The position numbers and the translations under genes were made by a program. Positions 1-59,116 of a DNA stretch of 59,116 nucleotides are shown here, piece by piece (position 1 is the first letter of the stretch; each line of letters starts with the position of its first letter). The notes below the pieces were generated by a model. It had not been told where the DNA came from. It worked only from the letters and a program-made list of their open reading frames with translations, and searched no databases. Where the stretch lies: assembly GCA_964443725.1 (NCBI GenBank), contig CAYUDP010000002.1, forward strand, positions 1-59,116. The letters run 5' to 3'. The stretch comes from an uncultured Candidatus Saccharibacteria bacterium. Lineage in GTDB: Bacteria; Patescibacteriota; Minisyncoccia; Phycocordibacterales; JAKFXT01.

Positions 1-444
1 GGTGGCGCCGAGGACATTGAGGCTTTCGCCCCGTTTCTCGAGCACGTACTCGAACAGGTTGCCGAGGAGCTGCATGGCCATGTCCTTGAAAGCCAGTGTC
101 GGCCCGTTCGAGAGTTCCAGTAGGTGTAAGTCGGGCTCGAGTGTCGTGAGTGGGGTGATGTCCTCGGCATCACGTCCCGGCCGGCAGTGGCGGTAGGTGT
201 GGGCGGTGTAGGTCCGGTCAGTCAGGTCCTTCAGGTCGCAGGCGGGAATGTCATCCACGAACTTCTCTATGATGCGCAAGGCGAGTTCGCGGTAGGGCAG
301 ATCCCGCCATTCGGCGAGTTCGGCCTTCGTGACTTGGGGGTAATGCTCGGGCAGGTAGAGTCCGCCATCGGGCGCCAATCCTCCGAGCAGGATGTCGCAG
401 AAGTTTCGCGGGGGAACTCCACCACGGGTGGATATGTATTTCAT
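1..444 (-). CDS. thrC: threonine synthase, N-terminal 148 codons (continues past window start)
   Basis: Hand translation of the reverse strand from ATG at 444 gives MKYISTRGGVPPRNFCDILLGGLAPDGGLYLPE...LELSNGPTLAFKDMAMQLLGNLF. This contains the ThrC N-terminal signature and the PLP-lysine motif GPTLAFKD. The frame is open to position 1. A hand count of the first 60 nt gives about 60% G+C. Confidence 0.85.
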   Translation of the reverse strand, partial: MKYISTRGGVPPRNFCDILLGGLAPDGGLYLPEHYPQVTKAELAEWRDLPYRELALRIIEKFVDDIPACDLKDLTDRTYTAHTYRHCRPGRDAEDITPLTTLEPDLHLLELSNGPTLAFKDMAMQLLGNLFEYVLEKRGESLNVLGAT

Positions 445-625
445 CGCAGTACCTTTTTTTGAAGACCGTGGCACGGGATGTGCCATGTAATCTGCGCTGA
501 AGACTACTATAAATGTAATGTACAAGCAATTATTATTGGCAGGTATTTTAACTGGGGAGTTGTCAATTTAAGAAATATTAATTTTTTGGTAGATATTTCA
601 CATCACACTGGCTATGTCGCAATCA

Positions 626-654
626 TTGACAATGTTGACTATTAATGCTATTAT
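626..654 (+). promoter_or_regulatory. sigma70-like promoter TTGACA-17-TATTAT
   Basis: TTGACA at 626-631, 17-nt spacer, TATTAT at 649-654, in the AT-rich spacer upstream of the 790..1272 gene. Confidence 0.4.
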
Positions 655-789
655 CTAAATACAGTCTAGAGGAGGAAAAATTGTTTTTTCAGTTTTTTCT
701 TCTCTGCATTGCAGAACTTGATTCGGCGCCCAAACGCCAAGTACATTTTTTCTGAACTCTTTTTGGGAGGAGTTTGGGAGGAGAAGAAG

Positions 790-1272
790 ATGGCCATGAC
801 CATCTATGTTTTATGTTGTATCGGAATGATTGCGGACGGGTGGTGGGTGAGAGAAACTCCCACACACTTCCGGCCGAGAGTCCGTTACGCACTCCGCCGG
901 CTTGCGGTCGGGGTAGCACCGTTTGCCATCGGTTTCATCGATGGTCTTGTCAACGGACTCGGATGGTGGGCGAGTCTGGGGCTTCTTGCCTCACTTGCCA
1001 TTGGCTTGCTTCACAGGTGGGCCATACCTGCTCTCGGGCGGAGAGTTCTCGCCCTAGGGAGGTTTTGCATCCATCATCTCGTGCGGTTTAGTCGATCGGA
1101 GATGGTGGACAACTTCCTTGGGGCGGCTGCTGTTGCGGCCGGACTTCTCGCCCTTTTCAAGTGGGCACCCCAGGTGGCGGAAGCCTTGATCGTCCTCGCT
1201 GTCTGTGGGCTTCTCCTTCATGTTTTTTGGAGGAGGAACTTTCTCTCCAAGAAGGGGAAAAAGGGGAGATGA
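790..1272 (+). CDS. hypothetical integral membrane protein (GC-rich)
   Basis: ORF 709..1272. The ATG at 790 is preceded by GGGAGGAG. The product has about 4 hydrophobic segments (MAMTIYVLCCIGMIADGWW..., FAIGFIDGLVNGLGWWASLGLLASLAIGLL...). No recognisable family. Confidence 0.5.
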   Translation: MAMTIYVLCCIGMIADGWWVRETPTHFRPRVRYALRRLAVGVAPFAIGFIDGLVNGLGWWASLGLLASLAIGLLHRWAIPALGRRVLALGRFCIHHLVRFSRSEMVDNFLGAAAVAAGLLALFKWAPQVAEALIVLAVCGLLLHVFWRRNFLSKKGKKGR

Positions 1273-1288
1273 AAGGACTCCCGCAATA

Positions 1289-1335
1289 AGGCCCGAAGGT
1301 GGCGCGTTATTACTCGCGCAAACTTCGGGCCTTTT
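1289..1335 (+). terminator. GC-rich hairpin plus T-run
   Basis: AGGCCCGAAG (1289-1298) pairs with CTTCGGGCCT (1323-1332), with a nested GCGCG/CGCGC stem, followed by TTTT. Confidence 0.6.
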
Positions 1336-1370
1336 AAAATGCCTCACGAAATTTTTTCGTGAGGCATTTT
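1336..1370. terminator. bidirectional hairpin shared with tig
   Basis: AAAATGCCTCACGA (1336-1349) pairs with TCGTGAGGCATTTT (1357-1370). Flanked by A and T runs, 13 nt downstream of the tig stop. Confidence 0.65.
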
Positions 1371-1382
1371 AAAAACTTGGTT

Positions 1383-2426
1383 TTATTGATTCTCGAGAAA
1401 TTCGAAAACTTTTTCGTTTCCAATGAGGTGAGAGAAATAATGTTTAGCTCTCACTGGGTCAGCGTCCTTGTAGTGTTCAAGAAGATGTTTCACCTCTTTT
1501 TCTATTTCTTCTTCGGAAGCTTCTATCTTTTCTTCCTCTCTGATTTTTTGAAGTATCAACTCCATGGAGACTCTCTCCTTAGCATCCTTCTCCCACTCTC
1601 TTCTTACGTCTTCTGTTGTCTTTTCGATACGTTTCAGATATTCATCTATCTTCATACCCATGCGTGAAATATCATCTGTGAACTGTATGAACATTCGGTC
1701 TAGTTCACTTTCAATAAGTATGCGAGGGATTTCTATGTTTGATTTGTCAATCAGGACCTTGATGGTTTCAAGACGGATCTTTTCTTTTGCTTTAAATTCC
1801 TTTTCTTTCAGTAGTCCGTCTTTAACTTTATTTTTGAAATCTTCTACGTTTTCGAATCTTCCGATTGATTTCACGAGCTCGTCTGTAAGTTCTGGGACAG
1901 TGTCTGTATTTTCACCTTGGGTATCTTTGTCTTCATCTGTTTCTTTGTGTTTCATTCGTAGAATTTCTCTTATTGTGTCGTCGATATCTTTTTCTGTGAC
2001 CTCGGCGGTTTCTTTTGTAACGTTTAATTTTTTCGCCTCTCCTTTGTAATCAGGTAGTGTGAAAGTAGGGAAGACGTCTATTGTGATAATGAAAGACATA
2101 GGATTCCCAAGTGCGAGTTTATTTATTTTGACCTCGGGCATTCCTAGGGCATCAACTTTTGTTTCATTTATTATTTCTGGGAAAACTTCTTTGAGAGCAA
2201 GTTCTCCAGCTTCTTCAAGTAGGGCAAGTTCGCCGATTTTTTCCAGAATGATTTTCTCTGGAACATGGCCTTTTCTAAAACCTGGGATTGATAACTCATT
2301 TTTAAAATGGTCTATGGCTTTGATTTTAAATTTCTCCAAGGCCTCAGTAGTAATCTCGCCCCCTATCTCTACGCGTGAGTTTGGTAGCGGTTTCGTGGTT
2401 ATATTTTGATAGATTTTGTTTTGCAT
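1383..2426 (-). CDS. tig: trigger factor, short form without PPIase domain
   Basis: Ribosome-binding signature GFRKGHVP is near the N-terminus. A C-terminal arm domain begins at PELTDELVKSIG. The product is 347 aa. Confidence 0.9.
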   Translation of the reverse strand: MQNKIYQNITTKPLPNSRVEIGGEITTEALEKFKIKAIDHFKNELSIPGFRKGHVPEKIILEKIGELALLEEAGELALKEVFPEIINETKVDALGMPEVKINKLALGNPMSFIITIDVFPTFTLPDYKGEAKKLNVTKETAEVTEKDIDDTIREILRMKHKETDEDKDTQGENTDTVPELTDELVKSIGRFENVEDFKNKVKDGLLKEKEFKAKEKIRLETIKVLIDKSNIEIPRILIESELDRMFIQFTDDISRMGMKIDEYLKRIEKTTEDVRREWEKDAKERVSMELILQKIREEEKIEASEEEIEKEVKHLLEHYKDADPVRAKHYFSHLIGNEKVFEFLENQ

Positions 2427-2471
2427 AGAAACCTAGCATACCTTAAGAAAAAAAAGTGGCAAGTGGTAAAT

Positions 2472-2509
2472 AAAAAAACAGGTGGGGGATTGCCCCACCT
2501 GTTTTTTTT
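2472..2509. terminator. bidirectional hairpin
   Basis: CAGGTGGGG (2479-2487) pairs with CCCCACCTG (2493-2501), flanked by an A-run and a T-run. Confidence 0.65.
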
Positions 2510-2519
2510 AATAAACTTT

Positions 2520-2897
2520 TTAGAAGTTTAGTTGTTCAGAAATGTTCTGAAGTTCGGCATCAATATTTTTCATATCAGTTGTATTGAGGTCGGCTTTGAT
2601 ATCAGATATTTTTGTTGAACTACTCTGAACAGATAGTTTTTGAAGTGCTGGATCGGCAGCAGCACTTACACTTTCTGGAGTTATCTCGTTACTAATTTTC
2701 GGCGCCCCATCTCCGTTTATTGCTTCTCTGCTCATTGATTCTCCCCAGAAGTAAAGTCCACCTAAGACAAGCACAAGTACGATGATTCCAGCTCCAACAA
2801 GTGGTCCGACTGAGGATTTATTTTCTGGACCCATTTGCATTTGTGGTTCTGGTGACTGACTTACTTCTTGTTGTACTGGATTAAATTCTTCGTTCAT
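2520..2897 (-). CDS. hypothetical single-pass membrane protein
   Basis: 125 aa with one TM segment (VGPLVGAGIIVLVLVLGGLYFWG). It lies between terminator hairpins. Confidence 0.5.
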   Translation of the reverse strand: MNEEFNPVQQEVSQSPEPQMQMGPENKSSVGPLVGAGIIVLVLVLGGLYFWGESMSREAINGDGAPKISNEITPESVSAAADPALQKLSVQSSSTKISDIKADLNTTDMKNIDAELQNISEQLNF

Positions 2898-2921
2898 ATT
2901 TTTTATTTTATTTTTATTTTT

Positions 2922-4007
2922 TTATTGTGTGACAGTGCTTGATGTCGTACTGCTTGCTGTCGACTCAGCTGATTCTTTCGCTACAATTTTTGGATTGTCG
3001 TTTTCAAATGCCTCAACAGATTTTTTCAGAAGATCTTTTGTGTTGTTTAGATCGGTTTTGACTTTATCCATGGCGTCTCTTACAGCTTGCATACCATCCT
3101 TTGGATTTGAAAGTGTCAGAGAATTTGCAAATGCATCATTTGCTTCTTTCAGATCCGCTTTGGCTTTTTCTGTTGACGCTTTGGCTTGGTCTAAGAAACT
3201 CTGTGCATTTGTAGTCTTGGCTCCATTTTTCAGTGCGACAGTGATTTTATCTTGGAGTCTATTTTCTATCCCTATCATTCTGTCTACTGCAACCATGATG
3301 CGGTTGGACATTCTTTCTTGGAAAGCTGAGGCTAATTCAATTTTCTTTTTTTCCATTTCCGCTTTTCTTGCTTCGGTTGAACTTGCTATTTTCTGCCTTC
3401 TTTCTTCTATGATTTGTTTAACCTCGTTTTTAGTATCCTCTCTGTTTTTTTCCATTTCCGCTCTAGCATCTTCTCTGTTCTTTTTTATAGTTTCAGTCGT
3501 CGAGGCCCAAAGACTTCTGTTTTCGTCTTTCATAGCTCTCATTTTTTCTTCAAAATCTCTTCGCATTTCAGGTGTTACTGTTCCGTTTGCTCGCATGTTT
3601 TTAAAATCATCCATTACTTCTTTTCTGTTATCCTTCATCTCTTTTCTGGTTGAGCTTGCAAGGCCTGCGTTTGTTGCACGTAAGTCTCTTCTTATGGCGT
3701 CGTTCTCGTTTCTAAGTTCTTGTTTTTGATCCCTAACAGCTGGAAGTGTACGTGGGGTTCCAGATGCCGATCTAAGGATCTTTTGCCTTTCTACCATCAT
3801 TCTTTCATATTGTTCCCTTGTCATTTGTTGTGGTCTGACATCCCCATTTGTTTGGGATGGGACGCTTGTTACTGATTGTTCTGGTTCATTTCCACTAACG
3901 TCATTGGCGACTATTGCAAAGGCAAGGCTTGCCCCGCCGAATAATATTCCTATGGTAGTAGAGGTACTAAGTAGTACTCTTGCTACCTTCTTATTGCTAA
4001 ATCTCAT
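2922..4007 (-). CDS. hypothetical secreted charged alpha-helical protein
   Basis: 361 aa with an N-terminal signal/anchor (ILFGGASLAFAIVAND). The body is long and K/E/R-rich, coiled-coil-like, with a Ser/Thr tail. Confidence 0.6.
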   Translation of the reverse strand: MRFSNKKVARVLLSTSTTIGILFGGASLAFAIVANDVSGNEPEQSVTSVPSQTNGDVRPQQMTREQYERMMVERQKILRSASGTPRTLPAVRDQKQELRNENDAIRRDLRATNAGLASSTRKEMKDNRKEVMDDFKNMRANGTVTPEMRRDFEEKMRAMKDENRSLWASTTETIKKNREDARAEMEKNREDTKNEVKQIIEERRQKIASSTEARKAEMEKKKIELASAFQERMSNRIMVAVDRMIGIENRLQDKITVALKNGAKTTNAQSFLDQAKASTEKAKADLKEANDAFANSLTLSNPKDGMQAVRDAMDKVKTDLNNTKDLLKKSVEAFENDNPKIVAKESAESTASSTTSSTVTQ

Positions 4008-4115
4008 ATATAAGATATTTCTATATTAATAATGCAAAAATGCATCTAACAATGCTGATTCATGCCCACTTATTATAACTTTTAATTTGGACTTTTTACT
4101 ATGGTGTTGTTGATA

Positions 4116-4156
4116 ACAAAAAACCCGCCACTTTTTGTTTGTGGCGGATTTTTTGT
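4116..4156 (-). terminator. hairpin downstream of ppa
   Basis: CCGCCAC pairs with GTGGCGG, flanked by A and T runs, immediately after the ppa stop. Confidence 0.6.
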
Positions 4157-4159
4157 TAT

Positions 4160-4699
4160 TTATTTTTCAGGATATTTTGATTTGTAAATTTCTATAGCTT
4201 TTTCTATAGCTTCTTTGGCTTCCTTTTTCCCTTTATAACCCCTAACTTCGACTATATCTCCCTTTCCTTTCAATACTTTGTAAGTTTCGAAGAAATGTAC
4301 AAATTCTTTTAGCATGTGTTGGTTTAGGTCTTCTAAATCCTTTGTATCTTCCCATCTTTTGTCATCGACGGGGACGGATATTATTTTGTAGTCGGATTCT
4401 CCAGAATCAATCATTTCCATTACTGCCACTGGGCGAACTTTTACTAGAATCCCTGGGTCTAGGGGGAAAGTTGTAAGGACTATTATATCTAGTGGGTCCC
4501 CGTCTTCCCACAGGGTTTGTGGGGCAAAACCATAATCAAATGGGTATGGTGCGGATGAATAGTTGGCTCTATCTAGTGCTATGAGTCCAGTTTCCTTGTC
4601 TATTTCGTATTTATTGTTTGACCCTTTCCCAATTTCGATTATTGCATTTATTTCTTCTGGGGCCTTTCCCCCAATACTTATTTCGTGCCAGAGGTTCAT
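4160..4699 (-). CDS. ppa: inorganic pyrophosphatase (family I)
   Basis: NAIIEIGKGSNNKYEIDKETG...DRANYSSAPYPFDYGFAPQTLWEDGDPLDIIVL matches the family I PPase core. Confidence 0.95.
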   Translation of the reverse strand: MNLWHEISIGGKAPEEINAIIEIGKGSNNKYEIDKETGLIALDRANYSSAPYPFDYGFAPQTLWEDGDPLDIIVLTTFPLDPGILVKVRPVAVMEMIDSGESDYKIISVPVDDKRWEDTKDLEDLNQHMLKEFVHFFETYKVLKGKGDIVEVRGYKGKKEAKEAIEKAIEIYKSKYPEK

Positions 4700-4761
4700 A
4701 TTTATTAATTTTTGCTAGCTTCTAATGTTTTTGTAGGATAGCGCGACTTTTAAATCTGGGC

Positions 4762-4805
4762 AATAAGAAACCCCGTTGTATATAAAATACACGGGGTTTC
4801 TTATT
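4762..4805 (-). terminator. hairpin downstream of nusA
   Basis: AATAAGAAACCCCGT (4762-4776) pairs with ACGGGGTTTCTTATT (4791-4805). Confidence 0.65.
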
Positions 4806-4822
4806 GTGGTATTTTTCCTAAA

Positions 4823-6133
4823 TTATTCTTCCTCTTTAATTTCCCCAGACTCTCCACCCTCCTCTTCTGTTGTTTCAGGGGTTTCTTCTGAGGTTTGTTC
4901 TGTTTCGGTTTCGTCGAGAGAGATTTCTTCGCCTAGTTCCGCCTCTACTTTTGTGTTTAGAGGTTCAAACCCGTCTTCTTCATCGATTTTGTCTTCATCT
5001 GAACCACCAACGTTTTCGCCGTGTATTGATGAGATATCTATTCTCCAACCAGTCAATTTGGCTGCAAGGCGAACATTTTGACCTCCTTTTCCTATGGCCA
5101 AGGATTGCTGGTCTTCTGTGACGACAACCGAAGCCTGCCTGTTTTCTAGATCAGTTTCAACGGATATGACTTTTGCTGGTGAAAGGGCGTCCTCGATAAA
5201 TTTCTTTGGATCTTCTGACCACTCAATAATATCAATCTTTTCTCCAGAAAGTTCGCTCATTACCGTTGCGACTCTTACTCCTCTTTGTCCAACTAGCGAA
5301 CCTACTGGGTCGACATGTTCATCGTGAGATAGGACGGCAATCTTTGAGCGGCTTCCAGCTTCTCTTGCAATTCCTTTTATTTCTACTACGTTGTTTGCTA
5401 GTTCTGGTGTTTCTGCTTTGAATAATTCAGCCAAGAATTTGGGGTGCGATCTTGATAATTTCAAGAAAACTCCTCTTGGGCTTTCATCTACAGAATAGAG
5501 ATAGGCTCTTATTCTTTCTCCTGGTTTGAATCTTTCCCCTGGAATTTGCTCTTCGTAAGGCAAAATTGCTGGAGCACGGCCTAAATCAACGTAAATATTA
5601 CCTCTTTCTACCCTTTGAACTGTGCCAGAAACCACTTCTCCTTCTCTTTTTCCAAATTCAGAGACAACAGAAACTTTTTCAGCCTCTCGTATTTTTTGAA
5701 TTATGACTTGTTTTGCTGTTTGTGCGGCAATACGGCCAAAATCGCTCTTTGGTTCTAGCGGGAAAGTTAACTCTTCCTCTAGTTCAGCATCCCTTTTTAT
5801 CCTTCGGGCATTTTCAACTAATATATGATGGTCTTCGTTGAATCTTGTCCTGGTGTCTTCTGGATCTATTTCTATTTCCCCACTAAGTTCCTGTTCAACT
5901 TGTTCAGGGAGTTTAACTATAGTGTCATCAACTACTACTTTTACTTGCTCGAAAGCGACTGTGCCTGTATCCATATCGAGGTGGGCACGGACGATTTGGC
6001 CCTTTTTGCCATATTCTTTTTTATAGGCGGTAGCAAGGGACGCTTCGATTGCCTCAATTATCTTTTCTCGAGGTATTCCTCTTTCCTCTTCAAGTTCTCC
6101 AAGAACTGAATTTATGACTTTCAAATCAAACAT
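4823..6133 (-). CDS. nusA: transcription termination/antitermination factor NusA with acidic C-terminal tail
   Basis: NusA N-terminal, S1 and KH region (SRSHPKFLAELFKAETPE, GQRGVRV, AIGKGGQNVRLAAKLTGWRIDI). The tail is Glu/Thr-rich. Confidence 0.95.
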   Translation of the reverse strand: MFDLKVINSVLGELEEERGIPREKIIEAIEASLATAYKKEYGKKGQIVRAHLDMDTGTVAFEQVKVVVDDTIVKLPEQVEQELSGEIEIDPEDTRTRFNEDHHILVENARRIKRDAELEEELTFPLEPKSDFGRIAAQTAKQVIIQKIREAEKVSVVSEFGKREGEVVSGTVQRVERGNIYVDLGRAPAILPYEEQIPGERFKPGERIRAYLYSVDESPRGVFLKLSRSHPKFLAELFKAETPELANNVVEIKGIAREAGSRSKIAVLSHDEHVDPVGSLVGQRGVRVATVMSELSGEKIDIIEWSEDPKKFIEDALSPAKVISVETDLENRQASVVVTEDQQSLAIGKGGQNVRLAAKLTGWRIDISSIHGENVGGSDEDKIDEEDGFEPLNTKVEAELGEEISLDETETEQTSEETPETTEEEGGESGEIKEEE

Positions 6134-6354
6134 ATTTTATAAGGCTATTTTTAATTATTTTAGATAATTTCTTTCACAAACGGGCTTATTTTTGTAAAAA
6201 AATAAGCCCGTTTTGCGACGGACCATTACCTGTATTGGTCTTAATACTATATAATTTTTATGTTTTTGTCAAGAATTGAGATTTGCTTGGTTTTTTGCCC
6301 AATATTTACTTGATAAATGATTTGGGCCAAGCTATTCGCTTGGCCCGCGAGGTC

Positions 6355-6627
6355 CTAGAGCCTCAAAATTGATCCCCCGAAACCATCCGTTAGGGGGGGT
6401 AGGTCGATTTCGCCGAATTTGGCGAGTAAATCTTGTAAATCGATCTTTTCTCCATCTGTGGCAGCACCTTTTTGAAATGCCACCATTGTGGCACAGAAAA
6501 CTGGGCTCGGTTTTGCACTCATGACCATCATGTCGGCATGGAGAAGCCTCAAAAAAAAGAGACCAAGCGCTGACAATTCGTACCCGTGTTCCTCAAAGAA
6601 CCTTTGCAATTCGGTGGCCTCGTCCAT
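6355..6627 (-). CDS. orphan 90-aa acidic protein in a GC-richer mini-island
   Basis: ATG at 6627 is preceded by TAAGGAGCC. A hand count of the first 110 nt gives about 49% G+C. A GC-rich hairpin GGGCCAAGC/GCTTGGCCC (6324-6346) follows the stop. No family recognised. Confidence 0.45.
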   Translation of the reverse strand: MDEATELQRFFEEHGYELSALGLFFLRLLHADMMVMSAKPSPVFCATMVAFQKGAATDGEKIDLQDLLAKFGEIDLPPLTDGFGGSILRL

Positions 6628-6844
6628 TTCTGGCTCCTTAGTCCTTAGTTGGGGGATGGTTTGGTACTACTAAGGCATCAGACTATCGAACATAAAGGTT
6701 TTGTCAATTAATTTATATTTCTGTTCGTTGGTGATCGTGTGAGTAGAGTTATTCACAACATTCTATATTTTGAGGATCATAAATGATTTTATCTGATACA
6801 ATTATTTTAAATAGCAAATTGTTGTTGTTTAAAATTGATTATAT

Positions 6845-7204
6845 ATGTCATTAGAAAACATGCTTGAAGCTGAAAATACCGAAGTGAAACCGCACAAAGG
6901 TGTTTATATAGCTTCCGTAATAATTATTGTTGCCGTTGCAGCGCTCGCTTGGGGGCTTAAAGGATATTTAGAAAATCTTATATCTGGCAGTTCAACAAAT
7001 AGTAAGGTTGTAAACGAAGAACAAAAGAGAGAGGTTTTGCGAACACTTGCCGCTAGTCAGACTTCGTCGGAGTTGTCTGAAGTAGAGAAAAAGAAAATTC
7101 TTGAAGATATGTCTTCTAGTCAGAAGAAAGCTCAGACTTCAAATCTAACCGCTGAAGAGAAATTGAAGATTCTTCAGGATTTACAACAACAATCAATAAA
7201 ATAG
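6845..7204 (+). CDS. hypothetical single-pass membrane protein
   Basis: 119 aa with a TM segment (VYIASVIIIVAVAALAWGL) followed by a charged helical tail. It ends 8 nt upstream of the next gene. Confidence 0.5.
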   Translation: MSLENMLEAENTEVKPHKGVYIASVIIIVAVAALAWGLKGYLENLISGSSTNSKVVNEEQKREVLRTLAASQTSSELSEVEKKKILEDMSSSQKKAQTSNLTAEEKLKILQDLQQQSIK

Positions 7205-7211
7205 CAATATT

Positions 7212-8699
7212 ATGAGCACAAAATACGCAAAGATAGTTGTGAATACCTTAGCCCTAGTCTGGGTATTCTTTCTTGTTGTAGTGGGCACTTACTACAGTAA
7301 TGTTCAGATGAAGTCTGAAGTTAAGGATGCAAAAGCCGGTGCACTCGACAACCTTCATGGATATGCTTGGGCAGGAATGGATGGTGGTGGGGGCGCACCT
7401 CTTGGTTGGATATCATTAAATTGTACAAATAAATTTAACCCAGCTGGAGAGTGTACTCATGGTAACTATGGTGTAAACGTAAACCCAGTCGATGGACCAA
7501 ATTTTGGCAAAATGTCTGGATATGCCTGGATTGATATGAGGGATCCTGCCAAGGTGTCTCTTCCAGGGTCAGCAGATGCTGCCGCAAGTCCTATGGGTTG
7601 GATTACTTTTAATGAGTCTGAATTACAGGGTTGCCCATCAGGAGCTTGTCGTGCTCAGGTCGGCAAAGATGACGGTCTTATAAGAGGTTGGGCAAGATTT
7701 TGTTCTGTGTTTGGCGATCCAAGCAAAGACCCTTCAGTTGATTGTGGGAAAACCAATAAAACTCTTGCCGCGGACGATCTTAGGGGTGGATGGGATGGAT
7801 GGATAAGTCTTAGTTGTTTGAACAGTGGTGCTTGTCGCGTTAGTAAAACTGGTTCACAAGGGAAAAATACTTATGGGTTATTTATTGATAACACCGGGGC
7901 TGATTCTGGTAAGTCCTTAGGTGGTTATGCTTGGGGAGGGGACAAAGTAGTTGGTTTTATATCTTTCAATATTTCTGATATGACCGGAGGAGGGGCTTGC
8001 AAAACAACTTCTGACTGTCTTCCATATGTTGAACCACCACTAGTTCTTTCTCCACCACTTGATTTCTTTGCGAACCCAAAGGCTAACTTGGCTCCAGGAG
8101 ATAAGACAAAACTCACTTGGGATGCCTCAACTTGGGCGACATCTTGTACTCCAAAATCAGGAAATGCTGAGTGGACAGGTAAGGGAGTACTCGCCAGTAG
8201 CGGAAACACTGATGTGAGGGTAAATGAAGACAGTGTATTCCTAATCGAATGTACTGACGGCAAGGAAACAAGACAGGCAACTGAAAATGTTACTGTAAAA
8301 TCCTTTGATTTGTCACTTGATCCAGCATCAGCTTCTATTGTAAGTGAAATAAAGGCGAAAAAAGATGCTGGCCTGCCAATACCTTTGTTGTCAAATATCA
8401 AACTAGTAACCTTTGGTTCGTATTCAGGAGCAACTGGTTTGTCGGCAACTTCAGACTTGCCAACAGGAACAACCATTACTTTCACCAAAGCATCTCTCAC
8501 CAAGGGGGCTGGAAATGATGAGTCAGGTATGAATATATCTATATCTAATGCTGTTAAAAATGGCACTTATACGATAGTTGTGACAGGTACACATGGTACG
8601 GAAACCCATGCGGTATCTATGTCTGTAAAAATCAATGATCCAACAAATCCAAATGGCACAGCTAAGACAACAACGATTAAGACAATCCAAGAGAAATAA
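7212..8699 (+). CDS. secreted/anchored protein with four GYAW...GWISFN-type repeats
   Basis: N-terminal TM segment, then repeats HGYAWAGMDGGGGAPLGWISLNC, SGYAWIDM...PMGWITFNE, RGWARF...GGWDGWISLSCLN and GGYAWGGDKVVGFISFNISD. The C-terminal half is beta-rich. Confidence 0.7.
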   Translation: MSTKYAKIVVNTLALVWVFFLVVVGTYYSNVQMKSEVKDAKAGALDNLHGYAWAGMDGGGGAPLGWISLNCTNKFNPAGECTHGNYGVNVNPVDGPNFGKMSGYAWIDMRDPAKVSLPGSADAAASPMGWITFNESELQGCPSGACRAQVGKDDGLIRGWARFCSVFGDPSKDPSVDCGKTNKTLAADDLRGGWDGWISLSCLNSGACRVSKTGSQGKNTYGLFIDNTGADSGKSLGGYAWGGDKVVGFISFNISDMTGGGACKTTSDCLPYVEPPLVLSPPLDFFANPKANLAPGDKTKLTWDASTWATSCTPKSGNAEWTGKGVLASSGNTDVRVNEDSVFLIECTDGKETRQATENVTVKSFDLSLDPASASIVSEIKAKKDAGLPIPLLSNIKLVTFGSYSGATGLSATSDLPTGTTITFTKASLTKGAGNDESGMNISISNAVKNGTYTIVVTGTHGTETHAVSMSVKINDPTNPNGTAKTTTIKTIQEK

Positions 8700-8722
8700 T
8701 CTGAAATAAAAATTTTCTCCAC

Positions 8723-8757
8723 AAAACACTGTCAAAAAAAGACAGTGTTTTGTTTTT
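8723..8757 (+). terminator. hairpin plus T-run
   Basis: AAAACACTGTC pairs with GACAGTGTTTT across an A7 loop, followed by GTTTTT. Confidence 0.65.
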
Positions 8758-8784
8758 CATCTGATATAATTTTAGAAAAGTTCT

Positions 8785-10539
8785 ATGCATGTAAAGGAGG
8801 AACAATTGAAGGATTTTATATTGGACTCTGGATTGGTAAACAGAGATGATTTGGTGTTGGCTGAAGAACAAGCAAAAAACCAAGGCCAATCTGTAGGTCT
8901 TGCTCTTGTGTCTATGGGTAAGATAACCGACGATGATCTCCGTCGTATGCACGCTTATCTATTGGGTATACCTTTTGTTAACTTGAAGGGACAAAAGGTA
9001 GATTTTGAAATATTGAATTTGATCCCTGAACCTATAGCTCGCAATCACAATATTGTTGCTTTTAAAAAGAATGAAGACTCTATGGAAGTTGCTATGCTAG
9101 ATGTTGAGGATCTTGGAGCTATTGATTTCGTAAAGAAAAAAGTTGGACTAAAGGTTTTGCCTAGATTGACCGATAACGATTCGATGAAGAGCGTCCTGCT
9201 TCAATATCAGAAGAGCCTTAAAGCTGAGTTTGGAGATATTATTCAGAAAGAGACCAATAGCCTAAAGACTTTAATGGAAGAACAAGGGGACGATGTTTCG
9301 GCTTCAGATTTGAAGAAATTGGCTGAAGATCTTCCTGTTGTGCGTATTGTCGATTCTCTATTGAAACATGCAATCATACAAAATGCTTCAGATATACATA
9401 TTGAGCCAATGGAGACACAGGTTTTGGTTAGATATAGGATTGATGGAATACTAAGGGATGCAATGGTGCTACCAAAGGAAGCCGGGTCATCAATAACTGC
9501 GCGTATAAAAGTCTTGTCTAATTTGAAACTTGATGAAAAGAGATTGCCACAGGATGGGCGTTTCAAAGTAGAGTCCGAGAGGGAAAAAGTTTCTTTTCGT
9601 GTATCTATCTTGCCTACATATTTTGGTGAAAAGACAGTCATGCGTTTGCTTAAAGAAAACGCAGGAGGGTTCAATCTAGAGGGGTTGGGATTTCATGGGG
9701 AAGGACTAGAGATGGTTCATGAGGCAACGAGACTTTCAAATGGACTTATTCTAACGACTGGGCCAACTGGATCAGGTAAAACAACAACTCTCTATACGGT
9801 CTTGGATATCTTGAATACTCCTGATGTGAATATTTCGACTATCGAAGATCCTATAGAATATCAAGTTCCAAGAATAAACCAGACACAAGTAAAGCCAGAG
9901 ATTGGTTTTTCTTTTGCATCAGGACTTAGGACTCTTGTTCGTCAGGATCCAGACATAATAATGGTAGGTGAAATACGCGACGAGGAAACCGCTGGGCTTG
10001 CAGTTAACGCCGCTTTGACTGGGCACTTAGTTCTTTCAACTCTACACACCAACTCTGCGGCTGGTGCTATACCACGTCTAGTCGATATGCAGGTAGAACC
10101 ATTTCTTCTTGTTTCTACGATTAGAGTTATTATTGCCCAGAGACTTATGAGAAGACTATGTTCTTCGAAAGAGGAATATAAGATGAATAAAGCTGAATTG
10201 GATAGGCTTGGTAAATATGTTGATTTAGATAGGATGCTTAAGTTTCTAAAGGAAGAAAAGGTAGTTGCTCCAAGTGCTAATTGGGAGAACATACCATTTT
10301 ATAGAGCAAAGCCAGGTAAAGATTGTGAAGATGGGTATGCAGGTCGTGTTTCTATTCATGAAGTCTTGAAAATGTCCCAAGTTATTAGAGATATGGTTAT
10401 AAAAGGGGCCACAGCCGATGATATTGAACTTCAGGCTAAGAAGGAAGGTATGATGACTATGCTTGAAGACGGGATATTCCAAGCTGTGAGAGGACTAACA
10501 ACGGTTGAAGAAGTTTTGCGTGTCGTAAATACAGAATAA
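8785..10539 (+). CDS. pilB: type IV pilus / type II secretion assembly ATPase (GspE/PilB family)
   Basis: Walker A GPTGSGKTTTLY, Asp box STIEDPIEY, Walker B IIMVGEIRD, His box TGHLVLSTLHTN, and an N-terminal T2SSE_N-like domain. Confidence 0.9.
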   Translation: MHVKEEQLKDFILDSGLVNRDDLVLAEEQAKNQGQSVGLALVSMGKITDDDLRRMHAYLLGIPFVNLKGQKVDFEILNLIPEPIARNHNIVAFKKNEDSMEVAMLDVEDLGAIDFVKKKVGLKVLPRLTDNDSMKSVLLQYQKSLKAEFGDIIQKETNSLKTLMEEQGDDVSASDLKKLAEDLPVVRIVDSLLKHAIIQNASDIHIEPMETQVLVRYRIDGILRDAMVLPKEAGSSITARIKVLSNLKLDEKRLPQDGRFKVESEREKVSFRVSILPTYFGEKTVMRLLKENAGGFNLEGLGFHGEGLEMVHEATRLSNGLILTTGPTGSGKTTTLYTVLDILNTPDVNISTIEDPIEYQVPRINQTQVKPEIGFSFASGLRTLVRQDPDIIMVGEIRDEETAGLAVNAALTGHLVLSTLHTNSAAGAIPRLVDMQVEPFLLVSTIRVIIAQRLMRRLCSSKEEYKMNKAELDRLGKYVDLDRMLKFLKEEKVVAPSANWENIPFYRAKPGKDCEDGYAGRVSIHEVLKMSQVIRDMVIKGATADDIELQAKKEGMMTMLEDGIFQAVRGLTTVEEVLRVVNTE

Positions 10540-10540
10540 T

Positions 10541-11758
10541 ATGCAGTTTAAGGTAAAAATCTTAAAAGAAGATGGAACTGATGAAGAAAAGATAATTGAG
10601 GCCCCAAACAAGGTAGCCCTTTATGATGTTATCAGGCAAGATGGTGGAAAATTGGTTTCAGCTAAAGAAGTGACGGGTAGTTTCTTGAATATAATTTACC
10701 ACAGGATAAATTCGATGCTTGGGCGAGTTGGGCAACAGGAAATTGTGATGTTTTCTAGAAATATATCTGCAATGCTAAAGGCTGGACTTTCTCTTTCTAG
10801 AGCCCTTTCTGTGATGGAGCACCAGACAAAAAATGAGAAATTTAAGAAAATACTTGGAGATGTAAATGAAGAGATAAAAAAAGGAGGTAATTTTTCAACG
10901 GGGCTTGCAAAATATCAAAGTATTTTTTCAGTACTTTTCGTATCTATGGTTAAAGCTGGAGAGGAGAGTGGTAATCTGGGGGATACCCTAGGTGTTATTG
11001 CAGATCAAATGGAGAAAACCTATCTTTTGAAAAAGAAAATAAAAGGGGCAATGATTTATCCGGCTGTTATTTTATCCGCCATGATAATAATAGGTGTTCT
11101 TATGATGATATATGTCGTTCCATCTCTTACAGGAACATTTAAAGAATTAAAAGTAGAGCTCCCTCCAACGACCAAAGTCATTATTGGTATATCTGATTTT
11201 CTCCAGAATCATACAATCCTCTTTTTGTTCATAGTTTTTGGTGTAATTTTTGGGATCGTTTCAGCTTCCAAGACAACTCCTGGGAAAAGGATGATAGATT
11301 ATATAACTCCTAGGTTTCCTGTACTTGGGGGTATTGTCCAAGAGGCCAATGCTGCACGTACGGCAAGAACTCTATCCTCACTTCTTTCTGCTGGCGTTGA
11401 AGTTGTTGGTGCTTTGTCTATTACAAAAGATGTATTACAAAATTCTTATTACAAGGAAGTTATAGACGAAGCGCAAGCCCAAATTCAGAAAGGGGCTCCG
11501 ATGTCTGCAGTTTTCATGGATCATGAAGAAATATACCCGATCTTGGTGGGGGAGATGATTAGTGTGGGGGAAGAAACAGGAGCTCTTTCAGATATGCTTT
11601 CTCGTTTGGCAATTTTTTATGAAACAGAGGTTGATCAAAAGACAAAAGATCTTTCCACAATAATAGAGCCGTTTCTTATGCTCTTCATTGGAGGGGCTGT
11701 AGGCTTTTTTGCAATCGCTATGATTTCGCCGACATATTCGATAATGAATAATATATAA
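10541..11758 (+). CDS. pilC: type IV pilus platform protein (GspF/PilC family)
   Basis: Two GspF repeats (FSRNISAMLKAGLSLSRAL; TARTLSSLLSAGVEVVGAL) with TM segments. It starts 1 nt after the pilB stop. Confidence 0.9.
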   Translation: MQFKVKILKEDGTDEEKIIEAPNKVALYDVIRQDGGKLVSAKEVTGSFLNIIYHRINSMLGRVGQQEIVMFSRNISAMLKAGLSLSRALSVMEHQTKNEKFKKILGDVNEEIKKGGNFSTGLAKYQSIFSVLFVSMVKAGEESGNLGDTLGVIADQMEKTYLLKKKIKGAMIYPAVILSAMIIIGVLMMIYVVPSLTGTFKELKVELPPTTKVIIGISDFLQNHTILFLFIVFGVIFGIVSASKTTPGKRMIDYITPRFPVLGGIVQEANAARTARTLSSLLSAGVEVVGALSITKDVLQNSYYKEVIDEAQAQIQKGAPMSAVFMDHEEIYPILVGEMISVGEETGALSDMLSRLAIFYETEVDQKTKDLSTIIEPFLMLFIGGAVGFFAIAMISPTYSIMNNI

Positions 11759-11766
11759 TTTAAAAG

Positions 11767-13575
11767 ATGAGTTTTTATTCAAATAGAAGAAAATTAAATT
11801 CCGGCATGTCTCTAGTTGAGGTTTTGGTTGGAACAGCTGTTTTTCTACTGATTGCGCTTTCTGTTTATGAAAGCTATGTAGGTCTGTTTAATCTGGTAAG
11901 AATTTCTCGAACGAAAGTCACTGCTTCAAATTTGGCTAATGAACAATTTGAAATAGCGAAGAATCTACCTTACTCAAGTGTTGGACTGGTTTCAGGAGTA
12001 CCGTCTGGAGTTCTCCAAAGGTTTCAGGATATAACTCGCGATGGTATTACTTTTCATGTGACGACAACAATCAGAAATGTCGATGATCCTTTTGATGGTA
12101 CCGCTGGAGGTGCTCCCAATGATCTTTCTCCTGCTGATTACAAACTTATGGAGGTTCAAGTTGATTGTCTCTCTTGCAAGAATTACACCCCGCTTGTTTT
12201 TACAGGGAGAATATCACCAAAGTCACTCGAATCAAATTCAAGCAATGGATCTCTATTTGTGAGGGCTATTGATTCTTCTGGAAACCCTATAATGAACGCC
12301 CAAGTGAGCGTGGTGAATACACCATTGTCTATAAATATAGCTGAAGAGACGGATAGTAATGGTATGTTGCAGATTGTTGATGCTCCACCATCCGTAAATA
12401 ATTATCAGATTACTGTTACTAAGTCAGGATATTCAACTGAACAAACGTATCCACTTGGGGGTTCGGGACTTGAAAATCCAAGCAATCCTCATGCTACTGT
12501 GATAATACAAAACGTTACTCAAAAGAGTTTTGCGATAGACAGGGTGGGTACAATAAATCTCTCTACTGTAACTGAAAGTTGTACACCAGTCCCAAATGTG
12601 TCTTTTAACATAAAAGGTTCAAAAACACTTGGAACAAATTCCTCGGGTAATCCCGTTTTAAAATATGACAATACTTTCACTACTAGTGGTGCGGGAGTGA
12701 AGACCTTGAATTCTCTTGAGTGGGATACATATAGTATCGCCCTTTCAGACGCAAGCTATGTCTTACGCGGAACTATATCTCCTCTGCCTGTAAATTTGGC
12801 CCCAAACAGTTCACAAAATGTGACTCTTGCTGTTAATGCAAAAGATCCAGATTCTCTTATGGTTACTATTAAAGATGCTGCAACTGGGCTTCCTGTGACA
12901 GACGCTACTGTGACTATCGAAGATAGTGATGGACATGATCATTCCCTTACTACTGGTAGAGGCTTTCTGTCCCAAAGTGATTGGTCTAGTGGTGGGGGGC
13001 AAGAATCATTTACTGAGGGGCAGTTCTCAAATTCTGATGGGAATATAGATTATTCAGTTTTGCCAGGGGCGTTGAGGTTGAAAGAGTTTTTTGGTGCATT
13101 TGTGACCAATGGAGAATTAACCTCTTCAACTTTTGATACAGGGTCGGCAAGTAATTTTTACCAACTTTTATGGAATCCAACTACACAGCCAGTCGATGTG
13201 GGAACTCCAAACGTTAGATTCCAGATCGCAACCAACAATGACCAGACTACTTGGAACTACAAAGGTCCAGATGGCACCTCTGGAACCTATTACACTATTG
13301 GTAACCAGAATATCCATGCTTCAAATAACGGTAATAGGTACCTGAGATATAAGTTGTTTATGGATTCTGCGGTCAATTACAATACCCCAAGTATTTCAGA
13401 TGTATCTTTCACTTTTACTTCAGCCTGTGTTCCACCAGGGCAGGTTCTATTTAAGCATTTGGATTCAGGTAATTATTCAGTTTCAGTGAGTAAGGTTGGA
13501 TATCAGACATATTCAGGTACAGTTAATGTAAGTACTGGGTGGCAAAATTTTGATATTTCATTACAGCCAGAATAA
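11767..13575 (+). CDS. large prepilin-type N-terminal cleavage/methylation domain protein (minor pilin-like, 602 aa)
   Basis: Class III signal ...NSG|MSLVEVLVGTAVFLLIAL. Carboxypeptidase-regulatory-like beta-sandwich segments (NAQVSVVNT...SNGMLQIVD...YQITVTKSGYSTEQ; GNYSVSVSKVGYQTYSG). Confidence 0.75.
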   Translation: MSFYSNRRKLNSGMSLVEVLVGTAVFLLIALSVYESYVGLFNLVRISRTKVTASNLANEQFEIAKNLPYSSVGLVSGVPSGVLQRFQDITRDGITFHVTTTIRNVDDPFDGTAGGAPNDLSPADYKLMEVQVDCLSCKNYTPLVFTGRISPKSLESNSSNGSLFVRAIDSSGNPIMNAQVSVVNTPLSINIAEETDSNGMLQIVDAPPSVNNYQITVTKSGYSTEQTYPLGGSGLENPSNPHATVIIQNVTQKSFAIDRVGTINLSTVTESCTPVPNVSFNIKGSKTLGTNSSGNPVLKYDNTFTTSGAGVKTLNSLEWDTYSIALSDASYVLRGTISPLPVNLAPNSSQNVTLAVNAKDPDSLMVTIKDAATGLPVTDATVTIEDSDGHDHSLTTGRGFLSQSDWSSGGGQESFTEGQFSNSDGNIDYSVLPGALRLKEFFGAFVTNGELTSSTFDTGSASNFYQLLWNPTTQPVDVGTPNVRFQIATNNDQTTWNYKGPDGTSGTYYTIGNQNIHASNNGNRYLRYKLFMDSAVNYNTPSISDVSFTFTSACVPPGQVLFKHLDSGNYSVSVSKVGYQTYSGTVNVSTGWQNFDISLQPE

Positions 13576-13598
13576 ACAATTGTGCAAAATAATTAATT

Positions 13599-14219
13599 AT
13601 GCAAAAAATATTTAATAAAAATAATTTAAGAAATGAAGGGATGACACTTGCTGAGATTTTGGTTGCAATGGCTATCATCACAGTGATTGGCCTTGCAATA
13701 AGTACATTTGCTAGAGATTTGTTTATGTATTCTGGTACAGTCCAGAGTAATCTATCAGCCCAACAAGACGCAAGACAAATGCTTAGGCAATTTGCCTCAG
13801 AGTTGAGAATTGCTTCACAGTCTAGTACCGGAACGTATCCTATAAGTGAGGCATCTGATACCGCAATAACTTTTTACTCTGATTTAAATGGAGACGGTAT
13901 AAAAGATAGAGTTAGGTATTATGTTTCTGGTAATATGATAAAAAAAGATGTTCTTGTACCTACAGGACTTCCTCTTGCATACACTGGTACACCCGCTACG
14001 TCTATTGTTATGAGAGATTTGTCTGTTACGACGGGGATATTTAGTTATTATGACAAAAATTACACAGGGACAAGCGCACCCTTGGGTTCTCCTGTTGATG
14101 TATCAAGCGTCAGGTTGGTAAAAATGAATATTACTATTGATCGAGACCCAAACAGATCGCCAACTCCTATTAATGTCACTACTCAGGTTGTAATTAGAAA
14201 CCTAAAAGATAACCTATGA
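13599..14219 (+). CDS. prepilin-type N-terminal domain protein (minor pilin-like)
   Basis: Leader MQKIFNKNNLRNEG|MTLAEILVAMAIITVIGLAI. Confidence 0.7.
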   Translation: MQKIFNKNNLRNEGMTLAEILVAMAIITVIGLAISTFARDLFMYSGTVQSNLSAQQDARQMLRQFASELRIASQSSTGTYPISEASDTAITFYSDLNGDGIKDRVRYYVSGNMIKKDVLVPTGLPLAYTGTPATSIVMRDLSVTTGIFSYYDKNYTGTSAPLGSPVDVSSVRLVKMNITIDRDPNRSPTPINVTTQVVIRNLKDNL

Positions 14220-15661
14220 TTAAAAACCAGAAAAATAGAGGTCTTGTTTTGGTTCAGGTTTTAGTTTTTGCAGTTGTTGCTGTTGTTACCCTAACTGGGC
14301 TTATTGGGTGGGCGGGGGCCAATATAAAAGCTTCAAGAGAATCTTTTTATCGAGAGCAAGCATTTGAAATTGCCGAAGCTGGGATTGAGTATTATAGATG
14401 GCATTTGGCTCACAACCCCACTGACTTTCAAGATGGAACAGGAGCTAGTGGCCCATATATACATGCTTATTACGATAAAGATGGTGTAAGAATTGGTCAG
14501 TTTGAGCTAACTATTACTTCTCCTCCAGTCGGGTCAACTATTGTTGATGTAAAATCAAAGGGATTGGTAGATTCGTACCCTAGTGTTTATAGAAAAATAG
14601 AAGCGAAGTTTGCAAAGCCCTCTTTTGCAAAATATGCTTTCGTTACAAATACTGATGTAGCTTATGGAAATGGAGATATTGTCTATGGGCCGATACACAC
14701 AAATGGAGGCGTGGCTTTTTATGGTACAGCTATTGCTTATAATACTGTATCGAGCGCTTTAACTACATATGATGATCCAGACCACTCTGGTTCTAATGAA
14801 TGGGCGGTTCATACACATAAGGCACCTGTCGATCCATTGCCTCCAACTGCCCTGCCAACTAGAAGCGATGTTTTTACTGCGGGGAGATTTTTGCCAGTTC
14901 CTGTGGTTGACTTTAACGGTATTACTTCTGATTTGTCGTCTATAAAAACCAACGCTCAGGCATCCGGGTTTTATAGATCTGGTTCAGGGGGGTTGGGTTA
15001 TCTTGTTGTTTTGAAGACGAATGATACTTTTGATCTTTATAAAGTGACAGCTCTAGTTGCTGTGCCTTCGAATTGTACAAATATTTATAGTCAATCTGGG
15101 TGGGGAACATGGAGTGTCAATACAAAAACTCTTCTTGGTAACTATGCCATACCTGCAAATGGGCTGATTTTTCTTGAAGATCATGTCTGGGTAGAGGGAC
15201 AAATAAATTCAGCGAGAGTGACGATTGGGGCCGGCACTTTTCCAGCAAGCCCAGCTACTTATAAAAATATTATTGTTAACAATAATCTCGCCTATACTAA
15301 CTATGATGGTCAGGATGTTATTTCTCTTATTGCGCAAGGGAGCTTTTATGTTGGTTATGTAAGTGCTGATAACTTGAGAATCGATGGGGCAATAATTGCT
15401 CAAAATGGAGCTGCCATAAGGTTTTATTACCAGCCAGCATCAAGTGGTAAAACCAGATGTAATGCTTATGCTTCGAGAAGTTCACTTACTACCTATGGGA
15501 TGACTGCCAGCAATCAAAGAGCTTATTTTGCATACTCTGATGGTAATGGGTATGCTACTCAGCCAGCTTATTATGATGCCAACTTACTATATGGGCCACC
15601 ACCATCATTCCCCCTAGTTTCCGATCAATATCAAACTATTTCTTGGCAGGAGATTAGATAA
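14216..15661 (+). CDS. pilin-like/PilX-like anchored protein, 481 aa
   Basis: ATGA overlap with the upstream gene. The N-terminus NRG|LVLVQVLVFAVVAVVTL is pilin-like but lacks Glu5. Confidence 0.6.
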   Translation: MIKNQKNRGLVLVQVLVFAVVAVVTLTGLIGWAGANIKASRESFYREQAFEIAEAGIEYYRWHLAHNPTDFQDGTGASGPYIHAYYDKDGVRIGQFELTITSPPVGSTIVDVKSKGLVDSYPSVYRKIEAKFAKPSFAKYAFVTNTDVAYGNGDIVYGPIHTNGGVAFYGTAIAYNTVSSALTTYDDPDHSGSNEWAVHTHKAPVDPLPPTALPTRSDVFTAGRFLPVPVVDFNGITSDLSSIKTNAQASGFYRSGSGGLGYLVVLKTNDTFDLYKVTALVAVPSNCTNIYSQSGWGTWSVNTKTLLGNYAIPANGLIFLEDHVWVEGQINSARVTIGAGTFPASPATYKNIIVNNNLAYTNYDGQDVISLIAQGSFYVGYVSADNLRIDGAIIAQNGAAIRFYYQPASSGKTRCNAYASRSSLTTYGMTASNQRAYFAYSDGNGYATQPAYYDANLLYGPPPSFPLVSDQYQTISWQEIR

Positions 15662-15740
15662 TTCTAAAAATCTTTTTCACAAGAATGTAAAATTACCCAT
15701 TTTTATGGGTAATTCACGCATGGTGTATAATTGTCTCTAT

Positions 15741-16517
15741 ATGAAAAAACAATCAAAATCTAAAGTTAGTAAAACTAAGAAAATCCCAATCATTGTTGCC
15801 AATTGGAAGACTAACCCAGTAAATATTTCTAAGGCGAAAGATTTGGTGAATAGTTTTGCAAAAAATTTGAAATATGAAGTGATAGTTTGCCCACCGTCTG
15901 TGTATTCATCTTTAGTTATTGATTTTTCAAAAAATAAGAAGATAAAATTTGGATTGCAAAATGTTTCTGAATTTAATGAAGGGGCACATACTGGAGAGGT
16001 TGGGGCTAAAATGGCCAAATCAGTCGGTTACACCCATTCAATAATAGGACACTCAGAAAGGCGAAAAGGAGGAGAGACAAGCGAGATGGTGTCTCGAAAG
16101 GTTTTTGAAACAGTAAAGTCTGGCCTTACCCCTATAGTATGTATCGGTGAAGATGTGAGAGACAGTGAAGGAGGTTATTTGTCTATGTTGAAAAATCAAA
16201 TTTATGAATCTCTGTCTTCTCTTACTGAAAAAGATTTTAGCAAGATAATAATTGCTTATGAACCTGTTTGGGCGATTGGAGCAGAAAAACCAGTGATCCC
16301 CCAAGATCTTCATGAGACCTCGCTTTTCATAAGAAAAGCCTTATCAGAAAAATTTGGTCCGAAGGCTCTTAAGGTTAGGATGTTGTATGGTGGGTCGGTA
16401 TTTCCTGAAAATGCAAAAGCCCTTATTGATGGTGGTGAGATAGACGGATTTCTGCTTGGTAGGGTGTCTCTGGATCAAAAGGGCTTCAGAAAATTAATAG
16501 ATATTTTGCTTGCGTAA
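15741..16517 (+). CDS. tpiA: triosephosphate isomerase
   Basis: ANWKTN, IGHSERR and AYEPVWAIG motifs. I prefer the ATG at 15741 (MKKQSK...) over the ORF-track start at 15705. Confidence 0.9.
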   Translation: MKKQSKSKVSKTKKIPIIVANWKTNPVNISKAKDLVNSFAKNLKYEVIVCPPSVYSSLVIDFSKNKKIKFGLQNVSEFNEGAHTGEVGAKMAKSVGYTHSIIGHSERRKGGETSEMVSRKVFETVKSGLTPIVCIGEDVRDSEGGYLSMLKNQIYESLSSLTEKDFSKIIIAYEPVWAIGAEKPVIPQDLHETSLFIRKALSEKFGPKALKVRMLYGGSVFPENAKALIDGGEIDGFLLGRVSLDQKGFRKLIDILLA

Positions 16518-16520
16518 AAT

Positions 16521-17657
16521 ATGGAAGGGTATCCGTCCATGCAGTTAATAGGGGACATAGAAGGAAAAAACTGTATTCTAAGGGTTGATTTTAATGTACC
16601 TATTCAAAATGGGGTTATCGTGGACGATTTTCGCATAAAGCAATCTCTGAAGACGATAGAATTTCTAAGAAAAAAACGCGCTAAGGTAATAATTGTAAGT
16701 CATATTGAAAATGAAGAGGGGGCAAGTTTGAAGCCTGTTGCTGATTATCTTCAAAAAAAAATGCCAGTTCATTTTATTGTGTCAGACAATTTGTCAGATA
16801 TAAAAGCTGGAGTGGACGCTTCCTCTTCAGATGAATTGATAATACTAGAAAATATTCGTAGGTTTAGTGAGGAGAAGGAAAATGTTCCAGAATTTTCTAT
16901 GCATTTATCCAAGTTGGGACACCTGTATGTAAATGAGGCCTTCTCGGTTTCTCATAGGAGGCATGCATCGATTGTTGGAGTTCCAAGTTTCTTGCCGGCA
17001 TATTTCGGTTTCAATTTCATGAAAGAAGTTGAAAATTTATCGTCAGCCTTTCATCCAGATAGACCTTTTCTGTTTATTTTGGGTGGAGCAAAGTTTCAAA
17101 CGAAAGCTCCACTTATAAAAAAATTTTTAGAAAAATCCGATGATGTTTTTGTAGGTGGGGCACTAGCTAATGATTTTATTAAGGAAAAAGGCTTGAATGT
17201 AGGGAGGTCTCTTACTTCAGAGGAATTACCAAGCAAAGAGATTATTGATAATAAAAAAATCATTTTTCCTATTGATGTTGTAGTGCACAAGAGTGACGGA
17301 GAAAGAAAGACAGTTCTAATAAATGAAATAGAAGACGGAGATATTGTTTCAGATATTGGAGATAGGACGATTGAAATGTTAAGGAGGTATATTGGCAAGG
17401 CCTCTATGATACTTTGGAATGGCCCACTTGGTTTTTATGAATATGGATTTGATTTTGGAACAAAAGAAGTTGCAAAAGCAGTTTCTAAAAATGAGGGCAG
17501 AACTATTGTTGGTGGTGGTGATACTGTTGCTCTAATACAAAAAATGAAAATAGAAGATGATTTTACTTTTGTATCAACTGCAGGTGGAGCAATGCTCGAC
17601 TTCCTTTCCAATGAAACTTTACCTGGTATTGAGGCTATTTTAAATAAGACTAAATAA
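16521..17657 (+). CDS. pgk: phosphoglycerate kinase
   Basis: LRVDFNVP, NEAFSVSHRRHAS, WNGPLGFYE and GGGDT motifs. An alternative start lies at 16539. Confidence 0.9.
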   Translation: MEGYPSMQLIGDIEGKNCILRVDFNVPIQNGVIVDDFRIKQSLKTIEFLRKKRAKVIIVSHIENEEGASLKPVADYLQKKMPVHFIVSDNLSDIKAGVDASSSDELIILENIRRFSEEKENVPEFSMHLSKLGHLYVNEAFSVSHRRHASIVGVPSFLPAYFGFNFMKEVENLSSAFHPDRPFLFILGGAKFQTKAPLIKKFLEKSDDVFVGGALANDFIKEKGLNVGRSLTSEELPSKEIIDNKKIIFPIDVVVHKSDGERKTVLINEIEDGDIVSDIGDRTIEMLRRYIGKASMILWNGPLGFYEYGFDFGTKEVAKAVSKNEGRTIVGGGDTVALIQKMKIEDDFTFVSTAGGAMLDFLSNETLPGIEAILNKTK

Positions 17658-18060
17658 ATTCTTTAATTTTGCGAGCAGTTTCTTCAATCTGTTCTTTCGG
17701 GGTGTCTTTGCCGTGCCAGAGTGTCAGCCCGTCGTCGATAAATCTAGGGATTATGTGAAAATGAAGATGAAAAACAGCTTGTCCTGCCGGAGCATCATTG
17801 TTTTGGTTTACGTTTATACCATCCGCAAGGAGTGCTATCTTTAAAATACTGGCGATTTTCCCCGCTACAATGGCCGTTTTTGAAAGTGTTTCCTCATCTG
17901 CTTCGTAGATATTTGCCACGTGTTTTTTTGGGATAACTAAGCTATGGCCCTTGGTATTTGGGCGTATATCTAGGAACGCTATAGTATAATCATCCTCATA
18001 AATTTTTTCACAAGGAATCTCGCCACTCGCGATTTTACAAAAAATGCAGTCTTCTTTCAT
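17650..18060 (-). CDS. HIT-family (histidine triad) nucleotide hydrolase
   Basis: CIFCKI zinc motif and the histidine triad HLHFHIIP. Confidence 0.85.
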   Translation of the reverse strand: MKEDCIFCKIASGEIPCEKIYEDDYTIAFLDIRPNTKGHSLVIPKKHVANIYEADEETLSKTAIVAGKIASILKIALLADGINVNQNNDAPAGQAVFHLHFHIIPRFIDDGLTLWHGKDTPKEQIEETARKIKEFI

Positions 18061-18114
18061 AGGTTAAATGTGTTATAGAAATTGTAGATCTATTATATAT
18101 GATAAAATCTGTCC

Positions 18115-19806
18115 ATGAAAAGTTATCGTCTAAGGGGGACAAGTGATGAAGTTGGTGCTCTGGAGCTTAGTGTTTACCCAGATATTGTCCGAGACATGCT
18201 TATCTCTCGTGGTATTAAGACATTAAGTGAGGCGGAGAAATTTTTGAACCCATCATTTGAAAAAGATACTTTTGACCCATTCTTAATCCATGATATGGAT
18301 AGGGCGGTTTCTAGAATACTTGAAGCAATAGTATCAAATGAAAAAATCGCTATTTGGAGTGATTATGATCATGATGGGATACCTGGGGCGGTAATACTTT
18401 TTGATTTTTTTAAAAAGATTAATTTTCATAATTTCGTAAACTACATACCTCATAGATATCTTGAAGGGTATGGTTTAAACGTTAATGGTATTGATAAATT
18501 AAAAAGTGAGGGAGTTAAATTAATGATTACCGTTGATGTCGGGATAACTGATATTTTGCCGATAGATCATGCAAATGAACTCGGTATTGATGTTATTGTG
18601 ACGGATCATCATCTTCCTATTGATACTTTGCCAAAGGCTTATGCAATTTTGAATAGCAAAAAAGAAGGGGATACCTACCCTGACAAAATGCTCTGTGGTG
18701 CAGCGGTTTCGTATAAGTTGGTTAAAGGCCTTCTTGCTAGAGGGAATTTTGAAATAAAAGAAGGTTGGGATAAGTGGCTTCTCGATATGGTTGGTATATC
18801 GACAATTGCTGATATGGTTCCACTAAGAAATGAAAATAGAGTGCTTGCTTATTATGGAATAAAGGTATTAAAAAAATCTCCAAGGCCGGGACTATTATCT
18901 CTGTTCAGAAAAAATAAAATTAATCAAAGGTTTATCAATGAAGACGATATTGGTTTTACTGTTGCACCAAGAATAAATGCGGCCTCAAGGATGGGAGAGC
19001 CTATGCTTGCATTTGATTTGCTATCAAATCGACTTGGACCTGAAGTTGTTGATTCACTGTCTAGTGAACTTGATAAATTAAATAGTAGTAGAAAGGGTAT
19101 CGTTTCAAGTATGGTGAAAGAAAGCAAAAAGATTTTATCTTTAAAAGAAAGTATCCCCGAAGTTATAGTAATGGGTAATCCTCTTTGGAGGCCGGGACTT
19201 CTCGGGCTTGTGGCTAATAATTTAATGGAGGAGCATTCTAAACCAGTTTTCCTGTGGGGCAAAGAGGGTGGTGAAAATTTGAGGGGGTCATGTAGGTCAG
19301 ATGGAAGTGTAAATTTGGTAAAGCTAATGGCTGAAGTAAAAGAAGGGACTTTACTTGATTTTGGTGGACATGCTTTTTCAGGTGGGTTTGAAGTTTCATA
19401 CTCAGAAATTCATTTTCTTGAGGACAGGATTATTGAGGCTTACAACAAAGTTAGAAATGAAGGTGTAAGTGAAGATATTTTGGTCGACAGAATAATTTCT
19501 GTTGATGATGTGACCGAAGCTTTGTATAGGGATATAGAAAAATTTGCTCCATTTGGTATAGAAAATGAAAAGCCGATTTTTATGTTTCAAGACATTACTA
19601 TTTTTAAAATTAAAAAGTTTGGTAAAAACAGCGAGCACTTAGAGGTTGGTTTTGAAAAAAATAATGGGGGGATTTTGAAGGCCGTTGAGTTTTTTAGTGA
19701 TAGGGATATATCAGAGGGGGATAGAATAACTCTTGTGGCAAACATAGAAAAAAGTTATTTTGGTATGAAGCCGGAGCTAAGACTAAGAGTTATTGATATA
19801 ATTTAA
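18115..19806 (+). CDS. recJ: single-stranded-DNA-specific exonuclease RecJ
   Basis: DHH-family motifs DYDHDGI, TVDVGI and VTDHH, plus a DHHA1-like GGHAFSGG. Confidence 0.85.
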   Translation: MKSYRLRGTSDEVGALELSVYPDIVRDMLISRGIKTLSEAEKFLNPSFEKDTFDPFLIHDMDRAVSRILEAIVSNEKIAIWSDYDHDGIPGAVILFDFFKKINFHNFVNYIPHRYLEGYGLNVNGIDKLKSEGVKLMITVDVGITDILPIDHANELGIDVIVTDHHLPIDTLPKAYAILNSKKEGDTYPDKMLCGAAVSYKLVKGLLARGNFEIKEGWDKWLLDMVGISTIADMVPLRNENRVLAYYGIKVLKKSPRPGLLSLFRKNKINQRFINEDDIGFTVAPRINAASRMGEPMLAFDLLSNRLGPEVVDSLSSELDKLNSSRKGIVSSMVKESKKILSLKESIPEVIVMGNPLWRPGLLGLVANNLMEEHSKPVFLWGKEGGENLRGSCRSDGSVNLVKLMAEVKEGTLLDFGGHAFSGGFEVSYSEIHFLEDRIIEAYNKVRNEGVSEDILVDRIISVDDVTEALYRDIEKFAPFGIENEKPIFMFQDITIFKIKKFGKNSEHLEVGFEKNNGGILKAVEFFSDRDISEGDRITLVANIEKSYFGMKPELRLRVIDII

Positions 19807-19808
19807 AA

Positions 19809-20486
19809 ATGGATAAAGAAAAAGACAAAGTTATTTATTGTGATGGTAGTTCTATTGGAAACCCTGGTCCTGGAGCATGGGGAGGGCTTGTTGTTTGTGA
19901 TGAAAAAGTATTTGAAATCGGAGGTAGTGATGAACATACAACTAACAATAAAATGGAGATAAGGGCTTCCATAGAGTCATTGAAAAAAATAGTGTCACTT
20001 GGTGCAAAAGAAGTGGATGTTTTCACCGATTCAGAATATTTGGTAAACGGTATAACAAAATGGGTTAATGGTTGGCAAAAAAATGGTTGGATAACATCGA
20101 CTAAAAGCGAAGTCTTAAATAGGGACCTCTGGGAAGAACTACTTTCTATTTCACAAGATATAAAAATAAATTGGAACCATATAAGAGGCCATCGAGGTCA
20201 TCTATATAATGAAAGAGTGGATGAAATAGCAAATGGTTTAGCAAGGGGGGAGAAGATAGAATTTTTTTCTGGTTTAAGAAAAAATTATTCACCCATACTT
20301 AGTGAAAAGAAACCAATCGGGGGAAAGGCTTTTGGTTATGTTAGTTTGGTAAACGGTGTAGTTATGTTTCATAAGAACTGGGCGTCGTGTAAGAATACGG
20401 TTAACGGTGCTGTGGGGGCAAAATTCCGAAAAGTAAAAGATATGGGTGATGCAGATCGTCTCATGAAAGAATGGTTGAACAATTAG
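19809..20486 (+). CDS. rnhA: ribonuclease HI fused to a C-terminal hybrid-binding (HBD/viroplasmin-like) domain
   Basis: Catalytic residues in CDGSSIGNPGPGAWG, TNNKMEIRA, TDSEY and HRGHLYNERVDEIA. The C-terminal FGYVSLVNGVVMFHKNWASCKNTVNGAVGAKFRKV resembles the RNase H1 HBD. Confidence 0.85.
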   Translation: MDKEKDKVIYCDGSSIGNPGPGAWGGLVVCDEKVFEIGGSDEHTTNNKMEIRASIESLKKIVSLGAKEVDVFTDSEYLVNGITKWVNGWQKNGWITSTKSEVLNRDLWEELLSISQDIKINWNHIRGHRGHLYNERVDEIANGLARGEKIEFFSGLRKNYSPILSEKKPIGGKAFGYVSLVNGVVMFHKNWASCKNTVNGAVGAKFRKVKDMGDADRLMKEWLNN

Positions 20487-21949
20487 AAAAAAAAGAAAAT
20501 CAGATAAAAGAAAGCGCGAGTGTGTTTTATAACCTCGCGCTTTCTTTTATTTTTGGAGTTTTCATCGGGACTTTCGTTGAAGTTGATGTCTATTTATTAC
20601 TAGCAGTTTGTCTTTCAATAGTTTGTTCATTCTTAGTATCTCTTTTTATTTTTAAAAGAAATAATATACATTTGTGTCTTTCTATCATTTTGTTTCTGTC
20701 TGGTATTTTACGAGTGAGTGGGTTTCATGAATTGCCTATTAGGGTTCCTCTTGATAAAAAAGTTTCTCTTCAAGCGCAAATTATTGATGAACCAGATTTT
20801 AGAGAAAACAGGACTCTTATAAAAATCAAAGTATTGGACGAAAAAAAATCTGATGTAATTTTAGTCACCCTCCCCCCTAATGAAAGATATCTGTATGGAG
20901 ATGTTGTTTCGGTGTTAGGTACAGTTAAACTGCCACAGGCTTTTGAAACTTACAAAGATCATTATTTCCCATACAGAGAATATCTCATGAAAGATGGTAT
21001 ATGTTGCGTTTCATATTATCCAAAAATAAATCTTGTAAGTAGAGGGGGTGGAAATATTGTGATGAAAAAACTGCTTGATCTAAAAGGGAGTTTCATCAAC
21101 TCTCTTGGTGTCTCTATTGTTGAGCCGGAGTCCACGCTCGCCTCAGGACTTCTTTTGGGGGCGAAGAATTCTTTGCCGAAAAGTGTTTCTGATGATTTAA
21201 GAAATGCTGGAATAATTCATATTGTCGTTTTGTCTGGGTATAACATAACAATCGTTGCTGATTCTCTGATGAAAGTCCTTGGCTTTTTGCCGAGAATTAT
21301 AAGTTTTTCCTTTGGAATAATATCAGTTTTGCTTTTTGCTCTGATGACAGGAGCCTCTGCGACTGTAGTTAGAGCAAGTATTATGTCTCTGGTATTGATA
21401 CTCGCGAGATTTTCTAATCGTGATTATCTAGCGATGAGAGCTCTTGTACTTGCAGGGTTTGTCATGGTGGTTCACAATCCATCTATTCTTGTATTCGATT
21501 TTTCTTTTCAATTATCTTTTCTGGCTTCGATTGGGCTCGTTCTCTTATCAGGCAGATTTTCGAGTCATTTAAAATTTGTGACAAATAGATTTTCTATAAG
21601 GGAGATAGTTTCTAGTACTCTATCAACACAGGTCTTTGTATTACCATTTCTTATTTATTCAACTGGCAAACTTTCGCTCTGGGGTTTTTTGTCCAATGTG
21701 TTGGTTTTGCCAATAATACCTCTTACGATGTTTTTAAGTTTGATCTCTGGTCTTGTGGGGTATGTCGGTGGGATCTTTTCATACATTATCGGAGGTGTAG
21801 CTTATTTGTTTTTAAAATATATTTTTGTTATTGCTAGTTTTTTTGGAAATTTGGATTTTGGAATTTTTGATATTACCAATATATCATTCAAAACTCTCGT
21901 TATATTTTATTTGATTTTGTTGTTTTTCATTTTCTTTAAAAGAAAATGA
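20471..21949 (+). CDS. comEC: ComEC/Rec2 DNA-uptake channel (membrane domains only)
   Basis: Polytopic 492-aa protein with an OB/DUF4131-like region and the competence domain (GIIHIVVLSGYNITIV, TGASATVVRASIMS). It has no MBL domain. Confidence 0.8.
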   Translation: MVEQLEKKENQIKESASVFYNLALSFIFGVFIGTFVEVDVYLLLAVCLSIVCSFLVSLFIFKRNNIHLCLSIILFLSGILRVSGFHELPIRVPLDKKVSLQAQIIDEPDFRENRTLIKIKVLDEKKSDVILVTLPPNERYLYGDVVSVLGTVKLPQAFETYKDHYFPYREYLMKDGICCVSYYPKINLVSRGGGNIVMKKLLDLKGSFINSLGVSIVEPESTLASGLLLGAKNSLPKSVSDDLRNAGIIHIVVLSGYNITIVADSLMKVLGFLPRIISFSFGIISVLLFALMTGASATVVRASIMSLVLILARFSNRDYLAMRALVLAGFVMVVHNPSILVFDFSFQLSFLASIGLVLLSGRFSSHLKFVTNRFSIREIVSSTLSTQVFVLPFLIYSTGKLSLWGFLSNVLVLPIIPLTMFLSLISGLVGYVGGIFSYIIGGVAYLFLKYIFVIASFFGNLDFGIFDITNISFKTLVIFYLILLFFIFFKRK

Positions 21950-22140
21950 AAAAGCCGGCTACTTCGCCGGCTTTCCACCCCCTTTGCCTAAGGGTGGGAA
22001 AAGAGGTGGTTCACCAAGCTTGTCGCTAAAGACAGAAAGAAAAGACATCCTGGCCACTTGCCTTTGCTGTCTTTTGGTGGGTTCTCTTGCGGGCTTTTCT
22101 TCGACAACCATCGGTTTTTTGCCTTTCATTTTTGGTTCCT

Positions 22141-22362
22141 TTACTTTGGGTTTCTGTTGATCGGTGTAACGTTTTTGGGTAGGTCTGACTCTACGCCAGT
22201 TTTCTTGAAGTATGTCGGGGTATCGCGGAAGACGTTTTGAAGAGCGATTTGCATTGCCAGCTGATTGAGATGCTTGGGTAATACAGGCTTGGGTTCTTCG
22301 ATGCCACTTGGTAGACGTACGATTGTGTATCGTTTGCGCCTGAATTTAAGAACTTTGCCCAT
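22141..22362 (-). CDS. orphan 73-aa basic protein in a GC-richer mini-island
   Basis: ATG at 22362 is preceded by TAAGGAGCC, the same context as the 6627 start. No family recognised. Confidence 0.35.
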   Translation of the reverse strand: MGKVLKFRRKRYTIVRLPSGIEEPKPVLPKHLNQLAMQIALQNVFRDTPTYFKKTGVESDLPKNVTPINRNPK

Positions 22363-22407
22363 CTCGGGCTCCTTAGAAGTTTACTAGATTAATATTCTCA
22401 TATATTT

Positions 22408-22438
22408 AAAATCCTCGCCAATCTATTGCGAGGATTTT
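22408..22438. terminator. bidirectional hairpin downstream of the SOD gene
   Basis: AAAATCCTCGC (22408-22418) pairs with GCGAGGATTTT (22428-22438), followed by a T-run. Confidence 0.65.
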
Positions 22439-22447
22439 TTTTGGTTC

Positions 22448-23044
22448 TTATATTTTGTTGAACCTATCTTCTGTAACTTGCCAATTTATGTTGTTCAAGA
22501 ATGCATCGACGTATTTTATTTTTTCTGCTGGTATATAATCGGCCATGAAGGCGTGTTCCCACATATCAAGCGCGAGTATTATAGGCAGTCCGGCCAATTG
22601 TCCTAGCTCGTGATCAGACACCCAATATATGTGTGGGGTTTTCCCAATCGGATCGTATGCTAAAATTGTCCACCCGATGCCTCTGGAAAGACTAACTGCT
22701 TTGAAGTGTTTTATAAAACCTTCTATACTTTCGTATTTTTCAATCAATACTTTTGCCAAGTTGCTATCTTGATTTAATTCAATATTTCCGTTTTCGAATT
22801 GCTCAAAATAATATTCGTGCATTCTCATCCCGTTGAACTCAAAACCAAACCTTCTTAGTGTTTCTGTAATGGCGTAGCTATTTTTTTCACTATCTTTTCT
22901 TAGTTCCTCAAGTTGTTCTCGGAGTGTGTTGGTGAATTTCACATATCCTTCGTAGAGCTTGAGATGGAGATCTATTTGCTTTTGGGAAATACCCTTTAAT
23001 TCACCTATGGTGAATTGTTTTGCTGAATAAGTATGTTTGTACAT
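22448..23044 (-). CDS. sodA: Fe/Mn-family superoxide dismutase
   Basis: The C-terminal metal-binding motif DMWEHAFMADY and the overall SOD_Fe N- and C-domain layout. Confidence 0.9.
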   Translation of the reverse strand: MYKHTYSAKQFTIGELKGISQKQIDLHLKLYEGYVKFTNTLREQLEELRKDSEKNSYAITETLRRFGFEFNGMRMHEYYFEQFENGNIELNQDSNLAKVLIEKYESIEGFIKHFKAVSLSRGIGWTILAYDPIGKTPHIYWVSDHELGQLAGLPIILALDMWEHAFMADYIPAEKIKYVDAFLNNINWQVTEDRFNKI

Positions 23045-23125
23045 ATATTTTTATTGATTAGTTGTTTTATATTAGCATTTTAACCAATAAAGAAAATTGT
23101 ACAGAAAATAGTATAATTTTCATCA

Positions 23126-23998
23126 ATGAATAGGAATAGGATTTTGAGGAGATATCTACCAATATTACTTGTTTTGGTTCTTACTGTTTTGGATGGGTTA
23201 ATTTTTAGAGAAGTATATTTATCTAAAGAGGCTAAGTCCTTAAAGGTATATTTCCTAGATGTTGGCCAAGGAGATTCTATATTAATAGTGAGCCCAAGTG
23301 GGAATACTATGCTTATAGATGGGGGGCCACCGACGGGTGCTTCTTTAAGAGAAGTTGGGAAAATATTGCCTATGTTGGACAGGACTCTTGGTGTGGTTTT
23401 GGCTACACACCCAGATTCAGATCATATAGGTGGATTATCACAGGTTCTCTCAAGGTATGACACAGATTTTTATATTGAGTCTGGCAATAAATCAGACACT
23501 TCTGCATTTAGGAGTTTAGAAGATGAACTCAATAAAGAGCCAAATGTAAAAAGGGTTATTGCAAGACGTGGACAGATAGTTGATTTTGGGGATGGGGTAG
23601 AGCTAAAGATCATTTATCCAGATAGAGATGTCTCTAACGATAAGAGCAACGACGCTTCTATAGTTGCAAAACTAGAATTTGGTACAGACAGCTTTCTTTT
23701 TACTGGAGATTCTCCTGTGAATATTGAAAAGTATCTAGTCTCAGTTTATGGTGGCAAGCTTAAAAGTGATGTCTTGAAAGCTGGACATCATGGATCAAGA
23801 ACTTCTTCAAGTGAGGTTTATGTTAAAGAAGTTTCACCGTCTTATGTAGTTATTTCTTCTGGGAGAGGGAACAGATACGGTCATCCACATAATGAGGTGA
23901 TAGATTTATTTGATAAATTGGGGGTAAAAATATTGAGAACGGATACTCTAGGGATTATTGAGATTGATAGTGAAGGTAAGGGTGTTGCTATTAAATAG
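23126..23998 (+). CDS. membrane-anchored metallo-beta-lactamase domain protein (ComEC C-terminal nuclease-like)
   Basis: N-terminal TM segment, then VYFLDVGQGDSILI, ATHPDSDHIGG and KAGHHGSRTSS. This is the MBL module normally fused to ComEC. Confidence 0.8.
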   Translation: MNRNRILRRYLPILLVLVLTVLDGLIFREVYLSKEAKSLKVYFLDVGQGDSILIVSPSGNTMLIDGGPPTGASLREVGKILPMLDRTLGVVLATHPDSDHIGGLSQVLSRYDTDFYIESGNKSDTSAFRSLEDELNKEPNVKRVIARRGQIVDFGDGVELKIIYPDRDVSNDKSNDASIVAKLEFGTDSFLFTGDSPVNIEKYLVSVYGGKLKSDVLKAGHHGSRTSSSEVYVKEVSPSYVVISSGRGNRYGHPHNEVIDLFDKLGVKILRTDTLGIIEIDSEGKGVAIK

Positions 23999-24075
23999 TT
24001 TCGTTTGTGGAAAACCCACTTTCTCCGCCCCCCCCTATGCTAAAATAAATCCATAACTTAATAACTAACGCCAAT

Positions 24076-24996
24076 ATGCAAAAAACCACCATCTATCTCA
24101 AAGCAATCCTCCTTGCAATAGTTCTAGTACTAGGAAGTGCTTATGTATCAGCTTGGACGGCTCCAGTAAGTGATCCGCCAGGGGGGTTTGTTGATTTATC
24201 AGTTAATGTCTCTAATAATACTCAACTTAAAACTGGAACGTTTGGGGCTGGAAGTCTTATTTCAGCAACAAGTATCACTGTAGGAGGTCTAAAGAATTGC
24301 GCAGCCATATCAACTGATAAAGATGGTAATTTCTCTTGCACTACTGTAGCAAAGACTGCCACAACAAAAGAATGGACTACCCCAGGAACATATACATTCA
24401 CTGTGCCAGCTGGGGTGACTACTATAGATTTAGTGACTGTTGGCGGTGGTGGGTCGGGTGGTTCAGGTGAATCGGTGTCTGGTCCTGGAATAGGAGATCA
24501 TTATTCTGGAGGTGGTGGAGGCGGTGGAGACATAGAGACATATACACTCCCCGTTGCTCCTGGGGATGCTGTGACTGTAAAGGTTGGAGCATCTGGGCAG
24601 ATTTCAAATATTATATACAAATCAACTACTTATGCTCTAGCAAGGGGTGGATCTAATGGTACCAATGGTTCAGCTGGGTCACCAATGGTTTGTACTGAAA
24701 CAGACCCTACTTGGGGATTTTGTACAGGATGGAGCGGTGGAGTTCCGGCTACCAATGGGGTAGGTGGTGCCGGTGGTACCGGAACGAACCCAGGAAGTAA
24801 GGGTGGAAACGCTGGTACTGGTGGTCATGATATGTCTCCGCTTGCTGGAAAAGGTGGTGATATAAAACCCCCTGCAACCTTGACTGATTTGCCGGCAGGA
24901 TATGGTACTGGCGGAGATGGTGGTAGTGGTGTTGGTGGTGCTGGAATACATAGTGGAGCAAGTGGAAAAACTGGCTATGTAAGATTTTCTTATTAA
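24076..24996 (+). CDS. secreted protein with a glycine-rich domain
   Basis: Signal peptide ...LGSAYVSAW|TAP, then WTTPGTYTFTVPAGVTTIDLVTVGGGGSGG followed by long Gly-rich tracts. Confidence 0.65.
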   Translation: MQKTTIYLKAILLAIVLVLGSAYVSAWTAPVSDPPGGFVDLSVNVSNNTQLKTGTFGAGSLISATSITVGGLKNCAAISTDKDGNFSCTTVAKTATTKEWTTPGTYTFTVPAGVTTIDLVTVGGGGSGGSGESVSGPGIGDHYSGGGGGGGDIETYTLPVAPGDAVTVKVGASGQISNIIYKSTTYALARGGSNGTNGSAGSPMVCTETDPTWGFCTGWSGGVPATNGVGGAGGTGTNPGSKGGNAGTGGHDMSPLAGKGGDIKPPATLTDLPAGYGTGGDGGSGVGGAGIHSGASGKTGYVRFSY

Positions 24997-24998
24997 AT

Positions 24999-25268
24999 AT
25001 GGACCTAATAAAAGATTACATAAAAATAATTATACTTGCTGCTGGATTGGTCTTGGGAAGTGCTTATGTTTCCGCTTGGTCAGCACCGAATAGTGTAGCA
25101 CCCATGGCATCTGTCACCCTTCCAGTTAATCTATCTAATAATATGCAGATTAAACCTGGTACTTTTGGTGCCGGGTCATTATTGTCCGCAACAGCTCTTA
25201 CTTCAGGGGAATTGAAGAATTGTGCAAATGTTGGAACTGATGATAAAGGTAAATTTGTCTGTAAATAA
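24999..25268 (+). CDS. secreted 89-aa paralog of the N-terminal module of the upstream gene
   Basis: LVLGSAYVSAWSAP...VNLSNNMQIKPGTFGAGSLLSAT...LKNCANVGTDDKGKFVC aligns position by position with residues 1-90 of 24076..24996. Confidence 0.55.
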   Translation: MDLIKDYIKIIILAAGLVLGSAYVSAWSAPNSVAPMASVTLPVNLSNNMQIKPGTFGAGSLLSATALTSGELKNCANVGTDDKGKFVCK

Positions 25269-25270
25269 AA

Positions 25271-25320
25271 TATAAAAACAAAAAACCTGCCTAATCTTGG
25301 GCAGGTTTTTTGTTTTTATA
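25271..25320. terminator. long bidirectional hairpin
   Basis: TATAAAAACAAAAAACCTGCC pairs with GGCAGGTTTTTTGTTTTTATA. It is shared by convergent genes and overlaps the rpmB stop. Confidence 0.7.
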
Positions 25321-25558
25321 TTAACCCGGCTTTTTTTAAGGTTTTGAATGCGCCGTTTTTATTTATTGTCTTTATAGCTTGAGTCGAGATTGTGAGGGTG
25401 AAGGTTTTGTTTAATTCTGGGACGAAAATTCTCTTTTTCTGTAAGTTGGGTTGACGTCTTAGCTTTCCTCCAGGGTTAAACTGAGTGGCACGTATTCTAT
25501 TTGAATACCTACCTCCAACAATCGATCCTTTTCCTGTTATTTCACAAATTTTTGCCAT
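25316..25558 (-). CDS. rpmB: 50S ribosomal protein L28
   Basis: MAKICEITGKGSIVGGRYSNRIRATQ... is a typical L28 sequence. Confidence 0.9.
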   Translation of the reverse strand: MAKICEITGKGSIVGGRYSNRIRATQFNPGGKLRRQPNLQKKRIFVPELNKTFTLTISTQAIKTINKNGAFKTLKKAGLI

Positions 25559-25629
25559 AGTTTCTCAACAAAAAACGGCCAATGGGGCTGTTTTTAGAAG
25601 TCTCATTATGCTAGCATAATTTTATCTAT

Positions 25630-26259
25630 ATGCAAGACCCAATTTCAGCCATACTATATATTATTGTTTTGATTTTTTCTGTAATTATCCATGAGCTAGC
25701 CCATGGATATATGGCAGATTATTTTGGTGACCCAACCGCGAGGCTTGAGGGGAGACTTACTTTAAACCCCATAAATCATATAGACCCCTTTGGATCAATA
25801 ATTCTACCCCTTCTTACTTATATGTCGGGCGGGTTTGTTATTGGTTGGGCAAAACCAGTCCCCTATAACCCTTACAATCTCTCTGGTAGAAAGGCTGAAA
25901 TAGCCGTTGCTTCAGCGGGAGTATTGGCAAATATTGGATTGGCAGTGGTTTTCTCTATAATTATGAGGTTTTCAGTTGGGGTTTTACCACCATCTTTTCT
26001 CCTTGCATCTACCATGATAGTAATGACTAATATAATGCTTTTTGTGTTTAATTTACTACCAATCCCCCCACTTGATGGTTCTAGGATATTGGCTGGGCTA
26101 CTTTCATACAAATATATGAGGATAATTGATGGGTTACAAAATTGGGGTTTTTTGTTGCTTATTGGATTAGTTGTGTTTTTTGGCAACTATTTGTCATATC
26201 TTTTTTCCATTGTCTTTTCTATTTTTGTGGGTCCAGGTGTCTTATCGGCCTTGCATTAA
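25630..26259 (+). CDS. site-2 protease family (peptidase M50) membrane metalloprotease
   Basis: HELAHG zinc motif and NLLPIPPLDGSRI motif in a polytopic protein. Confidence 0.85.
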   Translation: MQDPISAILYIIVLIFSVIIHELAHGYMADYFGDPTARLEGRLTLNPINHIDPFGSIILPLLTYMSGGFVIGWAKPVPYNPYNLSGRKAEIAVASAGVLANIGLAVVFSIIMRFSVGVLPPSFLLASTMIVMTNIMLFVFNLLPIPPLDGSRILAGLLSYKYMRIIDGLQNWGFLLLIGLVVFFGNYLSYLFSIVFSIFVGPGVLSALH

Positions 26260-26323
26260 TTTGTAAATTATAGTACTCTAACTTCCCAAGCGTTGAACGC
26301 TTATTTTGTTTGAATAAATACAA

Positions 26324-26749
26324 ATGTCGACAATAAATCAACTAGTCAGAAAGCAAAGAAAAATGCCAACGCGCAAGAGTAAAACAACTGCTCTAACGCG
26401 CGGTTTTAATATTATCAAGAACAAACCAATGTTCTATGATTCGCCTTTTAAGCGTGGTGTTTGTACTAAGGTGACAACCAAAACTCCTAAGAAACCAAAC
26501 TCAGCTATAAGAAAGATTGCCCGTGTTCGTCTTACAAATGGCATGGAAATAACGGCTTATATTCCCGGAGAGGGGCATAACTTACAAGAACACTCTGTCG
26601 TTCTTGTTCGCGGAGGTCGTGTTAAGGATGTTGGGTTGAGATACACTATTGTAAGAGGAGTGCTTGATACAAACGGACTAGAAAAAAGAAGAGTTTCAAG
26701 AAGTCGATATGGTGGCAAGAAGCCGAAGGAAGGACAAGCTAAGAAATAA
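26324..26749 (+). CDS. rpsL: 30S ribosomal protein S12
   Basis: [18 protein letters not shown] and RGGRVKD motifs. Confidence 0.95.
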
Positions 26750-26754
26750 AAACC

Positions 26755-27231
26755 ATGAGAAGACCATTACCTGCAAAAAAGAGACATCCAGTTAAGCCTG
26801 ATTTGAAATATAAATCAGAGAGAGTTTCAAAGTTTATTAACTGCGTTATGCTGGATGGAAAGAAAAATACAGCAAGAAAGGTTGTTTATGATGCATTTGA
26901 GATAATAAAAGAAAAGTCAAAAGTTGAAAATCCAGTAGAAGTCTTTGAGACAGCTTTGCAAAACGTGTCTCCAAATATGGAAGTTAGATCTCGCCGTGTT
27001 GGTGGTGCTAACTACCAGGTGCCAAGAGAGGTTAGGCCAGAGAGAAAACAAGCTCTAGCTTTCAGGTGGCTTATAGATGCGGCTTTTTCTAAGAAAGGGC
27101 GTCCTATGGCTGAAAAATTGGCAGATGAACTTATTATGGCAGCAAAAAATGAAGGTGAGGCTGTAAAGAAGAGAGAAAACACCCACAAAATGGCTGAGGC
27201 TAACAAAGCTTTTGCTCACTTTGCTTGGTAA
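26755..27231 (+). CDS. rpsG: 30S ribosomal protein S7
   Basis: S7 sequence ([16 protein letters not shown]) directly after rpsL. Confidence 0.95.
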
Positions 27232-27241
27232 AATAATATTT

Positions 27242-27282
27242 AAAAGCAAAAACCTCCAGACATCTGGAGGTTTTTGCTTTTA
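27242..27282 (+). terminator. strong hairpin after rpsG
   Basis: The 19-nt arm AAAAGCAAAAACCTCCAGA pairs with TCTGGAGGTTTTTGCTTTT across a 3-nt loop. Confidence 0.7.
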
Positions 27283-27330
27283 AATGGAGGTACCCCTTTT
27301 TTAGGAAGGGGTAGGTTTCAAGGAGAGGTG

Positions 27331-27666
27331 TCAATTTGGTTTCTCAGAGTTTATCCGGTTGTATTCTCTAATTACCATATTGATCAACTCAATCGCTTTG
27401 GTTATTTCTATTGTTTCTTCTCCTTCGTAGTGTTGGATGTTTTGTTCAAAATCTGGTATCAAATCAGCAATTCTCCTATATTCAATTATTGGGATATCGA
27501 TTATATGCACACACATGGCCGCGACCAACTCATCTGTGTCCCTGATAACACAAGAATTTACGCCGAGAGCAAACATGCGATCCTCATTACCGTCGTCCCA
27601 CATCTCGAGGAAACGGCTTTTCATGTCCTTGTCGCCAGTGATTGGTTTGATATATTTTGACACCAC
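27331..27666 (-). CDS. orphan 111-aa acidic protein between rpsG and fusA
   Basis: GTG at 27666 is preceded by AAAGGAGAAG; an alternative start is Met15. The hairpin TACCCCT/AGGGGTA (27291-27313) lies beyond the stop. No family recognised. Confidence 0.4.
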   Translation of the reverse strand: MVSKYIKPITGDKDMKSRFLEMWDDGNEDRMFALGVNSCVIRDTDELVAAMCVHIIDIPIIEYRRIADLIPDFEQNIQHYEGEETIEITKAIELINMVIREYNRINSEKPN

Positions 27667-27823
27667 TCTTCTCCTTTACTAAAAAATCTCTTCTGTTTTT
27701 ATAACGTCATTATTGATAAATAAGTTTCCATTTATAGCCTTTGCTTTTTGGGGGCTTTCTTGTATAGTATTATCTAAAAGTAGCCGTTAAGGCTTTTTTG
27801 TTTAGAAATTAATAAAAATAATC

Positions 27824-29953
27824 ATGCAACGCGATTATCCGTTAGAAAAAGTTCGTAATTTTGGTATTATTGCGCACATTGACGCCGGCAAAACCACTAC
27901 TTCTGAGCGTATTCTTTTTTACACTGGAATGACTCACAAGATAGGTGAGGTACACGAAGGTGAGACTGTCACAGACTGGATGGAACAAGAAAGAGAGCGT
28001 GGTATCACAATTACCGCAGCTGCCATTACTTGTTTCTGGAAAAAGACAGATGATAAAGAAAATACCAAGTATCGTTTCAATATTATTGATACACCAGGGC
28101 ACATTGATTTTACTGCTGAAGTAAAACGTTCCTTGCGTGTTCTCGACGGTGCTGTTGTTGTTTTTGATGGTGTGGCTGGCGTTGAGCCCCAATCAGAAAC
28201 CAACTGGAGGTATGCTGATGAAGCTAAAGTTCCACGTGTTTGTTTTATAAACAAACTAGATAGAACAGGTGCTTCATTTGAAAAGTCATACCAATCTATT
28301 CTTGATCGTCTAAACAAAAAAGCTGTAAGAATGCAGATTCCTATTGGACTTGAAGATCAACATGAAGGTGTTATAGATCTTTTGAAAATGAAGGCCTTTT
28401 TCTTCGACGGAGAGAAGGGTATTAATGTCATTGAGAAAGAAATTCCTGAAAATTATCTCGAAGAGGCAAAAACTCTAAGAGCTGAATTGGTAGAGAGGAT
28501 TGTAGAAAATGATGATGCAACAATGAGTGAGTATTTGGAGGGCAAAGAAATCCCGATTGAAACTCTGAAGAAATTGATGCGTAAGGCCGTTATTGAAAAT
28601 GAAATTTTCCCAGTTTATGCAGGATCAGCTTTGAAAAATAAAGGTGTTCAGCTAGTTCTTGATGCTGTTGTTGATTATCTTCCATCTCCTCTTGATATCC
28701 CCCCAGTAAAGGCTAAGGATGTTAAAACAGGAGATGAAGTTGAGAGGCATGCTTCTGATGAGGAACCTTTTACTGCCCTTGCTTTCAAATTGCAGGCAGA
28801 TCCATTTGTAGGTCAACTTACATTCTTTAGAGTTTATTCAGGTACTGTTGAAGCTGGTAGTTATATATACAACTCTACAACTGGAGAAAGAGAAAGACTT
28901 GGACGTATCGTAAGACTACAAGCTGATCAAAGAGAAGAGGTTAAGAAAGTTTTTGCTGGAGAAATTGCTGCCGCTGTTGGACTCAAAGGTACAAAAACTT
29001 CTCACACCCTCTGTGATGAAAATAATCCTGTTGTGCTCGAGGAAATTCATTTCCCTGAACCAGTTGTCTCTCTCCGTATTGAACCTAAGACAAAAGCAGA
29101 TCAAGAGAAAATGGGTACAGCTTTGAGGAAGTTGGCCGATGAGGATCCAACTTTCAAAGTATCATCAGACCAAGAAACTATGGATACTATTATCTCAGGT
29201 ATGGGAGAGCTCCATCTTGAAATTCTTGTTGATCGTATGAAGCGTGAGTTTAATGTTGAGGCAAATGTCGGTAAGCCACAGGTTGCTTATAAAGAAACTA
29301 TCACAAGAGAAGCTGAAGTCGAAAATAAATACATCAAGCAGACTGGAGGGCGTGGACAATACGGTCACGTCAAAATCAAGATCAAGCCGATGGGAGAGAG
29401 GCCTGCTGAAATACCTAAGAATACAAAGAGATATGATGAATTTGAGTTTGTTAACAATATCAAAGGAGGAGTTATTCCTCAGGAATATATCCCTGCTGTT
29501 GAAAAGGGTCTAAAAGAAGGTATGGAAAGAGGGGTTCTTGCCCACTATCCGCTTGTGAATATTTCAGTCGATCTCTACGATGGTTCATATCATGAGGTTG
29601 ACTCATCAGAAATTGCTTTCAAAATAGCTGCTTCTCAAGCTCTTCAAGAGGCTGCCCAGAAGGCCGGACCTGTTATTCTCGAGCCTATAATGAAGGTTGA
29701 GGTTGTCACTCCAGAGAAGTTCATGGGAGATGTGACAGGAAATCTTTCAAGTAAACGTGCTCAAATAGAAAGTATGGGGGATAGAGCTGGACTCAAGGTT
29801 ATAACTGCAAAAGTTCCTCTTGCTGAAATGTTCGGGTATATGACCTCTCTAAGATCTCTTACAGAAGGACGAGCTAGTCAGACGATGGAATTTGACCACT
29901 ATGATATAGTGCCAAATAATGTTGCTAAGGATATTATTGACGCTAGAAAATAA
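27824..29953 (+). CDS. fusA: elongation factor G
   Basis: [18 protein letters not shown] and NKLDR GTPase motifs plus EF-G domains IV and V. Confidence 0.97.
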
Positions 29954-29974
29954 ACCTCTTTAAAGGGCTTACTC

Positions 29975-30011
29975 AAAAAACACTCGAGATATTCAAAATC
30001 GGGTGTTTTTT
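29975..30011 (+). terminator. hairpin plus T-run after fusA
   Basis: AACACTCGA (29979-29987) pairs with TCGGGTGTT (29999-30007), including one G-U pair, followed by TTTTT. Confidence 0.55.
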
Positions 30012-30241
30012 GATGACGATTTGTAGATGGAGATAAAAGTTTTTCACACGAAAACCACAGTTTTAGGGATTGCGTATATGAAGATTGTTTGATACTATGA
30101 CCGCCACGACTATTGTGCTTTTTTGTTTTGGATAAAGCCAAAAAGCTTGATGTCTTATTATCAACTTCGGTAGCTTTTCGTGGATAGGAAACGTTCTCGC
30201 GCCCTATCTCTGAGAAATTACCGTATAAGTTCTAAATTATT

Positions 30242-31432
30242 ATGGCAGAATTTGATCGTTCAAAGCCACACGTAAACGTAGGTACAATTGGCCACGTTGA
30301 CCATGGCAAAACAACTCTTACTGCTGCTATCCTCAATGTTTTGAGTTTGGCCGGTAAAGATGTGAAGTTAAAGGGTGTCGACCAGATCGACTCCGCTCCT
30401 GAAGAAAAGGCACGCGGAATTACAATTAATATTTCGCATAACGAGTACTCAACAGATACTCGCCACTATGCACACATTGATGCTCCAGGGCACGCCGACT
30501 ATATCAAGAACATGATTACCGGTGCCGCTCAAATGGACGGTGCAATACTAGTTGTTGCTGCAACTGATGGTGTTATGCCTCAGACAAGAGAACACGTTTT
30601 GCTTGCAAAGCAAGTTGGTGTTCCTCGAATAATCGTCTTCCTAAACAAGTGTGACATGGTTGATGACAAGGATATGATCGACCTTGTTGAGGATGAAGTT
30701 CGTGAACTTTTGACCAAGCAGGGATTTGACGGGGCAGCTTGTCCAGTTATCCGTGGCTCAGGTCTAAAGGGACTAGAAGCTAAGGATGTTAATGATGAAT
30801 GGGCTCAGAAGATTCTTGAGCTTGCAACTGCTCTCGATGAGTATATACCTCTCCCAGATCGTGATTTGGATAAGCCATTCCTTATGCCAGTTGAGGACAT
30901 CTTCTCAATTGAAGGACGTGGTACTGTTGTCACAGGCCGTATCGAGCGCGGTAAGATAAAGATTGGTGAGGAAGTAGAGATTGTTGGTATTAAAGATACA
31001 ATCAAAACTACTGTCACAGGTATAGAAATGTTCAACAAATCACTTCAGGAAGGTATGGCTGGAGATAATGCTGGTGTACTTATCCGTGGTTTGAAGAAAG
31101 ACGACGTTCATCGTGGTCAAGTTCTAGCTAAGCCAGGATCAGTCACTCCACACACAGAGTTTGAGGCTGAAGTTTATGTTTTGACAAAGGATGAAGGCGG
31201 ACGCCACACTCCTTTCTTCTCAGGATATAAGCCACAATTCTACGTACGTACAACAGATGTTACAGGAGATGTTACTCCAAAGGAAGGTGTTGAAATGGTT
31301 ATGCCAGGAGACACTGTCACCTTCAAAGTAAAGCTAGTTGCTCCTATTGCTCTTGAGGAAAAGCAAAGATTTGCTATCCGTGAAGGTGGTAAGACTGTTG
31401 GTGCTGGAGTTGTCACAAAGATAGTTGCCTAA
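30242..31432 (+). CDS. tuf: elongation factor Tu
   Basis: [18 protein letters not shown] and NKCD motifs. Confidence 0.97.
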
Positions 31433-31453
31433 GTAAAGGTTAAGTCTAAAAAA

Positions 31454-31807
31454 ATGGAAAAAACTGCAAAAAAGAGCAATAAGAAGCTATCGGAAGGCGA
31501 TTCATCAAAGCTTCGCTTGAGAGTGCAGGCTTATGAGCACAAAATCTTGGATTCGTCGGTTAAGCAGATTATAGACACAGCTTTGCGTTTCGATGCAAAA
31601 GTAGAAGGTCCTATTCCGCTTCCAACAAACAACAAGAAATACACCGTCAACCGTGCGTCGTTTATCTTCAAAAATGCGCGAGAACAGTTTGAGATGCGCG
31701 TGCATAGGAGATTGGTAGATATAATCAATCCCTCAGGTAAGATAGTGGAAGCTCTAACAAATATTTCTCTACCATCTGGAGTCTCTATAGATGTAAAGAT
31801 GATGTAA
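31454..31807 (+). CDS. rpsJ: 30S ribosomal protein S10 (with short N-terminal extension)
   Basis: LRLRVQAYEHKILD...GPIPLPT is the S10 core. Confidence 0.95.
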   Translation: MEKTAKKSNKKLSEGDSSKLRLRVQAYEHKILDSSVKQIIDTALRFDAKVEGPIPLPTNNKKYTVNRASFIFKNAREQFEMRVHRRLVDIINPSGKIVEALTNISLPSGVSIDVKMM

Positions 31808-31811
31808 GAAA

Positions 31812-31841
31812 TTCAAAAGCCCCCTTAAGGGGGCTTTTGAA
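31812..31841 (+). terminator. hairpin directly after rpsJ
   Basis: TTCAAAAGCCCCC pairs with GGGGGCTTTTGAA across a TTAA loop, followed by TTT. Confidence 0.65.
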
Positions 31842-31949
31842 TTTATGCATGGGGCATATTGATTTGTTAATTTTATTCATGTACTCTTCCTGCGGAATAT
31901 AACCCGGGCGGGTTATACCAGTAAACTTGAAAGAAAGGAAGCACAACAA

Positions 31950-32678
31950 ATGCGTACAAAACTGAGTCTTGCGGCTGACGGGATGTCTCTCGAGAAGCTC
32001 TTCGGGATCCTCAAGGGGGAAGTCGCGCAGGTAATTGACCGTGTGAAGGTCCATGATCTTCTCGATTCCATGGGGCCGTTGCTCCTGAGGTTTCTGGCGA
32101 TCTGTGGTTTCGAACCGTGGGTGGACTACAAGCTCCACGATACCACGGACACCGTCCGCTTGCGCGTCGCCGCACTCGTGCGGAATGGCGCCCGGATCAT
32201 CACGGTGCACGCTTCGGGTGGTGTGGAGATGATGCAGGAAGCTATCAAAGGTACGATGAGTACCTGCGATGAGCGGATGGCAAAGATCTATGCCATTACG
32301 GCGCTCACGTCGCTAAGCGACGAAATGATTCAAAGGATTTACAATCGTTCCAGATTGGAGCAGGTTGAAGTCCTTGCGCGCATGGCTCTCGAGGCTGGTG
32401 TCGATGGTATTGTTTGTTCGGCGCTCGAGCTTGAGCACCTCAGGTCTCTTCCTGAATTTGCTCATGTACATCTCGTCGTTCCCGGCACTCGGTCGTTGGA
32501 TGCTGACCTTGGTCAGCAGAAACGTACCGACACGCCAAGGAACGCAGTTGCTCATGGTGCCAACGAACTCGTTGTCGGAAGCCAGGTGACCAAGGCAGAA
32601 GATCGAAAGATCGCGATGGCCAAATTCCTGGCCGAAGTGGTCGATGGGGAAAGCCAAGCAGGCATCTCTTCGCAGTAA
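31950..32678 (+). CDS. pyrF: orotidine 5-phosphate decarboxylase (GC-rich)
   Basis: OMPdecase motifs LAAD, VKVH, DYKLHD (D-x-K-x-x-D), VHASGG, VVPGTRS and ANELVVGSQV. SD AAGGAAG. Adjacent to pyrE. Confidence 0.75.
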   Translation: MRTKLSLAADGMSLEKLFGILKGEVAQVIDRVKVHDLLDSMGPLLLRFLAICGFEPWVDYKLHDTTDTVRLRVAALVRNGARIITVHASGGVEMMQEAIKGTMSTCDERMAKIYAITALTSLSDEMIQRIYNRSRLEQVEVLARMALEAGVDGIVCSALELEHLRSLPEFAHVHLVVPGTRSLDADLGQQKRTDTPRNAVAHGANELVVGSQVTKAEDRKIAMAKFLAEVVDGESQAGISSQ

Positions 32679-32708
32679 GCAACATCAACCACAAAGAAGG
32701 AGAAGCAG

Positions 32709-33383
32709 ATGAGTCAAGAAAGGAAGGGAAACCTCCCCGAGGAGTTCCTGAAGTTTGCAATCGCAACAGGAGTACTCCTCTTCGGCGAGTTCACGACCAA
32801 GGCGGGGCGCCTGTCGCCCTATTTCTTCAATGCAGGTCTGTTCAACGACGGGGCATCCCTGGGCCGGCTCTGTGGTTTCTATGCCGAAACGGTCCTGGCT
32901 TCGGGGCTCGAATTTGACGCCCTCTTCGGACCGGCCTACAAGGGCATCCCGCTCGCGTCCGGCACTGCGATGGCATTGGCATTGCGTGGGCGGAATCTGC
33001 CCTACTGCTACAACCGCAAGGAGGCGAAGGACCATGGAGAAGGTGGAACCACAATCGGGGCCCCACTCGTCGGCAAGGTCCTCATCGTCGACGATGTCAT
33101 CAGTGCCGGGACCTCGGTGCGTGAGTCAGTGGAACTGATCCGCGCGGCCGGCGCAACTCCGGCTGGGGTGTTGATCGCGCTCGACCGTCAAGAACGTGGC
33201 CAGGGAAGGTTGTCCGCCGTCCAGGAGGTGCAACAAAACTACGGGATACCCGTGCTCAGTGTTGCAACGCTCACGGACCTGATCGGCTTCCTGGTCAAGG
33301 ACCCAGAGATGGATCGGAACCTCGTCGTCGTCGAGAAGTATCGGGCTCAGTACGGCATCTTCGAGGAAGATCAATCGGCCTGA
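32709..33383 (+). CDS. pyrE: orotate phosphoribosyltransferase (GC-rich)
   Basis: [28 protein letters not shown], the PRPP loop [13 protein letters not shown] and LDRQERG. A hand count of the first 110 nt gives about 57% G+C. Confidence 0.9.
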
Positions 33384-33438
33384 AAAAAGCCATTCGGCCC
33401 GGCTCCACTAATTAGTGGACTTGAAGTAAGCTGACATG

Positions 33439-33485
33439 GACCAGCCTAAGCCTCCCAATCGGGTGGGTAAGGGCTGGTCTTTTTA
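33439..33485 (+). terminator. hairpin plus T-run after pyrE
   Basis: GACCAGCC (33439-33446) pairs with GGCTGGTC (33472-33479), followed by TTTTTATTT. Confidence 0.6.
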
Positions 33486-33500
33486 TTTGGGTGTATTTAT

Positions 33501-33528
33501 TTGCATTTTTATAAATATCGTGTAATAT
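33501..33528 (+). promoter_or_regulatory. sigma70-like promoter TTGCAT-16-TAATAT for rplC
   Basis: TTGCAT at 33501-33506, 16-nt spacer, TAATAT at 33523-33528, about 70 nt upstream of the rplC ATG. Confidence 0.45.
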
Positions 33529-33596
33529 CATCGGACAAACCTAATAACTGGCTTTATGCCTATGAAGCGCTCTTTTTGAGCCCTTCCACTAGGAAT

Positions 33597-34199
33597 ATGA
33601 AATTTATACTTGGAAAAAAGCAAAATATGACTCAGGTTTTTGATGACAAAGGCCGAGTAAGGGCTGGAACAGTTGTTTCAGTGACTCCTATGGTTGTGAC
33701 GCAAGTCAAAACTAATGAAAAAGATGGGTATTCTGCCCTACAGTTTGGAGCATTCCCAAAGAGAAAGATTCAAAATAAGGCTTTAATGGGCCATTTGAAG
33801 GACATGGGTAATTTTTCTTTGCTTAAAGAATATAGTCTTCTTGATTCAACTTTAAATGTCGGAGATTCAGTTTCTGTTGACGTTTTTTCAGTTGGGGATA
33901 AAGTTGAAATTTCTGGACTTTCAAAATCAAAGGGATTCCAAGGCGTTATAAAGCGACATGGATTCCACGGAGGTCCTAGAACACATGGTCAGAAGCACTC
34001 AGAAAAGGAACCAGGTTCAATTTCTGGAGGACTGCGCACTAGAGTTCCAAAGGGTATGCGTATGGCAGGTAGAATGGGTGGAGATAGGATAACTGTTAAG
34101 AATCTCTCTGTTCTTGCTGTTTTACCCGAAAAGAATGAAATAATAATAAAAGGAGCCGTTCCTGGTCGACGCGGATCAATACTCGAAATAAAAGGATAA
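33597..34199 (+). CDS. rplC: 50S ribosomal protein L3
   Basis: MKFILGKKQNMTQVFDDKGRV... is a typical L3 N-terminus, with KGFQGVIKRHGF further in. I prefer the ATG at 33597 over the TTG at 33501. Confidence 0.93.
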   Translation: MKFILGKKQNMTQVFDDKGRVRAGTVVSVTPMVVTQVKTNEKDGYSALQFGAFPKRKIQNKALMGHLKDMGNFSLLKEYSLLDSTLNVGDSVSVDVFSVGDKVEISGLSKSKGFQGVIKRHGFHGGPRTHGQKHSEKEPGSISGGLRTRVPKGMRMAGRMGGDRITVKNLSVLAVLPEKNEIIIKGAVPGRRGSILEIKG

Positions 34200-34203
34200 T
34201 AAT

Positions 34204-34854
34204 ATGGAAGCTGTAGTTTATAACCAAAAAGGGAAAGAATCTGGAAAGGTTAATTTACCTGAAGGATATTTCGGATTGCCATGGAACGCTGATTTGGTAC
34301 ACCAAGTAGTGACCTCAATGCTTTCTTCAAGAAGAGAGGGTACTGCACATACAAAAGACAGAGGAGATGTTCGTGGTGGTGGAAAGAAACCATGGAGACA
34401 AAAGGGTACTGGTCGCGCAAGACATGGTTCAAGTAGGTCTCCAATTTGGAGAGGAGGTGGTGTCACTTTTGGCCCAAGAAATGATAAGGACTATTCAAGG
34501 AAAGTAAACGTTAAAATGAAGAAAAAGGCGCTTTATACTGTTCTATCGCAAAAAATGCGTGACGGCGAGCTTTTCTTTATAGACAAACTTGAGCTTAGCA
34601 CTCCAAAGACAAATGAAGCTAAGAAAGTTTTCACTGCTTTGTCTGAAATAAAGGGATTGTCATCTATCAAAAAGAAAGCAAGAAACGCAATAATTTTTGC
34701 TTCAAATAGTAAAGATGAAAACGTCGAGAAAGGATTCAGGAATTTCCAGAATGTTTCAACTATGGAAACACGCAACCTAAATCCGATTGATCTTATGAAT
34801 TATCGCTTTATTGCAATAGTTTCTCCGGAAGATTATCTTAAGAATTTAAAATAA
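34204..34854 (+). CDS. rplD: 50S ribosomal protein L4
   Basis: RGGGKKPWRQKGTGRARHGS motif and operon position. Confidence 0.95.
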   Translation: MEAVVYNQKGKESGKVNLPEGYFGLPWNADLVHQVVTSMLSSRREGTAHTKDRGDVRGGGKKPWRQKGTGRARHGSSRSPIWRGGGVTFGPRNDKDYSRKVNVKMKKKALYTVLSQKMRDGELFFIDKLELSTPKTNEAKKVFTALSEIKGLSSIKKKARNAIIFASNSKDENVEKGFRNFQNVSTMETRNLNPIDLMNYRFIAIVSPEDYLKNLK

Positions 34855-34855
34855 T

Positions 34856-35179
34856 ATGGCATTATTCGGAAAAAACAAAAATACAAAGGAGTTGAGTGCA
34901 AAACAGAGCGTTGATTTACCTTTGATCCTTCCTCGTATTACTGAAAAGGCCGCTATTCAATCAGAGTTTAGAGTCTATGCTTTCAATGTACCCCTAACTG
35001 CAAATAAGAAAGATATAGCGAGTGCTGTGTTGTCACAGTATAAAGTTGAGCCCGAGAAAGTAAGGATTGTTAGTATTCCAGCTAAGAAAGTTGTCTTGAA
35101 AGGAAAGAAAGGGTCAACAAAAAGAGGTAAAAAAGCCTATGTCTATCTAAAGGAAGGCGATAAAATTGAATTTGTATAA
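34856..35179 (+). CDS. rplW: 50S ribosomal protein L23
   Basis: ILPRITEKA...FNVPLTANKKDI and operon position. Confidence 0.9.
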   Translation: MALFGKNKNTKELSAKQSVDLPLILPRITEKAAIQSEFRVYAFNVPLTANKKDIASAVLSQYKVEPEKVRIVSIPAKKVVLKGKKGSTKRGKKAYVYLKEGDKIEFV

Positions 35180-35181
35180 AT

Positions 35182-36024
35182 ATGAAAAGTTATCATCCAA
35201 CAACCCCATCAAGGAGGTCAATGACCACAATCTCATATAAGAAGGTTCTTTCTGGTGATAAACCTAAGAAATCTCTTCTTAAGGGTTTTAGACGTGGAAG
35301 TGGTCGAAACTCTTTTGGAAGAATAACAATGCGACACAGAGGTGGTGGAGTAAAGAGGAATTATCGAGATGTTGATTTCAAGATGCAGAAGATGAATGTT
35401 CCTGGAGTTGTTTCTACTATTGAATATGATCCAAACCGCACAGGATTTATTGCTCTTGTTAAATATAAAGATGGAGATCAAAGATATCTACTTGCCCCAA
35501 AGTCTGTAAGTGTAGGACAGGTCATTGTGACTGCAGAAAACGCTGAAATACATCCAGGAAACAGATTGGCTCTGAAGAATATGCCAGTTGGAACGTTTGT
35601 TTATAATCTAGAAATAAAACCAAAAAGCGGTGCTAAGCTTTGCAGATCAGCAGGTATATACGGTGAGGTTATTGCTCAAGATGCCCCGTATTCTCTTATA
35701 AAGATGCCTTCAACTGAAGTCAGAAAGATTCACGGTGATTCATTTGCTTCTGTCGGAGAAGTGTCAAATGATGAACATCATCTAGAGGTGCTAGGTAAGG
35801 CCGGTAGGAATCGTCATAAGGGCGTTAGACCAACTGTTCGTGGTTCAGCTATGAACCCAGTCGATCACCCACATGGAGGAGGTGAAGGGCGTGCCGGACG
35901 AGGTTTGAGAAGAGCCAAGAGTAAGTGGGGTAAACCAACCGGAAAAGGCCAAAAAACCCGAACCCCAAAGAAATACTCAAACAGACTCATTGTTTCAAGA
36001 CGAAAAGTCGGAAAAAGACGTTAA
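35182..36024 (+). CDS. rplB: 50S ribosomal protein L2
   Basis: RHRGGGVKR and GSAMNPVDHPHGGGEG motifs. Confidence 0.97.
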   Translation: MKSYHPTTPSRRSMTTISYKKVLSGDKPKKSLLKGFRRGSGRNSFGRITMRHRGGGVKRNYRDVDFKMQKMNVPGVVSTIEYDPNRTGFIALVKYKDGDQRYLLAPKSVSVGQVIVTAENAEIHPGNRLALKNMPVGTFVYNLEIKPKSGAKLCRSAGIYGEVIAQDAPYSLIKMPSTEVRKIHGDSFASVGEVSNDEHHLEVLGKAGRNRHKGVRPTVRGSAMNPVDHPHGGGEGRAGRGLRRAKSKWGKPTGKGQKTRTPKKYSNRLIVSRRKVGKRR

Positions 36025-36064
36025 AATCAGAAAAAAATCGCAGAAATGCGATTTTTTTCTGATT
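36025..36064. terminator. perfect 18-bp hairpin immediately after rplB
   Basis: AATCAGAAAAAAATCGCA pairs perfectly with TGCGATTTTTTTCTGATT across a GAAA loop. Confidence 0.6.
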
Positions 36065-36204
36065 ATGACCAGTATCCGGGTGATTTTCTGGGGTATTTTT
36101 TGTCTAAAAAATATGATTAGAATAGGTGCTTTAAAAATTGTCAATTTTTTCTAAAAACCCCATGTTTTTCAACCATCTCTTCAAGAGAATGGGTTTGACA
36201 TATA

Positions 36205-36232
36205 TTTTCAATTTGGTATGCTATCCACCAAG
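36205..36232 (+). promoter_or_regulatory. promoter TTGACA-16-TATGCT with TG-extended -10, upstream of rpsS
   Basis: TTGACA at 36205-36210 and TGGTATGCT at 36224-36232. Confidence 0.45.
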
Positions 36233-36281
36233 CTCAAAACGAGCGTTTTATTTTGCGCATTCGTTTTAGTTTATTCTTTTT

Positions 36282-36626
36282 ATGACCAGATCGCTCAAAA
36301 AAGGTCCTTATGTGGACCCAAAATTACTAAAGAAGATTGAAGGAAAGAAGCCTGCTGATACGGGGGTTATTAAGACTTGGGCAAGAGGAAGCCAAATCTC
36401 TCCTGAGATGGTTGGGTTTACTTTTGGTGTTCATAATGGCAAACAGCATTTGGAGGTTTTGGCTACTGAAGATATGGTTGGGCATTATCTAGGTGAATTT
36501 TCACCGACTAAGAAATTCGTAAGACATGGAGGTAAGATGCAGAAGGAACTTGAACAGAAGAAACGTGAGTCAGAAATAGCAGCAGCTAAGGCCGCATCAA
36601 CAGCATCAACTGATAAGAAGAAATAA
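36282..36626 (+). CDS. rpsS: 30S ribosomal protein S19 (with C-terminal extension)
   Basis: [12 protein letters not shown]...VHNGKQH core. Confidence 0.95.
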
Positions 36627-36639
36627 TTTTTAATATAAA

Positions 36640-37005
36640 ATGAAAGCCTTTTTAACAAATTATCGTCAATCACCAAGAAAGGTCCGTTTAATAGCGGATG
36701 CTATCAAGGGTAAGCCAGTAAATGAGGCTGAGGCCATACTAACTTTCATGGTAAAGCGTGGGGCAAATCCAATGAAGAAGATTCTCACTTCTGCTGTATC
36801 GAACGCTAAGGCAAACTTTGGCGTAGAGAAGGATCTTTTATTTGTTAAGAATGCAACAGTAGATAAGGGGGTTGTAATGAAAAGAGTTGAGAGAAGAGCA
36901 AGAGGATCTGCTAATATTATTCAAAAAAGATCAAGCCATATTGAGATAACTCTTGATACTTTAAAGGATGTTAAGGTAAAGAGAGCTTCAAAGAAAAGTA
37001 AATAA
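36640..37005 (+). CDS. rplV: 50S ribosomal protein L22
   Basis: YRQSPRKVRLIADAIKG. Confidence 0.93.
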   Translation: MKAFLTNYRQSPRKVRLIADAIKGKPVNEAEAILTFMVKRGANPMKKILTSAVSNAKANFGVEKDLLFVKNATVDKGVVMKRVERRARGSANIIQKRSSHIEITLDTLKDVKVKRASKKSK

Positions 37006-37010
37006 ATTTT

Positions 37011-37688
37011 ATGTCACACACCGTTCACCCATATTCACATAGACTAGGAATAATCAGGGATTGGAAATCCCGATGGTTTGGAGTTGATGGTCAATTCCAG
37101 AGATTTTTAAAGACAGATACATTGCTCAGGAGATATCTAGAGAAGAGATTGAGAGGTTTTTATGTCAGTGATGTCTTGATAGAAAGAGGGAGAAACTCAT
37201 ATAGATTGACTATAAAGACATCTCGCCCAGGTATGATTATTGGTCGCAATGGTGAGGGTGCTGAGAAATTGAGAAAGGATATAACAAAAGAGGCCAACAG
37301 ATTGAAGATAGACCTTCCAAAGGATTTTAAAATTGATGTAGAAGAAGTGAGGTCACCAGAATCAGACGCCCACATAGTTGCTTTTATGGTAGTTGAGGGA
37401 CTTGAGAAAAGAATGCCTTACAGGAGGGTTATGAAACAGACGCTTGAGAAAGTGATGGCAAACAGAGACGTAAAAGGAGTAAGGATTGTTATCTCAGGAA
37501 GATTAGGGGGTACAGATATTGCAAGAAGAGAGGAATTGAAAAAAGGTAGAATTCCACTTCAGACTTTCAGAGCAGATATTGATTTTTCAAGGGAAAGGGC
37601 TCATCTCCCATATGGAGATCTTGGAATAAAAGTCTGGATTTACCGCGGAGAGATATTTGAGCGTAAGGAAGATAAAAATAGAAATTAA
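37011..37688 (+). CDS. rpsC: 30S ribosomal protein S3
   Basis: HPYSHRLGIIRDWKSRWF and the KH domain GMIIGRNGEG. Confidence 0.95.
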   Translation: MSHTVHPYSHRLGIIRDWKSRWFGVDGQFQRFLKTDTLLRRYLEKRLRGFYVSDVLIERGRNSYRLTIKTSRPGMIIGRNGEGAEKLRKDITKEANRLKIDLPKDFKIDVEEVRSPESDAHIVAFMVVEGLEKRMPYRRVMKQTLEKVMANRDVKGVRIVISGRLGGTDIARREELKKGRIPLQTFRADIDFSRERAHLPYGDLGIKVWIYRGEIFERKEDKNRN

Positions 37689-37693
37689 AAAGT

Positions 37694-38119
37694 ATGTTGT
37701 TTCCAAAGAAAGTAAAATATCGAAAGTGGCAGACACTTCGTAATAATCCAAAGAAGAAAATGGTTGAAACCAGAGGTATTTCAGTTTCCTATGGTTCATA
37801 TGGTCTTAAGGCAACAACATCAGCTCGTGTTAGATCAAACCAGATAGAGAGTGCAAGAAAGGTTGTTTCCCGCTCAATCGGAAAGATTGGAAAGATGTGG
37901 ATAAGAATATTCCCAGATTTTCCATATACTGCAAAGCCGGCCGAAGTTGGTATGGGAAAGGGTAAAGGTGATCCACAGGGATATCAGTTTGAGGTAAAAC
38001 CAGGAAGAATCTTATTCGAGGTAGATGGTGTCACTGAAGCTGTTGCTCGTGAGGCTTTAAGAAAGGCCGGTGCAAAGCTTCCACTTAAGACGAAGTTTGT
38101 GACGAGAGAGGTTGCGTAG
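37694..38119 (+). CDS. rplP: 50S ribosomal protein L16
   Basis: MLFPKKVKYRKWQ...MGKGKGDP. Confidence 0.95.
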   Translation: MLFPKKVKYRKWQTLRNNPKKKMVETRGISVSYGSYGLKATTSARVRSNQIESARKVVSRSIGKIGKMWIRIFPDFPYTAKPAEVGMGKGKGDPQGYQFEVKPGRILFEVDGVTEAVAREALRKAGAKLPLKTKFVTREVA

Positions 38120-38149
38120 AGAGTAAATTAATGTAGAGTATCAAAGCTT

Positions 38150-38332
38150 ATGAAATCTAAAGAATTAATACAAAGAGAAATATCGGAACTGAAGGATCTT
38201 CTAGTAGAAAAGAAGAAGGCTTTGAACGATTTTAAATTGGGCTTCATCGGGAGTAAGACAAGAAATGTGAGAGAAGGTAGAGTTATAAAGAGGGATGTTG
38301 CGAGGATATTAACTGCAATCAATAGCAAGTAA
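38150..38332 (+). CDS. rpmC: 50S ribosomal protein L29
   Basis: 60 aa (LKDLLVEKKKALNDFKL) and operon position. Confidence 0.85.
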   Translation: MKSKELIQREISELKDLLVEKKKALNDFKLGFIGSKTRNVREGRVIKRDVARILTAINSK

Positions 38333-38342
38333 TTTAATAAAA

Positions 38343-38609
38343 ATGGAAAACAAGACTGAAAAAGTAATAAAAAAGATTGTTAGAAAGCTGACAGGGACTG
38401 TCGTTTCTGACAAAATGACTGACACTGTTGTTGTTGCTGTTTCTCGCTATGTAAAACACAAAAAATATCAAAAATTCCAGACATTGACCAAGAAGTTTAA
38501 GGTAGATGATAAAGGAAATACAGCAAAAATCGGAGACAAAGTCGTAATTGTTGAGTGCAAGCCTATTTCAAAGGATAAGCATTTCAAGTTAGATAAAATC
38601 GTTAAATAA
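38343..38609 (+). CDS. rpsQ: 30S ribosomal protein S17
   Basis: LTGTVVSDKMTDTVVVAV...GDKVVIVECKPISKDKHF. Confidence 0.93.
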   Translation: MENKTEKVIKKIVRKLTGTVVSDKMTDTVVVAVSRYVKHKKYQKFQTLTKKFKVDDKGNTAKIGDKVVIVECKPISKDKHFKLDKIVK

Positions 38610-38614
38610 ATTTT

Positions 38615-38986
38615 ATGATTCAACCAAGATCACTAGTAAAAATAGCGGATAACTCAGGAGCGAAGATTGGGCGCGTCTTTAAGGTTTTGGGTGGATCAAA
38701 GAAGAGGTATGCTCAGATAGGAGATATTGTCGTTCTGTCTGTTCAGACGGCTGAGCCAAGAAAACAAGTCAAAAAGAAAGATGTACTCCATGCCGTTGTC
38801 GTTCGCCAGAAGAACGCTTTGAGAAGAAAGGATGGATCATATGTTCGTTTTGATGAGAATGCAGTAGTTATATTGGATAAAGCAAAGAAAGAGCCAAGAG
38901 CAGGTCGCGTGTTCGGACCAATACCAAGAGAAATGTCGGAGCTTGGATATCAGAAGATTATTTCTTTGGCACCAGAGGTTGTTTAA
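38615..38986 (+). CDS. rplN: 50S ribosomal protein L14
   Basis: MIQPRSLVKIADNSGAK. Confidence 0.97.
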   Translation: MIQPRSLVKIADNSGAKIGRVFKVLGGSKKRYAQIGDIVVLSVQTAEPRKQVKKKDVLHAVVVRQKNALRRKDGSYVRFDENAVVILDKAKKEPRAGRVFGPIPREMSELGYQKIISLAPEVV

Positions 38987-38990
38987 TTTT

Positions 38991-39311
38991 ATGAATAAAA
39001 TGAAGTTGAGAAAGGGCGATACTGTCCTTGTTATAACAGGAAAAGATAAAGGCAAGCGTGGAGAAATTGCTAGGACTTTCCCATCCTTAAATCAAGTCTT
39101 GATTGAAGGAGTAAATATTTCAAAGAGACACAAAAAGGCCACAAGAGGTGGAAGTAAGGGTCAAATCATAGAGAAGGCTATGCCAATCAATGCTTCAAAT
39201 GTAATGATAATAGACCCAAAGACAGATAAACAGACGAGAATAACTATCAAGAGGGATGCAAATGGCCGTGTGAGAATCGCTAGAAAAAGTGGTGTAGCAA
39301 TCGAAAAATAA
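38991..39311 (+). CDS. rplX: 50S ribosomal protein L24
   Basis: KLRKGDTVLVITGKDKGKRGEI (KOW motif). I prefer the ATG at 38991 over the ORF-track start, which lies inside rplN. Confidence 0.9.
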   Translation: MNKMKLRKGDTVLVITGKDKGKRGEIARTFPSLNQVLIEGVNISKRHKKATRGGSKGQIIEKAMPINASNVMIIDPKTDKQTRITIKRDANGRVRIARKSGVAIEK

Positions 39312-39316
39312 ACATT

Positions 39317-39868
39317 ATGAAAGACAATATTCATACAGTTAAAGAATTAGAAAAAAACTCATTTGAATCCTTGAAGTCAGATTTTGGCTACAAGAATAAA
39401 ATGCAGTCGCCTCGTATAAAAAAGGTTGTCATATCTTCAGGTGTTGGATCATTCAAAGATAAGAAAAAGAATGAAATTGTTGAAAATAGGCTTTCAAAAA
39501 TTACAGGGCAGAAAGCTTCAAAGAGAGGAGCTAAGAAATCTATCGCAACTTTCAAGACAAGAATAGGAGATACAGTTGGATATCAAGTTACTCTTCGTGG
39601 GGCCAGAATGTACGCTTTTCTAGATAAACTTCTCAATGTTTCATTACCCAGAACAAAAGACTTCAGAGGTGTTGAGAGAAAAGCGGTTGACAGCATGGGT
39701 AATCTTACAATTGGCATCAAGGAACATACGATTTTTCCAGAAGTTTCTGATGAAGAATTGAAGGATGTTTTCGGTCTTGCGATTACAGTTGTTACAACTG
39801 CAAAGAGTAAGAAGGAGGCAGAGAAGTTTTTTGAGTTTATTAAAGTTCCTTTCAAAAAGGCGGCTTAA
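39317..39868 (+). CDS. rplE: 50S ribosomal protein L5
   Basis: SPRIKKVVISSGVG...GNLTIGIKEHTIFPE. Confidence 0.95.
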   Translation: MKDNIHTVKELEKNSFESLKSDFGYKNKMQSPRIKKVVISSGVGSFKDKKKNEIVENRLSKITGQKASKRGAKKSIATFKTRIGDTVGYQVTLRGARMYAFLDKLLNVSLPRTKDFRGVERKAVDSMGNLTIGIKEHTIFPEVSDEELKDVFGLAITVVTTAKSKKEAEKFFEFIKVPFKKAA

Positions 39869-39993
39869 GCTCCAAGTAGCCTTGCTTTACAAGAGGCTTT
39901 TCTCTTGTTAGCATAGCGGGGAGCTCAAATGAGAGCTTTTTTGTTTAGTTTTTGAACGAAGGTGTGGTTCACCAAACAACCAAATAAAAAATA

Positions 39994-40179
39994 ATGGCAA
40001 AAACATCAACAACAGTAAGAGCATTAAAAACCCCCAAGTTTTCAACTAGGGCTGTTAATCGCTGTTTTAGATGTGCAAGAAAAAGAGGTTATATGAGAGA
40101 TTTCGATCTCTGCAGAATATGCTTCCGCGAACTTGCTAACGAGGGAGTTATCCCAGGAATAAAAAAATCATCATGGTAG
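39994..40179 (+). CDS. rpsN: 30S ribosomal protein S14, zinc-binding type Z
   Basis: 61 aa with CFRC...CRIC. Confidence 0.93.
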
Positions 40180-40565
40180 GAGACCCAATCGCAGACTTTA
40201 TAACAAGAATTCAGAATGCATCAATGGCAAGGCTTCCTTCTATTGTTGTGCCATTTTCAAATTTGAAAAATGAAATAGCTGAGAAATTGCTGAGTGAAGG
40301 GTTTGTTTCAAATGTAGAAAAGAAGGGAAAGAAAATTAAGAGGTATCTTGAAGTTACTTTGAAGTATTCAAACGATGAACCAGAAGTAAGGGGTGTGAGA
40401 AGAGTTTCAAAACTCGGTAAAAGAGTATACCTCAAGGTCAACGAGATAAAGCCAGTTAAGTTTGGTCATGGGATAATGGTCATATCGACCCCAAAGGGTA
40501 TCCTTACTGACAAAGAGGCAATAAAGGAAAATGTTGGAGGGGAGCCTCTTTTTGCAATCTGGTAA
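40173..40565 (+). CDS. rpsH: 30S ribosomal protein S8
   Basis: [13 protein letters not shown]...GILTDKEA. Confidence 0.95.
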
Positions 40566-40574
40566 TTTAAATAT

Positions 40575-41108
40575 ATGTCACGCTTAGGAAAACAACATCT
40601 AGTAATACCGGCAAACACAACTGTTTCAGTTGTGGGGGACAAAGTCACTGTAAAGGGGCCTCTTGGAGAACTTGTACGTGTTTTTCGTCCAGAAGTTTCA
40701 ATAATGGTTGAAGGTGATCATGTTAAGTTTGAGCCCACAAACAACTCTAAGTTTGCAAAATCATTATGGGGAACAGTTGCTTCCCATGTGGGAAATATGA
40801 TCGATGGAGTTAATAATCCCTTCGTTAAAGAATTGCTAGTTGAAGGGGTTGGATTCAAGTCTGAGGTTTCAGGGAATGAACTTGTTATGAGCTTGGGATT
40901 TTCACATCAAGTAAGGCTACCTATCCCTAGTACCCTTAAAGTGACGGCTGAGAAAAATGTTATTACAATATCTGGAAACAATATTGAGGATGTAGGACAG
41001 TTCGCTGCCTTTGTGAGAAAGCACAAGAAACCAGAACCTTATAAAGGTAAGGGTATTCGTTATCGAAATGAGGTAATCAGAAGGAAAGAGGGTAAGAAGT
41101 CAGCATAA
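40575..41108 (+). CDS. rplF: 50S ribosomal protein L6
   Basis: [17 protein letters not shown]...[11 protein letters not shown]. Confidence 0.95.
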
Positions 41109-41113
41109 AAAGT

Positions 41114-41476
41114 ATGGCTAATATAAAGACACAAAATAATAAAAAAACAGAAGGAAGACTAAGAAGACATGCTCGTGTGAGGTCAAAGATTTTTGGTACT
41201 GAAGAAAGACCAAGACTCGCTGTTTTCAAATCCAACAAGTTTATTTATGTTCAAGCGATTGATGACAATCTCGGTAAGACCATTGCTTCAGCATCTTCAC
41301 TTAAGATAAAAAGCGGTACCATGATGGAGAAGGCTTTAAAGGTTGGTGAGGAAGTAGGAAAGGCCCTAAAGACAAAAGGAGTAAGTAAGGTTATCTTTGA
41401 TCGAGGGGGGTTCCTATATGCTGGTCACGTAAAGGCTCTTGCTGAAGGTGCTAGAGGTACCGGATTAGAATTTTAA
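41114..41476 (+). CDS. rplR: 50S ribosomal protein L18
   Basis: [19 protein letters not shown]...[20 protein letters not shown]. Confidence 0.95.
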
Positions 41477-41480
41477 TAAT

Positions 41481-42113
41481 ATGGATGAAGAAAAGGTAAC
41501 AAATGAATCGACAATAGAAGAGACAGTGGTCACACCGGCTGTTCTTTCAGACGTGGTTGAAGAAACTGCAGAAGTTTCTCTTGGTAAAAGAAAATTTACT
41601 GGTAGGAGGGATGGAGACAGAAAGAAAAATACACGCAGGATGCCAAGGAAAGATGACAGAATAAAACCAGAATTTGATCAAAAGATAATAGGCATCAGAA
41701 GAGTGACACGTGTTGTGGCAGGTGGTCGCAGGATGAGTTTTTCAGTTGCGGTTGTTGCAGGAAATAGAAAAGGCAAGGTAGGAGTTGGGGTTGGTAAGGC
41801 TGTTGATACTGCTCTTGCAATAGACAAAGCCTTTAGAGACGCAAAGAGAAATATGGTTGTAGTTAAGTCTACAAAGACCAATTCTATACCTCACGATGTT
41901 GAGTCAAAGTATTCAGCTTCAAGAGTTCTGCTTATACCTGCAAAGGGTAGAGGTATTGTTGCTGGAGGTTCTGTAAGAACAGTAGTCGAACTTGCTGGTT
42001 TGACTGATATTTCAGGTAAGCTACTTTCTCGAAGTAAGAATGGAATAAACAATGCTCGTGCTGCTGTCAAAGCTCTATCATCACTAAGACCTAGAAAGAC
42101 GGTAGTAAAATAA
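41481..42113 (+). CDS. rpsE: 30S ribosomal protein S5 (about 65-aa N-terminal extension)
   Basis: IRRVTRVVAGGRRMSFSVAVVAGNRKGKVGVGVGKA core. Confidence 0.95.
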   Translation: MDEEKVTNESTIEETVVTPAVLSDVVEETAEVSLGKRKFTGRRDGDRKKNTRRMPRKDDRIKPEFDQKIIGIRRVTRVVAGGRRMSFSVAVVAGNRKGKVGVGVGKAVDTALAIDKAFRDAKRNMVVVKSTKTNSIPHDVESKYSASRVLLIPAKGRGIVAGGSVRTVVELAGLTDISGKLLSRSKNGINNARAAVKALSSLRPRKTVVK

Positions 42114-42117
42114 AAAT

Positions 42118-42561
42118 ATGCAGATACACAACCTAAAAAGAAATACAAAGAACAAGAAGACTCCTCGTGTCGGACGTGGTGGAAAGCGTGGTAAAACTTC
42201 AGGACGTGGTACAAAAGGACAGCTTGCAAGATCAGGAAGGAAACTTCGTCCAGAATTACGTGATATTATAAAAAAGCTTCCAAAATTGAGAGGGCGCGGT
42301 AAGAATTATTTGAAATCAGTAAAGAAAGATGCTGTTGCTGTAAATGTTTCTATACTTGAAAAGGCTTTTACTTCAGGAGATGAAGTTAATCCAAAGATTC
42401 TTCTTGAAAAGGGAGTTATAAAAATGCCGAAAGGCGAGAGACTTCCTATAAAGATTCTTGCCACAGGAGAGATTACAAAGAAACTTACAGTTTCTGGATG
42501 TAGAGTCTCAGAAAGTGCTAAGGAAAAGATTGAGAAAGCTGGCGGAGTTGTGTCTGCTTAA
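42118..42561 (+). CDS. rplO: 50S ribosomal protein L15
   Basis: RVGRGGKRGKTSGRGTKGQ. It starts 4 nt after the rpsE stop, leaving no room for rpmD. Confidence 0.95.
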   Translation: MQIHNLKRNTKNKKTPRVGRGGKRGKTSGRGTKGQLARSGRKLRPELRDIIKKLPKLRGRGKNYLKSVKKDAVAVNVSILEKAFTSGDEVNPKILLEKGVIKMPKGERLPIKILATGEITKKLTVSGCRVSESAKEKIEKAGGVVSA

Positions 42562-42570
42562 TTTGAAAAT

Positions 42571-43842
42571 ATGCAAAAATTTGTGGAAAAAATAGTCCTT
42601 GCTCTAAGGGACCCTATGTTGCGCGCAAGAATAATTTTTGTCTTTGCGGGTTTGGCAATATTTAGAATGATGGCTGCTATTCCTGTACCAGGGGCTAATG
42701 CAGAGAAGTTAAAACAATTTTTTGAAAGTAATCAACTTTTAGGTCTATTAAATGTTTTCTCTGGTGGTGGTTTTTCCAATTTGTCTATTGTGATGCTTGG
42801 GGTTGGGCCTTTTATTACCGCTTCTATCATAATGCAACTTATGATGATGCTTGCTCCAAAACTCAAGAGTTTGTATCAGGAAGAAGGTGAAGCGGGAAGA
42901 CAGAGATTTGGTCAATATACAAGAATGTTGACATTGCCCCTTGCTGTAATACAGGGAGCTGGGTTTCTTATTCTTCTTGAAAGACAAGGTATTGTAAATC
43001 ATTTGTCCCCATTTCAATTTTCACTTAACCTAATCATAATTGCAGCTGGTGCTCTTCTTGTTATGTGGTTGGGAGAGTTGATAACAGAGTTTGGTATCGG
43101 TAATGGTGCTTCACTTATAATCTTTGCTGGTATAGTTGCAGCTATTCCAACTAAGATTGCCCAATATCTATATGGTTTTGATCAGACACAAATACCTATT
43201 CTTGTGGGATTTATTGCTCTCGCGGTTGTTGTTATATCTGCCGTTGTTACTATCACAGAAGCTGAAAGGCCAATCCCAATAACTTATGCAAAACAGGTAA
43301 GGGGGAATACTGTAAAGGGTGGTATTTCAACCTATTTGCCACTTAGGATGACTCAGGCGGGTGTTATACCGATAATCTTTGCTATATCTATTCTTCTTTT
43401 CCCAACGATGCTTTTCAATCTATTGTCATATTTTGGAAACGATACCGTCAATAATATCGGCAAGATGGTCAATGGGTATCTAACTAATAACTGGATCTAT
43501 GGATCTCTATACGCAGTCTTGGTTTTTTTCTTTACTTATTTCTATACAGCAGTTATTTTCGATCCAGAATCAATCGCAAATAATCTCCAGAAGGGTGGAG
43601 CTTTCATTCCAGGGGTACGTCCAGGAATGTCTACTGCTGAATATATAAGCAATATATTGATGCGTATAACTCTCGTTGGAGCTTTCTTCCTTGCTATGAT
43701 TGCTGTTCTCCCAATAATAGTTAAAGCATTAACCAATGTTCAGTCTCTTGTTATTGGCGGAACTGCACTTCTCATTGCTGTTTCAGTGGTACTTGATCTC
43801 ATAAGAAAGATTGATGCTCAGGTGTCAATGAGGGAATACTAA
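42571..43842 (+). CDS. secY: preprotein translocase subunit SecY
   Basis: Ten-TM protein with FSGGGFSNLSIVMLGVGPFITASIIMQL and GELITEFGIGNGASLIIFAGI. Confidence 0.97.
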   Translation: MQKFVEKIVLALRDPMLRARIIFVFAGLAIFRMMAAIPVPGANAEKLKQFFESNQLLGLLNVFSGGGFSNLSIVMLGVGPFITASIIMQLMMMLAPKLKSLYQEEGEAGRQRFGQYTRMLTLPLAVIQGAGFLILLERQGIVNHLSPFQFSLNLIIIAAGALLVMWLGELITEFGIGNGASLIIFAGIVAAIPTKIAQYLYGFDQTQIPILVGFIALAVVVISAVVTITEAERPIPITYAKQVRGNTVKGGISTYLPLRMTQAGVIPIIFAISILLFPTMLFNLLSYFGNDTVNNIGKMVNGYLTNNWIYGSLYAVLVFFFTYFYTAVIFDPESIANNLQKGGAFIPGVRPGMSTAEYISNILMRITLVGAFFLAMIAVLPIIVKALTNVQSLVIGGTALLIAVSVVLDLIRKIDAQVSMREY

Positions 43843-43847
43843 GAAAC

Positions 43848-43890
43848 AAAAAACAAAAATTCCACCCACAAGGTGGAATTTTTGTTTTTT
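43848..43890 (+). terminator. hairpin plus T-run after secY
   Basis: AAACAAAAATTCCACC pairs with GGTGGAATTTTTGTTT, followed by TTTT. Confidence 0.7.
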
Positions 43891-43984
43891 CTAGTCACAA
43901 TCATTACTTTTCAACTCTAAATTTGCGATTTGCAAATAAGTTGCATGATATACTATTTGTGAAAGCAGATTGCTTTTGTTCGTA

Positions 43985-45202
43985 ATGAAAGCGAAGGTTT
44001 TAATGTTTGGTTGGGAATTTCCCCCGCACAATAGTGGTGGGCTTGGTACTGCATGCTTAGGACTCACGCGCGCAATGTCTCAAGAAGGGGTAGACATTAC
44101 TTTTGTCTTGCCCAAAAAAGTCCCGGTGTCATCAGATTTTATTAAGATAAAGTTTGCAGGATTAGAAAAAGTAAATTTCAAAACGGTAAATTCTATTTTG
44201 TCTCCATATCTAACGAGCGAAACCTACGGGGCACTTCGAGATAGGGTGGGTGGGGATTTGTATGGCAATACTTTAATGGAGGAGGTTTTGCGTTATTCTG
44301 AACTTGCAAAAGATATTGCTTTAAATACAGACCATGATGTCATATATGCACATGACTGGTTGTGTTTTGGGGCTGGCATGGCAGCTAAGAAGGTCTCTGG
44401 TAAACCACTTATTGTTCAAGTTCATGCTACGGAGTTTGATAGATGTGGAGGAGAAAATGGTATAAATCGGCAAGTCTATGAGATGGAGAAGATGGGGATG
44501 AAAGAGGCTGACCATATTGTTGCCGTTTCCAATCTAACTAGGAATATAATCATCAAGCATTATGGTATTTCTCCAGAAAAGGTTTCTGTAGTGCACAATG
44601 GTATAGATGAATCAACAGCTCCAAGTGGGGGTGGAGAAGGAAAATTGCTCGCAATAAAAAAAGCTGGCTACAAGATAGTTTTGTTTCTAGGAAGAATAAC
44701 TTTACAGAAGGGTCCAGATTATTTTCTGAAAACAGCAAAGAAAGTCCTTGAGTATAACCCAAAGGTTATGTTTGTCATGTCCGGCTCGGGTGATATGGAG
44801 AGAAAAATGATGGAAGAGGCTGCGAAGTTGAATATCGCTGACAAGGTTTTGTTTACAGGGTTTCTTCGTGGCAAGGAACAACATGATGCTTACAGTATGG
44901 CAGATTTGTTCGTTATGCCTTCGGTTTCCGAACCTTTCGGGATTACTCCTCTTGAGGCTATGCAGGTTGGTACACCTGTTTTGATATCAAGACAGTCAGG
45001 AGTTTCTGAGGTCGTAAAACACGCTCTTAAGACTGACTTCTGGGATGTTGACGATATGACTGACAAGATTTTATCAGTTGTTGGCCACGAAGCTCTTAAA
45101 AAATCACTATCTCACAACGCAAAAAGGGAAGTTTCTGGAATAACTTGGAAAAAAGCCGCAGAGAAAGTTATAGGCATAATAAGAAAATTCTTTCATTTTT
45201 AG
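43985..45202 (+). CDS. glycogen-synthase-like glycosyltransferase (GT4/GT5 fold)
   Basis: FGWEFPPHNSGGLGTACLGLTRAM N-terminus and the C-terminal SEPFGITPLEAMQVGTPV motif. I prefer the ATG at 43985. Confidence 0.8.
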   Translation: MKAKVLMFGWEFPPHNSGGLGTACLGLTRAMSQEGVDITFVLPKKVPVSSDFIKIKFAGLEKVNFKTVNSILSPYLTSETYGALRDRVGGDLYGNTLMEEVLRYSELAKDIALNTDHDVIYAHDWLCFGAGMAAKKVSGKPLIVQVHATEFDRCGGENGINRQVYEMEKMGMKEADHIVAVSNLTRNIIIKHYGISPEKVSVVHNGIDESTAPSGGGEGKLLAIKKAGYKIVLFLGRITLQKGPDYFLKTAKKVLEYNPKVMFVMSGSGDMERKMMEEAAKLNIADKVLFTGFLRGKEQHDAYSMADLFVMPSVSEPFGITPLEAMQVGTPVLISRQSGVSEVVKHALKTDFWDVDDMTDKILSVVGHEALKKSLSHNAKREVSGITWKKAAEKVIGIIRKFFHF

Positions 45203-45245
45203 TAAAGATTTCGGTTAATAAAGATATGGTACAATAGTCTAACTT

Positions 45246-46448
45246 ATGCCATCTCTTTGCTTCTATTTCCAAGTTCATCAGCCATATAGGGTAAGAAAGT
45301 TTAGGGTTTTTGATATTGGGGCAGGCTCACCATATTTTGAGGAGGAATCAAATACTGATTTAAATAACAAAAAAGTTCTACTTAAAGTTGCGGACAAGTC
45401 ATATCGTCCAGCCACTAAGGTTTTAATCGATCTTCTGAAGAAATATCCTGAATTTAAGGCCAGTTTTTCTTTCTCTGGGGTTGCTCTAGAGCAGATGCAG
45501 AAGTGGGCACCAGATGTGATTTCTCTTTTCAAAGAAGCTATAGATACTGGCAGGGTGGAAGTTTTGTCTGAAACATATCATCACTCCCTCTCTTTTTTCT
45601 ATTCAAAGGATGAATTTGAGAAGCAAGTAAAAATGCACAAGGATTTGGTAAAGAGATTGTTTAATGTCACACCAAAAGTCTTTAGAAACACAGAACTATC
45701 GTATAGGAACGATTTGGGTGAGTGGGCTGAGAGGAGTGGGTATAAGGGTATTATTGCCGAGGGCTGGGACCCATTTTTGGGGTGGAGGAGTCCGAATTTT
45801 GTATACAGGCCTAAAGGTACAAAGAAGATAGCCTTACTTTTAAAAAATTATAAACTATCAGATGATGTGGCTTTCAGGTTTTCTTCGAAGAGTTGGGCGG
45901 AGTGGCCACTTACAGCAGAAAAGTTTGGCCAGTGGTTCTCCTCTATAAATGGAAATGGAGAAACAGTTAATCTTTTTATGGACTATGAGACTTTTGGGGA
46001 GCATCAATGGGAAGATACTGGAATATTTGAATTTTTGAAGAAACTGCCAGAGGAAATCTTAAAACATAAGGACAATAACTTCAAAACTCCATCGGAGGTC
46101 ATTGAAAGTTATGATAAACGAGATGAGGTGGATATGCCGAGTATTGTGACATGGGCTGATACTGATAGGGATTTAACTGCTTGGGTTGGGAATGATATGC
46201 AAAGGGCGGCAATAGAAAACATTTATGCACTGGAGAACAAAGTTATGAATACAGGCGACAAAAAATTGATAGATGATTGGCGCAAGCTCCTAACTTCTGA
46301 TCACTTCTATTATATGTGTACAAAATGGTTTGCTGACGGAGACGTGCATGCTTATTTTTCTCCGTATGAGTCTCCATATGAAGCCTTTATTACATACATG
46401 AATGCAGTTAACGACTTGAAGATTCGTATTCACAACTCTCTTGCTTAG
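45246..46448 (+). CDS. glycoside hydrolase family 57 (alpha-amylase-like)
   Basis: CFYFQVHQPYR, FRNTELSY and MDYETFGEHQW regions are typical of GH57. Confidence 0.85.
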   Translation: MPSLCFYFQVHQPYRVRKFRVFDIGAGSPYFEEESNTDLNNKKVLLKVADKSYRPATKVLIDLLKKYPEFKASFSFSGVALEQMQKWAPDVISLFKEAIDTGRVEVLSETYHHSLSFFYSKDEFEKQVKMHKDLVKRLFNVTPKVFRNTELSYRNDLGEWAERSGYKGIIAEGWDPFLGWRSPNFVYRPKGTKKIALLLKNYKLSDDVAFRFSSKSWAEWPLTAEKFGQWFSSINGNGETVNLFMDYETFGEHQWEDTGIFEFLKKLPEEILKHKDNNFKTPSEVIESYDKRDEVDMPSIVTWADTDRDLTAWVGNDMQRAAIENIYALENKVMNTGDKKLIDDWRKLLTSDHFYYMCTKWFADGDVHAYFSPYESPYEAFITYMNAVNDLKIRIHNSLA

Positions 46449-46528
46449 AGTAATACACATTTTTATAAATATACTTTGATTATATTTTGCTATAATTCAA
46501 AGTGTCTTATTACCAGTTAATTTTTTTT

Positions 46529-46885
46529 ATGCGAACAATTGCAAAAAAAGTGACTGCCACTAAAGCAACTAAAACAGTAGCTAAGAAGTCGGCAGTAAAA
46601 TCCTCAAAGAAGGGTAAGAATTCTCCAGTATGTGTTTCTGGCGAATTGAGATTTTGGGTTAATAATGGCCCGGTTTTATCAAGCCTCTGGGATCTAGAAA
46701 GAGCTTTATCAGATATATCTGACGATCAATATTTCTATCATGCAAATGAATGGAAAAATGATTTCGTTCCATGGGTACAGTATGTGTTGATGGATGATGT
46801 TGCCGCCAAAGCTTTGTCAGGAGCAAAGAGTCGAAAGGAAGCAAAGAAGAAAGTATCCGAGGTTGTAAAGAAATATTCTAAGTAA
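46529..46885 (+). CDS. hypothetical protein with a Lys/Ala-rich N-terminus and a small globular C-terminal domain
   Basis: MRTIAKKVTATKATKTVAKKSAVKSSKKGK, then FWVNNGPVLSSLWDLERAL...YFYHANEWKNDFVPWVQ. It is embedded in the glucan cluster. Confidence 0.5.
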   Translation: MRTIAKKVTATKATKTVAKKSAVKSSKKGKNSPVCVSGELRFWVNNGPVLSSLWDLERALSDISDDQYFYHANEWKNDFVPWVQYVLMDDVAAKALSGAKSRKEAKKKVSEVVKKYSK

Positions 46886-46896
46886 ATAAAATATTC

Positions 46897-48876
46897 ATGG
46901 CCCGATCTGCTATTTTAGGAAATGGGCAAATGCTCGTTGCACTAGACAATAGGGGGTCTTTAAGAGACCTCTATTTTCCGTATGTCGGATTAGAGGATCA
47001 GGTTCGTGGGCATTATATACATAGGGTGGGTGTTTTCGTGGATGGCCAAATGTCATGGTTGTCTGATGATAAATCATGGAGGATAGAGATATATACTGAG
47101 GATGAGGCTTTGGCGAGTAGGATAGTGGCCGTGAATGAAAACCTCAAAGTTTCTCTTAATTTCAAAGATCTTGTTTACAATGAACGCAACATTTTTATTA
47201 GAAGAGTTGAGGTTAAAAATCTAGACAAAAGAAGTCGAGAGATAAAACTTTATTTTTCCCATCAATTTGAACTGTATAAGTCTCATGGTGGGGACACAGC
47301 TTATTTTGATCCAGTAAGACATGCCATTGTTCACTATAAGGGACAGAGAATATTTCTGATAAATGGGGAGATGGATAAAATGCCTTTTTCTGATTTCAGT
47401 ATCGGACTTGCCAATTTCCAAGGACATGAAGGGACACATAGGGATGCCGATGATGGTGCTTTGTCCAAAAATCCAATTGAACATGGACCAGTAGACTCGG
47501 TTGTCGGATTCTATTATTTTTATTCTGGCGAGGAGGCAAAGACTATTCATTATTGGGTAGTTGCAGCCAAGACAATGTCTGAAGCTCATACTTTAAATGA
47601 TTATATTTTGCGCAAAACCCCTGAGCATTTGGTGAAAACGACTTCAGATTTCTGGAAGGCGTGGGTAAATAAATTTGATTTTCATTTTCATAATTTGTCT
47701 GATGAAGAGACAACTTTGTTCAAGAAATCTTTGATGATAATTAGGGCACATGCTGATAAAGAGGGGGGAATAATTGCTTCAACTGATTCTGATATGCTTC
47801 AACAAGGCAAAGATACTTATAGTTATGTCTGGCCTAGAGATGGGGCTTATACCGCCTCGGCTTTTTCAAAGTCTGGAGATTTTCAGGTTGCGAGAAGATT
47901 TTTCCAATTTTGTAATGATGTTTTAACAGATGGTGGTTATCTTATGCACAAATATTTGCCGGATAAGTCTCTTGGGAGTTCTTGGCATCCATGGATAAGA
48001 AATGGTCAATTTCAGCTACCGATTCAGGAAGATGAAACAGCCTCTGTTTTGGTTTCTTTGCTTGAATATTATAAGGAGTCTAAGGACATAGAATTTATTG
48101 AGTCTATTTATAATTCTTTTATTGAGAAGGCGGCTGATTTTTTGGTTGGGTATAGGGATAAGAAGACGAAGTTGCCCAAGGGAAGTTATGATCTTTGGGA
48201 AGAGAAATATGGGACGAGTACTTATACTTGTGCTTCAGTTTATGGAGCACTCATGGCTTCGGCTGAATTTTCTCGTATGCTTGGAAAGTTGGCTCATGAA
48301 TCCAACTACAAAAAGGTTGCAAATGAAATCAAGGAGGGTATTATGAGTCATCTTTACAAAGAAAACGAAGGTGTTTTCATAAAGATGATTAACCTAGACG
48401 ACAATTCGCTTGCTGAAGATAAAACTTTAGATATGTCGTCAGTTTTTGGGATTTTCTATTTTGGTGTTCTAGATATTTCAGATGAAAGATTGAAAAAGGC
48501 CATGGATATAACGTGGAAGAGGCTTTCTAGTGGTATAAGAACAGGTGGTATAGCGAGGTATGAAGGAGATAATTATTTTAGAACAAGGCACGATGTTCCA
48601 GGGAATCCTTGGTTTATTACAACTCTTTGGTATTCACAATATTTGACCGCTTTAGCTAAAAATGAAGAAGATTTAAAAAGAGTCGAAGAAATATTTGCTT
48701 GGGTATTAAACCATGCTGAGAAATCTGGTATGCTCTCAGAGCAATTAGATCCAGAGTCAGGAAGGCAAGTATGCGCCTCGCCCTTAACTTGGAGCCATGC
48801 TGAATATATAAACTCTGTTACTGTTTTTTTGAGGAAAATAAAAGAATTGGGGATTTGTAGTGAATGCGGGAGATAG
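46897..48876 (+). CDS. glycoside hydrolase family 15 (glucoamylase/glucodextranase-like)
   Basis: An N-terminal beta-sandwich followed by an (alpha/alpha)6 domain with YVWPRDGAYTA, LWEEKYG and PLTWSHAEY. Confidence 0.85.
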   Translation: MARSAILGNGQMLVALDNRGSLRDLYFPYVGLEDQVRGHYIHRVGVFVDGQMSWLSDDKSWRIEIYTEDEALASRIVAVNENLKVSLNFKDLVYNERNIFIRRVEVKNLDKRSREIKLYFSHQFELYKSHGGDTAYFDPVRHAIVHYKGQRIFLINGEMDKMPFSDFSIGLANFQGHEGTHRDADDGALSKNPIEHGPVDSVVGFYYFYSGEEAKTIHYWVVAAKTMSEAHTLNDYILRKTPEHLVKTTSDFWKAWVNKFDFHFHNLSDEETTLFKKSLMIIRAHADKEGGIIASTDSDMLQQGKDTYSYVWPRDGAYTASAFSKSGDFQVARRFFQFCNDVLTDGGYLMHKYLPDKSLGSSWHPWIRNGQFQLPIQEDETASVLVSLLEYYKESKDIEFIESIYNSFIEKAADFLVGYRDKKTKLPKGSYDLWEEKYGTSTYTCASVYGALMASAEFSRMLGKLAHESNYKKVANEIKEGIMSHLYKENEGVFIKMINLDDNSLAEDKTLDMSSVFGIFYFGVLDISDERLKKAMDITWKRLSSGIRTGGIARYEGDNYFRTRHDVPGNPWFITTLWYSQYLTALAKNEEDLKRVEEIFAWVLNHAEKSGMLSEQLDPESGRQVCASPLTWSHAEYINSVTVFLRKIKELGICSECGR

Positions 48877-48937
48877 TTTTGGTAAATGAATAGTGGATTA
48901 TTGTGCGAAAAATACTCGTTTTGATATACTTCTTGTT

Positions 48938-49906
48938 ATGGAAGAAGCAATAAAAGCATTTACAAAACAATTTTCTTTTCGTCCGGAGGTGAATAATGCC
49001 CCGAAATTAAAGGCAAAAAGCAAATATATCATAATAGGTATGGGTGGGTCACATTTGGCTGCCGGACTGTTAAAGTCTAGTTATCCGATACTTAATATAT
49101 CCGTCTATTCTGATTATGGATTACCTATGCTACCGGAGCATGATTTGAGGGAGTCTTTGATTATCTTATGTTCGTACTCGGGGGATACTGAGGAGGTTTT
49201 GTTTGCGGCTAAGGAGGCAAAACTAAGAGAACTTGATGTGGCGGTTATTTCTTCAGGGGGCGCCTTAATTGAATTTGCCAAGGAGCATTATATGCCTCAC
49301 GTAGTTATTCCAGAGACTGGTATAGAACCTAGAATGGCAGTTGGTTTTATGATGCTTGCTTTATCCAGGTTGATGCAGAATGAAATGGTCGAGGAAGATA
49401 TAAGAAAATTCGGATCTATTTTAGATGTTGAAGCGTCAGTTGCTGAGGCGGACACCTTGGCTCAAAACGTGTTTGGTAAAATTCCAGTCGTCTATGCTTC
49501 AAACAAGAACTTGGCTTTGGCTTACAATTGGAAAATTAAGTTTAACGAAACTGGTAAAACACCCTGTTTTTATAATGTCTTCCCTGAATTAAATCATAAC
49601 GAAATATCTTCATATGATGTGGGCCTGGCCAAGAACGGTTCAGAAAATCTCTTTGTGATTTTACTTTCAGATGACGACGATAATGACAGGATAAAAATTA
49701 GATTTTCAATAACCCAAGATTTTTTGAAAGAAAAAAACATTCTTCATTATGAGGTAAAGCTGAAAGGGGAAAGTCAGATAAGTAAAATTTTAAACAGTAT
49801 CATTATGGCTGAATGGGTGGCTCTTAAGGTTGCAAGTAAACTTAATATGCCAGATGCTAAGACCCCTCTTATTTCAGAGTTTAAAAAGAGGTTAAGTAAT
49901 AACTAA
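48938..49906 (+). CDS. bifunctional phosphoglucose/phosphomannose isomerase-type SIS protein
   Basis: IIGMGGSHLAAGLL, CSYSGDTEE and FPELNHNE. I prefer the ATG at 48938. Confidence 0.75.
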   Translation: MEEAIKAFTKQFSFRPEVNNAPKLKAKSKYIIIGMGGSHLAAGLLKSSYPILNISVYSDYGLPMLPEHDLRESLIILCSYSGDTEEVLFAAKEAKLRELDVAVISSGGALIEFAKEHYMPHVVIPETGIEPRMAVGFMMLALSRLMQNEMVEEDIRKFGSILDVEASVAEADTLAQNVFGKIPVVYASNKNLALAYNWKIKFNETGKTPCFYNVFPELNHNEISSYDVGLAKNGSENLFVILLSDDDDNDRIKIRFSITQDFLKEKNILHYEVKLKGESQISKILNSIIMAEWVALKVASKLNMPDAKTPLISEFKKRLSNN

Positions 49907-49909
49907 ATC

Positions 49910-50728
49910 ATGATAGTTATAGGTGATATTGGTGGTACAAAGACACGATTATCTACTATAGATAGGGATAGTTTTACTGAACCTGTTATCTTTGATACCC
50001 CAAAAGATTTTGATGATGGGTTATTGAAAATAACTACTGAAGTTAGACGAATGAAAGAGATGTTTGGTGTGCCAACAGCTTTTGTATTTGGACTGCCGGG
50101 TATTTTGAATTCCAAGGGGGATACACTCTTTCGTGCCCCAAATTTGCCACTTTGGGAGGGCAAAAACATATCTGAAAGTCTAAAAAAAGAATTTTCTGGA
50201 GTGAGAGTCGTTTTAAAAAACGACTGCGCACTTGTTGCTCTCGGCGAAGCCCACTTTGGGGCTGGGAAAGATTCTCCAATAGTTGCTTATATAACGGTAA
50301 GTACCGGTGTGGGTGGAGCACGAGTTGTGTACGGTCAACTTGACTCGGCTATATATAACTTCGAACCAGGGCACCAGTTTATTGAATCTGGCAATCACGA
50401 CCTTGAAAGTCTGGTGTCTGGAACTGCAATTGAGAAAAAATATCATAAGAAGCCATTTATGATTGGGGATAAGGAAGTTTGGTCGGATATTGCTGAAACT
50501 TTATCGAGGGGCATAGTTAATACCTGTTTGCATTGGTCCCCAAGCGTTTTTGTTCTAGGCGGTTCTATGTTCAAGGAGGTTGGGATTTCCGTTGATGAAG
50601 TCAGAGAGTTTTCAGAAAGAAGCCTTAAAAAGTTTTATCCGAATATACCAGAATTTAGGCATTCAAAACTGGGAGATTTGGGAGGTCTTTATGGTGCACT
50701 TGCAATCGCAAAGCAAGAATTGATATGA
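49910..50728 (+). CDS. glucokinase/ROK-like sugar kinase
   Basis: N-terminal ATP-binding motif IGDIGGTKTR, DCALVALGE and TGVGGA. Confidence 0.7.
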   Translation: MIVIGDIGGTKTRLSTIDRDSFTEPVIFDTPKDFDDGLLKITTEVRRMKEMFGVPTAFVFGLPGILNSKGDTLFRAPNLPLWEGKNISESLKKEFSGVRVVLKNDCALVALGEAHFGAGKDSPIVAYITVSTGVGGARVVYGQLDSAIYNFEPGHQFIESGNHDLESLVSGTAIEKKYHKKPFMIGDKEVWSDIAETLSRGIVNTCLHWSPSVFVLGGSMFKEVGISVDEVREFSERSLKKFYPNIPEFRHSKLGDLGGLYGALAIAKQELI

Positions 50729-51273
50729 AAATTTTAGCTAGAGACATGTGGACTGTTTTTAGGTGCCCATCGTGTGTAGTTGGTGGGTTTTTTGCTCTGT
50801 TTGTGTTTGGATTTGTTTCAACTACTCTTCCTCATATAAATTCTATAAAACATATAATAAATCTCAACATGGTGCCTTTGGACTCTAAATATGAGGCTGT
50901 ATGGTTTTCCATCATTAATGTTTTAAGTAATTTAAACTCTTTTCAATTTGGGTTAGCAGTTATTTCAGCTGTCTTGTTTGCTAGCAGTATTGCAATTGCA
51001 ATATATCTATATAGACATTTACCCAGTCAGGGGGTGAAAAGTGGCGTGGGTGTTTTGGGGGCAATCTCGAGTGTTTTGGGTATCGGCTGTGCTTCATGTG
51101 GTTCAGTTATTCTAACCTCAATTCTGCTTTCTTTTGGGGCACTGTCATCTTCTTATGTTGTTAGTATTTTAGGGCTTTCTTTTTCTATTTTAGGAGTTAT
51201 ACTTCTCCTCGTTTCCAATGTTGTTCTGCTTAGAAAAATAAGAGCAGGAAACGTTTGCAATACAGAATGGTAA
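50725..51273 (+). CDS. hypothetical membrane protein with CxxC motifs
   Basis: CPSC near the N-terminus and GIGCASCGS within a TM segment. ATGA overlap with the upstream gene. Confidence 0.55.
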   Translation: MKILARDMWTVFRCPSCVVGGFFALFVFGFVSTTLPHINSIKHIINLNMVPLDSKYEAVWFSIINVLSNLNSFQFGLAVISAVLFASSIAIAIYLYRHLPSQGVKSGVGVLGAISSVLGIGCASCGSVILTSILLSFGALSSSYVVSILGLSFSILGVILLLVSNVVLLRKIRAGNVCNTEW

Positions 51274-52313
51274 ATCTAGAAGATTATAACTACCTATTAC
51301 CTGAAAATTTAGTGGCAAAAGAGCCCAGTTCAAAGCGCGATATGTGTCGGCTTTTTGTCTATTCTACATCTGAAAACAAGATTTATTTCGACATCTTTAA
51401 AAATATAAATAAATACTTACCAAAGGGCAGTGTATTGGTTTTCAATGATACTAAAGTTGTGCCGGCGAGGCTCAGTATTACAAGAAAGGGTGGTAGTGTC
51501 GCTGAATTATTCATTTTGGCAAATGAGCCAGAGACAAGTGAGGGTTATCTAAAAGCCATTTCAAATCGCCGTCTAAAATTGGGGGAAATATTGTTTTTGA
51601 ATGGAAAAGATGTTTTTAAAGTGGAGGAGATTGATGGGAGGTTCTTTTTTGTAAAGAAATTGTTTGATGAAGATATAAACTCTTTTTTAAAGATTTTTGG
51701 GAGCACTCCTTTGCCCCCATATATAAAAAATTCCCCCTTAAGTGAGGAAGAAGCAAGGGAGAAGTACCAGAGCATATTAGCTAATTCTGAGTCGTCCGTC
51801 GCTGCGCCGACAGCCTCTTTGCATTTTAGCGAGGAAGTACTCGATAAATTGAAGGAAGATGGAAACATCTTTGAGTATATAACTTTGCATGTCGGGCTAG
51901 GGACATTTGCAACGGTAAGTCATGAAAATATTGAGAATAAAAAACTGTTTAATGAGTGGTTTACCATAAAGGCTGATACAGCAAAAAGGTTAAACAGGTA
52001 TAAAAATGAAGGGAGAAAAATTGTTGCAGTTGGCACTACGGCAACAAGAGCTCTTGAGTCAGCTGTACTCTATGGGTCTCTAATTGAGTGTGTAAATAAG
52101 CCAACGGATATATTTATTTTACCACCGTATAAATTTCAAGTGGCGGACTCTTTGGTAACAAATTTTCATGTGCCGAAAAGCTCCCTTATGTTGCTTGTTG
52201 ATGCTTTTTTGAAATTTAAAGGAGCAAGGAGGGGGATTTTGGATTTATACAAAATAGCCATCAATGAAAATTTTAAGTTTTACTCTTTTGGGGATGCTAT
52301 GCTTATTGTTTAG
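51267..52313 (+). CDS. queA: S-adenosylmethionine:tRNA ribosyltransferase-isomerase
   Basis: DYNYLLPENLVAKEP, TPLPPYI, SVAAPTASLHF and VGTTATRALES. Confidence 0.9.
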   Translation: MVNLEDYNYLLPENLVAKEPSSKRDMCRLFVYSTSENKIYFDIFKNINKYLPKGSVLVFNDTKVVPARLSITRKGGSVAELFILANEPETSEGYLKAISNRRLKLGEILFLNGKDVFKVEEIDGRFFFVKKLFDEDINSFLKIFGSTPLPPYIKNSPLSEEEAREKYQSILANSESSVAAPTASLHFSEEVLDKLKEDGNIFEYITLHVGLGTFATVSHENIENKKLFNEWFTIKADTAKRLNRYKNEGRKIVAVGTTATRALESAVLYGSLIECVNKPTDIFILPPYKFQVADSLVTNFHVPKSSLMLLVDAFLKFKGARRGILDLYKIAINENFKFYSFGDAMLIV

Positions 52314-52352
52314 TGTTTGCTAATATTAGCCTATAACTTTTTATACATAAAT

Positions 52353-53126
52353 ATGGATAATTTAAATATACAAAATAACTCAAATATGACCCCTATAATG
52401 AAAAGTTCCAAAGTCGTAGCTTTTCTAGTTTTGGGAGGGGCTATCGTTTTGAGCTCAATTATAGCTTCTTTTGCTTTTTACAAGATAAGATCGTTTGATG
52501 ATTCTCTTTCTGTGACGGGTTCAGCTAAACAAGAGATAGTTTCTGATACTGTCACGTGGAATTCTGGATTTTCCAGAATTGTTACGATGGATTCTTTGAA
52601 ATATGGCTACTCTCAAATATCAAGTGATGAAAAAGTAGTTAGGGATTATCTTATAAAGAATGGTGTAGCTGAAACCGATTTCACAATATCGCCAGTCACA
52701 ATGAATGAGATTTTTGACTACAAACCAAATGGTGATCAAGGTGACAAAAAATACAATCTGTCTCAAAGTGTTATTTTGAATTCTAAAGATGTAGAGAAGG
52801 TCACTTCTCTCGCCAAGAATGCTCCACAAGAGATAGTTTCAAGAGGGGTTATATTTACTTCATATGGATTAAATTACTATTATTCTAAACTTCCGGATTT
52901 GCGAGTTTCTCTACTCTCTGGGGCGATAAAGGATGCTAAAGCTAGAGCAGAGAGTATTGCTGGGGCGTCTGGTAAGAAAGTTGGTCAACTAAAATCAGCT
53001 TCAAGTGGTGTAGTTCAAGTCATGCCATTGAATTCTGTTGAGGTAAATGATTATGGGTCATACGATACTGGTGAAATAAAGAAGGAGGTTATGGTTACGG
53101 TAAAGGCGGCGTTTACGTTAAGGTAG
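52353..53126 (+). CDS. SIMPL/DUF541-like membrane-anchored protein
   Basis: TM anchor, then SVTGSAKQEIVSDT...ARAESIAGASGKKVGQLKS...VTVKAAFTL. The start is ambiguous (52317 or 52353). Confidence 0.65.
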   Translation: MDNLNIQNNSNMTPIMKSSKVVAFLVLGGAIVLSSIIASFAFYKIRSFDDSLSVTGSAKQEIVSDTVTWNSGFSRIVTMDSLKYGYSQISSDEKVVRDYLIKNGVAETDFTISPVTMNEIFDYKPNGDQGDKKYNLSQSVILNSKDVEKVTSLAKNAPQEIVSRGVIFTSYGLNYYYSKLPDLRVSLLSGAIKDAKARAESIAGASGKKVGQLKSASSGVVQVMPLNSVEVNDYGSYDTGEIKKEVMVTVKAAFTLR

Positions 53127-53144
53127 TAAAATAGAGTTTTATTT

Positions 53145-53182
53145 AAAAGATAAATGGCGCCCTATGGCGTCATTTATCTTTT
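53145..53182 (+). terminator. 17-bp hairpin plus T-run
   Basis: AAAAGATAAATGGCGCC pairs with GGCGTCATTTATCTTTT, including one G-U pair. Confidence 0.65.
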
Positions 53183-53201
53183 GGTGGCAGAATATTGGGG
53201 T

Positions 53202-53891
53202 ATGAGAAAAGTAGCTATATTTGATGTTGATGGCACTATATTTCGCTCGTCTCTTTTGATTGAATTGGTTGATATTATGATTGAAAGGAAGATTTTTTCT
53301 CCCGATGTTGTAGTTGAATATCAAGTTCAAAAGGTTAAATGGTTAGACAGAAAGGGGGACTATGAGTCATATATTATGGCAGTAGTTAAGGCTTTCATGA
53401 AAAATTTGAAAGGCGTGCCGTTTTCTGAATTTGAGGATGCCTGTAGAGAAGTAGTGAGCAGGTATTCAGATAGAACATATAGATTTACAAGAGATCTTCT
53501 GAAGCAACTAAAAAAAGATGGATATTTCTTACTTGCAATATCGCACTCTCCCAAGGGGGTATTAGACCAATTTTGCCCAACCCTTGGATTCGATAAGTCT
53601 TATGGGATGTTTTATGAGCTTGGTCCGTCAGATAGATTTACTGGCAAGATAATTGATGAACATTTGATAAAGAATAAGTCAGCTATTTTAAAGCGGGCCA
53701 TAGTAAAGGAAAAACTTACTCTCGTGGGCTCTATCGGAGTGGGGGATACTGAGAGTGATATTTCATTTCTAGAATTGGTTGAGAGACCGATCTGCTTCAA
53801 CCCAAATGAGAAACTTTACAAAGAGGCAAAGAGGAACGGATGGGACGTGATAGTTGAAAGGAAAGATATGATTTATAATATTAAGCAATAA
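53202..53891 (+). CDS. HAD-IB family hydrolase (phosphoserine-phosphatase-like)
   Basis: Motif I IFDVDGTIF, AISHSP and GVGDTESD. Confidence 0.8.
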   Translation: MRKVAIFDVDGTIFRSSLLIELVDIMIERKIFSPDVVVEYQVQKVKWLDRKGDYESYIMAVVKAFMKNLKGVPFSEFEDACREVVSRYSDRTYRFTRDLLKQLKKDGYFLLAISHSPKGVLDQFCPTLGFDKSYGMFYELGPSDRFTGKIIDEHLIKNKSAILKRAIVKEKLTLVGSIGVGDTESDISFLELVERPICFNPNEKLYKEAKRNGWDVIVERKDMIYNIKQ

Positions 53892-53892
53892 T

Positions 53893-54105
53893 ATGGACAA
53901 TGAATTTTTAGAGCTAAAGAAAGAGCTTGTTGAACAAAGGTTGATACTTGAAGAAATAAAAAGCAATACCAAGTCCACAAAAAGGTATTTTCAAATCACT
54001 GGTATCATAACGATAATTCTTATTGTTGTTCCTATTTTAATATCACTGTTTATTATTCCTACTATAATGTCCAGCTTCTCTGGGCTTACTTCTTTGGGTA
54101 TTTAA
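53893..54105 (+). CDS. hypothetical 70-aa protein with a coiled N-terminus and one TM helix
   Basis: ITGIITIILIVVPILISLFIIPTIM. It lies immediately upstream of the large ATPase gene. Confidence 0.4.
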   Translation: MDNEFLELKKELVEQRLILEEIKSNTKSTKRYFQITGIITIILIVVPILISLFIIPTIMSSFSGLTSLGI

Positions 54106-54152
54106 CAATCTTTTCTTAGAATCCTTTGGTATCTGCGTGATATAATTTTCTC

Positions 54153-56903
54153 ATGCAGTCAGAAAACATTTCTAACAAAGAGGTGGTATTTAATAGTGCT
54201 GAGGAAGAGATAGCTTATCTCAAGGCCCAAGTTTTATCTAAAGAGCGCGAGCTCATGAGAAAAGATATCCCTCATGATAGAGAGGAGGTTATCAGGACAG
54301 AAATAGAAAACCATAAGAATCTTGAAAGAGAATCTGCTCTAAAAGATAGACAGATAAGTCGTGAAGAAAGAGAGGCTATTGTCTTGAATTTAAAACCAAA
54401 ACCAACCGACTCCAAAGTTGAGGAGCTTTTAGGTGTAGTTGAAGACAAAGGGATATTAAATGCTATATCGATTGTTGAAAAAATGAATGACCCTATTCTT
54501 GAAGATGATTTTCACAGGGTTCTTGTTCAGTATATAAAAGAGGGTCTGCCATTTCATGGTATATCAGAAAAATCACCAATTTTCCACGCTTTGAAAATGA
54601 CTTTGTTTGAAATATCTCTACCACCACCTGAAGGTGGGGAAAGAGAGAAGCCTCTAAAAGAACTACTATCCTCAATGGAGCAATTTTATGCTGGTATAGA
54701 GCCAAATTTGAAAGAGAAAGATGAGATGTGGTTCTCTTTTGAGATTGCTGTCTCAGAGGATGGTAAGGCGGTTGTTATTTATGCTGCAGTTCCTAACCAA
54801 AAGATAGACTTATTTGAAAAACAAATCCTTTCTATATTCCCCAAGGCAAAGATAAGGGAAGAAAAAAATGATTACAATATATTCAAGGATAACGGATTTG
54901 TATCTGCTTCAAAAGCAAGTCTTTCAAGAGAAATAATATTCCCCATTAAAACATATGAAGATTTAACCCAAGACCCACTGTCTATACTACTCAATGCCTT
55001 TTCAAAAATTGCTGAGTCGGGAGAGGGGGCTTCAATACAGTTTTTGTTTGGAGCACCTACTATAGATTATACATATAGGTTAAATAGTGCTTTAAAGCAG
55101 ATTGAAAAAGGCAAGAAACTAAGTGAAGCAATAGATATTAGGGACACGATGTTTGAGGATATTGCTGTTGATATGTCTCATAGGCTTAAAGAATTTTTCA
55201 GGAATGAGTCTGAGAATAAAGATACAACAATGACAGATGAGAAGAGTAGAGCAATTGAGGCAATAAAGAAAAAGATGGATTCACCTATAGTAAGTGTTGG
55301 AATAAGGGTTGTAGTTTCAACTGAGAGTAAAGAGAGATCGGATTCTATCAGGTCAGAGATTGAATCGTCTTTTAATCAATTTACAAATACTACAGGGAAT
55401 AAATTTGTTTTTGAGCCTTATAAAGTTGGAGAATTAAGTAAATTACTAAAGGATTTTTCTTTTAGAGTTTTCGACAGAAGGGAGGCCATACCCCTTTCCC
55501 TTAAAGAGTTGACTACGGTATTTCATTTTCCAGTTACGAGTACAGAAGCTTCGCCTGATTTGAAGCAAAGCTTGGCTCACACGGCTCCAGCTCCCCTTGA
55601 TATTGGTAAGAGTGGTATTTATCTGGGGAAAAATATTCATAGAAATTCTGAAACCGATATTTATTTTGATGCGGAAGATAGAATGAGGCACTTTTATGTT
55701 ATTGGACAGACAGGTGTTGGTAAATCAACTTTACTCAACAATATGGTCATTCAAGATATTCAAAATGGGGAAGGAGTTTGTATGATTGATCCCCATGGTT
55801 CGGATATACAAAAAGTTTTGTCGGCTATTCCTAAAAATAGAGCTGAGGACGTTATTTACTTTGATCCGGCAAATGTTCATAGGCCAATGGGACTTAATAT
55901 GCTCGAATACGATGCTAGGTTCCCAGAGCAGAAGACTTTTGTGGTAAATGAACTCGTTTCTATTTTCAATAAACTATTTGACATGAAGGTTTCAGGTGGC
56001 CCTGCGTTTGAACAGTATTTTAGAAACTCAGCTCTTCTTGTTATGGATCATCCGGATTCTGGTAGTACGCTTCTTGAAATTGCCCGAGTTATGCAGGACA
56101 AATCCTTTAGGGATATGAAGTTGTCACATTGCACAAATCCTCTTGTTAAACAATTTTGGGCGAGTGCTGAGAGAACATCGGGCGACCAAGGCCTCGCCAA
56201 TTATGTGCCTTATATAACGAACAAATTTGATGGGTTTCTGTCAAACGACATAATGCGCCCCATTGTTGCCCAACAGAAATCGTCTTTCAACTTTAGAGAC
56301 ATAATGGATTCCAAAAAAATTCTTCTAGTCAACTTATCCAAGGGGCGTTTGGGGGAGATAAATACTCGTCTTATTGGTCTTATTCTTGTAGGAAAAATCC
56401 TTATGGCAGCACTTTCAAGGGTTGATTCTTTTGGAAAAGATTTACCACCGTTTTATCTATATATGGATGAGTTTCAAAATATCACGACGGATTCAATATC
56501 CATGATTCTGTCAGAGGCCAGAAAATACAAATTATCTCTAAATATTGCCCATCAGCTTATAGCCCAACTTGATGAGGGTATAAAAACTTCTGTCTTTGGT
56601 AATGTTGGGTCCATGGCGGTCTTTAGAGTGGGACCTGATGATGCTGAGTATTTAGCTAAGCAGTTTGAACCCACCTTTTCAGCTAAAGAAATGATGAATA
56701 TAGAAAATGCTAATGCATATTTGAAGATGTTGGTTAGAGGGTCTCCGAGTAGGCCATTTTCTCTTCAAGTTGCTCCACCTATGATGGGTGATTTAGAAGT
56801 TGCGGATCTTCTAAAGGAATTGTCGAGTTTGAAATTTGGTAGTGATAGAAAGGTGGTTGAGGAAGATATAAAAATGAGATTTGAGAAGGGTTATACGAGA
56901 TAG
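54153..56903 (+). CDS. large P-loop ATPase, TraD/VirD4/HerA-FtsK-like C-terminal domain with an unknown 500-aa N-terminal region
   Basis: Walker A GQTGVGKST, Walker B FYLYMDEFQN, then ARKYKLSLNIAHQ. No hydrophobic TM segment is visible. Confidence 0.7.
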   Translation: MQSENISNKEVVFNSAEEEIAYLKAQVLSKERELMRKDIPHDREEVIRTEIENHKNLERESALKDRQISREEREAIVLNLKPKPTDSKVEELLGVVEDKGILNAISIVEKMNDPILEDDFHRVLVQYIKEGLPFHGISEKSPIFHALKMTLFEISLPPPEGGEREKPLKELLSSMEQFYAGIEPNLKEKDEMWFSFEIAVSEDGKAVVIYAAVPNQKIDLFEKQILSIFPKAKIREEKNDYNIFKDNGFVSASKASLSREIIFPIKTYEDLTQDPLSILLNAFSKIAESGEGASIQFLFGAPTIDYTYRLNSALKQIEKGKKLSEAIDIRDTMFEDIAVDMSHRLKEFFRNESENKDTTMTDEKSRAIEAIKKKMDSPIVSVGIRVVVSTESKERSDSIRSEIESSFNQFTNTTGNKFVFEPYKVGELSKLLKDFSFRVFDRREAIPLSLKELTTVFHFPVTSTEASPDLKQSLAHTAPAPLDIGKSGIYLGKNIHRNSETDIYFDAEDRMRHFYVIGQTGVGKSTLLNNMVIQDIQNGEGVCMIDPHGSDIQKVLSAIPKNRAEDVIYFDPANVHRPMGLNMLEYDARFPEQKTFVVNELVSIFNKLFDMKVSGGPAFEQYFRNSALLVMDHPDSGSTLLEIARVMQDKSFRDMKLSHCTNPLVKQFWASAERTSGDQGLANYVPYITNKFDGFLSNDIMRPIVAQQKSSFNFRDIMDSKKILLVNLSKGRLGEINTRLIGLILVGKILMAALSRVDSFGKDLPPFYLYMDEFQNITTDSISMILSEARKYKLSLNIAHQLIAQLDEGIKTSVFGNVGSMAVFRVGPDDAEYLAKQFEPTFSAKEMMNIENANAYLKMLVRGSPSRPFSLQVAPPMMGDLEVADLLKELSSLKFGSDRKVVEEDIKMRFEKGYTR

Positions 56904-56973
56904 CCCCCATTTGCTCTATATGGGTTTATTTGCTATTCTTCACCCGTTAATATCTCTAAAATATTGGTAAATT

Positions 56974-57588
56974 ATGAATGATAAAAAACATTTTAAGTTC
57001 GAAAGGACTTTAGTTATTGTTAAGCCAGATGGGGTACAGAGGTCTCTTATTGGTGAAATAATAAAAAGATTTGAGAGGGTTGGGTTGAAGTTGGTTGCTA
57101 TGAAGTTTACTCTTCCAGAGGCGTCGTTTGTTGAAAGACATTATACCCTCGATCCAGAATGGAAGAGAAAGGTTGGAGAGAAGGCCATAGAAAGTTACAA
57201 AGCAAAAGGCTTAATTCCACCAACAGACGATCCCATTAAAGTCGGTGATGGAGTTTTAAACACACTTAAAAAATATATGGTCTCCGGTCCAGTTGTCTCT
57301 ATGGTTTGGCAAGGAGCTCATGCGGTAAAGTTGGTAAGAAAGATTGTTGGATCTACAGAGCCACTATCATCTGATGTTGGAACTATAAGAGGGGACTTCG
57401 TTTTAGATTCCTATCAAATGGCAGATACTGATGAGAGGGCTGTGAGAAATTTGATACATGCGTCTGGTTCAGTTGCTGAAGCCGATGGGGAAATCGCTCT
57501 TTGGTTCAATGACGATGAAATAATAGATTACAAAATTATTTCAGAGGGCATACTATATGATGTAAATATGGATGGAATTCTCGAGTAA
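56974..57588 (+). CDS. ndk: nucleoside diphosphate kinase (long form)
   Basis: ERTLVIVKPDGVQR, GTIRGDF and the active-site NLIHASGS. 204 aa with an internal insertion. Confidence 0.9.
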   Translation: MNDKKHFKFERTLVIVKPDGVQRSLIGEIIKRFERVGLKLVAMKFTLPEASFVERHYTLDPEWKRKVGEKAIESYKAKGLIPPTDDPIKVGDGVLNTLKKYMVSGPVVSMVWQGAHAVKLVRKIVGSTEPLSSDVGTIRGDFVLDSYQMADTDERAVRNLIHASGSVAEADGEIALWFNDDEIIDYKIISEGILYDVNMDGILE

Positions 57589-57604
57589 TATTCTTAATAT
57601 AAAA

Positions 57605-57652
57605 AACCAAATGAAAAATACGCTTTAATACAGGCGTATTTTTCATTTGGTT
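57605..57652 (+). terminator. 19-bp hairpin after ndk
   Basis: AACCAAATGAAAAATACGC pairs with GCGTATTTTTCATTTGGTT. Confidence 0.65.
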
Positions 57653-57682
57653 GTGTCCAAATAGATTTAAATTTTATTTATG

Positions 57683-57710
57683 TTGCGAGCTTGATTTAAA
57701 GAGTTATAAT
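57683..57710 (+). promoter_or_regulatory. promoter TTGCGA-16-TATAAT
   Basis: TTGCGA at 57683-57688 and a consensus TATAAT at 57705-57710, in a 320-bp non-coding gap. Confidence 0.5.
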
Positions 57711-57716
57711 CAAATT

Positions 57717-57890
57717 AGGACATTTCATTAAGTTATCCTTCGTAAACATTTTCAGGGAATCCAAAAATTCCGCATTGCCGTGAGCTTACGCTCTAAAGCT
57801 CTGCGTTGAGGGTACCCACCTTAGTTTTTGACTAAGGGTAACTGTGAAGTGTCCTCATGAAAGAACCGCAAGATAGAGCGGTTTTTTCAT
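57717..57890 (+). ncRNA. candidate structured small RNA or cis-leader of unknown class
   Basis: It starts about 7 nt after the -10. A 9-bp closing stem pairs GGACATTTC (57718-57726) with GAAGTGTCC (57846-57854) and encloses three hairpins. It ends in the AACCGC/GCGGTT hairpin plus T6 (57864-57887). Confidence 0.4.
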
Positions 57891-57908
57891 TTTTGGTATA
57901 ATATCCTA

Positions 57909-58280
57909 GTGAAATTATCTATAGAGGTTATATATTTTTTCTTGTTATCATTGGCTGTGGCAGTTCTCCATTTGTTCTATATGAATTTTGGGTTTTATTG
58001 GACCATGCCATGGGTTGACAGTTCAGTTCATTTTTTGGGTGGAATGTGGGTTGCTTTTATTTTTCATATTATTTTTGTTATTTATTTCTCTGGCAAAAGC
58101 ACTGGTAATATCAGACTATCGATCTATTCCGTTATTTTAGTTGGGCTTTTATGGGAAGCTTTTGAAGTATTTATTGGGACGGCAGATTTTTATTCGCATA
58201 GTTATCCGATAGATTTCCTATCGGATATGACTTTTGATTTTTTGGGCGGGGTCTGTTTTTATTTATTGGTTAGAAAATAA
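57909..58280 (+). CDS. hypothetical 4-TM membrane protein
   Basis: GTG start 8 nt after a TGGTATAAT extended -10. The 123-aa product is hydrophobic. Confidence 0.55.
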   Translation: MKLSIEVIYFFLLSLAVAVLHLFYMNFGFYWTMPWVDSSVHFLGGMWVAFIFHIIFVIYFSGKSTGNIRLSIYSVILVGLLWEAFEVFIGTADFYSHSYPIDFLSDMTFDFLGGVCFYLLVRK

Positions 58281-58283
58281 AAT

Positions 58284-59116
58284 ATGAGTAAAGTCGATTT
58301 GGTTTGTGAGGGTGGGGTTGATGCTGTTACAGGAGCGAATTTTTTTCTGAAGACCCCAGAAGGGAACTTTTTGATTGACTGTGGGCTGTATCAGGGTTTC
58401 TCTTTTTCCGAAAAAGAGAATGAAGCTCCATTTGAGTTTGACCCAAGAGAGATAAAGGCGCTCATTGTCACTCATTCTCACATGGACCATATAGGCAGAA
58501 TTCCAAAACTAGTTAAGGATGGTTTTTCTGGAATTATATATTCAACAAATGAAACTATGGAACTCGCTCGCATCATGTTTGATGATGCCGTTTCTCTCCT
58601 TGAAAGGGCAAGTCGGGAGAGGGGAGGAGAACCACTTTACAATAGAGAGGATGTAAAAAGAACCATGACTCTATGGAGTGGGCTCCCCTATCATAATGAC
58701 AAGGAACTTACTAGTGAATTAGATTTTTGTCTTTTGGATGCCGGCCATATATTGGGTTCTGCCATGGTTGTAGTTAAGAGTAAGAATAAAAAGATGATAT
58801 TTACAGGAGATTTGGGGAATTCTCCTGCCATGTTATTGAATGACACTGAGTCTCCGGTTGGGGCTGACTATCTGCTTATGGAATCTGTTTATGGTGATAA
58901 AAATCACGAAAGTAAGGGAGAAAGAGACGAAAAATTTGTTGAAGTAGTAAAGAATACAATTTCTCGTGGGGGAGCGGTTGTTATACCAGCTTTTTCTCTT
59001 GAGCGTACACAGAATATCCTCTATACACTTAATAATCTAATAGAAGATAAAAAATTGCCGTCCGTTCCGGTTTTTGTGGACTCTCCACTTGCAATAAGGG
59101 TGACTGAAATTTATGA
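58284..59116 (+). CDS. beta-CASP family metallo-beta-lactamase (RNase J/CPSF-like), N-terminal part, continues past window end
   Basis: Hand translation from ATG at 58284 gives MSKVDLVCEGGVDAVTGANFFLKTPEGNFLIDCGLYQG...ALIVTHSHMDHIGRIP...DAGHILGSA...FTGDLGN...ESVYGD. The frame is open to the window end and is not in the ORF track. Confidence 0.8.
   Translation, partial: MSKVDLVCEGGVDAVTGANFFLKTPEGNFLIDCGLYQGFSFSEKENEAPFEFDPREIKALIVTHSHMDHIGRIPKLVKDGFSGIIYSTNETMELARIMFDDAVSLLERASRERGGEPLYNREDVKRTMTLWSGLPYHNDKELTSELDFCLLDAGHILGSAMVVVKSKNKKMIFTGDLGNSPAMLLNDTESPVGADYLLMESVYGDKNHESKGERDEKFVEVVKNTISRGGAVVIPAFSLERTQNILYTLNNLIEDKKLPSVPVFVDSPLAIRVTEIY

Follow-up and report, generated by a model that had tools for sequence, protein, structure and literature searches.

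The rpsJ-rplC region holds two additional genes

The window, i.e. the whole stretch of 59,116 nt that was analyzed here, comes from a Patescibacteria genome and carries the ribosomal protein genes rpsJ and rplC, which are separated by a gap of 1789 nt. According to the list of open reading frames of the window, this gap holds two co-oriented reading frames, pyrF and pyrE, with a spacer of 30 nt between them. An earlier note, made from the sequence alone, had placed the end of rpsJ at 31807 and the start of rplC at 33597 with about 1.8 kb in between, and these coordinates were found to be correct; the alignment of relatives begins at residue 1 of the rplC product. Downstream of rplC the gene order is canonical for the S10 operon, and tuf is situated before rpsJ. 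The following features are referred to in the text.

8785-11758, forward strand: type IV pilus ATPase and platform genes pilB and pilC (Pfam T2SSE, T2SSF)
20471-21949, forward strand: ComEC-like DNA-uptake channel (Pfam DUF4131 and Competence on the identical gene in contig L096)
31454-31807, forward strand: rpsJ (ribosomal protein S10), left neighbour (Pfam Ribosomal_S10, 5.9e-30)
31809-31844, both strands: perfect palindrome of 18+18 nt, terminator-like, after rpsJ (dG -25.7 kcal/mol, z -5.9)
31845-31907, forward strand: native intergenic DNA, common to the empty-site strain; clear homology stops at 31907
31898-31917, no strand: 9-bp inverted repeat TATAACCCG/CGGGTTATA, lying across the left junction (z -2.1, weak)
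31908-33462, forward strand: islet, 1555 nt versus 89 AT-rich nt in the empty-site strain
31950-32678, forward strand: pyrF, 242 aa, predicted OMP decarboxylase of a Patescibacteria-specific clade
32709-33383, forward strand: pyrE, 224 aa, predicted orotate phosphoribosyltransferase of Rhodocyclaceae type
32709-32846, forward strand: 5' segment of pyrE, common to the sister strain; first ~20 codons unlike Rhodocyclaceae pyrE
32847-33403, forward strand: 3' segment of pyrE with the following 20 nt, recombination-variable in patchy tracts
33404-33419, no strand: 16-bp palindrome TCCACTAATTAGTGGA, right-hand recombination junction in the sister strain (z -1.8)
33438-33489, forward strand: hairpin with T-run, terminator-like, after pyrE (dG -29, z -3.25 for the stem 33438-33480)
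33501-33528, forward strand: TTGCAT-16-TAATAT promoter-like element upstream of rplC (7/12 consensus positions)
33597-34199, forward strand: rplC (ribosomal protein L3), right neighbour (Pfam Ribosomal_L3)

The islet consists of only these two reading frames, both metabolic, and is compositionally foreign to its host. The G+C content climbs from about 31950 and falls back by about 33500, reaching 0.553 in pyrF (GC3 0.62) and 0.601 in pyrE (GC3 0.72), compared to a window mean of 0.391 and GC3 values of 0.26-0.30 in rplC, rplD and rplB. Hence, the GC-rich block in an AT-richer contig, which had been proposed from short hand counts, is real, and the stacks of shadow reading frames, reported mainly here and at the left end, were seen again in the list of reading frames. 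AAGGAG-like ribosome-binding sites precede pyrF as well as pyrE. A strong terminator-like palindrome stands upstream of pyrF, and a promoter scan of the 5' region 31845-31949 revealed nothing convincing; transcription of pyrF-pyrE might begin at a start of its own or occur by read-through.

The islet is polymorphic among closely related strains

Four independent assemblies (ERZ27283041, ERZ27283032, ERZ27282891 and ERZ17987696) show exactly this arrangement, and a sister strain (~96% identical, islet present) was assembled in ERZ28655916, SRR31616034, DRR274959 and SRR6747781. The islet is thus found in at least eight independent assemblies and in two alleles, with intact reading frames, and therefore the contig is not chimeric. 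The abrupt G+C shift and the many short contigs that stop at the islet borders could be taken as signs of an assembly chimera of CPR and proteobacterial reads. However, both junctions occur at 100% identity in separate samples processed with different assemblers, one contig (L002) covers 31747-33720, pyrF is without proteobacterial relatives, and the contig breaks fall on the perfect palindrome 31809-31844, at which several assemblies end. Moreover, exact matches of the sister-strain pyrE to a sampled Rhodocyclaceae pyrE do not exceed 53 nt, too short for bridging assembly graphs at k=141. The probability of a chimera is very small, which speaks against the concern about misassembly raised earlier.

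The S10 protein of the window is found in identical form on 22 contigs, some with and some without the islet. Among the latter, the four empty-site contigs L107, L111, L112 and L114 have flanks that are 97.2-98.2% identical to the window; in BLAST comparisons their homology to the window stops at 31907 and resumes, in L107, at 33463. In these strains, 89 AT-rich nt are found at the place of 31908-33462, and the whole empty rpsJ-rplC intergenic region measures 328 nt with a G+C content of 0.354. Because a strain of the same population with matching flanks has 89 nt instead, the islet is a strain-variable insertion, whose presence or absence is polymorphic among close strains, and the earlier claim of a segment truly inserted between rpsJ and rplC is borne out. 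Contig L110 represents a third allelic state at this site.

The direction of the change has to be considered as well. The synonymous divergence of pyrF between the window strain and the sister strain (dS 0.098) matches that of the flanks (~0.1), therefore the islet is older than the split of these two strains. Furthermore, the flanks of L107 group with those of the sister strain (contig L005) and not outside both; of the two occupied strains, the sister strain is the one whose flanks are more similar to those of the empty-site strain, hence the history of gain and loss has been blurred by recombination. These findings would agree with an islet that is ancestral at the site and was lost by deletion from the empty-site strains. 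We regard such a deletion polymorphism as improbable, because the 89 nt are host-like AT-rich DNA that is missing from the occupied allele and would not be left behind by a simple deletion, about 45 more distant relatives have no pyrF and pyrE near rplC, the GC3 values are far off those of the host, and other CPR bacteria hold the same gene pair at other loci. Hence, we prefer a gain of the islet.

The insertion site itself is less conserved than the earlier note had assumed. In about 12 of 45 relatives the rpsJ-rplC gap holds 340-1400 nt of unrelated cargo, and terminator-like hairpins after rpsJ occur in many of them, which shows that the rpsJ|rplC junction is permissive for insertion in this clade and that the notion of an inviolate S10 junction has to be given up. 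Likewise, the insert probably did not newly split the operon. Compared to the S10 operon in its usual order rpsJ-rplC-rplD-rplW-rplB, this lineage has a strong terminator-like palindrome after rpsJ and the 328-nt spacer even without the islet, and the terminator-like palindrome is predicted from the sequence for occupied and empty alleles alike.

Structures around the islet are largely native

For the palindrome 31809-31844, none of 200 shuffled sequences folded equally well, and it is identical in the empty-site contig L107. The promoter-like element 33501-33528 recurs with the same sequence in L107 and L114, both empty-site contigs, and was not called by the promoter scan. Both are native elements of the spacer; they exist in the empty site and were therefore not brought by the insert. 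Accordingly, the terminator after rpsJ no longer counts as part of a bracket belonging to the insert, and a new rplC promoter delivered together with it can be dismissed, since the element is already present in the empty site; it agrees with the consensus at 7 of 12 positions only. The hairpin after pyrE is homologous in its 3' half to a weaker hairpin of the empty site (-15.4 kcal/mol in L107). The remaining structures proposed to enclose the islet do exist, as do the terminator-like hairpins; however, the folds of the 9-bp inverted repeat and of the 16-bp palindrome are not clearly beyond chance. Only the left arm of the inverted repeat has a counterpart, in diverged form, in the empty site.

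Signs of a dedicated mobile element were searched for with little success. A 13-nt repeat (31840-31852 and 33601-33613) and an inverted pair (31743-31761 and 33573-33591) were considered in view of a target-site duplication; both pairs are native and also present in the empty site, therefore they are not insertion scars. No integrase or transposase is encoded in the islet, its flanking repeats are native or at chance level, and the whole window contains no match to a tRNA or an Rfam family, so that tRNA or RNA elements at the islet borders were discarded. The islet shares its deviating composition and its strain polymorphism with classical mobile genomic islands; without integrase, transposase, insertion-made repeats and tRNA target it was not assigned to them.

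PyrF represents a Patescibacteria-specific type of OMP decarboxylase

The curated models PF00215 (1.5e-30; 107.2 versus a cut-off of 27) and TIGR01740 (97.0 bits, a narrow pass of the cut-off of 92.3) support the earlier reading of the first gene as OMP decarboxylase, whereas the score stays below the equivalog cut-off of NF001273 (146 versus 193). Matches to OMP decarboxylases in the PDB reach 9.5e-27, and the catalytic residues D10, K33 and D59-x-K61-x-x-D64, which vary little or not at all among 118 clade members, align with those of solved PyrF structures. In common with other bacterial PyrF proteins (TIGR01740, PF00215; 2YYT, 1DBT, 1EIX), the islet PyrF keeps the Asp-x-Lys-x-x-Asp motif, the upstream Lys and Asp, and the conserved PGxR and Q..R..TP motifs; its clade differs from them by an invariant K-x-H, by W57 and by G-S-Q where others have G-R. 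In this latter motif, Ser211 sits opposite the Arg of the C-terminal G-R motif ('VVGR') of 2YYT and 27HH, an Arg that binds the phosphate (yeast R235, M. thermautotrophicus R203). Position 211 is Ser in 97 and Arg in 14 of the 118 clade members, and Gln212 is present in 117 of them. Since Ser211 is common across the clade, it is a trait of this clade and not a lesion of the present copy.

The best matches of PyrF are from Patescibacteria (50-95% identity), which places the protein, as judged from its sequence, in an OMP decarboxylase clade specific to this phylum. A search of a viral contig collection yielded no relative of the window PyrF, and phage carriage of the islet was rejected on this basis. 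A metagenome scan with patterns from the PyrF alignment returned mostly ordinary PyrF proteins, L117 and L122 being the only informative contigs. The dN/dS ratio of pyrF, 0.26 against the sister strain and about 0.11 against deeper relatives, indicates purifying selection. The gene product would be expected to decarboxylate OMP to UMP, and its conserved association with pyrE, seen in five CPR contexts, gives indirect support to this assignment.

PyrE points to a donor among the Rhodocyclaceae

The second gene had been read as orotate phosphoribosyltransferase, which is upheld by TIGR00336 (191.5 bits versus a cut-off of 106.8). Residues 11-217 align over the full length to residues 6-213 of 1LH0 and 1ORO (E ~1e-80), the PRPP-binding motif is present, and the flexible catalytic loop (K-D-H-G-E-G-G) is identical to that of the Salmonella and E. 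coli enzymes. Curated model and motifs thus predict orotate phosphoribosyltransferase activity. The protein is collinear with the proteobacterial type I enzymes (Salmonella 1LH0/1OPR, E. coli 1ORO) and contains the FGPAYKGIP motif; it differs from the enteric enzymes, which have GRK, by GRL as in Rhodocyclaceae sequences.

The best matches outside the CPR come from Rhodocyclaceae with 73-78% identity for the window protein and 86.6% for the sister-strain allele. In a neighbour-joining tree with bootstrap (215 columns), the window and sister-strain proteins group together (97%) and are nested in Rhodocyclaceae, their exact sister group having a support of only 54%. A CPR clade of another type, represented by L010, is separate (100%), and monophyly of all CPR sequences received 4%. 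Matches and tree indicate that the window pyrE is of Rhodocyclaceae (Betaproteobacteria) origin, making horizontal transfer demonstrable for this gene. However, it is set apart from proteobacterial pyrE by several features: the first ~20 codons show no relation to the latter, it resides in a Patescibacteria genome with 39% G+C behind a CPR-type pyrF, and its 3' part is strain-variable through recombination.

The horizontal acquisition claimed for the whole insert is therefore demonstrable for pyrE; pyrF is of Patescibacteria type. This finding bears also on the more specific idea that pyrF-pyrE arrived as one block, in a single transfer from one high-GC donor outside the CPR, together with its own terminators and a new rplC promoter. 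The GC-richness of both genes, their adjacency with a short spacer and the hairpins on both sides would fit a block of this kind. It is nevertheless very improbable, because the kin of PyrF are Patescibacteria while those of PyrE are Rhodocyclaceae, the Rhodocyclaceae pyrE loci show conserved proteobacterial synteny at a G+C content of 0.67 with no adjoining pyrF, and the rpsJ terminator and the promoter-like element exist in the empty site. Different histories of the two genes are the preferred reading.

The comparison of the two alleles gives a further insight into the history of pyrE. The 5' segment is 0.97 identical at nucleotide level between window and sister strain (dS 0.03 in codons 1-45), whereas the identity in the 3' segment is 0.79 with a dS of 0.66. 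This leap of dS within one gene rules out accelerated in-situ evolution of the window pyrE. The sister-strain gene is 0.90 identical to a sampled Rhodocyclaceae pyrE (L100) over codons 56-215 and 0.95 identical over codons 161-215 (dS 0.13), and the last 47-48 nt are the same in both. In the sister-strain contigs (L005-L008) the Rhodocyclaceae-identical stretch stops at ...CAATACGGC and is followed by the 16-bp palindrome with the pyrE stop codon of L005. A conserved stretch of pyrE holds the left crossover in this strain, and the right junction is at CGGC beside the palindrome. According to these patterns, the 3' two-thirds of the sister-strain pyrE were overwritten again, in patches, by Rhodocyclaceae DNA. 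The closest sampled match of the window's own 3' allele is 78%; its donor is unsampled.

Similar gene pairs occur elsewhere in Patescibacteria

Outside the rpsJ-rplC gap, pairs of pyrF and pyrE occur widely in Patescibacteria. They were found between secG and groES in L009/L010 (labelled 'Ca. Kaiserbacteria'), L013/L014 (L013 labelled 'Ca. Pacebacteria') and L015, and elsewhere, near rpmG, in L103. Like the islet, these pairs have pyrF in front of pyrE, a short spacer and a PyrF of the same clade (50-81% identity), and those of L010, L013 and L015 are likewise GC-richer than their hosts. They differ from it by locus and partly by the type of PyrE: L013 and L103 have native CPR-type proteins (59% identity to each other, ~50% to Rhodocyclaceae), and L010 and L015 have older Rhodocyclales-like ones (62-67%).

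Possible function and acquisition of the islet

It is generally assumed that Patescibacteria obtain nucleotides from other cells, and few of their hosts have been identified. De novo nucleotide synthesis is absent from most of the phylum (PMC12455944; bioRxiv 10.64898/2026.06.21.733656), nucleotide-synthesis genes are 'scattered' across it (bioRxiv 10.64898/2026.06.21.733656), and horizontal transfer into Patescibacteria has been reported, including nucleotide-metabolism genes such as thyA (PMC12455944). The present case resembles those transfers in that a streamlined epibiont-type genome gained a nucleotide-metabolism function from other bacteria (PMC12455944). In a limited literature search, we found no account of a transfer of pyrE or pyrF, of Rhodocyclaceae as donor or of an islet at rpsJ|rplC.

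Taken together, we consider it likely that the locus represents a strain-variable, accessory orotate-to-UMP salvage islet of 1.55 kb in a Paceibacteria-like Patescibacteria (CPR) population, whose pyrF and pyrE have different histories. PyrE would convert orotate and PRPP to OMP, which PyrF would then decarboxylate to UMP. No further pyrimidine-synthesis gene was found in the 59 kb window or in the 10 kb to its left, and the most likely role would be to give an organism that lacks de novo pyrimidine synthesis access to external, possibly host-derived orotate, the putative substrate source in vivo. Regarding its origin, pyrF is a member of the Patescibacteria clade that normally has a pyrE travelling behind it, the present pyrE would have been gained from Rhodocyclaceae before window and sister strains diverged, and in the sister strain a second overwrite would have come from Rhodocyclaceae closely related to the sampled one. 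The earlier description of a reduced host equipped for DNA uptake agrees with our data on a Patescibacteria genome with pilus and ComEC genes. Because genes for ComEC and the type IV pilus lie in the window, we infer acquisition by natural transformation, followed by homologous or homology-facilitated illegitimate recombination.

On the other hand, the islet could be a neutral or decaying passenger without metabolic role. It is dispensable, as empty-site strains exist, its PyrF carries Ser instead of the usual Arg and reaches only borderline model scores, the dN/dS of 0.26 is about ten-fold above that of neighbouring housekeeping genes, and no promoter was detected. Nevertheless, we give little credence to this explanation, since undamaged reading frames occur in two alleles and at least eight assemblies, dN/dS stays far below 1 at every depth, the remaining catalytic residues are kept with Ser211-Gln212 being clade-wide, ribosome-binding sites stand before both genes, and the repeated replacement of pyrE by intact alleles preserved the frame.

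If the salvage function applies, a small orotate-to-UMP module circulates among Patescibacteria as an accessory, strain-variable function, which offers a testable nutritional hypothesis, namely orotate feeding, for cultivation. The gene flow from Rhodocyclaceae, one specific neighbour clade, to Patescibacteria has been caught almost in the act, with breakpoints at base resolution, and its donor signal leads to a testable hypothesis on hosts or neighbours. Gene boundaries within the ribosomal-protein cluster are tolerated insertion sites in this clade. It is rather doubtful, yet conceivable, that the repeated overwriting of pyrE records a physical epibiont-host association with Rhodocyclaceae and that the islet uses orotate leaked by the host; if true, the pyrE allele would serve as a sequence-level host tag for the epibiont.

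For the donor of a second island (thrC), the best matches are at 64-80%; the one named cluster that was examined belongs to Corynebacterium and reaches 55%.

Gene content and composition of the locus

With its 39% G+C, the window is a contig typical of Patescibacteria (CPR) and encodes trigger factor, NusA, pilB/pilC, TIM, PGK, RecJ, ComEC, the str-S10-spc ribosomal gene run, SecY, glycoside hydrolases, QueA and NDK. The earlier note had placed a GC-rich pyrF and pyrE between rpsJ and rplC, which is confirmed by the coordinates, GC3 values and Pfam/TIGR models:

ending at 31807, rpsJ
31809-31844, perfect palindrome after rpsJ (dG -25.7, z -5.9)
31950-32678, pyrF ORF, co-oriented with the pyrE ORF
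32709-33383, pyrE ORF, co-oriented with the pyrF ORF
starting at 33597, rplC

The pyrF gene has a G+C of 0.553 and a GC3 of 0.62, and pyrE has 0.601 and 0.72, compared with a GC3 of 0.26-0.30 in rplC, rplD and rplB; an AAGGAG-like ribosome-binding site stands before each of the two. The pyrF ORF passes Pfam OMPdecase and lies narrowly above TIGR01740 (97.0 vs a cut-off of 92.3), and the pyrE ORF is above TIGR00336 (191.5 vs 106.8). Elsewhere, the GC bump at 24.5-25 kb is a glycine-rich-domain protein (PF21722; 24076-24996) and not a foreign island, and an Fe/Mn superoxide dismutase is encoded at 22448-23044 on the minus strand.

The contig is not an artefact, because the junctions recur in separate samples and the sister strain has an equal gene order. 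The exact window PyrE protein was found on four contigs from four samples, and one contig of 1974 nt is 100% identical to window 31747-33720, thereby spanning both junctions. The sister strain (~96% identical) also shows the order tuf-rpsJ-pyrF-pyrE-rplC, in four more data sets from other assemblers. The borders of the pyrF-pyrE islet (31815-31881 and 33548-33720) are where many short contigs from various samples start or stop, several of them inside the 36-nt palindrome (L004, L006, L007, L008, L115 and L116 are listed for these borders). This would be expected if the assembly graph breaks at the palindrome, if the strains are heterogeneous, or both.

Empty sites and allelic variation

Four contigs with an empty site (L107, L111, L112, L114), retrieved from another sample series by a look-up of the window S10 protein, are 97.2-98.2% identical to the window in their flanks and have an rpsJ-rplC gap of only 328 nt, so that the pyrF-pyrE segment is indeed an insertion. 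The empty allele is homologous to the window up to 31907 and again from 33463; in between it has 89 nt (31.5% G+C) without counterpart in the occupied allele. The rpsJ palindrome is unchanged in the empty allele, which also contains the TTGCAT-16-TAATAT element before rplC and a weaker hairpin with homology to the 3' half of that at 33438-33480. Hence, these signals did not arrive with the insert, and the operon had presumably been interrupted before it; the proposal that a new rplC promoter and terminators came with the insert has to be dropped. The claim that a highly conserved operon was split is likewise weakened, because the boundary was already a putative terminator-promoter spacer that varies across the clade.

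In this regard, the closest GTDB species representatives, all Paceibacteria-like Patescibacteria, reach only ~60% L3 identity, and pyrF/pyrE was found near rplC in 0 of ~45 of their loci. The rpsJ-rplC gap measures 340-1400 nt in ~12 of these ~45 relatives (enlarged spacers: L024, L026, L029, L033, L044, L048, L050, L051, L067, L091, L043, L053) and holds unrelated ORFs on either strand, among them hypothetical proteins, an HTH/sigma-like protein and a sugar-transferase-like protein; two of the inserts are AT-richer than their host. Where the spacer is 100-180 nt long, strong terminator-like hairpins directly follow rpsJ in several relatives. Across the wider clade this site is permissive to inserts. 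A further strong terminator-like element within the str gene run is a long near-perfect hairpin just after rpsG and upstream of fusA (27237-27285; dG -32.6 kcal/mol for 27231-27295). On another CPR contig (L122, GC 0.50; 4980-6732) the fusA-tuf gap, ~2.4 kb upstream of rpsJ-rplC, holds a CPR-type pyrF without neighbouring pyrE, a YafQ-like toxin gene and a hypothetical gene.

A third allele from the same population (L110, 4603-4803, JGI 3300045354) equals the empty site up to TTTGCATTTTTATAAAT and then continues until the contig end with other DNA that encodes a small hydrophobic ORF (VKRFFFGLAGVALITLAIAMIIIG...) just upstream of rplC. In the flanks, the empty-site and sister strains are closest to each other and the window strain is more distant from both: informative sites pair the first two 101 times on the left (vs 33 and 23 for the other pairings) and 36 times on the right (vs 19 and 18). 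At synonymous sites, pyrF differs between window and sister as much as the flanking genes do (0.098 vs 0.06-0.17), hence the islet is as old as the window/sister split. It is a presence/absence polymorphism segregating in a recombining population.

Ancestry of pyrF and pyrE

The relatives of PyrF are Patescibacteria, namely the sister strain (95%), the 'Ca. Kaiserbacteria' contigs L009/L010 (81%), L015 (72%), the 'Ca. Pacebacteria' contig L013 (62%) and many others at ~50%; the closest sampled CPR match on the candidate donor side has 78% nucleotide identity, the CPR donor itself being unsampled. In the other CPR carriers pyrE again directly follows pyrF, but at different loci: between secG and groES-groEL in L009/L010, L013/L014 and L015, and beside rpmG on the 652-kb contig L103. 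The PyrE of the window, however, matches Rhodocyclaceae and other Rhodocyclales best after the sister allele (73-78%), and two such pyrE matches sit in conserved proteobacterial synteny with 67% G+C. Hence, a single cassette of one origin, as assumed before, does not hold.

PyrF and PyrE are also incongruent when compared across the CPR carriers. A native-type PyrE is common to L013 and L103 (59% to each other, ~50% to Rhodocyclaceae), whereas L010 and L015 have, at the same locus as L013, a Rhodocyclales-like PyrE (62-67%) with only 42-48% identity to L013/L103; the PyrE of window and sister is closer still to Rhodocyclaceae. A distance-based neighbour-joining tree with bootstrap (215 columns) places window and sister together (97%) inside Rhodocyclaceae and the L010-type clade apart (100%), outside the sampled Rhodocyclales (88%), with 4% for monophyly of all CPR PyrE. 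The GC3 of pyrE decreases from the donors (0.80-0.83) via sister (0.77) and window (0.72) to L010/L015 (0.63-0.64), in step with apparent age. The histories of pyrF and pyrE are different.

At the conserved secG/groES locus, the PyrE type differs between L013 (5448-6140) and L010 (6755-7618) despite 65-69% identity of the L010 and L015 PyrF to that of L013; it looks as if pyrE had been replaced in situ. In every low-GC carrier (L010, L013, L015) the G+C of the pair exceeds that of the host by 7-10 percentage points, but in L103 it is near host composition (0.56-0.57 vs 0.54); the excess has been kept although the proteins differ by 20-40% from carrier to carrier.

The pyrE of the sister strain underwent a second, very recent event. 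Nucleotide identity between window and sister is 0.95-1.0 everywhere but at 32801-33400: pyrE codons 1-45 are 0.97 identical (dS 0.03) and codons 56-215 only 0.79 (dS 0.66), where the sister reaches 0.90 to a sampled Rhodocyclaceae pyrE, rising to 0.95 over codons 161-215 (dS 0.13). Around 32846-32873 the informative sites, until then of the type 'window = sister', become 'sister = Rhodocyclaceae', and three short patches return to the former, which indicates that a window-like resident allele was converted in patches. At the 3' end, a stretch of 47-48 nt ending in ...CAATACGGC is identical between the sister and Rhodocyclaceae genes, after which the sister gene joins the CPR palindrome TCCACTAATTAGTGG, the source of its stop codon. 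The window gene has a longer, different 3' end, which joins TCCACTAATTAGTGG after CGGC; the donor of the window 3' pyrE allele lies outside the sampled sequences. In a tree from column 45 to the end only, window-sister monophyly drops to 6% and the sister PyrE groups with the Rhodocyclaceae sequences P0005/6/7 (52%).

Neither an integrase or tRNA nor flanking repeats missing from the empty site were found around the islet, and the viral contig collection held no relative of the window PyrF. In the sister pyrE, one crossover lies in conserved pyrE sequence and the other end is joined at a microhomology; genes for ComEC and type IV pilus proteins are present in the window. This pattern fits a putative route by natural transformation, in which DNA would enter by homologous or homology-facilitated illegitimate recombination; the resident Rhodocyclales-like pyrE might itself provide homology for further conversions.

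Putative function and novelty

PyrE aligns end to end with the Salmonella and E. coli OPRTases, with identical catalytic loop and intact PRPP motif. PyrF retains D10, K33, D59-x-K61-x-x-D64, PGTR and QQKR..TP, and has Ser211 in place of the usual Arg of the G-R motif; 97 of the 118 members of the clade share this Ser, and the next residue, Gln, is near-invariant (117/118), which makes it a clade trait. In the Patescibacteria PyrF clade, G-S-Q (residues 210-212; 32578-32586) replaces the phosphate-binding G-R found elsewhere, and K33-x-H35 and W57 are invariant (alignment A1). The dN/dS of pyrF is 0.26 at short and ~0.11 at long range, no other pyrimidine-synthesis gene was found in the window or 10 kb to its left, and de novo nucleotide synthesis is reported to be absent from 93% of Patescibacteria genomes, such genes being scattered in the phylum (bioRxiv 10.64898/2026.06.21.733656). 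Hence, we read the islet as a putative salvage module (orotate + PRPP -> OMP -> UMP), with a presumed orotate source and presumed expression. No clear promoter was found upstream of pyrF-pyrE, where the strong terminator-like palindrome lies.

Horizontal gain of nucleotide-metabolism genes is documented in Patescibacteria, e.g. for thyA (PMC12455944), and in our literature search neither a transfer of pyrE or pyrF nor the rpsJ-rplC site came up; the islet is a well-resolved fresh instance of a known process and not a new type of system. A second GC-rich island, recovered in three independent assemblies, is wedged between clpP and tig (GC3 0.36-0.39) at the left end (window 1-486 on the minus and 790-1272 on the plus strand; full gene on contig L104, 8225-9697). 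It encodes a 160-aa hypothetical membrane protein (GC 0.57) and a 490-aa threonine synthase (GC 0.62, GC3 0.80); the best matches reach 64-80%, and a Corynebacterium cluster, the only one with organism names among those checked, reaches 55%.
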